In this document: positions 1 to 64,000 of the stretch, piece after piece
Layout: each line of letters begins with the position of its first letter
Position numbering within the stretch: the stretch's first letter is position 1
DNA from: the human T2T-CHM13v2.0 reference genome, Homo sapiens
Strand: one strand, 5' to 3'
NCBI RefSeq assembly: GCF_009914755.1
Contig: NC_060947.1
Length of the DNA stretch: 64,000 nt
Notes under the pieces: generated by a model
Told to the model about the DNA's origin: nothing
Database searches by the model: none
What the model saw: only the letters and a program-made list of their open reading frames with translations
Made by a program: the position numbers and the translations under genes

Positions 1-1845
1 GTGAGGACCCTTTTCCCCCGCTTGCTGTGAAAGCACAGATTCATTGACTACAGTACACTGTTGTTCAGAAAAGAAGGCTGCAAATGACTTCTGAGACTTT
101 ATGTCTTTTCTTCCAGACCAAGACCGTAGAAGGAGTCACATCTAGCCGGCTTAGCCAAAGTACAGGTGTATATAGTTCAGGGCACTTGATTTAGATTTGG
201 AGGGGCTGGGGTGGGCAGAGAGCAAGAGGCGAGTAAAGAGAATGGTGGTTTCAGAGATCTCTCTTCCCAAATGTGTAAATATTCTATACCAGATAAGTTT
301 AAATAAGAAATTTAATTGCTGCTTAATTTTTGATTATGTACTTTATCTGTATAGCAGGCTTTGTCGTCAGAAGTTTTTATATCGATTTAAATTGCTGCTC
401 TTTAGCAGCCAAACAGGAGCAAAATGTAAAATTTTTGAACTTACTGTGTCTAATCATCATTTGTTAGTCTGTAGTTAATGTCAACAGTTAATTTATGAAC
501 CCACGATCGTTCCACACTGCACCAAAGTCAGTCATAAGAGAAATCGAATATTCTGGAGCACTGATTGCAGCAGGGTGGCTCCTTTGTGTGCAGCAGGTGT
601 AGTAGTCTTCATTTTCATGGTACGTTTTAATATTAATTACCTAAGCTGCCATGCATTTTTTTTTTTACAGTTCTCAAGGAAGAGCACAGAACAATTTCTC
701 ATTTCATATTTGGAGTATGAAAGTAGATTCTATTTTGTAATGCTGATAATACCTAAAGATGCATTGAATGCTTGGAAGAATGCTTTTTGATGTTGATTTT
801 GACCTGTTCATGATTCAGAAGAAAAACAAACTTTTTTGGATTTTTTTTCCCTCAGGTCTGAGTAGCATTGCCTTAAATCTTATCCAGTTAGAACATTGAT
901 TTATTTACATGATGTTCAGATTTTCCAGTGAAAAATACCCTTCTGAACAAAACATGTACTTACTCTCCGAAAGGCATCTATCTGTGCTATTGCAAACACT
1001 CCTTGAGATTTTAGGGGAATTCTAATGTTGTACCCTTTCGTGGCAGCTTTGACTGTTGGCATAGCCATTTGTTATGTAGTGGTAGCGACTTTCCTGCTAT
1101 GCAGGAATCCCTCCCATGACGTGTATGTTTTACATGATGTGTGCCTCTTCACGCAGTAAATAGTTTCTTGTTAATGTATGTTTGAGGAGTTTGAACGTCA
1201 GTGTCACTTACCCACAAAGTTATTCAAGTTGTAAAAGGTTATACAATAATTTAACAACTACCTTTTTTATTCTGTCGGGTTACTGACCTCACTTTATGTA
1301 AATACTTCGCATGACAAATTCAGTAACTCGTCTATTTCAGCATGCATAAGACTTTTCACTAGGGAAACTGATAAAGCTTGAGTCAACTAAATCTGCCTTC
1401 ATACTTTATCAAGGGGAACCAAGCCTGCTGTGCTTACATCAGCATCTGGAAGACTTTCCTCTCCTCTAATCTGTGTACACATCTCCAAGCAAGGAAGAAA
1501 AAACAAACTCTGCTCAGACGCCTATGAAACACCTGAATGAACTTTGATGAAGTACAGTCTGAGTTACCATCATGCACAAGTAGAACTGCTCTTGGACTTG
1601 TTTTCCTGTTGTTTGTGGAACCTACGCGTTTGAATGGCTTGAACGTTGCATCTTTTAAAGTTATTTTTTAAGGTTTCTTGGCATTTATCCTAGTTGTCCG
1701 TGTTTGGCAATGTGCTGTTAAAGTAATAGACTTTTAATCTTTATGTATTTTTTGTTTTCTCTGGAGTACTTGGACAGATGTTATAGTGGTTTCTTTTAGG
1801 AAAATCTGTCATTAAAAAAGTTATAGCCTTGCAAATAACCACTCA
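1..1845 (+). other. Distal part of a long 3' UTR (terminal exon) of an upstream gene, tentatively SLC9A6
   Basis: Repeat-free, AT/U-rich, no credible ORF. ATTAAA at 1811-1816 followed by U/GU-rich sequence. The gene identity is inferred only from a recalled Xq26.3 layout. Confidence 0.55.
1811..1816 (+). terminator. Polyadenylation signal ATTAAA
   Basis: Canonical variant hexamer ending the UTR-like block, with T/GT-rich sequence at ~1848-1875. Confidence 0.55.
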
Positions 1846-2160
1846 CAGTATTTGAGTCACAGTTTATTTTAGTGAGACGTAAAGAGTGCTGACTTCATTT
1901 ATTTTTCTACCTATATACCTAGTGGAAAAGGGGAAGACTAATGTTTTCAAATAAACAAACAGAAACCTAACAGAACTTAACTTATGGGTTGGCAAATTTT
2001 TGGTGCTTATGTGTAAGGGTGGATGTATTTGCTTATGGTCACAATTGGACTCTTTAGGAAATATGACTCAAAGCTGTCAAATTCTATTACATTGATTTGT
2101 AGCCTGTTAGCTTAGTAATGGATAATGTTATAAAAATGCTGGTATGGGGAAAGAGAATTC

Positions 2161-2224
2161 TATATCCAGTTAGGTGGGAAGGCAGTTCCAAGTATATCCA
2201 GTTAGGTAGGAAGGCAGTTCCAAG
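2161..2224. repeat. 32-bp tandem duplication
   Basis: tatatccagttaggt(g/a)ggaaggcagttccaag x2, 1 mismatch. Confidence 0.9.
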
Positions 2225-3491
2225 TTTGGCTAAAAGCATGATCACACAAATACAAATAGTCCTCCTTCCAAGTTAAAGACACGTCTCTCTGTGCATGAGA
2301 AGTTTTATAGGCTAGAGTCTGCTGACTGCAAGTTTGTCTAGTCCAGCAATGGCACCAACCACACTGTCTGTTGTGTTTTCTTGTCATCCACTCCAGCTTC
2401 CTTGTTTATGGCCCAGTGAGAGACATTGGTGGGGGATGGTCCACACACAACAGGCTCTTTTCTTGAAGGAACCCATGTTTTCTAATTCCCTACACAAAAC
2501 CCTACATTAGATCTGAGCAGGTACAGTTGTTAACCTGACCCAATGCAGGAGTATAATGAGATGAGAGTCCCCGACAGGACGTACGCCACACAGATGATGT
2601 AGTGTGAGGCTTGAAAATAAATTGGAAATGATAATAATAGTTCTCATTTTTGAGCCCTTCTTGGGTACTGGTCATGTGTATACAAGGCATTTTAAAATCT
2701 ATAATCATGCATTGAGGGCACATTCTATCATCCTCAGTATACAGATGAAACTGAGGTGCAGAGAAGTCACACAGCGAGTAAGTGGCAGAGTCAGGACCCA
2801 AGTCAAGTCTGACTCCAAAGCCCAGATGCTTACTATTTTGCTGGCCCCAAAGGCAGGCTCTGCTGATTCATCCTGATTGTAACCAGAAGGATGAAGGGAA
2901 TTGCAGAATTGCTTTCTAGCCTGCTGCCCCCGACCTGCTTGTCATCAGGCCAGGCTAAGGCATGAAGTCTCAGCTCTGTGCCTCCACTTGCTGCTGTGTT
3001 CTTGGCTGTCTTGTTGGCGTTCCCTGGTTGGGAGGGTCCTCGCATTCATAGCAAAGGGCCCTCCAGTGTCTTGTTGGGCCCATGGGCGAGCAGCCTGCCT
3101 AGCAGCATTTCTTCATGCTCTACCTCCCAACATTATCACCAAGGGGCCCGGATTTTATAGCAGAGTTTGCAGTCCTGAACAATGGCTTTGCATCCCCACA
3201 GTTAAGCATAGTAGAAAAAGCCCAGGCTCTGGAGTGACACAGACCTGGGTTCAAACCCAGGCTCTGCTGCTTGCTTATTGTGTAATGTTGACCACTTACT
3301 TCACTGAGCCTTTTAGTTTTCTCAGCTGTAAAGTTAATTCATTCAAGAAATATCTGAGTGCTTACTTTGTGCCACACACAGTAGAGATAGCAGCAAATAA
3401 CTAAACAGTTCCAGCTCTCATGGAGAGTATTCTACGGGAGATGTAGCAATCTCATGGGGTTCTTAGGAATCATTCATGCAGGAAAGACTGA

Positions 3492-4376
<885 letters not shown>

Positions 4377-5884
4377 TGCAGGACAGTATGAGAGGGTACT
4401 GTAATCTGGTGATAAGGGGACTGGGGAAGATTGTCCTGATAAAGTGACATTTAGACCTCAAGTAAGTCAAGGGTCAGCCATGTGAAGCAGGGTGAGGACA
4501 AGGATCATTCCAGGCAGAGCAAACATTGATATTCCACCCGACCTTTATTCAGTCAAAACATTATTGAGTGACAAACACACCACATGCTGTGCTATCCTGT
4601 TTACATACAGTGAGGAATACCATAGACACAGGCCACCCTTGCGGCACTTACAAGTTAGTGGGGAAGACAGTAAGTATCCAACAATTACATAAGCAGAGCA
4701 AGGAGCATCTTGAACCAAAATCTGCCCCCGCAGCATCCTCTCCCTCGCCTCTGTCCCACTGGATCTCTTAGGGCGAGTTCACTCCCTGCTTTTGTGTTGC
4801 CACCTTCAGACATTTGAAAGGAGCTGGTATGTCTTCCCTGAGTCCTTCTGTCCCCATGCAAAACAACCCCATTCCCTTTCTGTCTTCAGGACATCTTCCA
4901 GAAGTCCATCATTCTTTTATGAACGCACCCAAGCGCACACTGGCTTTGTTTCAGTGGCTTCCTCACGTGCTCATCTTACAGTGGGTGGACTGTCCACAGA
5001 AAATCTGAGCCAATAGTGCCCTGCCCTCATAGAGCTTACATTCCAGTCAGGGAAGGCAGACCGTAAATCAACATACACACAAAATCATTCAAGTTGGGTA
5101 AGTGACAAATAGGAAATGAGATAGAGGGTGATGGGTGTGCGGAGGCAGGGTGGTTGTAGGAGGGACATTCAGGAGGTCTTGCTTAAGGGGTAACATTAAA
5201 ACCAAGACCTGAAAGAGCCAGCCAGGCAGAGAACAGTGGAAGAGTGGTGAAAAGGTCTGGTTTGGGGTAGATGCTCACCGCATGTTTGTTGAAAATGAGT
5301 GAAATGCTCTCCTGACCTTTATGGAGCTGGATTTTGAAGTCCAGGGTGGTGGAATAAGGAAGCAAGAGGGTAACAGTCAGGAGGCCTGAGTCCTAGCCCT
5401 GCCTGCCACTAGGCACTTTTAGGAAGCCACTTCAACCTGCCTGAGCCTGTCTCTTCCTTTATAAAATGATGGCAGTTCGCTGAGCTATTACCATGTGCCA
5501 AGCACTGTGGTAGGTACTGGATACTGGTTCCAGCCCCAAGTCACTGCCAGGCCTATTGCGGGGGGATCAGATGAAGTGATGTACGTTGAAATGTTTTGAC
5601 TGGGATTCAGAAGACTGTCGAAACCGAGTTTGAATATTCGCTAAGGTTTGCTGATGAGGTGCTATTTGAATAAAATACGGAAAAGTCTTTGCAGACCATG
5701 CAGCTACTTTGGGCTGCTTTTCTTTGGAATCTCCAGTTTAGCAATTTGGAGGTGCCCCAAGTGGTTGCCACGGTAAACACTGAATTCTGAGAACTGGCTT
5801 AGTTGGGGCTGTCATGGCTGGAGCCCGAACTCCATGAGACCTGGCAATTTCTGGCCAATTCTGCCCAGTGAAAGAACCCTTTCC

Positions 5885-6133
5885 TTTTTTTTTTTTTGAG
5901 ACGGAGGATCACTGCAACCTCCACCTCCCGGGTTCCAGCAATTCTCCTGCCTCAGCCTCTCGAGTAGCTGGGATTACAGGCATGCGCCACCACACCCAGC
6001 TAATTTTTTATTTTTAGTAGTGACAGAGTTTCACCATGTTGGCCATGCCGGTCTTGAACTCCTGACCTCAGGTGATCCACCTGCCTCGGCCTCCCAAAGT
6101 GCTGGGATTACAGGCGTGAGCCACCGCCCCCGG
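5885..6133 (-). mobile_element. AluS with internal deletion
   Basis: Alu motifs, TSD aagaaccctttccttt on both sides. Confidence 0.9.
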
Positions 6134-7264
6134 TTAAGAACCCTTTCCTTTACCATGAACCTGTACTGCAGTTGCAGCTTGAGGAGAGGACTCCTGTCCT
6201 CCGTATCACTGTAGGACACCAGGTTGGCTCATTTTCCATTTGCTGCTGTCTGGTAGGCACTGGGTCCTGCTAAAGAGACACAGCTCAGTTGTGCATGTCA
6301 CTTCTTTTTCAGTGATGAAAAAATGTATTGAAAGCTCTCTGAGCACTTCTTGGAAACAAGGTTTAATTTCTCCAGATTTGTTGGAATTTTGAAGTGGTTC
6401 ACTGTATGTTTAAATACAAATCCTACAAAAACTGCATGAGAAGTATTCAATTTTTGGTTGCTTTAGGAGTCACGAGTCTTTATTGCATGATTTTTTTTTT
6501 TTCTGTTCATTTGAATTTCTTATACAGCTGTGTTCCCATGTGGACTAGGCAAAAAGCATGTGAGCTGTTTTTTCACCAGAAAAAATCTGGAACACTTCTG
6601 TCAGATAATAGAAGTTGCCTGTTTTTTCAATCTTAGAGTTGGTTTCGTGTAAGAAAGCAAGATAATGGCAATTGGACCCCCGATTTTGCCTCAAAATTGG
6701 TTTTTTAACACTTTTTTGAAACTCAACAATCAAAGTTTCATTTGCTGAGGGGAACGAAAAGGTTGATATTTAAACACTCCAGTCAATCAATATTTTGCTT
6801 ACTAACATCCAGTCAATAGACACTGAGAACCTCACCTGGGCTGAGCCCTGGGCCAGGCACTGGGAACGCAGAGGTGACAAAATCATAGCTTCAATTGAAA
6901 AACAAATGCAGCCAATTAAGTAAGAGCATTGCCATTGTATGAAAAGCATTACAAGGGGGGCGCTGAATGAAATTCAGATTCCTCTCCTGCTGCTGCCTAT
7001 GGTGGGCAGAAGAATGGCCTACCCAAAATATCCACACCCTAATCCCTGGAACCTGTGAATATGTTCAGTTACATGGCAAAGAGAATTAAGGATGTTAATG
7101 GAATTAAGGTTGCTAATTAGATGACCTTGAGGTGGGAGTTTATCCTGGATTATTCGGTGGGGGGGGCCCAATCCCCTTAAAGTGGGAGAGCCTTTCCTGG
7201 CTATGGTCAGAGAAAGAGATGTGATAACAGAAGCAGGGTCAGCGAGATGCTACGTTACTGGCTT

Positions 7265-7611
<347 letters not shown>

Positions 7612-7778
7612 TAGAAGCTGGGAAAGGCAAAAAAAAAAAAAAAAAAAAAAAAGGATTCTCCCCTAGAGCCTCCAGAACAAACACAGCCCCACCGTCCCCT
7701 TGATTTTAGTCCAGTGGGATCCTTGTCAGACTTCTGACCTACAGAACCATCAGGTGTCAAGTGAGTGTTGTCTTAAGC

Positions 7779-8228
7779 CAGTGGTCCCCAACCTTTTTGG
7801 GACCAGGGACTGGTTTCATGGAAGACAATTTTTCCACGGATTTGTAGCGGGGGAGAAGGGGGGATGGTTATGGGATGATTCAAGTGCATTATTCATTGTG
7901 CACTTTATTTCTATTATTATTACATTGTGATAGATAACGAAGTAATTATGCAACTCACCATAATGTAGAATCAGTGAGAGCCCTGAGCTTGTTTTCCTGC
8001 AACTAGACAGTCCCATCTGGGGGTGATGGGAGACAGTGACAGATCATCAGGTATTAGATTCTCATAACGGGTGCACAACCTAGATCCCTTGCATGCACAG
8101 TGCACGATAAGGTTCGCCCTCCTAGGAGAATCTAATGCCACTGCTGATCTGACAGGAGGCAGAGCTCAGGCAGCAATGCAAGCAATGGTACTGGTACTGG
8201 TCTGTGGCTTGGGGGATGGGGGCCCCTG
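7779..8228 (+). mobile_element. MER1A-like hAT/Charlie DNA transposon
   Basis: cagtggtccccaacctttttgg...ggcccctg termini, 8-bp TSD t(c/g)ttaagc. Confidence 0.85.
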
Positions 8229-8536
8229 TGTTAAGCTACTAAGTTTGCAGTATTTTGTTATGGCAGCAATAGGAAACTAACCCACTGCCTTTGAGGGAGA
8301 AACTATTGTCTCTGATGCTATTTTATTCTAAGTTCTGCTCTGTGCCAGGCACTGTGTGTAGTGCTGCAGATACTGAACTGAGCAAGACCCAGACTTCAGA
8401 GTCTGGTGGGAGAGACTAGCAGGTATACAGATAACCTTGGTGTGGTGCAATAGGAGACATGATGGAGAAGAGTCCAGGTGACAAATGCCAGGCTGGAGAA
8501 GGTCCTGCCATTTCTCTGACATTAACATTAACCTAG

Positions 8537-9602
<1,066 letters not shown>

Positions 9603-11401
9603 TAGAAAGATCACTTACTGTAGCTACGGTGGAAAGGATGAATTATTTGGAGATGGGTAACAGTGGACACAGAGATGATGGTTAGAAGACTTGGTCAGGT
9701 GAGAGAGAATGGTGGCCTAAGCACAGGAATACAGTAGGGGTCGAAAGGAGGGGACAGATGCAAGAGACATCTGGTTGGTGTTGATTTGGAGACTAGCCGT
9801 AGTGAATGGGTGAGGGGGACAGGTTACAGTGATTACCAGCAACCTGGATTGGGCAAATCAGTGGATGGGGTGGTGGGAATCACAATTTTAGAAGATACCT
9901 ATTAGGACCAAGAGATTGAGAGATGTAGCGGTCAAAGCACAAATCTAAATTTGTTTCTGGATCACTTAGGTAAGGGTAGGTGGAGCCCAATTAAGAAAAG
10001 AGGGGAGGGAGAGGAGGGCTAAGGGCCCCAAACAAAAAGGCTGGGAAAGGATACGAGTTTGAAAAACACCAGGGTTTGCCATCCATTCTCTCATTATAAC
10101 CTAAAAACATCTGGAGCTTTTTGCTATGGGTGGTGTCTGGGGAAAAATAATTGCTTTAACCAAAGTACAATGGATGGAGGAAAAAATAAATTATTTTCCC
10201 TCCTTACGAAAAACAGAAAGCTACAGAAGTTCTCAGGGAATGATGGGTGGTGTTATTAGGAAACTTTCAAATGTACGTCACTCTGGATTTCAGTGTATTC
10301 ACCTCCAGTCTGGCCAGAAGAATGAAAATATATGTTGTGGGCTCTCTAAAACACAGTTTTTAGCATTTTCCAGAAGGGTCAAGGGCCAAGGAATGAATAC
10401 TGGATGTGGAAAGGAAGCCACGGCTAGTTGGCCAGTCTCTTTCTGGTTCTGTGTGGGTTTGCATGCAAGCTAAGAGACGGCTTCGCTTTTTGCTTTTCCT
10501 CAGAAGCTGTTGCAAGAGTTCTCAAGCAAATCCAATCTAGTGTCCAAGCCCTCTGGTATGCTGTTCTCAAACACTGTGTGCCACTAGCTTGCTGAAACAG
10601 TCCGTGCCTGACCTGCTGTCTTTATGGAAATTTGAACCAAATAGCAACTGTTGGGATGGAGGTCATCCAATAGGCATGGATACAAACTTTCAAAATATTG
10701 GGCTTTGCCTCACTAGAAGGAAATCAGCAAGTGACAGTATAACTGAAAAAAGAAAGCTTAGGGGTCTATATTAAGATGAAGGAAACATCTGGTTTTTGTT
10801 TTCTCAACTTTTATTAATTCATCAGAGGTGTGAGTCACCAGTACACTCAGCCAATGTTTCCAAAATGAAGTCCTCATTGCCTCCGGAGTGGCTGGGAAAA
10901 GTCACTTCAGAACTAACTTGAGAGAAAGATGATGGACAAAGAGATGTCTTTTTTTTTTTTTTTTTTAAGAAATGTAGTGCTGGTCCTGATACGTAGAGGT
11001 CTTTCCTAAAATTGCTTGTGTTAAACCCCAATTACATTCCTTCCTCGGCAGGAATTTATTTCTTCACCCAGAAACTGTAGGACTGATGTGCTGACCTAAA
11101 AAACATACATTAAACGCAGAACCTCCCCTTTACCTACAAAGGCAGTCCAGGACAAAGCTGGCTATTCTATGTAACAATGGAGCCCACAGCTCTGCTCTCA
11201 TTACACTGAGCTCTGTTCTTTCTGACCCATTGGTAGGGATGTCAGTAGTGCGATTCCAAACTCTGTTTCATAGGAAACCAATGACTTGATTATACAAATT
11301 CTTCCTTCATTCCTTCTGTCTGATCTAGAAAGTCAGAGGTACATCAGGCATGCTGCCTGCACTCAAGGAGCTCACAGTCTAGTGGTGAAGATAGCCTTGT
11401 C

Positions 11402-11463
11402 ATTAGATACATGGTTTTAGAGCTCAGCATTTATTAGATATGTGGTTTTAGAGCTCAGCATTT
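11402..11463. repeat. 31-bp tandem duplication
   Basis: attagata(ca/tg)tggttttagagctcagcattt x2. Confidence 0.9.
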
Positions 11464-11826
11464 CTAGTTTGTAAATGTAATAGATCAAAATGGCCATTTT
11501 TTTCTTGTAGAGAACTTCATGCCATCTTTTCATTATGCCCTTTAGCAGGATCAATAGCTTATTATTAGATATTTTTGGTATTTCTCTGATTTCTCCACTG
11601 ATTTTATGTGAACAAGCAGCATCTGTGCATGTAGTTTCTGTACCACGCATTTGGAGTCACTTCTAAGGATGAACAGAAGAACTTACAAGGTAAATTAAAA
11701 GCAAAAGTAACTGGCACACTGCTTCTATCTGTGCTGAGCCAGTTGCCACTTCCTCTCCATAACCCTGGTATATTATAGAACTTTTTCTTGTTGTTAGGCT
11801 AAGGAAGAAACGAAAGGGTAGCTTCA

Positions 11827-12102
11827 GGCCAGTGGCTCACGCCCGTAATCCCAGCACTTTGGGAGGCCGAGGTAGGTTGATCACCTGAGGTCAGGAGTTC
11901 GAGACCAGCCTGGCCACCATGGCAAAACCCCATCTCTACTAAAAATACAAAAATTAGCCAGGCTTACTACAGAGGCTGAGGGGGGAGAATCGCTTGAGCC
12001 TAGGAGGTGGAGGTTGGTTGCAGTGAGCCGAGATTGTGCCATTGCACTCCAGCCTGGGCAACAAGAGCGAAACTCTGTCTCAAAAAAAAAAAAAAAAAAA
12101 AA
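11827..12102 (+). mobile_element. AluS
   Basis: Alu motifs, A tail, TSD aaag(gg/a)tagcttca. Confidence 0.9.
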
Positions 12103-12873
12103 AGATAGCTTCAGATACCACTCTAATTATACAGCATCTAGAGTCTGTACTTATAGACAATGATCCAATTCTATATCAAATAAAGCACAAACCAGGTCTT
12201 AAATATTTTAATGACATGACTGAATTCAAATAACAGTGTCTAGTTGGGTAGTTCAGGACAGAAATTTCCAGCTTGTGGGCATTGTAGTTTCTTACTGTAA
12301 GATAGTCTTTATATCGTGTCCCTTGTAGTAAATGAAAACTTCAATCTTTATAAAGAAAATGATGTCATCGGCTTGCCCTTTTCTCTAGTCCCCATCAGAT
12401 TGAATTTAAATATGATACCGGCAAGAACAACAGAGTAAATGATCAGTTTGTGATGCATCTGGTCCAAGGGGGATTATTTTGACAGTCTGTTCTAACCATA
12501 CAAACAATGTTTCCAATAAAAAGTTTTATTAGGTGTTGTCACAGATATAAATGTTTCATAAAGATAGCACTCCAGTTGTAAATCATACTTGAAATCATTC
12601 TAAAGTCACCTCATTAGATACCAAGAAAAACTATGTCTTTCACATAAATTCTGGCCTCGAGTGACTTTAAAAAAAAGGAGCAAAGAATAAAAAAACAAAA
12701 CTCAAGCCCCAGCCATCTAAGGCTGAACTTTAAGAGAACTGACAGGAATAAGAAAATTTCCTTTGTCTGTTTTTGTAATCTTTTTAAGATCATACACTTC
12801 AAACATTTCATTATCTTCCTGGGTCCATCAGATTCTCCAGAAATGATGGAAGTGGAAAAATAATCTAAACTCA

Positions 12874-13243
<370 letters not shown>

Positions 13244-13246
13244 TTA

Positions 13247-13603
<357 letters not shown>

Positions 13604-14209
13604 AAAAACACAGACATGTAACTATCACCACAATCAACAGACGAATCGGGTTCATCTCTCCAAAAACTTCCCCTGTGCCCATTTGTAGTTAATCCCTTTC
13701 CCCACCCTGGGCTTCTGACAACCACTGACATATTTCCTGTCCCTGTAGTTTTGCTTTTTCCAGCATGTCATATAAACAGAAGCATACAGCACATAGCTTT
13801 TTGCAGACCTGCACTTTTGAAATTAATGACATTGTTTTCAGATTATAAAAATAATACATGTTCATTGTGGAAAAAATTAAAATATTTAAGAAATGAGACA
13901 TGAAAATGCTACCCAAAGATAACCATTGTTAACATTTTAGTGAGGCTTCTTCCAGTCTTTTTACTCTATATGCATATGCACCCACACATTCAGAAACTTT
14001 GGAAAATTGAAATCCTACTGTATATAAGATTAACTCTTTCTTGAGAGTGAAAGGCATGAGCCTAATCAATGGGCTGAGGGATAGAAAAGAAACAGGCACA
14101 GAACAAGATGCAGAGGAGTAACTTTCCAGGCTGCCTTTGGAGGCTTGGTGGCCTCTGCATTTGGTTTCCCAGGCTGCTTGCATTCACTTGTTTTAAGCAA
14201 AGACCATCT

Positions 14210-14349
14210 TTTATTTTTTAAAATTGTTTTGTAGGCAAAGGGTCTTGCTATATTGCCCAGGCTGGTTTCAAACTTTTGGGCTCAAGCAATCCTCCTGCCT
14301 TGGTCTCCCAAACTACAGGGATTACAGGTGAGAGCCTCCACTCCTGGCC
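14210..14349 (-). mobile_element. Alu monomer (FLAM-like)
   Basis: Single-arm antisense Alu, flanking ccatctttt repeat. Confidence 0.75.
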
Positions 14350-15109
14350 ATCTTTTTGATTTGGATGCTGGCTTTTTCGTGAACTGAAACAAACACATTC
14401 CCAGGTTGAGTTCGATGCTGGTTCCTCTGGGGACTGACAGTGCCCTGTGCTCCTCAGCTGCAGAGAACTCCTCTCACTACATTAGAATTGTTCATTTATT
14501 TTATCCATCTCCCCCACTAGACAGTAAGCCATAGGCTCAGACACCCTTGTCTCAATCGTCTGATTTCCCCCAGTGTTAGGTATACTGCTCAGCAAAAAGT
14601 AGATACAGGAACCTACCAAGAATGTGAGGGATGAACAAAGGAGCGAATGAATGAACAAACCAAGATCAAACATTCCCTTTACTGGACTAGTGACTGCCAC
14701 TCATTTTCTTCTCTTCTGCTTTACCCACAGAAGAGGAAAAAATACCTTTTTGAGCATTACTCTGGTGGCTGTCACAGAAGGGGTGAATTCTGCTTTCAAA
14801 TGTTTTGGCATTTTTTTGACTCACAGCTACACAACCTGACAAGATAGCCAACTAGCTACTTCTCATGTTTCTGTGGCATGCCTCATGCACTGCTCCATGG
14901 AGCCGACCAAAACCGTATTGGCTGGGAGATGTAAAGTGCCAAAAACGGACCTGGCAAGGAGAAAGAAGAGGCGATCTGCTTGGAGTTGCCATTGGTGGGC
15001 ACACAAACCTGTGAGTGGCTCGTGCGTGCTTCTCCATGGCCATGCAAGCTTTTGCCCTCCCTGCACTTCACAGGGCTGGGAGAGAATGGAAAGTCTATGT
15101 TTAAGATCA

Positions 15110-15416
<307 letters not shown>

Positions 15417-17160
15417 ACAGGATAAGTTGAGAAAGAAGAAGGTAAGGAGAGGGAGAAAGGGAGAATTACAACAACAGAATTAAGGCCATTGTCATTTTCC
15501 CCTTTGATCTGAATCGTCAGCTATTTCCCGCATGTAATAATAATAGCGGTTGTCTCTTGTTGAAGCACCTAATCTGGGCCAGGCACAGGGTTAAGCCCTT
15601 TATAAGCATGGCCTCATCGAATCCACAGAACAACTCTCTGAGCTGAGTGCCATTGCTATCCCTTTCTTGCCGATAAGGAAGGAACTGGGGCTCAGAGTGG
15701 TTCAGCGAAGGTCCAAGATCACACAGCTACTTAGCACAGTGCCTGGCCTACAGTGAACACCCTGTCAATGGTAGCTGTCATGGCGATTATTACTATGATT
15801 AATCATAAGAAATGGCTGGTGCCACCATCGGCTCAAAGCAGACTGAAGTCTCAAGGCCCAAAGCAGGCTCTGAGGTGCAGACTCCCGGGGGCCTGCTCAA
15901 CAGGCATGAGGACCTCGACTTCCCTTTGTGCTTCTTCAAGACTTGGGATGGTGGCTCCTTGGGTGGTGGGGAAAATGATGCCATACTTGTGTCTGGCTCC
16001 TTCTTGGTTCCCACAAATGTCCTTAACATTTTCCATTTTCTGAGTGGCTTTTGTGAAACTGCTCTGATGTGGTTGACAGAACTTATAGTGGGATCCAAGT
16101 CAAGCCTTCCTCCAGAGGAAAGTTGGAAGCCTTTAAGGGTCTTGTCAGTGCTCACGTAGCCCACAGCCTCCTGCCTAGCATTGGCCAAGGCCAAGGCTTC
16201 CCGGCAGTCAGCTCTGGATCACAGCACACTCATTGATTCCTGCGCTGTTTCCGGGGGTGGGAAATCAATCCCCTATCGGCCTGGCTTGGGCTTGCTGGGC
16301 CTTTTCTCCAGGGAGAGTTTCGCTGGGGCCTCTGATCTGCACGTGATGCTCTTCATGGTTCAAGGGCTGTCGTGTCCAACTCAAGATGATTTCCTTTTCC
16401 GTGTTTTCTGCAGCTTTTTTTTTTCAGGACCCTAGAAAAACTTTGAAACTTAAAATTACTCGTGTGCCAGGAATTCCCACAGCCTCCTTGTGAGGGGTAG
16501 GTGAGCACCATATGCTGTTTATACAAAAATAAATGGCTTCCCCCCATGAAGCACATGGGCCCAAATCACTGGCTAACCCCCTTTTTACCTTAGCAGCTGG
16601 AGCAATGGCCCTCTGGATGAGAATGCGTACGCAGATAGAAATTTGGCTCTAAAAAGCCCTGAACAGTTTGTTTGTACAAGAGCTTGGTCTCCTAGAGAGG
16701 CAGGTGGTGGGCAGGCCAGTGTCCCTCTGTGGGACTAGCTGAAGAAAGCAGGAGAAGACCAACATGCAGTGCTGGACAATTACCTTGTCCCTCCCCGGGG
16801 CGGACTTTCAGGGAGGTCACCTCATCTTAATCACCACTTCCCCAACATCATGAGCCCTAGGACTGGGTGCAAAGGAGGGGTATCTCTCTTTTTGAAATTA
16901 AAATACTTGAAGTTATCGCTTCACTTGGGCAATAGATGTCTATTAATTCATTCCTCAAGCAATTATTGAGTACTTACTATGTGCACATCTGAAATTGTAC
17001 CAAGTGCAACTCCAACCACTTGCCCCAGTGCTGACCCAACAACAACACTGGGCCAAAACTAAAAGTTTGGAAGTGATGGAGGCTGCAAGTTGACAGCCTG
17101 GGCAGCTAGAGAGTGAAAGTGTCAGTTGCTGCATTTCGATGGGATTTTATTCAAGCATGT

Positions 17161-17200
17161 ATTCATTCATTCATTCATTCATTCATTCATTCATTCATTC
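17161..17200. repeat. (ATTC)n microsatellite, L2 tail-derived
   Basis: Direct reading. Followed by L2-like tactgtgtgcca...gtgctaggcactaggg. Confidence 0.85.
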
Positions 17201-17560
17201 AACCAAGATTCATGAGTGTCTACTGTGTGCCACATAGTGTGCTAGGCACTAGGGATATCAGAAGGGAGAATGCCAGCTGTAATCAAAGGGAACTTCAGAT
17301 AACAGTAGCTAACATCTACAGAGTGTTTATGTGTGCCAAGCACCATCATGAGATGGCTTCTCTCTTTTAATGCTCATTCCAGCAGTGGCAAGGAGGTCCA
17401 GACAGATGGGGAAACTGAGGCTCAGAGATTTTACTGACTTACTCAAAGTCACATAGCCAGAAAGTGGCAGAAGTTAACTTGCAGAATCCAAGTGAGCCCA
17501 AGGGCCTGAGGTTGTGTTCTTTGCTGGTTACTACACATTACTGTACATTACTGCCTGCTG

Positions 17561-17865
17561 CAGGGATTAGCTAGCTGCAGCCCACAGGTCGAGTCCAGCC
17601 CATTGACTGTTTTTGTGCTGCCTGAGAGCTAAGACTGGTTTTTGTATTTTTAAGTGGTTGTAACAAATCAAAAGTATATTTTGTGACACATGAAAATTAT
17701 ATGAAATTCACATTTCAGTGACCATCAATAAAATTTTATTGGAACACAGCCATGCCCATTCATTCACGTCTTGCCTAAGGCTTTTTCACTACAGTGGTAG
17801 AGTAGAGCAGTGGTGATAGACCTATGGCCCGCAAAGTGAAAAATGCTTACTATCTAGCCCTTTAC
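17561..17865 (+). mobile_element. MER58-like hAT DNA transposon
   Basis: aataaaattttattggaacacagccatgcccattcatt and ggcccgcaaag motifs. Confidence 0.7.
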
Positions 17866-20220
17866 TGTCACTGACAGAAAAGGAAACAGATCTCAGCCCA
17901 TCTCTGAGTTCAGGTGGTCCCCAGAGCCCTGCCTCCCTATCCCAGCTCTTCCTCAGCAACTCAGAAAGACCACCGGGGAGACTTGAGTGAGCATTTCAGA
18001 TGATGGCTGCCTTTGAGTTATTTCCAGCACTTCCTTCAGAGTCTTTGAGGCTGAAATGTTTAGGGTGGTATTAGGTTTTTCATCAAATGTTTAGATGAAA
18101 ATGTAGACAGCCGACTTGGGGTTATTTGTGAACAAAGCCCTAAAGGCAAATCTTATTGGTTTTTGCTGAGAGGTGCCAAATTATCTCAGCCTCCACTGGG
18201 AGCTGCTTGTGGGGCCTTATATGGGCATAATCTCCTAAGCCAGGCTTGCCTCACTCTGCGGCATGGTTGGATCCACTTTTAAGGTTATGTGTGAACATTT
18301 CTTGTCTTCCTGTTTGCTCAAGCTGTGGGGAACTTGGCTTTTGCCACACTTTAAGGGAACATAAATGCTGTCCACTTTGAGCACGTTTCATTTGTATGTC
18401 AAAGATGACAACTGCCTTCCTTTTGGAATTCTTCTCCCTTTATATTTGTCTGTAGGTGGAAGGAAGCATTTTTGTAAGTGCTGGAGTCGGGGAGATGTCG
18501 CTTCATTATCCTAGTTGCTTCCTGGGATTAGTGTGTCTGAAGAGATGTTGATAAAGGAAACATTTACTGTGTGTCTATAGGCAATGAATGTGTCTGAGGC
18601 ATTCCATGGGCGTTAGCTTACTCAAACCTTGCAAAATGCCTTCACTCACTCTTTCAACAGGTATTTATTGAATGCCTACTAAATGCCAAGTCATGTGGTA
18701 AGCCAAGACAGTAATGGGGAGAGCTACTCCAGACTGGGAAATCAGGAACGGTCTCTCAGAAGACATTTAAGATGAGGTCTGAAGGATAAGAAGGTGCTGG
18801 CTGGGAGACTCTTCGTAATTGGATTGGAAATCTTGGTGCAGACATTTGAGTTAAGAGAGTTAATGAAAGAACTGCGCCAGCAACTCAGTTGACCAGAGCC
18901 CCATGCTGAGGAACCCAAGGCTACTGGGGATTTTGTTCTAGAGACCTCAAAATGGAACCCTAACCTAGGCTTGCCCTGGAAAATATAGCTCTGGTCCAAA
19001 GGAGATCAGCTGAGCAAGTGAGGCTCCCCCCACTATTGGACACCAAATTCTGCAAATGTTTATGGGGCTGTTCTCATAAGCCCAGCACTACCTAGGTTTT
19101 GGGAATCCAGAGACAAATCAGAGAGCAAGGAGCTCAGGGTCTAGTGGAGGAAATAAGTCATATAATCAAATAAATGACTCGACGATGTACTAGGTACAAC
19201 AAAAGAAATATGTATAAGATCTCAAGGTAGCACAGAAGAGGGGGTGCTGAACACACTTGGGAGGCCCAGTAAACAGCCAAGGGAGGCTAAATTTTGAAGA
19301 GCCAGAAGGGCCCTTCCAGAACAAGAAACCTGCATGACCAAATGCCCAGAGACACAAAGCCACATGCCAGAGGCTTCATGCCACTGGGTCTTTGGGGAAT
19401 AAGAAGACCTGTTATTTTCGAGCCTGAAGTACAAGGTAGAGAGTAGTGGACATTGAGATTTCAGCAAGGGCAGTTCAGGGTGAGCTTTGGGAATAAGTGT
19501 TTCGGATTTGAGCCACACTAAAGGTATGTAAACACAAGAAAGGAGATGTCTGTGTTAACTTGCCTTGATAATGCCCCTCTTGTTACCCAATCCCACTGGT
19601 TTCAACTTCATCTTCTGGGAACCTATGGTATTTCAAAGACACTGCCTGATCCCTTTCTAGACAAATTTTATGCTTTTGGAAGTGGCATTTCCCCGCTAAG
19701 TACTTTATACTGTTTTCTTACAACTTTGCAAAGCATCTGCCATATGGTATTTCTCCCAAGTGAGAGATTATTGCCTCTTTATTGGAGGGGGGGAGCTGAA
19801 ATGAAGTCATCTGTCCACTGAAGTGACAGCTGCAAGCAGAGATGTACTCTCTAGGCAGCAGGCCTGCCGTCAGAGCCCAACCCGGTGCGCCTTCTCCAAG
19901 AGCGGCTGTCCCCTCCCAGCCTCCTGTCGCCGCTTTCCCTTTCTTCTTGCTTCCTGTTATATAAGAGCATTTTTGCAGAGATGAGCTCTGGGCTTGTTCT
20001 GAATATTTTAGGTGTCAAACATCCTGTTTTTCTCTGAGTAATGTGACCCTGTCAATGACCCACTGCATTTCAGAATGACATCATGGGATTCAACCGAGAA
20101 TGGTTGAAGAGAAGTGATTATGGGAGCTCAGGGACCTCTGCTTGCCCCTTTACCTTTCAGCAAGTTGTTTGGAGATGTCAAACAAGAAGTCTGCAAATGA
20201 GTGTCTGCTTTGCACAAGAG

Positions 20221-20458
20221 CAGGGGTTGGCAGACTAGGAACTGCAGACCAAATCTGGCCCACAGAGCAAATCCATTCCCAGCTGATTTTGCAAATAAAG
20301 TTTTATTGGCATTCAGCCATGCTCATTTGTTTGAGTATTGTCTAAGGCTGCTTTTGCACTGCAATAGCAGAGTTAAGTTATGTAACAGACCCCATATGGC
20401 AGGCAAAGCTGAAAATTTTTACTATCTGGCCCTTGCAGAAAAAGTTTGCTGAACCCTG
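20221..20458 (+). mobile_element. MER58A-like hAT DNA transposon
   Basis: caggggttggca...tttgctgaaccctg terminal inverted repeats. Confidence 0.8.
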
Positions 20459-20706
20459 CGCTGAAGCTCTCTCCTCCTACACCCTAGGAAGAGGGCACAT
20501 GGATTTAGCGTGCTCTCATCCCATGACTGAGTACCCGCCCATTCCTTTCCCCTCTTCCCCAAACACCTGATACAACAAAAAAGGTAAAGGTTGATTTTCA
20601 GCAAGCATATTGGGGCTTTCGTATGTATTAAATGTCATCAGAACTTGCACATTTATTAAATGTGTTGCCTTTCTAAGAAGTTCCCTAAAGAAATTGCACA
20701 CACTTA

Positions 20707-21095
<389 letters not shown>

Positions 21096-24000
21096 CTATG
21101 TGACACCTGAGAAAATCCACTTCACCTTCTTTTTGGACCCAAAGTAGTGCAGCCTTGTTGGAACATCTGCCTAGTTGCCATGGATCAATGTTGGCTTATT
21201 TTTTCAAACAACAGCAAATTCAGCACTAAGGATATTCCAAGGAATTGGTTGCATGTTCTGAGGTTAGTTCCTTAAAAAGTGCTCAACATACGATGTCTTC
21301 AGAGGCAAGGTATCTTCACCCAAGGACTTGAGAGTCAAAGTTAGACTTTGGAAACAACTTTTGGAATTGTAGTGCATGTTTTCAGCATTTGGGCCATTCT
21401 ATGTCTTACAAAATGAAATGTTCAGTGTGTGGCTCTCTCCTCTCTATTTAGGGACTGTATCCATACTTCAAAGGACTTTACCATCTGTCTTGTATTTCCC
21501 CATCTCTTCCCAGCTGCTGTTAGTGGATTTTGCTATGGCATGGTGCATTGTACCCATTTGGCTAATAATGGCATGAGCTGAGGGTTGAGGAAGCCCTCTG
21601 CTCAGTTCCGTTTATCACAGCCAAGTTTGGATAGGAAAGAGTCCCCTAGGAGCTGGAATGTGGTATACTATGGATGGGCATGTCAGCATTCACTGGCCCT
21701 GCTCATATCATGGACCACAGTGTGCTCTGGACTGCGGGGTGGAGGCGGTGTGGAGTTTGGTGGTTTTAGAAAACCGTGAAATGCCTACTTATTGCTCCAC
21801 ATTTTTGCTTTCTCATTTTCCTTAAGCCCATTCCACAATGAGGGTATTGGTGTGGTCACTCCTGAAGCAAAAAGATAACAAGTTGCTTTTCAGCTTTTTA
21901 GCTTTTTTGGTCATTTCTTACTTCTTTTCCTCCCCGCCTTTGCATCCAGAGCCACTGTCTCCCACACGAAGCGTCTTAAATTTTTATGAGCTCACAGTTG
22001 CTTCACTGATTTCTGTGCTGCCAGAGTCTGAGATGCAGGACTCAGCGGGGACTTGCTCAGATCTGTTTGTGTATATACTTCCCACTAAACTCGATGTGCT
22101 TGCATGAGTGAGAATAATCAAGTGCATTACTCAGAAGCAAGGAAGAGTAGGGCTGGAGCCACAAGAGCAAATCCCTCCCCAGTTCTCCTGGATTTGCACC
22201 ACCCCACCTCACTACCCAGTTCTGGATCAATCAGAGGTAGCTTGGGTTGAGAGGCTCTTTTGTTCTGAGTTTTTTTTTTTTCCTTCAGAGACCAGAATTT
22301 AAGCTTGAGCTGCTTTCTCGCCTGGGGAGAGGAGTGGGACCCAGTCCTGATATTATGGGGCCCAGTCTTTGTGTCTTGGTGCCCAAAAGAAAGCTGAGAC
22401 CCTTAGACCACTCATGGTGCAGAGAGAGGAGCTGGTCACACCATATATGTGTGTACTACACATTTCTTCATGAACATATATGCCTTTTGCACACATGGTG
22501 ACTTGGTCCCACTGGACCTTTTCAAGGACAGGAATGATGTCTTCTATTGTTTGTGCAACATCACACATAGACTAGTGTCTTGGACCAGAGGACACATAGT
22601 CTGCTTAATTGTCTACAACAATATGTAAATAGCAAGCAAGTGGGACTTTGAGGCGTTTGTTTTTTTATTTTGAGCTTAATTTCTATTCTGGTAGTACTTA
22701 ATAATCAAGTAATTTGTCTGTGAATCCTCCAAGGGTCGAATCCCACAGGACTTCCATCAATCAGCCAGCATCCAAAGGAACTTGTGCTTTGTTCATAAAA
22801 TGCCTGGCATCACTGGTCCTTGGGAGATGGCCAAACTGGCATGGCTCGCCACGAAAGAGAGGGGTGGGGGAGGGACTCTTTGCTAGAGAGCTTTTCGGCT
22901 TGCAATTTTAAAAAAGGAAAGCGGGTAACTTCAGAACTGTTTACTGGAAGGCACAGGACCTCAGTTTTGATGCTGAGAGAGGGAGAAGTTGTCTTGGCAA
23001 GGGCTCTGTTTCGGTTTACTTCTTAGTATTCACAGGGGTAAGGAGCCCTGTTTAGTAAGTTGGACACGTTCTGGTGGGCAAAGCTTCTGGAGGTGGAAAT
23101 GATGGCTCTTTGTTCTCAGTTGGGGAGGTTGGGGGGTTGTTTGAAGACAGCTCAAGGCCGGACAGAGATGCAATGCAGGGACTCTTAGCCCACATTCCTC
23201 TTCACTGCCTTCCAGAAAAGCTGAGATTGTTCAAAAGGACCATTAGACCTCCAGATAGCTCAGCCTTGCCCTGGGTTCTATCATTAGCCAATGGTCTACT
23301 GTTTTTCATGAGTGTCCATGTGTCCATGTGTTATCTGTGTCCCAGGTCTTACCTGTCACTGACTAACAAGTCTCCAGCACCGACCCAAATTTCTAAAAAG
23401 CTGCCGTCTGCCAGCCTCTCCCTTCAGCCTGCCATAGGGGGCAATTTGTTTTTTCTTCCTATATCAAGAGTCTGCCCCATCTGGAAACGTAGAAAAAGAA
23501 CCTTCCCTAGTGTCCTCCTTTAATTAGTGCCAGAGGTGATGCATGCTGGGAGAATGTAGGCCACCCCTAGGGAACATCTGATGACTTATCTTAGATCCCA
23601 GCTGGGGCAGCACAGGCTCCTCACTTGGTTTACCATTTCCACTTGAGGATTGCTGCTCTCCTCTGAGGGTTACCTTTGATTGTTTGATTGACTGATCATT
23701 CACTATCAGTTCATTCATTCAACTTATCCAACATGTATTCATCCAACACTCATCCTACCACATTCCAAGCATTTGCCTAGATGCTGTGTTACAATGTGGG
23801 GCAAAACCAGACAAAGGCCCTGTTTCTATGGCATGTATATTCCTTCTGGTGAAAACAGCCAATAAACAAAAAAGAAACACACAAACATGGAAAAGATCCA
23901 AGAGTGGCAAATGCAACACAGAGAATGAAAGTAGGGTGATGTGATAGAGTGACTGGGGGGCTAGCTCAGATAGCATGGTCAGGACAACATCCATGAGCAG

Positions 24001-24146
24001 AGCAGACTTCAAACAGCAATCTGAAGGATAAGTAGCCAGACTTTCAAAGGTGAGGGTGAGGAGTATTCTAGGTATAAGGATGAGCTGATGGAAAGAGCCT
24101 GCTATGAGCTAGACCCGACATGCAGAGGGGAACAAAAGAGAAGAGG

Positions 24147-24420
24147 TAATTCCAGCTACGTGGGAGAGTAAGGTGGGAGGATCACATGAGGCCAAGAGTT
24201 TGAGATCAGCCTGGGCAGCATAGAGACACTCCATCTCCAAAAAAATATTTAAAAATTAGCTGGGTGTGATGGCTCATGGCTGTAGCCCCAGCTACCAAGG
24301 AGGCTAAGGTGGGAGGATCACTTGAGCCCAGTAATTGGGAGGCTGCAGTGAGCTATAATCATACTACTGCACTCCAGCCTGGGCAATGGAGTGAGACCCC
24401 CTTTCTAAAACTAATAATAA
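24147..24420 (+). mobile_element. AluJ-like, 5'-truncated
   Basis: Diverged Alu motifs (ggatcacttgagccca, ggctgcagtgagctat). Confidence 0.8.
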
Positions 24421-24919
24421 TAAAATTAAATTTTTACAAAAAGAGGGAAGACGTCCCTTCTCCCCAGTGCTAATAATTTAGTTAGGAAGACAGACGGATA
24501 GATAGGCAGTTACAATGCAGTTAGATCAATGCTATGACAGGAAAAGCAGACAGAAAGCTCTGGAAACATAGAGTAAAGGTTCTGAAGGCTGAGTGTAAGG
24601 ATCGGAGAAGGCTTCCTGGAGGAAGAGGCATTTAAGCTGAGTAGAAGTTAGCCAGGTCAACTGGGAGAGGATGTGTGGAGGGAAAAATGCTCCCCTGTCT
24701 AAGCAGAAGGGACCAAAAGTGTGAAGGGCCACTACTCACAGTGCAGCACATATCTAAGGAACCAAGAAATGCTCACAGAAGTTCAGGAAAGGGGAGGGGT
24801 TATGGGATATGAGACCGGAGAGCAGACAGGGGCATGTTATGGATTTGGGATTCTGGTTCTGACAATAATGGAGAAGCCATTAAACAGTGTTAAGCTGGGG
24901 AGAGACATAATCCAAATTA

Positions 24920-25362
<443 letters not shown>

Positions 25363-25572
25363 TCAGGCACTCAGGTAAGAGAGGGTGTTGGTTTGACCAG
25401 GGTGGTGGATGGAGATGAAGATAAGTGGACAGATTCATGAGACATGTAGAAGGTAAGACTGACAGGGCTTGATGAGGGAGTTGTATACGGAGGTAAGTGA
25501 AAGTGAAAGAGGAGTCAGTGATGCCCCTGAGGCTTTTGGCCTGAGCAAGTGGATATCGGCTGGTACTATTTA

Positions 25573-25827
<255 letters not shown>

Positions 25828-26672
25828 TCAGGACATTTTGAGTTTGAGGAGATGTCCAGCAGGCAGATGGAAATACAGGGGAGTGTTCTGGCCTAGGAAG
25901 AGCTGTTAGTCCAGAGATGAGAGTTGTGACAGTCAAGGCCACGGGAATGGAGAGGAATGCTAAGAGAAACAGGCACATTTAGAGGTCACCACATTTCGAG
26001 GTCAAGTGGAGGAGAAGGAAGAGTAGCCAGTGAGATAGAAGAAAACCCAGAAGTTGTTTATTTGAAGCAGATGAGAGGAAAAACTGTTTCAAGGAGGAAG
26101 AAGCTGTTTACGTGTCTAATGCTACTGCTGAGCCTTCAGATGAAGACAGTAGAATGACTGTTGCATTGGCTACAGGGAAGCCATTAGTGTCCTTGACAAG
26201 ATCTATTTCAGAAGAGGTAAGGGGGCAAGGAAGCCTGATAGAAACAAGTGGAGAAGGGCATGGGATGTGAAAAAGTGGAGCAGCAACATTTGCAGGTTGT
26301 GGTGCAGTCTGTGGTTGCCGTCCTCCTGCCCTGCTGCAGGTCCTATGTGTATGTATTTTTAAATCAATGTATTAAGTACTATAACAACCACAATTCCTCT
26401 GTAAAGGAATGTTTAGGTTACTAAACACTTTTACAGGTTATCTACTCTACTTACCAGTTTTTACTTACAGTTTTCAACCAATATTGCCTTTCAAAAACAG
26501 GAAAAGATAATCTTCACTTAACCAAGATTAGCGTTTTTCATTTTCCCCCGAAAGTCCAGAATGGGAATGACTTGACATTGAAAAGCCTTACCAACAAATT
26601 AAGGAATGACACGTAGGCAGCACAGTCTTTCAAGGGGCTATTTTCCAAAAATTCATTTAAAAAACAGTTCTT

Positions 26673-27111
<439 letters not shown>

Positions 27112-27294
27112 AAAAACCAGTTCTTGTTCCAAAAGTAATTGAAATACACTTCTTTTTCATCAGGAAAACAGTGTCTAGGTTCCTAAGATGGCCCACAAAT
27201 GCCCATTTTACCTCCCACAATTCTGCTGAGCTGCAGTTCACACTCATTACACTAGCCTACGTGTTGAGGCAATTCCCTCTGGAACTGGGGAATT

Positions 27295-27508
27295 CCACCA
27301 ATTCCCTCTACTCCTTTAATGAGTATGATTTGCCTAAAAAGCCATGTCAGGAATTCCGAAGTCACCCTAGACCTCTTCCTATCTCACATCTTCTATATCC
27401 AACTGGCCACTAAAGCTTATCATTACTACCCTTCTCAAATCCACCTCACCATGCCGTATTTCCATCGGCTTTTACTTGATTCACGTCCTGAGACCTAGTC
27501 TCCCTCAT
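27295..27508 (+). repeat. 214-bp direct repeat, copy 1
   Basis: Matches 28167-28380, 9 mismatches by eye. Confidence 0.95.
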
Positions 27509-27538
27509 AGTACGTGAACTACATAGTACATAGTACAT

Positions 27539-27897
27539 GGAGTGAGGAGGGTAACATGCCTTAGCGGGATGATGGTTTCTCGGAAGTTGGTAGATTAAGA
27601 GATCAAAATATGGAAGGGGATATCCATGTTGGCAAGGATAGATTTGACTAAAATGTGCTATGTCCAGTGAACGAACAAATGTACCATGCAATGTTAAAGA
27701 TTTTGAATACTGGTGAATATTCGTATGGAGTTGGTTTTGTATGTAAGTGTAATATTGATGTATTACAGTTGATTAGGAGATTGCTAATACTTGCTTATAT
27801 GCATGTACTGTAAGCTGTTTAGTACTATAAGGCTTATGTATGTACTATGTACAATCAAGCATTAATAGTACTATATATTATTCATGGGGACTAGCAG
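27539..27897 (-). other. NUMT: mitochondrial control region (ETAS/HVS1 into the central conserved domain)
   Basis: Reverse complement reads ctgctagtccccatgaataatatatagtac...gtacatagtacat...catagcacattttagtcaaatc...catggatatcccc...ccgagaaaccatcatcccgc...ctcctcactcc, colinear with the recalled human mtDNA ~16,100-16,450. Confidence 0.9.
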
Positions 27898-28166
27898 GTT
27901 GGTAGCCAGGTGACCAGGCCTCCATTTCCTCTGCCTGCTTTTTAATGATTAATATTCCTCAGGCTCTTTTCTTTGTAAAAGTCTCATCAGGGGTGGCACT
28001 ACTGGACCATCTACCATGGCAACTATGAATTCATATTTTCAGCACTGATCTCTCATGTGCTCCAGATCCACAGATTCAATGATCTATTATACATGTTTGC
28101 GGACAGCTAAAATTCAATAGGCTCATTTTTTCTTTCTTCCAAAAAATCTACCCCACCCCCTAGCCA

Positions 28167-28380
28167 CCACCAATTCCCTCTACTCCTTTAATGAGTATGA
28201 TTTGCCTAAAAAGCCATGCCAGGAATTTAGAAGTCACCCTAGACCTTTTCCTGTCTCACACCTTCTATATCCAACTGGCCACTAAAGCTTATCATTACTA
28301 CCCTTCTCAAATCCACTTCACCATGCCGTATTTCCATTGGCTTTTCCTTGATTCACGTCCTGAGACCTAGTCTCCCTCAT
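28167..28380 (+). repeat. 214-bp direct repeat, copy 2 (probable template)
   Basis: Matches 27295-27508. Confidence 0.95.
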
Positions 28381-29238
28381 TCAAGTCTATATGCAACCAG
28401 ATATGATCATTTCTCTGTCTTCCTAAAAGTTCAGTAGCTTCCTATTGTCTGCAGTAGCATTTCTCAAACTGGCAAAAGAGTACCTTCAAAATTAAACAAA
28501 AAATTTCAAAAACCTCCCCTACATAAATTGAACTGGATTAAACAATGTTAAGCAGGCCTCTCACTAGCAAGGTTTTGAAATCTTACAATGCACAATACTA
28601 CATATTTCCCTGTCATGAGGAATCGGGGTGGAGGGGAGCCCCAACTGGGTTCCAAGGACAAAGTCAAAACTTATTGCAAGACATGTAAGATCCTACAGAC
28701 TCTGGCCCTGCCTAGCTGTCAACGTGATCTGCCATTCATCAATGATTATCATTCACCCATTACAAACCTTACGTGTCATTCACTTACAACACAATCTGTA
28801 GTTCTTCAAAGAGCCCTACTGTTTTCTGACTCTAAATCCTTTATATACAATATTCCTTCTGCCCAGAATGCCGCCCTTCTCTAACTTAGTCTGGTTGAAG
28901 AGCTCCTACTTGCTCTTGCAGGGCCAGCTCAGGCTACTAAACTTTGATTGTCCCTTCCACCTCCTAGCAGAGGACTCCTTCAACCTTTGTCCTGCCTCTG
29001 CAGATATCAGAGCGCTTGTCCAACACTACTGAATTTAGAGACTAAAAACCTTAAAGGTTGGGAACCAGGCAGGCATCCAGCAGTGTAGCTGAATAAAGGA
29101 GACAGGGCAAGACTCGGGGAAGAAGGGGTGGAATCCCTCTTCTTTTTCTAGTCAAAATTTGACAACAAAGTAATTTTGTCTTTGGTATGCTCCTACATCT
29201 CATCCCTATCCTCCTTTCCCAGCTCTCCCAATACCCTG

Positions 29239-29576
29239 TGATATGGTTTGGCTGTGTCCCCACCCAAATCTCATCTTGAATTCCCACGTGTTGTGGGAGG
29301 GACTTGGTGGGAGGTAATTGAGTCATGGTAGCAGGTCTTTCCCGTGCTGTTCTCGTGATAGCAAATAAGTCTCATGAGATCCAACGGTTTTAAAAAGAGG
29401 AGTTTCCCTGCACAAGCTCTTCTCTTGTCTGCCGCAATGTGAGACATGCCTTTCACCTTCCGCCATGATTGAGGCCTCCCCAACCACATGGAACTGTAAG
29501 TCCATTAAACCTTTCTTTTGTAAATTGCCTAGTCTCAGGTATGTCTTTTTCAGCAGCATGAAAACAGATCAATACA
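29239..29576 (+). mobile_element. THE1-family solo LTR (MaLR)
   Basis: tgatatggtttggctgtgtccccacccaaatctc...aataca, 5-bp TSD ccctg. Confidence 0.92.
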
Positions 29577-29672
29577 CCCTGTGTTCCCAGGTCCCTTAGT
29601 GACCTCATGTAACTCTATACAACCCCCACCACAGCACTCTTCTTCAGATCAACTACTTGCTCTTCCTCTTAA

Positions 29673-29999
<327 letters not shown>

Positions 30000-30647
30000 C
30001 AGAAATTGATACATAAATGTGTGACAGCTTCTTGTGGCTATTAACCTAAGATGAATCTCTAAGAAACAAAATTTAAAAAGAAGTATGGAGAGGATAAGGG
30101 TGGAGCAGGCACTGTAACACACAGAAAGGCCTGCTACAGGTTCTTTGCCTGGAAACTAAGATCATATCCTCAGTGGGCTGCGCAGGGGAAGTCATTCCAG
30201 AGAATTTTATGTTCAATCAACGTGTAACACCTAACACGCTCCTACTTGACACAGGCACACTCTTTCCTAAATGCATTCCATTCCCTCAACTTTCCAAAGT
30301 TCCCATAAGGAGTCCTACTATGTGCTAGGAATCCAGCACATGCATGATAAAACTCCATCATTCTTTTTTCATCATTTTCAACTGGCTACTATTAAGTGCA
30401 CCATATGGGCCCTGAGAATGAAGCATTGAAAAAGGCAAATTCATGGAGTTTACAATCTAGTGGAAGACACAGATAAGGAAAACAATAAATAAACGTGCCA
30501 TTTTTCTGACAGCAATGAGTGCATTCAAGAAAATAAAACAGGGTAATAGGATAAGTAGTGATAGGGCAGGGGAGTGACAGAGTGTGAGAAGGGCTCCTTT
30601 AACCAGGATGGCAGAGAAGACCTCTCTGTAGGGAAGACGTTTGCATT

Positions 30648-30990
<343 letters not shown>

Positions 30991-32174
30991 TGACAACCAT
31001 AACAGCTACATCGGCTGCTGCTACTGCCACAAATACAATCTCTGCTAATATTACCACTGCCACCTCAGTATCCATGAGGAAGACCCTTCCACCTGTGGCC
31101 TCTTCGTTCCTTGACTTCCTCTCTTTCAGTGATCTTGTCCACCCTGACCCACCTCAGCCACTCACTTCCATGATCATACCCTAGACCTGACCATTACCAA
31201 TTTTTCTACCAAAACTTTCAATGTCTCATTGCAAGGCTAGATAGGAGACTACCATCTTCTCCCTGTCCAGCTCGCTCCCACTAGTGACTCTAACTATCTT
31301 TGCCTGCATGAGACGTCCAATCCATAGATCTTCCTTTGTTTTCACTGTCCCCCACCCACTTGATGTCCTCTCTCCCCAACTTACTGAGCTTTCCTTCGAT
31401 GCTTAGTCACTGTAATCACTCTCTTGCATACATTCCAGCTCCTCACCCTCCTCACATCTGCATACTCACTTGACAAAATCCCGAACCTGTTTCGATTCAA
31501 CTCTCTGCCTGCTCTGCACCTGCAACTGACATGTGGCTGAGGGAAAATACAAAACCACGATGGCTGATGACTGGTCTCACTTTAAATTAATGACTGCTAG
31601 CCACAAGTGAGTCCTTAGAGCTGCGTGCCTGGCAACCAAACTAGTTCCCTAGATATTCCTTCTCCAAGTCTCCTAAAAGACTGTTACATCTATTCCTCTC
31701 TCTTCAAAGTGCCAACACTCCCTCTCCCATCCTCATTCTATGCAGATGATCTCATTTCCTATTTTATTGAGAGAATAGAAGCAATCGGAAGATTAAAAGG
31801 ACTTCTCAAAGCTCCTACAACCAAATATGTTACAATGGAAGAGGTGTCTCCCATCTAGGGGCAACTCTTCCACTTGTCTACTAGATTCCCACCCCTCTCA
31901 CCTACTCAAGATTATGGCTATAACATTTCTCCTGTCTTCTAAATCATTAATTTTTCCTGCTCTACCAGATCATTTTCATCAGTGAACAAACGTATCTCTT
32001 GACCCACTTCCCTCTCTAAGAACTGCCCCATTTTTTCTCTTTCCTTTTACACTAAAGCTTTGGAAGTGTTGTTTCCAAAGTCTCTCCCCTACTCATATTC
32101 TTCCTCTCTCCTCTCTCCCTGCTTCCCCCCACTGATTCATGTTTTTCTATTCCTCTTGGACACTAGAACTGATC

Positions 32175-33230
<1,056 letters not shown>

Positions 33231-33871
33231 TCTGATCTCAAGAATTCTTAAGAAATGTAACTCCGTGAGATTTACAAGACTTCCTAAGTTCTACAATGAG
33301 AATTCCAGTTGTACCAGCAAAAATGTCTGGAACCATAGGTACAGAAAAGTATAAGGCCATACATTAAGATTTTTCTATTGCATTTTAAAATGTATAGTTG
33401 TTGAGGTTTTGGGAAAAATTATAAAAATAGAGAAAACTACAGAAAGTAACATCATACTTATGTTCCCATTATCCAGGACTAATGACTGTGAATATTCTGG
33501 CATATTAGCCTCATGTATTTAAAATTTTTATTGTGGAGAATTTCAAACACATATAAAAGTGGAGAAGAGAGTAGAAGGAATAGTATGATCAATCTCCAGG
33601 TACCCATCAGTCAACTTCAAAAATGATCCTGCCATGGTGAACATTTTTTCATCTGTTCCCTTACCCATTTCCCTCACAAATTGTTTTGAAGGAAGCCCCA
33701 TATATTGTATAATCTTAACTACAATATAATCAGTATACATCTGTAAAATGTATCTTTTATATCCTCTTCACATTTATAATAGCCTCATGATGTCACAATT
33801 TTTTTAAGTTTGTTTAAATTTGGTTCCAAATAAGGTCCACACATTGCAATTACTTGATATGTGTCTCTTAA

Positions 33872-34249
<378 letters not shown>

Positions 34250-34634
34250 TTATCCTATAGAATGTTCCACAGTCTGGAGTTTACTACTGCATCCCTGTGG
34301 TGTCATTTAACATGCTCTTCCATCGTTTGAATTTCCTGTACATTGCTGGTTGGATCTAGAAGCTTAATCAGATTTGGGTTTATTTTTTTGGCATGATCAC
34401 TTCATTGGTGGTGGTGTGTCCTTCCATTAGGAGGTACAGAGTTGTCATAATGTCTCTGTGTGATGTTAGCAGCTGTTGGTGCTCCACTGGGGGTTGCAAA
34501 GTGGTGATATTAGAATTCTGTCATCCCATCTTCATTTATTAGCTGGAATACTTCTATAAAAAGAAATGTCCCCTCACCTACTGTATGTTTCTATAGAAAG
34601 GCAGGAAAGATGCTTGATTTCTTCCCTTTACTTA

Positions 34635-35058
<424 letters not shown>

Positions 35059-35805
35059 TCACCATTCCACCTAAACAGCTCTTGTCAAGGTCATCAATGA
35101 TCCTCATGATGTTCAATCCAGTGATATAACCTTCCGTCCTCAACATAGGTGAAGTGTCAACAGCATTTGACACATTCTTTTTGCAACATTTGTTTTTTCA
35201 CTTTCTTTCTAGGATAATCTACTATTGGTTTTCTTCCCATCTCCTTCTCTATCTCCTTTGTTGATTTCTCCTCTTCTGCCTGAGTTATTTTTTCTAACTG
35301 AGATGTAATTCACATACCATAAAATGTAACCTTTCATAGTGTACAATTAAGTGTTTTTTTGTGTGCTCACAGAGTTGTGCAATCATTACCACTAATTCTA
35401 AAACATTGTCATCACCCCAAAAAGTAACCCTTTATGCATTAGCAATCACTCTCCATCCCTACAGCTGTGCCTCTGACAATTATGAATCTACTTTGCATCT
35501 GTATGGATTTGCCTATTCTCCTCCTTCACTTAACATTGGAGTGCTCCAGAGCTCAATCCCTTTTCCTTTTTATCTATCCTTAAGTCCTTGGTGATCTCAT
35601 TCAGCTCTATGGATTTACATACAATCCACATAGTGACAACACCAGCATGACCTCTCCCCTTAAACTCTAGATTTGGATACCCAGCTGCCTATTTAATCTG
35701 TCCCGATGGATATCTAATAGACATCCCAAACTTAACATGTTTCAAAACTAGCTGCTGATCTCCTAGAACCTGCTCCGCCTGTATAGCCTTTATCACAGAT
35801 TTTGA

Positions 35806-36180
<375 letters not shown>

Positions 36181-37274
36181 GGCTCCACTGCTATTACTTT
36201 TATCCAAACCACCATCACTTCTCATCTAGTTATTTCAGTGATCTCCCTGCTACCACCCTTGTCCCTTCTACAGTTTATTTTCAACCCAGCAAAGGGTGGT
36301 TCTTTAAATATATGAGTTAGGTGATGCTGATCATGTTATAATAATACCTTTTGCACCTGCTACATGCCAAGCCCTACAAGGCCTTACATGATCTGGCCCT
36401 GCTACTCTCCCTGTCATTCATTCATTCATTCATACCACTCTACACTGGCCTCCCTGCTGCTCTGAACCACCTCGCCAGCATGCTTCTATTTCAGGGCCCT
36501 TGAGTTGCTATTGTCTCTGCCTGAAACACACTTCCCTCAGGTATCATCATGGCTCCTGGTTCACTTATTCATTTCTTTCAGGTCTTAGCTCCCTTGTCAC
36601 CATCTTAGGTGACCATCCTATCCAAAACTGCCACCCACCCCTAATCCCAGCATTCCCTATTCTCCTGCCCTGCTACATTATTCTCCATAACAATTATTAT
36701 CTTCTGACAAACTATGCATTTGACATTTTTGTTTATTGTTTGTTTCCCCTCCATAGATTTTTTTAAAAATTTTTTATTTTAAAAGAATTATGCAAAAATA
36801 GAGATGGGGGTCTCACTAGGTTGCCTAGGCTGGTCTTGAACTCCTGGGCTCAACTGATCCTCCCACCTCAGCCTCCCAAAGTGCCGAGCCAACTCCGCAG
36901 TAGATTTAAGGTCTCCTGTGAAAAGATTTTGGTGACTTTATTCTCTGCTATATTCCCAGCACCTAGAACAGTGTTTCACAAAAAGGTGCCCAATAAATAT
37001 TAGTTAAATGACTGAATAATAACACCAGTAACCAATTAACAGGCACAAACTGTGTAGTTAGACAACTCACATTCATGATATCACTTCGTTTTCATAACAA
37101 CCCCAGGAAGGTGGATTATTGTCCGTATTTTACAGATGAGGAAACTGAAGAGTTGAGTGAATTTCCTAGATACACACCTCTGGTAAGTGCCAAAACGCCA
37201 AATCCAGCTTCCACAGGGTCACAGTACAGCTGTTCTTGCCCCTCTCAAAGTGCCTTCCCCAAAAGATGATTATT

Positions 37275-37699
<425 letters not shown>

Positions 37700-38661
37700 T
37701 TAGTGGCTGTGCATCTTTGGAGGTACAGCCACAAAGGACGAACTTGGTCCTGTTCAGACTTCAGAGATAACAGAACTGACATATGCATCAGTGGGAAAGA
37801 ACAATGTGACAGGAGTAGGAGATTAATTTTTTTTTCTGGAGTGAAAATTGTGTACAGCAGAGGCAATTTATCGTGTCGTATCATCACTGAAATTATCTCC
37901 CTGCTGTCTGCCAGCCCAGCTTTGCTTCAGTGGTTTCCTTAGTGTTATTTAAGCAAATAAATTATGTTTGCTTCTAGCTTTACTTGTTTACATATTTTGT
38001 GCACTGCTTTAGTAAGAGAGTGCATTTTAATAACTTTTATGTATCTAATAGTCATAGATATTTGTAACAATATTTTCGCAGTCATATAGTAAAAACAAAC
38101 ATTGCATTCTTGACAGGGTCAGATTGACCATCATTTGCTAGCATAATCCTTTATCTTTGATGTCAACAGCACTAAATTAGATACAGTTTAAGCAAAAACA
38201 CTTGAGCATAAAGACTTGGTAGGTTTTTCACACAGCTGGACTTCAGTTGTGGAAGGTTAAGGAGAGTATAGTTGAAGAGGATGTTTTTAAAGGGGTCATA
38301 ATAAGGCCTGTTTTAATGCTGCTTGAAGGACGTAAGATTTTGAAATGGGAGTCCCCATAAATGGACTGGAGAATCTACACAACATTTGGAACTGGTCTCT
38401 TTCCTCTGAAAATATAACCTTGGAAGTTGGTATTAGCTCAATTTTACGGAGGCATCTTGGGGAAATTGCAATAACCTTGCCCCTTGCCTTCTATTTCTCA
38501 TCCATTTCTAGTTAAAAAATGTTTACAGGCAGCCCCACTGACCACTTTTAAGAGACTGTAAAGAAAAAGTAATGAGTGATGATTGAACATAGGTATTAGC
38601 ATGTTTCTTTTCTCAATATCTTTGAAATTCCAGCTATCTTGTGCAGGAGCCCAGGCATTAG

Positions 38662-39625
<964 letters not shown>

Positions 39626-39777
39626 AGTTTTCTTCTTATTACAGAATTCAAGTTGGCATCACCATCACATCTACCTGTAGGTTGAGTTCTGCCCTCCAGA
39701 GTGAACAGATATGCCCTCTTCCATATGTTAGCCCTTCCAATATTCAAAATTTAAAAAACCTCCCATGTTCCTTCCTA

Positions 39778-40934
<1,157 letters not shown>

Positions 40935-41604
40935 TTACTTTATTTTCCTAGTTAAGAATTCTTTCAACAACACCATTCTGTCCTACATGAAATAATTAGG
41001 ATTCAAAGAGATTTGAAAATGTTGGGCTGGAACCAACAAGATGAAATATGAGAGATTTTGTGTCTGCTAAAGCAGCTTAAATTACATGAACTTTTAAAAT
41101 TGCCATGTCACATGGCTGACTCACACAAAACTTGTGGTCAACTAAAGCCCCTGTGTCTTTCTCTGTGGTGCCAAATAGGTCTTTCTCATGTTCCACTTTA
41201 AAAGTATTAGACATTATAGATTATCTTATTGGTTTCAACTTATTTTTCTTGCATGTCTAGATTTAAAAAAAAAATTATTAAAGTATAACTTACGTAAAGT
41301 GCATAGATTTTAAGCGTAACACAGCTTAACACACACACATACACACACATATTTTTTATAAAACCATCACTCAGATCAAGAAACAGAACATTACCAGCAT
41401 CCAAAATGCTCCCTTGTGCCCCCTTCCAAGATTGGTTTTGCCTGTTTTTGAACTTTGTATAAATGGAATCATACAGGATGTACTTGTTTGTGAATGGCTT
41501 TTTTGTTGCTTGTCTTTATGTCTGTGAGATTCATCCATACTGTTGCGGATAGCAATAGTTTGCTCTTTTTCATTGCTACGTAGTAATTCATTGAATGAAT
41601 CTGT

Positions 41605-41915
<311 letters not shown>

Positions 41916-42142
41916 AAATGAATCTAATAAAATTTGTTTATCCATTCTCCTTGATGGAAATTGTGGATGCTTCCAACTGCCGGCTAATATAAACAATGCT
42001 ATAATGAACATGCTTGTACACATCTTTTGGCAATACATGGATTTTTATTAGGTATAAACCTGAAATGACACTTGCTGGATCATAGAGTATATGTATGTTT
42101 AGCTTTAGTATATATTGTGAAACATTTTAAAAAGTGATTGTG

Positions 42143-42438
42143 GGCCAAACGCAGTGGCTCACACCTGTAATCCCAGCCCTCTGGGGGGCTAAAGAGGGCG
42201 AATCACTTGAGCTCAGGACTTCGGGACCAGACTGGGCAACAAAGTGAGACCCCCATCTGTACAAAAAATACAAAAATTAGCCAGGCGTGATGGCACGTGC
42301 CTGTAGTCCCAAATACTTGGGAGGCTGAGGTAGGAGGATGGCTCAAAGCCTGAGAGGCAGAGGTTGCAGTGAGCCATGATCACACCACTGCACTCCAGCC
42401 TGGGTGACAGAGGTAGGCATTGTCTCAAAAAAAAAAAA
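42143..42438 (+). mobile_element. AluJ-like
   Basis: TSD aaaaagtgattgtgg. Confidence 0.85.
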
Positions 42439-42460
42439 GTGATTGTGGCAATTCACACTC

Positions 42461-43569
<1,109 letters not shown>

Positions 43570-43767
43570 TGAGAGACAGAGGGAACAAGGAGAAAATAAA
43601 TAATAAAATGCCAAATAAAGTATAACAGATCAATAGTTATATTAATGTAAGTGATCTGAATATGCCTATTCTGTTTCTCTGACAAACCCTGGTAATACAC
43701 TTCCCATCATGTTAGCAAGCTTATAATAGTCAGATACCAAAACAGACAGATAGTATACACACACACA

Positions 43768-43802
<35 letters not shown>

Positions 43803-44126
43803 CCACTACACATCAATATTGTTCCTGATAGACACAAAAACCCTTCACAAAATATTAGCAAATAAAATTCAACAATGTACCAAAATAGTTATATACCATG
43901 AGCAAGTGAAATTTAATCCCATTTTGCAAGGCTGGTTCAACATTTGAAAATCAACCAATGTAAATTCACCATATCAACAAGCTAAAGAAAAATTACATGA
44001 TCATAATGATTATGTCAATTGATACTGTAAATGTATTTGACAAAATTTAACACCCATTTATGGTTTAAAACCTCTCAGAAAAATGGGAATAGAAAGAAAA
44101 TTCCTCAACTTGATAGCAAGCATGTA

Positions 44127-44181
44127 TTAAGTTGGTGCAAAAGTAATCGCTTTTTTACCATTAAAAGTAATGGCAAAAACT
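44127..44181. mobile_element. MADE1 (Hsmar1-derived MITE), truncated
   Basis: ttaagttggtgcaaaagtaat...aatggcaaaaac. Right TIR replaced by an Alu (44182-44433). Confidence 0.75.
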
Positions 44182-44591
44182 GGCCAGGCACAGTGGCTCA
44201 TGCCTGTAATCCCAGCACTTTGGGAGGCCGAGGCAGGCAGATCACTTGAGGTCAGGAATTTGAGACCAGCCTGGCCAACATAGTGAGACCCCTTCTCTAC
44301 TAAAAATACAAAAATTAGCCATGTGTGGTAGTGCACGCCTGTAATCCCAGCTACTCAGGAGGCTGAAGCAGGAGAATCGCTTGAACCCGGGAGGCGGCGG
44401 AGGTTGCAGTGAGCAGAGATCACATCACTGCACTTCCCACTCTCAAAAATCAAACAATAAATAAAATAAAATACAAAATAAAAATTAATCACATTTCTAT
44501 ATGTCAGCAATGCACATGTAGAAAACAAAATTTCAAACCACAATACCATTTAAAATTGCTCCCGAAAATAAAATCCTTACGTATAAATCTA

Positions 44592-45011
<420 letters not shown>

Positions 45012-45577
45012 TTAAAAGACTGGGGAGACACAAGAGTCTTGGATAGGAAGACTCAGCATAGTAAAGATGTCGATTATCCCCCAAATGATCTACAGATTTA
45101 ACATAATTCCTATCAACATCCCAATAAGGTTTTTGTGGATATAGACAGATGTATTCTAAAATTGAAATGGAAGGGCAAGAACCTTGAATAGCTTAAAACA
45201 ATTTTGAAGAAGAAGAATAAGGTGGGAGGAATCATTCTACCCAATATTAAGGCTTCCCTGATAGCTGTGGTAATCAATACAGTGTGGTGTTGGTAAAAAG
45301 ATAGTCACATAGACTGGTGTTTAGCTGGACTAGGGCAGGTATTATCTAAGAGTTTCTGTTCCATTAGGGCCATCCTTTTCCTAGTCCCTTGGGAAGGGAG
45401 AGCAGGCTTTTCTTAGAGCTTTTTTTGGTCTGTGCCTGTTGGTGGTTCCAACTTTCAGGCTTCTCTGGCACCCTATTTGGAAAATATAAGAGGCCAAAGG
45501 GAAACCCGGAAAACATAGCACCATGTTATTCCTGAAGCCCCAAGTTCCCTGGCCAAGTTAACCTTCTTCTTTCCACC

Positions 45578-45942
45578 TGTCTTAGTTTGTTCAAGCTGTT
45601 AGAACAAAACACCATAGACAGAGTGTCTTATAAACAATAGAAATTTATTTTTCCCAGTTCTGGAGGCTAGGAAGTCCAAGATCTAGGTGCCAGAAGATTT
45701 AGAGTCTGATGAGGGCCCATTTTCTGGCTCATAGACAGTGCCTTCTCACTGTGTCCTCACATGGTAGAATGGGGGAACACGTTTCTTCAGGCCACTTTAG
45801 TAAGGGCACTAATTCTATTCATGAGGGCTCCACCCTCATGACCTATTCACCTCCTAAAGGCCCCACCTTTTCATGTCATCATCTTGGGGGTTTAGGATTT
45901 CAACATTTGAATTTGAGTAGGACATAAACCTTCAGACCACAA
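45578..45942 (-). mobile_element. MaLR LTR (MST/MLT1A-like)
   Basis: tgtcttagtttgttc...aaacaatagaaatttattt...ctggaggctaggaagtccaagatc...gagggctccaccctcatgacc. Confidence 0.75.
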
Positions 45943-46017
45943 CATCATCTTTGAAAGTCTTCATGTTTGTTTGTTCTGCTATGCCCAGACTTTTTTAGTT
46001 GTAAGAGGGGCTCTTTC

Positions 46018-47800
<1,783 letters not shown>

Positions 47801-48201
47801 TGATTTCCAGTCTTTATTCCAGTTACTGATAAGAAATGTTGAGCTTAACAAACAAAGTAGTTTACCCTGCTTACTAAACCTTCTTTCACTTTTTGTGCTT
47901 TATTCCTAGTCTATGTCTGGCCTTTCACAGTTTCTTGGCCAATACTCCCAATTCTACATACTGGCTCTAATTTGTCTATTCCGTGATTATTCTGCTTCTG
48001 TGATTTTTATTCCTGGTCCACCACAGAATAGCACTGCCAGTAACCCCATTTACACTTAAAGTATATTAAAAAAAGCTCTTGTTTACATAAAAATAATCTG
48101 GTGACGGTGTCTATATACATTAATGTATGGGAACACCATTTGACTTAGGGGATTTACACACACACACATATATGCAGTCATGTGCCATGTAAAGATGGGG
48201 A

Positions 48202-49233
<1,032 letters not shown>

Positions 49234-49704
49234 GGGATATGCTCTGAGAAATGCACCATTAGGCAATGTTGTCATTGTGTGAACATCATAGAGTGTACTT
49301 ACACAAGTAAGTGTACTACGCACCTAGGCTATTCGGTATCGCCTATTCCTCCCAGGCTAAAAACCTGTACAGTATGTTATTGTACTGAATACTGTAGGCA
49401 ATTGGAACATACGGTAAATATTTGTGTATTTAAACATATCTAAATATAGAAAATGTACAGTAAAAATATGGTACAAATGATAAAATAAAAGTATTAATAC
49501 ACCTGTATAGAGCATTTACCATAAATGGAACATCCGGGACTGGAAGTTGCTCTGGGTGAGTCAGTGAGTGGGTGGTGAGTGAATGTGAAGGTCTAGGACA
49601 TCACTGTACACTACTGCAGACTTTATAAACACTGTATACTTGGGCTATGGTAAATTTGTAAAAAAACAAACAAACAAAAAAGTTCTTTCTTCAATAATAA
49701 ATTG

Positions 49705-49975
<271 letters not shown>

Positions 49976-50471
49976 TAATTAATTAATTAACCTTAGCATA
50001 CTGTAACATTTTCATTTTATAAACTTTATTCATAACACATCTTAAAATACGAACGTTGTACAGATGTACAAAAATACATTTTTCTTTATATCCTTATTCT
50101 ATAAGCTTTTCTCCATTAAAACAATATTTTTTAACCTTTTAAACATTTTTGCTAAAACTAAGACACAAACACACACATTAGATCAGGCATACACAGTCAG
50201 GATCATCTATATCACAGTCTTCCACCACCACATCTTGTTCCCCACTGGAAGATCTTCAGGTGCAATAAACATGAAGCTGTCATCTCCTGTGATAATAATG
50301 CTTTCTTCTGGAATATGTCCTGCAGGAACTGCCTGAGGTTGTTTTACAATTAACTTTTTTCTATATAAGTAGAAGGAGTATACTCTAAAGTAATGCTAAA
50401 AAGTATAGCATAGTAAATATATAAACCAGTAACACAGTCATTTACTATCTTGTTTTTGTTCAAACATTTAA

Positions 50472-50753
<282 letters not shown>

Positions 50754-51900
50754 ATTATTGAGCATTTTTTTATGGGACAAGCACCGTGCAAGGTGCTGGG
50801 ACATAAGAGTAATTACAACAAAGTCCCTCAAGGAGCTCATAGTCTAATGGTAAACCACAGAGCTAACAGAGGCACACAGTGGTAAATGACTTACCCAATG
50901 AGGTGGAAATAGCTAGGTATGTGGAAACCTGGGACTAGAGCTGGAGAGAGGGCACGGTAGAACTTACTGTAAGTAAAACCCCTTTGATTGAAGAGCTGGG
51001 CTGCATACAGAAACACATTACAAAATCTGCTTGCAAAAACCTTCAGTTTCCAGTTTTCCCCACAATTGAATTTATGTCTCACAATGAATTAATCTATCAT
51101 TTGATAGCATTTCTATACTTGGCCCCAAAGCCTTGGAGCATGCCATCAATCTGTTGAGACACAGCAATTTAGTAGACAGCTTAAAATCAAGAAGTATCTG
51201 ACTCCAATTTCAGCATTAAGAACCATATTAAAACACTTCAGTTAAATCAATGAATGTAAATGTACAGCACATTTATGATACTTCTACATGTAGCAGTTTG
51301 GAAAAACTCTCCTCTAACCCTCATCCAGAGTATTCTAATAAGTGATGGATACCAAAGAAATTAGATAATTTGTCACTTTCCAATATATACACTATTTTGG
51401 CTGTACAAGGGCAAAAAGTGTCACTTGGAAATAGTGGATAAGTAATCTAAGCTTTACACAGATATATACAAAGACATCACATTTGGATCCAATATACAAC
51501 AGTAACTGCAAACATGAACCAGTGTAAGGCAATTTCTTTTGTGATATATGACATAATCCCTGAAGGAAAGGGTAGAGCCTGCAAACAACCGTCCATTTCA
51601 GGCCTGACTGTCATTTTCATGACACCCTTTGTGACGAAGCTATTTCAGGAGGCAAGATGTCTATTCCGATGACAAAAAGCAGTGCATAATTATACATGGA
51701 GTTGTTTTCAAATGTGGAAACCAGAATTATTCAGGAATCTAAGTCGTGAACTACTCAAAAATAGTACTGGTGGTAATGCTGCTACTAACCGAAAACAAGA
51801 GCACTCCATGTCCATTGCTGTAAGAATCAAATGTGATGTGTAATTCTCCGCAGAGGATGTTCCCCCAAAACCTCAACAATACCTGAATTCTCAAATGTTA

Positions 51901-52749
51901 TCAGTTGCTCATGTCAAGCAATTCTTCACCTTGCTGAGGATTTTCTTCTTCTTCAGGGTGTTCTGGATGTCTGCTCTCAGATGAAGTCCCAGTGCTCTCA
52001 GATGAAGTCCCGGCACTCTCAGACGTGTAGTTAGCTTCGTAATCCTTCTTCGATAGACACAAATAGGCGTCAACAGGTCCGTCGTTGTTACTTAAACGTA
52101 ATGAGAAAGAGTCTTCAGAAATTGGAATTTCCAGTGTGATTTCTACTGGCAATTTAGCGACAAAAACGGTCTGTTCCTGGAAGCGTTCCAAGTTGTGAAT
52201 GTCTTCAAGCGTCACATATGCTAGTTTTCCCAATTCTTTGTCATTTGTTAACTCACACAGTTGCTGAGAACAATCTTCAATTAACTTATCCAAGGCATCT
52301 TCTGTTGCTGATAATTTGGAAACTTCCTCCTCTAGCTTCTTTTCTTCGGGTGTTGCTCCAGAATTAAAATCAGGTCCAATCCACTGAATATGGTTCTTAG
52401 ATGTTTTTTCAATTAGTTTGACTCCTTGTAAGACACTGATGATGTCATATATTCTTCGTCTGTGCACTGCCAGTTTTGCTGCTACCTGGCTTAAGCTAAG
52501 AACACCTCCAGGAGCCGATTTGAGAATATCTATAAATTTTCGCGTTGTACAAGCCAGTGATGTCTTATTATGAGGTTTCATATTTACAGTTTCTCTTTTA
52601 GACTCAGGTTGTACATCATCTTTGGAATTAATCCTTATTGTTGATGGCAGTGGGCACTCCGCATTGGTGGCGTCTCGGCGGCGAACCGTCTCCTCCGCCG
52701 GGTTAATGGGCAGGTCAGTCAACTTTCCTGCAGGCTGCTGCTGACTCAT
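51901..52749 (-). CDS. Intact E2F6-like ORF, 282 aa (winged-helix DNA-binding domain, leucine zipper, marked box); candidate retrogene
   Basis: MSQQQPA...TRKFIDILKSAPGG...RRIYDIISVLQG...SKNHIQWIG...LAYVT...GPVDAYLC...EELLDMSN*. Colinear start-to-stop with recalled E2F6 (281 aa). gcagccATG context. No stops or frameshifts. Expression not shown. Confidence 0.75.
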   Translation of the reverse strand: MSQQQPAGKLTDLPINPAEETVRRRDATNAECPLPSTIRINSKDDVQPESKRETVNMKPHNKTSLACTTRKFIDILKSAPGGVLSLSQVAAKLAVHRRRIYDIISVLQGVKLIEKTSKNHIQWIGPDFNSGATPEEKKLEEEVSKLSATEDALDKLIEDCSQQLCELTNDKELGKLAYVTLEDIHNLERFQEQTVFVAKLPVEITLEIPISEDSFSLRLSNNDGPVDAYLCLSKKDYEANYTSESAGTSSESTGTSSESRHPEHPEEEENPQQGEELLDMSN

Positions 52750-53030
52750 GGCTGCTCAGCAGGACGGCCTGCGGCCCTCACACCCCACACCCCGCAAGCT
52801 CTCCCGCCTTCTCCAGCTCGAGCACCGCTCCCAACTCACCAACTTCTGAATACTCAGCACGAAGCGGGTCCAAGGCCTGCTCGGAGGTGCAGTTCGACTA
52901 GGCCTTCTGGTCCGCCAGCAAACGCGCCACAGCCCCACGCGCCACGGCCCAGCCCGGGAGCTCCGGATGCAGACAGGAAGTGGGCAGGGCGACACGAGCG
53001 GCTCTCCGGTGGTCTCGCCCAACCGTCTGC
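52660..53030 (-). promoter_or_regulatory. CpG-rich 5' leader / candidate promoter of the E2F6 retrocopy
   Basis: About 30 CpGs in ~370 bp by eye. ETS motif (caggaagt, 52974-52981) and E2F6-type TCCCGC (52802-52807). Confidence 0.5.
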
Positions 53031-53301
53031 CTACATGTGGAGTGCTGACAATTGTTACCAATTATGTACTGCACAGAAATGCATTTGTTATACTTTTATA
53101 CCACAAGCAACGCAGTAGCTTCGTTTGCAGCAGCATCACGACAAACACGTCCGTAATTCATTGTGCTACCACGACACTAGGTGATAGGAAGTTTTCTGCA
53201 CCGTTATAGTCTATGGGACCACCATCATATATAAAGTCCGTGGTTAAATGAACGGTCATTAATGCGATGCATGGCCGTATGTATATAGTTTTATACACTT
53301 T

Positions 53302-54441
<1,140 letters not shown>

Positions 54442-54516
54442 TAATTTTATACACTTTCAATACTTTTATTTTATGGGTCTGGGCAATGATTTTTTGTATT
54501 TGACCACAAAAGTTCA

Positions 54517-55203
<687 letters not shown>

Positions 55204-56569
55204 TTAACAGAGTGAAGAGGCAACCTACGAATTGGGAGAAAATATTGAAGACCTAGAGGATTTTTTTCCTCCCTCCTCACCTTTCTCTTCTCTAAACCCC
55301 AGCCAGACCGAAAGCACAGAAGCAGTCCAGACTGCCAAGTAATGCTCACAATGAGATGCATCCTTTTCATTGTCTAAGATTTTTTCAAAATCCATCATTT
55401 ATGATTAATTACTATATGCTAGTTACTGTGCTAATAACTGCATACATTCTCTCTAATCCTCAGGCCATTGCTATAAGGTAGAAGCTAGTATTATACGCAT
55501 TTTCAGAGAATGAAACTAAGGCATAGAGAGGATAAGTAACTTTCCCAAATCACACAACCAGGATTTGAAACCAGGTCTCTATAACTACAAATCCCAAACT
55601 CTTAGTCATAATGCTCTCTAATGACTTCCCTAATGACTTTGCAATAAAGGGATTTAATCTTTGAGTTGACATAATTAACTGACATAATTAACTGATATAA
55701 CTGGTTATACTAATTTACATTAAGCCATCGCCTCTCATTGCTACCTTAATATGAATTCTTTCTTCAGATTAGGCCAAACATGAAACAATGTCCAGAGGGA
55801 ACTGAGAGAAGGACTGGGGAATTATTATGAGGAACAAGGGAGTTTGGAGCCATAGGCATAGTAAAAGCTGGGATTATGGGCCACAGTCCTGGGTGGCAGT
55901 CCTATCGGGGCACCATAGGGGCAATTGCAGCCTGTGGATGAGGATGGGAAGAGGACTGGGCAGGGAGAGAGCAGAGATCAGTTTCTCAGCTCTGTCATTA
56001 ACAAGCTGTTTGAGCTTGAATTAATTACTTGACTTCTCTGAATTTCAATTTTATCATCTGTCATTGAGATGGTTAGAGTATCAGAGGACATACACAGGTG
56101 ATCTGTGGTCTGAGTGAGGCCAGTAGACATGTTTTGTTTGGATAGCTTAGTATAAAACAATTTTTTATTTTAAACACCTTTAGGCAAGATATGTACTCAC
56201 TAGATCAGCACAGGCTCCATCTCTCTCTCTCTGCTTCACCTCAAGGCGGTCTCACTCATTTAGTTCACTGCCAGCTCCTACAGTCATTTTAGGTTTTGAC
56301 CACTGCCCTGGTCACAGCTTCTTGAAGAGATGTTCAGCCCTAATTACATTCATTACAAATGAAACTACATCTGCCCAAGGGGATCTAGCCTACTAGAGTG
56401 AGAGAGTACTGGATGAAGAATCAGAAAGGCCTGAGTTCTAGGCCTGCATCTGACACACAAAACTGAGTGATCTCAGTTAAATCAGCTAACTTCTTGGATT
56501 TCTGATTTTGTTTGCTCCTCTATGCAATATCCTGCTCTGCTATGCTCACATAGTTGTGGAAATCAAATA

Positions 56570-56805
56570 CAGGTTGAGTGTTCCTAATCTGAAAATTGCA
56601 AATCTGAAATATTCCAAAATCTAAAACTTTTTGAGTGCCAACATGATGCTCAAAGGATGTTCTCATTGGAGCATTTTGGAGGTAGGCTTTTCAAATTAGG
56701 GATGCTCAGCTGGTTAAAGTACCTGCAAATATCCAGAAATCTAAAAAATCCAAAATCTGAAACACTTCTTGTCCCAAGGATTTTAGATAAGGGCTACTCA
56801 ACTTG
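56570..56805. mobile_element. Tigger4a/Zombi-like MITE
   Basis: ta|caggttgagt...actcaacttg|ta inverted termini with TA TSD. Confidence 0.8.
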
Positions 56806-56863
56806 TAGTATAAATAATGTATTAGTCAGAGTTCTTCAGAGAAACAGAACCAGCAGGAGATAG

Positions 56864-56962
56864 ATATCTGTCTCTATCTCTATCTCTATCTCTATCTCTA
56901 TATCTATATCTATATCTATATCTATATCTATATCTATATCTATGTCTATATCTATATCTATC
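56864..56962. repeat. (TCTATC/TCTATA)n microsatellite
   Basis: Direct reading. Confidence 0.9.
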
Positions 56963-56966
56963 TCTA

Positions 56967-57368
<402 letters not shown>

Positions 57369-57394
57369 TTATAACTTTTAAACTGATGTCATTA

Positions 57395-57740
57395 TTTTAT
57401 TTTTTCTTTTTCTGAGATGGGGTCTCACTCTGTCGTCCAGGTTGGAGTGCAGTGCCCCAATCTCGGCTTATTGCGGCCTCCTACTCTGGGTTCAAGTGAT
57501 TCTCCTGCCTCAGCCTCCCAAGTGGCTGGGAGTACAGGCACACACCACCAAGCCCTGGTCATTTTTGTAATTTTTTTTTTAGACAGGTTCTCACCCTGTC
57601 GCCCAGGCTGGAGTGCAGTGGCACAATCTCTGCTCACTGCAACCTCTGACTCCTGGGCTTAAGTGATCCTCCCACCTCAGCCTCCCAAGTAGCTGGGACT
57701 ACAGGTGTGCACCGCCATGCCCAGATAATTTTGTATTATT

Positions 57741-57777
<37 letters not shown>

Positions 57778-57902
57778 AAACAGGGTTTTGCCATGTTGCC
57801 CAGGCTGGTTTCCAATTCCAGGGCTCAAGCAATCCACCCACCTCAGCTTCTCGGAGCGCTGGGATTACAGGTATGAGCCACCGAGCCCACTGACCTTTTT
57901 TA

Positions 57903-57944
<42 letters not shown>
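57395..57944 (-). mobile_element. Antisense Alu pair with two (TG)n tracts
   Basis: Alu motifs, (TG)n at ~57743 and ~57905. Confidence 0.85.
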
Positions 57945-57948
<4 letters not shown>

Positions 57949-58307
57949 ACCATTCAAGTTATGAGAATGTCTCATTTTATCCTCCTTCCCTAAAAGTCTG
58001 GAATTTTTCAATACTGTTTTTAATTACAGGAATACATGATGAAATATAGCAGAAATGGCACAGGCTTTGTAGTCACATCCAGGTTCCAGTCTCTCCTGTA
58101 CCACCTACTGGCTGAATGTCCTTTGGCAAATCATTTAGCCTCAGTTGCTTCATGTGTACAGTTGGGTTAGCAACAGCTCACTTACAGAGTTATTGTAAGC
58201 ATTAGAGATAATGGGCCCATGGAAGGAGTGCAATAAAAGACAGCTCTTGACATTCACTACACTTTATTATATGGTGGGTGGGTGTTGAACAGAAGCAAAA
58301 TCACCTG

Positions 58308-58597
58308 ATTTTTTTTTTCAGTCTCACTCTATCACCCAGGCTGGAGTACAGTGGTGGAATCTTGGCTCACTGTAGCCGTGAGCTCCCGGGCTCAGGTGGT
58401 TCTCCCACTTCTACCTCCTGAGTAGCTGGGACCACAGGAGTGTGCCTCCACACCCGGCTAATTTTTGTATTTTTGGTAGAGGTGGGGTTTTGCCATGTTG
58501 CCCAGGCAGGTCTCGAACTGCTGGGCTCAAGTGATCCACCTGCCTGGGCCTCCCAAAGTGTTGGGATTGTAGATAGGTGTGAGCCACTGTGCTTGGC
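58308..58597 (-). mobile_element. AluJ-like
   Basis: Diverged Alu motifs. Confidence 0.85.
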
Positions 58598-59374
58598 CCT
58601 GTGATCTCCTTTATGTCCTCCTCCAAGGCTCAGCAATGCCTCTCACCGCTTTCCCACTGGCTCACATAGTTCCAGCCTTTCTGGCTTCCATGCTGGTCCT
58701 CAAAAATGTCTCACACACTCCATTTTCATGGCCTTCACACTTGCTGTTCCCTGTCTAGAATATTCTCAGATATCTTCATGGCTTGCTTCCTTACTTCACT
58801 CAGGTCTCTGTCCAAATGTACCATCTTAGACAAGAGGCCTTTCCTCACCATCCTAAATGGCATAACTCCACATCCCTCTCTATGGCCTTGATCTGCTTTA
58901 GTTTTTATGTAAAGGCATCATCGCCACCTGACATATGTATCTGTGTATTACATGTCTCCCCTTCATTAGAATGTAAGCTCCATGAGAGCAGGGCTTTTTA
59001 TCTCTTTTGTGAACTGCTGTATCCCTGATGCCTAGAACTGTAGGTGTTTGAGATGTATTTCCTGAGTGAACAAATGAATGGACAGACCAGATGAGTAGAG
59101 AAGTAAACATTCCTTTGCAAAGCAGTGTGATCAGTGCTAGGAGAGCTTTATACCGGGTGTTGTGGGAATCCCTAGTCTGACTTGGGGGTGGAGTGGGGGT
59201 AAGAATTATTAATGAAAATTTCTTAGAGCAAGTCACATCTGAGTTGAATCCTGCAGAATGAGTGGGAGTTTTCAGGCCTAGAAAGTGAGGAAAGGGTATT
59301 CCAGGGAGATTAAAACAGTGCTGCAAAGTCCTATATGCCAGAAGCTTCAGAAATTTTAGATAGTTCAGAGTGAC

Positions 59375-59700
59375 AGAAAGGAAAAAAAGAAAGATGGAGG
59401 GAGGGAGGGAAAGAACGAGGCAGGAAGGAAGGGAAAGGAGGAGGAGAAGGAGGAAAGGCAAGGAAAAGGAGGAAGGGGAGGGATGGAGTGAGGAAGGAAG
59501 AGGAGAGAGAGGAGGAGGGAGGGGAGGAAGGAAGGGAGAGAGAAAGGAAGAAAGGAAAGAAGGAAGGAAGGGAGGAAGGAAGGAAGAAAAGGAAGAAGAG
59601 AGAGGGAGAGAAGGAGGAAGAAGAGGGAAGGAGAGAGGGAGGGAAGAAAGAGGAGGGAGGGAAGAAAGAGGAGGGAGGGAGGAAGAAAGGAGGGGAGGAA
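59375..59700. repeat. GA-rich polypurine low-complexity tract
   Basis: About 325 bp of almost only G/A. Confidence 0.9.
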
Positions 59701-60137
59701 ATCTGTGCTCTCAAGGAGCTCATGATTTAGTACTAGGGGATAACCATGTAAACAATTGAAAATCAGTTTGATTAAATTGGTGGTAGAGCTATATTCAGGG
59801 TGGAGTAGGAACACACAGGGAAGGGGGTCCTCCTTCTTTGAAGGGAGGAGGAGCCCTGGAGGGAAAGAGAAGGCTTACCAGAGAGTATTGAAGGCCTGAC
59901 TCTTCACCAGGCAGATGGAGGGGAGAAGGCCCAGTGGAAGGAGAGAGAACAAGACTTGCAAGGACATAGGGCTGTGAGAGCAGAGTGGCCTTTGGAGGTT
60001 CCTGGGCATAGAGGCCTTTGGGGCCACAGTAAGGGGTCTGGATTGTATTCCAGCAACAGTGGGAGCCACTGAAGGACTTTAAGTGGAGAGGGGTGAGGGA
60101 AATGTTACAGATTCAGGATTAGCTCCTAAATCAATCT

Positions 60138-60460
<323 letters not shown>

Positions 60461-61144
60461 CTTAAATCAATCATTTCTATCTTCTCTGTGAATAATCAAT
60501 TGAAAATAAGATCAAGCTTGGAGGCAAGGAGATCATATTTGCAGACCACATTCTGCAAATATTCTGCAAATATCTACATCAACATAAGCTATGTTGCAGC
60601 AGTGGCTATTCAAAGTGCATCACCTGGGATCATGTTAAATAAGCAGAATTTCAGGTCTCACTGCACACCTGCCAAGTCTGAATCTGCATTATAACAAGAT
60701 CCCCAGGTGACTGGTGCCCATATTAAAGTTAGAGAGTCATTGGCCAAGACTAAATGGGGATGGAGAGGAGGCTATAGATATGGGAGAGTTATTAAGAGAG
60801 GATCAACAGGATTTAGCCTCAGCTGTATTGCCTTATTTCTCCATTTGCTGACTTCCCTGTTTTTTGGTGAACTAGAGTTCCAACTGACTGCACTCTCCTG
60901 GGTTGGGTTCCCACCACAGCTGAGAAGCTGACCTTCTCTTTGGGTCTGGAGCTGTCTGGAAACAAAAAATTGGTTTCTTTTCAGGAGACCCAGTAGATGG
61001 CTCCTTATGCAGCTCAAAATCAATAAAATGTAAAATAAAACCGTGTCGGATAATTCTACTTTTTTTTTTATCTGTGTTCTCTTGATTTTACAATTTAGTA
61101 TACATACATAAGCACACACATTTTTTGGCTCAAACATTTGAAAG

Positions 61145-61866
61145 TGAGCCAGGAGAATAGGGTCTGGGGGCAAGGAACCTAAGGCCATTTCACGCTGACT
61201 TCCTAGTACTAAATAGAAAGGAAAAGTATACCTTGGGCGGTATGGCCATTTTCACGATATTGATTCTTCCTATCCGTGAGCATGGAATGTTCTTCCATTT
61301 GTTTGTGTCCTCTTTTATTTCGTTGAGCAGTGGTTTCTAGTTCTTGAAGAGGTCCTAAAAAAAAGAAAGGAAAAGTATAACTTTCTACACCTAAGTAACA
61401 AAAGTACCACAGACTACTCCCTTTGCAAACCCCTACCTTTTCTGCACGGCAGATGGGAAATTGAATGTATCTCTGATTGGTCGCTGTTTGCAACCAATCA
61501 GGCGTTTGCATAGGAGTGTAACTTTCTAACTGTACTTCAGCCTCTGATTGTGAGCCAAGTCTTCATTTGCACAGAAGTACAACTTTATAATTTCACTTTA
61601 GTCTCTGATTGCAAGCCACCACTTTATTTAAATGAGGTGAGCACCAAGTGGCCAATGGGAAACTTCTAAGGGTTATTTGCACCCGAGAAGATTCTGTATT
61701 CCGGCCCTTGAGCCACTGCTCGGGCCTGCTCCCACGCTGTGGAGTATACTTTCGTTTTCAGTAAATCTCTGATTTTGTTGCTTCATTCTTTCCTTACTTT
61801 GTTTGTGCGTTTTGTCCAATTATTTGTTCAAAACACCAAGAACCTGGACACCCTCCACCGGTAACA
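61145..61866 (+). mobile_element. MER51-like ERV1 solo LTR
   Basis: tgagccaggagaatagggtctgg...accctccaccggtaaca, 4-bp TSD aaag, several CCAAT motifs. Confidence 0.8.
61231..61363 (-). mobile_element. Short inverted L1PA ORF2 fragment with an A tail on the + strand
   Basis: 16-bp TSD agaaaggaaaagtata at 61215-61230 and 61364-61379. Confidence 0.85.
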
Positions 61867-61928
61867 AAAGTATGTGTTAAGAACTGTGAGGGTCTGAGGT
61901 TTTATCCTGTTTGAAAACCCACAAGTTA

Positions 61929-62235
<307 letters not shown>

Positions 62236-62544
62236 CTAAAACTGACCCTACACAATTATAAAAACACCACAACGGAAAAACTGGCCCCATTCCTTGGCAG
62301 TTCCACTTCAACTCCCAACGGTTTGGCGTATAGCAGTAGTTCAGTCTTCTTCCTATAAACAAACAACGTTATGTATGTGTAGTTTTACCTAATCCAAGCA
62401 TATATTATTTTTTTAGAAAGTTATACATGTATATATATATGTATACTTTTATAATTAACTTTTTATTACTTAACAACTTCAATCTTATTTTCATGACAAC
62501 TCATATAGATTCTTGTTAAAAGTGCCTGTGACTGTGTTGTATAA

Positions 62545-62820
<276 letters not shown>

Positions 62821-63114
62821 TGAGGTTTCCCATTACTTCACATCCTTGCTAATATTTTGTGCTGGCAGTCTTTTTGATTTTAGCCATTCTAGAGGGTATG
62901 AAATGGCATTTCACTGCAGTTTTAGTTTGCATTTACCTGATAATTAATAATGCTGATGAGCTTTTCATGTGTTTATTGTCCCTTCATAGGTCTTCGTTTT
63001 TAAAGTGTCTGTTCAAGTATTTTGTCTATTTTTCTATTAAGTTTCTGTATTTTGTTCTTTGTCAGTTATATGTATTGTGAATATTTTTTTCCCAGTTTGT
63101 GGCTTGACTGTTCA

Positions 63115-63734
63115 TTTTCTTTTTTCTTTTTCTTTTTTTTTTAACTTTTGTTTTAGGTTCATGTGTATTTGTACAGGTTTGTTATATAGGTAAACTCGTG
63201 TCACAACGGTTTGTTATATAGATTGTTTCATCATCCAGGTACTAAGCCTAGTACCCATTAGTTATTTTTTCTGATCCTCTCCCTCCTCCCAGCCTCCACC
63301 CTCAAGTAGACCCCAGTGTGTGTTGTTCCCCTCTATGTGTCCATGTGTTCTCATAATTTAGCTCCCACTTAAAGTGAGAATATGCAATATTTGATTTTCT
63401 GTTCCTGCATTAGTTTGCTAAGGATAATGGCCTCCCACTCCTTACATGTTCCTGCAAAGTACGTGATCTCATTCTTTTTTATGGCTGCATAATATTCCAT
63501 GACTTATATGTACCACATTTTCTTTAGCCAATCTACCATTGATGGGCACTCAGGTTGATTCCGTGTCTTTGCTATTGTGAATAGTGCTGCAATGAACATT
63601 CATGTGCATGTGTCTTTATGGTAGGATGATTTATATTCCTTTGGATATTTACCCAGGAATGGGATTGCTCAGTGGAATGGTGGGTCTATTTTTAGCTCTT
63701 TGAAGAATTGCTACACTGTTTTCCACAATGACTG
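63115..63734 (-). mobile_element. 3' end of an older L1PA/PB inserted in an L1M fragment (~62790-64000)
   Basis: T tail, L1 3'UTR motifs (gtgagaatatgc, gctattgtgaatagtgctgcaatgaacat), TSD gact(g/a)ttcattttct. Confidence 0.8.
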
Positions 63735-64000
63735 GACTATTCATTTTCTTAATGGTGTCATTTGATGAGGAGAAATGTTAAATTTTAATTGTTTCATTTA
63801 TCAATTTTTTCTTTTAAGGTTAGTGCTTTCTGGGTCTTATCTAAGAAACCATTGCCTATCCCATGTCATGAAGATAATTGCCTATGTATTATTTTAGAAG
63901 CTTTAGAGTTTCAGCTTTTGCCTTTAGGCATATGATGCATCTAAAAGTAATTTTTAATTAAGTGGTGAGATAGGGGGTCAAAGTTCCTTTTTCTTACATA

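What the first reader, a model, noticed from the sequence alone, without database searches (positions are those of the whole stretch)
51901..52749. E2F6 retrocopy with a fully intact but highly diverged ORF: candidate hidden retrogene
Seen: an uninterrupted 282-codon ORF from the parental ATG to the parental stop. Against recalled human E2F6 it is only about 55-60% identical, yet has no nonsense change. About six indels all preserve frame: -2 codons after RRR, single-codon losses near KPH, PDFN and IPIS, and a 21-nt tandem duplication at 51972-52023 with a further codon loss. Many substitutions are conservative (I/V/L/M, D/E, K/R), and core motifs survive (TRKF, SAPGG, RRxYD, SKNHIxWIG, zipper leucines, LAYVT, GPxDxYLC). 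The GAPDH copy nearby is wrecked by frameshift, stop and deletion. Established: E2F6 is a DP-dimerising repressor in PRC1.6 that silences germline genes. Inference: the frame has been kept by selection while the protein evolved fast, as expected of a germline or early-embryo retrogene that could act as a variant or antagonist of E2F6.
Basis: partly seen in the sequence, partly recalled or inferred. Interest (0 to 1): 0.9.

Follow-up and report, generated by a model that had tools for sequence, protein, structure and literature searches.

The report
Fast-evolving X-linked E2F6 retrogene candidate
A copy of the gene-silencing factor E2F6 on the human X chromosome, catalogued as a dead pseudogene, has kept its full reading frame in monkeys and humans while its protein changed unusually fast, so it is probably an overlooked primate gene.

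Summary
Window 51901-52749 (minus strand) holds an intact 282-codon ORF inside a full-length processed copy of E2F6 mRNA. It is 57% identical to the parent protein, and all 5 CDS indels are in frame against 1 of 14 in the UTRs.

- **Other species:** Colinear predicted proteins of 277-289 aa exist in macaque, two colobines, tamarin and one unnamed source. They form one clade whose branching matches the primate tree.
- **Neutral decay rejected:** At the 3'UTR-calibrated distance, neutral decay predicts 82% identity and a 6e-4 chance of an open frame. The 57% observed needs a distance at which no simulated frame stayed open.
- **Constraint:** Replacements avoided deeply conserved sites on the stem (p=8e-5) and kept hydrophobic character. 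In the crown they concentrate in the marked box, while the DNA-binding domain and coiled coil change least.
- **Parallel with TFDP3:** TFDP3 is the accepted X-linked cancer-testis retrogene of the E2F partner DP1 and lies 2.9 Mb away. It has the same simian range, similar age and similar crown rates.
- **Expression:** One TCGA table lists E2F6P4 as 20-fold up in tumours, alongside CT-X genes.

Verdict: probably an unrecognised simian retrogene. Its function in humans, its translation and its mechanism are untested.

The parts
51901..52749 (-). Intact ORF of 282 codons plus TGA (P0001), an E2F6 paralogue
52375..52566 (-). Winged-helix DNA-binding domain (aa 62-125) with RRxYD intact
   Evidence: Pfam E2F_TDP scores 84.9 bits, against 82-94 bits for true E2F6. 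1cf7_A E2F4 match at 6e-14. Invariant columns.
52216..52335 (-). Coiled-coil / leucine-zipper part of the CC-MB domain (aa 139-178), the slowest-evolving part
   Evidence: 0.23 changes per site on the stem and 0.40 in the crown. 2aze_B E2F1 CC-MB match at 4e-13.
52057..52215 (-). Marked box (aa 179-231), the fastest-evolving part within simians
   Evidence: 1.04 changes per site in the crown, against 0.40-0.55 for the N-terminus, DBD and coiled coil. Heterogeneity p=7e-4. CC-MB Pfam score is 75-89 bits, against 106-122 in true E2F6.
51972..52023 (-). 21-nt (7-codon) tandem repeat, 2.5 copies. Copy number differs among primates: human has one unit fewer than the monkeys.
52750..53006 (-). Copy of the parental 5'UTR. 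GC 68%, CpG o/e 0.74. The nearest upstream ATG lies 287 nt from the start codon, beyond this segment. Start context is GCCATGA.
53007..53306 (-). Non-parental upstream segment, CpG o/e 1.06, with TATA-like motifs at 53100 and 53233. Candidate recruited promoter (inference).
   Evidence: No homology to the parental upstream region; an Alu lies at 53335-53481.
50756..51900 (-). Copy of the parental 3'UTR, 83.1% identical to the parent, CpG o/e 0.19
50475..50755 (+). Alu inserted directly after AATAA of the parental poly(A) signal, antisense to the retrocopy. The last bases of the copied mRNA follow it at about 50440-50474.
   Evidence: coordinates approximate

Best explanation
E2F6P4 is most likely an unrecognised protein-coding retrogene, not a dead pseudogene.

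Origin: a full-length E2F6 mRNA was retroposed onto the X chromosome before the catarrhine-platyrrhine split. The copy went through a burst of amino-acid change on the stem lineage that spared deeply conserved E2F positions. Its reading frame has since been kept open by selection in Old World monkeys, New World monkeys and the human lineage, while the protein kept changing at or above the neutral rate.

Protein: it retains a near-normal winged-helix DNA-binding domain and the coiled coil used for DP dimerisation. Like E2F6, it has no extension beyond the marked box and acidic tail. Its marked box has diverged most.

Inferred mechanism (not shown): the gene is expressed from a CpG-rich 5' end in germline-type and tumour contexts. 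The protein pairs with a DP subunit, either TFDP1 or the neighbouring X-linked retrogene TFDP3. It occupies E2F sites without reproducing the marked-box-dependent silencing of E2F6, and so acts as a variant or competitor of E2F6 at germline genes.

Rough odds: frame maintained by selection in simians 0.85; still functional in humans 0.55; competitor mechanism 0.3.
For: 1. Indels. All 5 CDS indels are in frame against 1 of 14 UTR indels, p=5e-4. The differences among the six X-clade proteins are all in frame, with no scrambled stretch.

2. Neutral simulation from the parental CDS. At d=0.097, half the 3'UTR K2P of 0.194, it gives 82% identity and P(open frame)=6e-4. The observed 57% needs d of about 0.30, where 0 of 1500 simulations lacked a stop and P(no frameshift) is about 2e-6.

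3. Relative rate. Against the consensus of 8 non-human eutherian E2F6 proteins over 255 columns, 102 differences are X-only and 4 are parent-only (chi2=90.6, p=2e-21). The replaced fraction of 0.424 exceeded all 400 neutral simulations at d=0.097, 0.15 and 0.194.

4. CDS versus UTR. Without CpG columns, the CDS diverges 0.223 against 0.160 for the 3'UTR (p=7e-4).

5. Orthologues. Six protein clusters were found: human, Macaca, Semnopithecus, Nasalis, one unnamed source and Saguinus. They form a 100/100 clade with the species-tree topology. P(all crown branches stay open under neutrality) is 6e-12 with the self-consistent null. With assumed crown tree lengths of 0.10-0.20 it is 3e-4 to 1e-7.

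6. Constraint. Stem changes hit 10 of 67 fish-to-mammal-invariant sites against 78 of 188 others, p=8e-5. Hydrophobic residues stay hydrophobic in 21 of 25 stem changes (p=0.003) and 28 of 40 crown changes (p=0.025). Crown rates differ by domain, p=7e-4. Pfam scores stay far above the cut-offs in 6 of 6 proteins.

7. Benchmark. TFDP3, an accepted coding CT-X retrogene, has the same simian range and a comparable age. Its 3'UTR identity is 82.5% counting gaps, or 86.8% with K2P 0.146; its dS is 0.25. Its crown branch lengths are similar. Its avoidance of conserved sites is weaker, p=0.1 on the stem and 0.24 in the crown.

8. Transcription. The TCGA-HNSC table lists E2F6P4 at log2FC 4.33, padj 3.7e-11 (504 tumours, 44 normals). 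CT45A1 (4.85), PAGE2 (4.74), SSX1 (3.09) and MAGEA genes (6.6-7.9) are in the same table (PMC12519442 appendix; passages seen).

9. CpG. CpG o/e is 0.64 in the CDS, 0.74 in the 5'UTR copy and 1.06 in the 300 bp upstream. It is 0.19 in the 3'UTR copy and 0.16-0.26 in the flanks. The CDS has 14 new CpGs and 14 lost.

10. Mechanism lead. An E2F6 with a foreign marked box binds its target promoter but cannot silence, and the DBD can be swapped with that of E2F1 (PMC8195999; abstract and passages). TFDP3 binds E2F1-6 (PMC8564135; passages).
Against: - Pairwise dN/dS is not below 1: NG86 0.78 (bootstrap 0.55-1.14), LWL85 0.86, ML 1.04, YN00 1.28. There is no bulk purifying selection.
- Within the crown, changes per site look Poisson-like (mean 0.627, variance 0.595). 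100 of 255 sites are unchanged, which is close to what a Poisson process with that mean would leave (the Poisson figure is my arithmetic).
- Crown avoidance of conserved sites is weak (Fisher 0.087, binomial 0.04). Crown replacements are not significantly conservative by BLOSUM62 (p=0.18).
- The human terminal branch has 15 changes over 255 sites. It is compatible with neutrality, with P(frame stays open)=0.09.
- The parental AATAAA is cut by an Alu, and no AATAAA or ATTAAA remains in the 3'UTR copy.
- All monkey proteins are gene predictions from author-made annotations. RefSeq-annotated primates list only true E2F6. The tamarin protein lacks the last 11 residues. I could not read any non-human DNA.
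- There is no evidence of translation. Expression rests on one table in one paper.
- Saying that the X-lineage omega exceeds 1 assumes that silent divergence is split roughly evenly between the two lineages. If all of it lay on the X branch, omega would be about 0.9.
Confidence: 0.62

Rival explanations
1. Former retrogene now decaying. The copy was a working gene in early simians, and perhaps still is in monkeys. It has lost its function in the hominoid or human lineage, and the human frame is open only because no disabling mutation has yet occurred.
For: - The human terminal branch shows 15 changes in 255 sites, about the neutral expectation, with P(frame still open)=0.09.
- Protein-level constraint in the crown is weak.
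- The parental poly(A) signal is interrupted by an Alu, and no canonical signal is left in the 3'UTR copy.
- Human has lost one 7-codon repeat unit.
- RefSeq calls it a pseudogene (hub annotation).
Against: - The locus is transcribed and strongly up-regulated in tumours.
- The CpG-rich 5' end is retained.
- On the path from the simian ancestor to human, P(open frame) is 1e-3 under neutrality.
- The human protein cluster stands for 5 sequences on 146 contigs. This is consistent with a widely intact frame, although I could not list the members.
- TFDP3, an accepted human gene, looks no more constrained by the same tests.
Confidence: 0.2
2. Ordinary neutral processed pseudogene whose frame has stayed open by chance.
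For: It is annotated as a pseudogene. Pairwise dN/dS is near 1. The human genome holds thousands of retrocopies, so a few open frames are expected by chance among the young ones.
Against: - The copy is old: 3'UTR K2P is 0.194 and dS is 0.25-0.36.
- P(open frame) is 6e-4 or less for the human lineage alone. For the independent monkey branches it is 3e-4 to 6e-12.
- All 5 CDS indels are in frame.
- Stem substitutions avoid conserved sites (p=8e-5).
- Rates differ among domains (p=7e-4).
- Hydrophobic character is retained.
- The protein diverged more than even the full UTR distance allows: 0 of 400 simulations reached it.
- The GAPDH copy in the same window is broken.
Confidence: 0.03
3. The locus matters only as non-coding DNA or RNA, as an enhancer or lncRNA, and the open frame is incidental.
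For: RefSeq lists a functional-element enhancer at 51764-52963 that overlaps the CDS and 5'UTR (hub annotation). The 5' end is CpG-rich. Transcripts are detected in tumours.
Against: A non-coding function does not explain several results:
- indels restricted to multiples of three;
- absence of stops across six lineages;
- avoidance of conserved protein positions;
- retention of hydrophobic residues.
Enhancer activity and coding function are also not mutually exclusive.
Confidence: 0.05

Closest known systems
E2F6 (parent gene, G000 contig C2; PRC1.6 subunit)
   Same: The two are colinear from the start codon to the stop codon. Both have E2F_TDP and E2F_CC-MB domains, RRxYD, heptad leucines and an acidic C-terminal tail. 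Neither has a C-terminal extension beyond the E2F6 end.
   Different: - 57% identity only.
- About 25 times more replacements than the parent in the same time (102 against 4).
- Intronless and X-linked.
- The CC-MB Pfam score is lower by 30-40 bits, and the marked box is the fastest-changing part. E2F6 needs its own marked box to silence germline genes (PMC8195999).
- E2F6 itself is almost invariant among eutherians, with tip branches of 0-0.055 against a path of about 0.63 to the human X copy.
TFDP3 (CT30/HCA661/DP4), X-linked retrogene of TFDP1
   Same: - Intronless copy of the other subunit of the E2F-DP dimer, on the same chromosome 2.9 Mb away.
- Present in catarrhines and platyrrhines.
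- Comparable age: dS 0.25, and 3'UTR identity 82.5% counting gaps.
- Similar crown branch lengths: New World monkey stem 0.20 against 0.21, human tip 0.055 against 0.062.
- In Saguinus both proteins lie on a contig of the same length, 148,490,209 bases.
- TFDP3 is a cancer-testis gene that binds E2F1-6 and dampens E2F activity (PMC8564135).
   Different: - TFDP3 is an accepted protein-coding gene with protein-level evidence in print. E2F6P4 is annotated as a pseudogene and has none.
- The E2F6 copy has twice the dN (0.28-0.32 against 0.14) and a much longer stem branch (0.44 against 0.17).
- Whether the two proteins bind each other is untested.
Cancer-testis genes of the X chromosome (CT-X: MAGEA, CT45, PAGE, SSX and others)
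   Same: - X-linked, about 100 kb from a CT45 family member (hub annotation).
- Fast protein evolution. PMC1890293, of which I saw the title, abstract start and passages, reports rapid evolution of CT-X genes.
- Strongly up-regulated in tumours against normal tissue in the same table as CT-X genes.
   Different: Testis-restricted expression, promoter demethylation and immunogenicity have not been shown for E2F6P4. It is a single-copy retrogene of a transcription factor, not a member of an amplified CT family.

Membership tests
E2F transcription factor family | E2F/DP winged-helix DNA-binding domain (PF02319) above the gathering score | tested here: met
   84.9 bits against a cut-off of 25.7. 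All 6 X-clade proteins score 75.7-85.4 bits; true E2F6 scores 82.1-93.6.
E2F transcription factor family | RRxYD DNA-recognition motif | tested here: met
   R98, R99, Y101 and D102 are invariant in 20 of 20 aligned X-clade and E2F6 sequences. They align to the same motif of E2F4 in 1cf7_A. That these residues contact DNA is recalled, not tested.
E2F transcription factor family | Coiled-coil plus marked-box domain (PF16421) for DP heterodimerisation | tested here: met
   83.3 bits against a cut-off of 33.9. All 6 X-clade proteins score 74.8-89.2 bits; true E2F6 scores 106-122.
E2F6 subclass (PRC1.6-type repressor) | Ends shortly after the marked box, with no C-terminal transactivation or pocket-protein-binding region | tested here: met
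   Colinear with the 281-aa parent from the start codon to the stop codon. That other E2Fs carry such a region is recalled.
E2F6 subclass (PRC1.6-type repressor) | An E2F6-type marked box able to silence germline genes (aa 180-240 in PMC8195999) | tested here: inconclusive
   The CC-MB region is 55% identical to the parent. The marked box has the highest crown rate, 1.04 changes per site. Whether it still supports silencing cannot be told from sequence.
Processed retrocopy | Intronless and colinear with the spliced mRNA across all exon junctions, UTRs included | tested here: met
   Seven parental exons map head to tail onto window 53006-50756.
Processed retrocopy | Poly(A) tail and target-site duplications | tested here: inconclusive
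   An Alu sits in the poly(A) signal, and only an A-rich remnant follows it. I did not search for target-site duplications.
Functional retrogene | Open frame conserved in several species beyond the neutral expectation | tested here: met
   Six lineages have colinear proteins of 277-289 aa. Neutral P is 3e-4 to 6e-12. Caveat: these are predicted proteins, and I saw no DNA.
Functional retrogene | dN/dS clearly below 1 | tested here: not met
   Pairwise 0.78-1.28. The benchmark TFDP3 gives 0.54-0.58. Selection shows here as frame maintenance, site avoidance and faster-than-neutral change instead.
Functional retrogene | Transcription | tested here: met
   The TCGA-HNSC table lists log2FC 4.33 at padj 3.7e-11 (PMC12519442 appendix). 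This is one dataset, and no normal-tissue profile was seen.
Functional retrogene | Translation (Ribo-seq or peptides) | not testable with these tools
   No such data are available here.
Cancer-testis X gene | Expression restricted to testis or germline among normal tissues, and reactivated in tumours | tested here: inconclusive
   Tumour up-regulation was seen. Testis expression was not examined. CpG retention at the 5' end is indirect.

The most novel reading that the evidence does not exclude
Both subunits of the E2F6-DP1 repressor dimer were retro-duplicated onto Xq26 in the stem simian lineage, giving E2F6P4 and TFDP3. The two have since co-evolved under positive selection as a dedicated germline and tumour heterodimer. 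That dimer would occupy or sequester E2F6/PRC1.6 target sites without silencing them. It would be a primate-specific switch, or the product of a genetic conflict, that relieves repression of germline genes. E2F6P4 would then be the missing natural partner that explains why TFDP3 behaves as a poor DNA-binding partner with canonical E2Fs.
Probability: 0.15. Interest if true: 0.88.

Novelty: new member of a known kind. Interest (0 to 1): 0.75.

Why it matters
E2F6 starts the lifelong silencing of germline genes in the embryo (PMC8195999). A primate-only, X-linked paralogue with a preserved DNA-binding and dimerisation module but a rapidly changing marked box would be a natural modifier of that pathway in germ cells and tumours. 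It would also be a plausible cancer-testis antigen.

The case would add a human gene to the catalogue. It would give TFDP3 a candidate cognate partner. It would offer a clean example of both subunits of a dimer being retro-duplicated to the X chromosome at about the same time. It also shows that an annotated pseudogene with dN/dS near 1 can still be under selection, and that frame-based and site-based tests can reveal this.

Tried and rejected
- **Other human E2F6 copies as nucleotide outgroups.** The four C22 copies are 99% identical to the parent, so too young. The C17 copy has no DNA similarity. Synonymous changes could therefore not be polarised, and the X-lineage omega rests on an assumed split of silent divergence.
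- **Complex prediction.** I submitted the E2F6P4 protein (aa 58-235) with TFDP3 (aa 100-340), both as alignments. Binding stays untested.
- **More clade members.** A second word-based search with the New World monkey-like protein gave the same 6 clusters. The exhaustive representative search gave one X-clade representative, with all other hits at 58% identity or less. Nothing was found in tarsiers, lemurs or non-primates, but intronless copies are usually not annotated as proteins, so absence is uninformative.
- **CpG decay as the cause of the excess CDS divergence.** Rejected, because the excess remains without CpG columns.
- **A 5' extension of the copy into the parental promoter.** The only hit was an Alu-to-Alu match.
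- **Motif scan of 52600-53500.** I looked for E2F sites, TCCCGC and the E-box CACGTG. Only one GCGGGA (at 52807) and two TATA-like motifs were found, which is not informative.
- **Literature.** 'E2F6P4' and 'ENSG00000231513' each found 1 paper, the same TCGA table. 'E2F6P' found 2. 'E2F6'+'retrogene' found 5. I opened one of these, PMC11369213, and E2F6 occurs there only in the reference list; the other four I saw only as search listings. 'E2F6'+'processed pseudogene' found 5. Of these I opened PMC8266391, where the pseudogene term is a reference-list hit; PMC11369213 is in this set too. 'E2F6-like' found 0. None describes this locus as a gene. Supplementary tables of retrogene catalogues were not searchable and may list it.
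- **A script error of mine.** One search gave 86% identity and omega 0.37 for the second DP1-like ORF because it used spurious alignment pieces.
Full report
**1. What is there**

Window 51901-52749 on the minus strand is an uninterrupted ORF of 282 codons. It carries the two E2F domains: E2F_TDP at aa 62-125 (3e-24) and E2F_CC-MB at aa 139-231 (1e-23). The window's own genome could be searched. The parent E2F6 lies on contig C2, and I fetched 48 kb around it.

The retrocopy aligns exon by exon to seven parental exons, from the 5'UTR (window 53006) to the poly(A) signal (about 50756). It is a full-length processed copy. An Alu, antisense to the copy, sits directly after AATAA of the parental signal, and the last bases of the mRNA follow it. 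Upstream of 53006 there is no parental homology, and an Alu lies at 53335-53481.

**2.

- Protein identity to the parent is 158 of 276 aligned residues, 57.2%.
- The CDS has 5 indel events, all multiples of three: four deletions (6, 3, 3 and 3 nt) and a net 18-nt gain. The two UTRs have 14 events, of which one is a multiple of three (Fisher p=5e-4).
- The 21-nt repeat lies at 51972-52023 with 2.5 copies.
- The GAPDH copy in the same window is broken. Its longest open stretch is 172 codons, it spans several frames, and about 240 nt are missing.

**3. The divergence pattern is not that of a decaying copy**

| Region | Identity to parent | K2P |
|---|---|---|
| 3'UTR (1150 nt) | 83.1% | 0.194 |
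| CDS | 76.2% | 0.292 |

The difference is not due to CpG decay. Without CpG columns the CDS diverges 0.223 and the 3'UTR 0.160 (p=7e-4).

Pairwise dN is 0.27-0.32 and dS is 0.25-0.36, so omega is 0.78 (NG86; bootstrap 0.55-1.14), 0.86, 1.04 or 1.28 depending on the method. The parent contributes almost nothing to dN. Against the consensus of 8 non-human eutherian E2F6 proteins over 255 columns, 102 differences are private to the X copy and 4 to the parent (p=2e-21).

The replaced fraction on the X lineage is 0.424. This was reached by 0 of 400 neutral simulations at d=0.097, 0.15 or 0.194, and it needs d of about 0.30 on that lineage alone. Unless nearly all silent change lies on the X branch, the protein evolved faster than neutral. 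My estimate for the X-lineage omega is roughly 2, with a lower bound near 0.9. This rests on an assumed even split of silent change, because no nucleotide outgroup was available: the C22 copies are 99% identical to the parent and the C17 copy has no DNA similarity.

**4. Neutral survival of the frame**

I simulated from the parental CDS with a transition bias and CpG hypermutability, and took the indel rate from the UTRs. At d=0.097 this gives 82% protein identity and P(open frame)=6e-4. At d=0.30, the distance that reproduces 57% identity, 0 of 1500 runs lacked a stop and P(no frameshift) is about 2e-6.

**5. Other primates**

A search of 5.8 billion proteins found five further clusters that are closer to this ORF than to E2F6:

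| Source | Length (aa) | Identity to human ORF |
|---|---|---|
| Macaca fascicularis | 289 | 86% |
| Semnopithecus | 288 | 81% |
| Nasalis | 287 | 81% |
| unnamed source | 287 | 65% |
| Saguinus | 277 | 62% |

True E2F6 proteins score 52-55%. A second search from the New World monkey side and an exhaustive representative search added no further member.

The six proteins form a clade with 100/100 support. Its topology is that of the primate tree, and it attaches inside an unresolved eutherian E2F6 polytomy. Branch lengths are 0.44 for the stem, 0.13 for the catarrhine stem, 0.21 for the New World monkey stem and 0.062 for the human tip. E2F6 tips are 0-0.055.

The six are colinear. They differ by one 7-residue repeat unit, a few single-residue gaps and the last 11 residues of the tamarin protein. 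No scrambled stretch suggests a hidden frameshift.

Under neutrality, the chance that all ten crown branches stay open is 6e-12 if branch lengths are taken from the observed replacements. It is 3e-4 to 1e-7 for assumed crown tree lengths of 0.10-0.20. The human tip alone gives 0.09.

Caveats: these are gene predictions from author-made annotations, RefSeq-annotated primates list only true E2F6, and I could not read any non-human DNA.

**6. Protein-level constraint**

Parsimony on 255 ungapped columns gives 88 stem and 160 crown changes.

- On the stem, 10 of 67 fish-to-mammal-invariant sites were hit against 78 of 188 others (p=8e-5).
- In the crown the figures are 25 of 67 against 94 of 188 (p=0.087; binomial on changes 0.04).
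- Crown rates differ by domain (p=7e-4): coiled coil 0.40, DBD 0.53, N-terminus 0.55, C-terminus 0.73, marked box 1.04 changes per site. Stem rates do not differ (p=0.68).
- Hydrophobic residues were replaced by hydrophobic ones in 21 of 25 stem changes (expected 0.56, p=0.003) and in 28 of 40 crown changes (expected 0.54, p=0.025).
- Stem replacements are more conservative than mutation predicts (p=0.029). Crown ones are not (p=0.18).
- The Pfam DBD score is nearly that of true E2F6 (76-85 against 82-94 bits). The CC-MB score is 30-40 bits lower.

Against constraint: crown changes per site are Poisson-like, with mean 0.627 and variance 0.595.

**7. A calibrated comparison, TFDP3**

A DP-family scan of the genome found an intronless 405-aa ORF at C23:131.54 Mb, 2.9 Mb from the window. 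It is human TFDP3 by name (100% identity).

- Its orthologues cover the same range: gibbon 86%, Old World monkeys 85%, New World monkeys 67-70%, DP-1 76%.
- Against TFDP1 it shows 76.5% protein identity over 353 codons, dN 0.14, dS 0.25 and omega 0.54-0.58. The 3'UTR is 82.5% identical counting gaps, or 86.8% with K2P 0.146. The age is therefore comparable, with the E2F6 copy perhaps somewhat older.
- Its tree branches are: stem 0.17, catarrhine stem 0.064, human tip 0.055, New World monkey stem 0.20.
- The same site-avoidance test gives p=0.1 on the stem and 0.24 in the crown, weaker than for the E2F6 copy.

By these measures E2F6P4 looks no more decayed than an accepted coding gene.

According to a review (PMC8564135; abstract and passages), TFDP3 is a single-exon cancer-testis gene at Xq26.2 found in primates. 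It binds E2F1-6, forms complexes that are poor at DNA binding, and lowers E2F-driven transcription.

**8. Expression and promoter hints**

E2F6P4 is ENSG00000231513. In a TCGA head-and-neck comparison of 504 tumours and 44 normals it is listed with log2FC 4.33 and padj 3.7e-11. The same table lists CT45A1 (4.85), CT45A10 (9.26), PAGE2 (4.74), SSX1 (3.09) and the MAGEA genes (6.6-7.9) (PMC12519442 appendix; passages only, first 300,000 characters held). At 76-83% identity to E2F6, cross-mapping is unlikely; this is my inference.

CpG o/e is 1.06 in the 300 bp upstream, 0.74 in the 5'UTR copy and 0.64 in the CDS. It is 0.19 in the 3'UTR copy and 0.16-0.26 in the flanks. In the CDS, 14 CpGs are new and 14 were lost. 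I read this as a sign of low germline methylation at the 5' end (inference).

The nearest upstream ATG is 287 nt from the start codon, and the start context is GCCATGA. Against a well-formed gene: the 3'UTR copy holds no AATAAA or ATTAAA.

**9. Mechanism**

Shown: the frame has been maintained; the DBD and coiled coil are the best-kept parts; the marked box changes fastest.

From print (PMC8195999; abstract and passages): E2F6 needs its own marked box (aa 180-240) to silence germline genes. A chimera with the E2F4 marked box binds the promoter but does not repress. The DBD can be swapped with that of E2F1.

Inferred: the X protein pairs with a DP subunit, binds E2F sites and does not reproduce E2F6 silencing. 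It would therefore act as a variant or competitor in germline-type cells.

**10. Novelty and verdict**

None of my eight literature searches found this locus described as a gene. Supplementary catalogues could not be searched. It is best filed as a new member of a known kind, a CT-X-like retrogene of an E2F-family subunit that parallels TFDP3.

The main residual doubts are whether the human copy is still functional and whether the monkey proteins reflect truly intact DNA.

The divergence times and genome-wide primate divergences behind my rough omega estimates are recalled, not computed here.

Noticed in passing
L018:1282-2511 (minus strand), G000 C23 about 36.56 Mb: A second X-linked intronless DP1-like ORF of 409 aa is intact. 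It is 94% identical to DP-1 and 95% identical to a Trachypithecus 'Dp-1-like' protein of the same length, with which it shares derived residues. Against TFDP1 it gives dN 0.029, dS 0.11-0.12 and omega 0.25 over 344 codons. It may be a further catarrhine DP retrogene.
   Followed up: partly
L015, G000 C2 about 11483136-11484660: The parental E2F6 intron between exons 4 and 5 has AT-AC ends with an ATATCCTTT 5' splice site, so it is U12-type. The retrocopy joins these two exons precisely.
   Followed up: no
L002-L005, G000 C22 (four places between 18.97 and 21.68 Mb): Four E2F6 retrocopies are 99% identical to the parental mRNA over positions 481-2270. They lack mRNA positions 406-480, and each has one in-frame TGA. 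They look like a young copy multiplied by segmental duplication.
   Followed up: partly
L006, G000 C17 about 36.44 Mb: An E2F-like stretch is 39% identical at the protein level to the X ORF and has two stops. It has no DNA similarity to E2F6 mRNA, so it is an older or different E2F-family relic.
   Followed up: no
window 32177-33204: GAPDHP67 has a longest open stretch of 172 codons and a reading spread over several frames. It has an internal gap of about 240 nt relative to other GAPDH copies and is 71-84% identical to the 77 other GAPDH-like matches in the genome.
   Followed up: partly
window 50475-50755: An Alu inserted exactly into the copied poly(A) signal turns AATAAA into AATAAT. Any transcript of the retrocopy must end elsewhere.
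   Followed up: partly
window 53007-53306: A 300-bp non-parental segment upstream of the retrocopy has CpG o/e 1.06 at only 42% GC, with TATA-like motifs at 53100 and 53233. It is bounded by an Alu at 53335-53481.
   Followed up: partly
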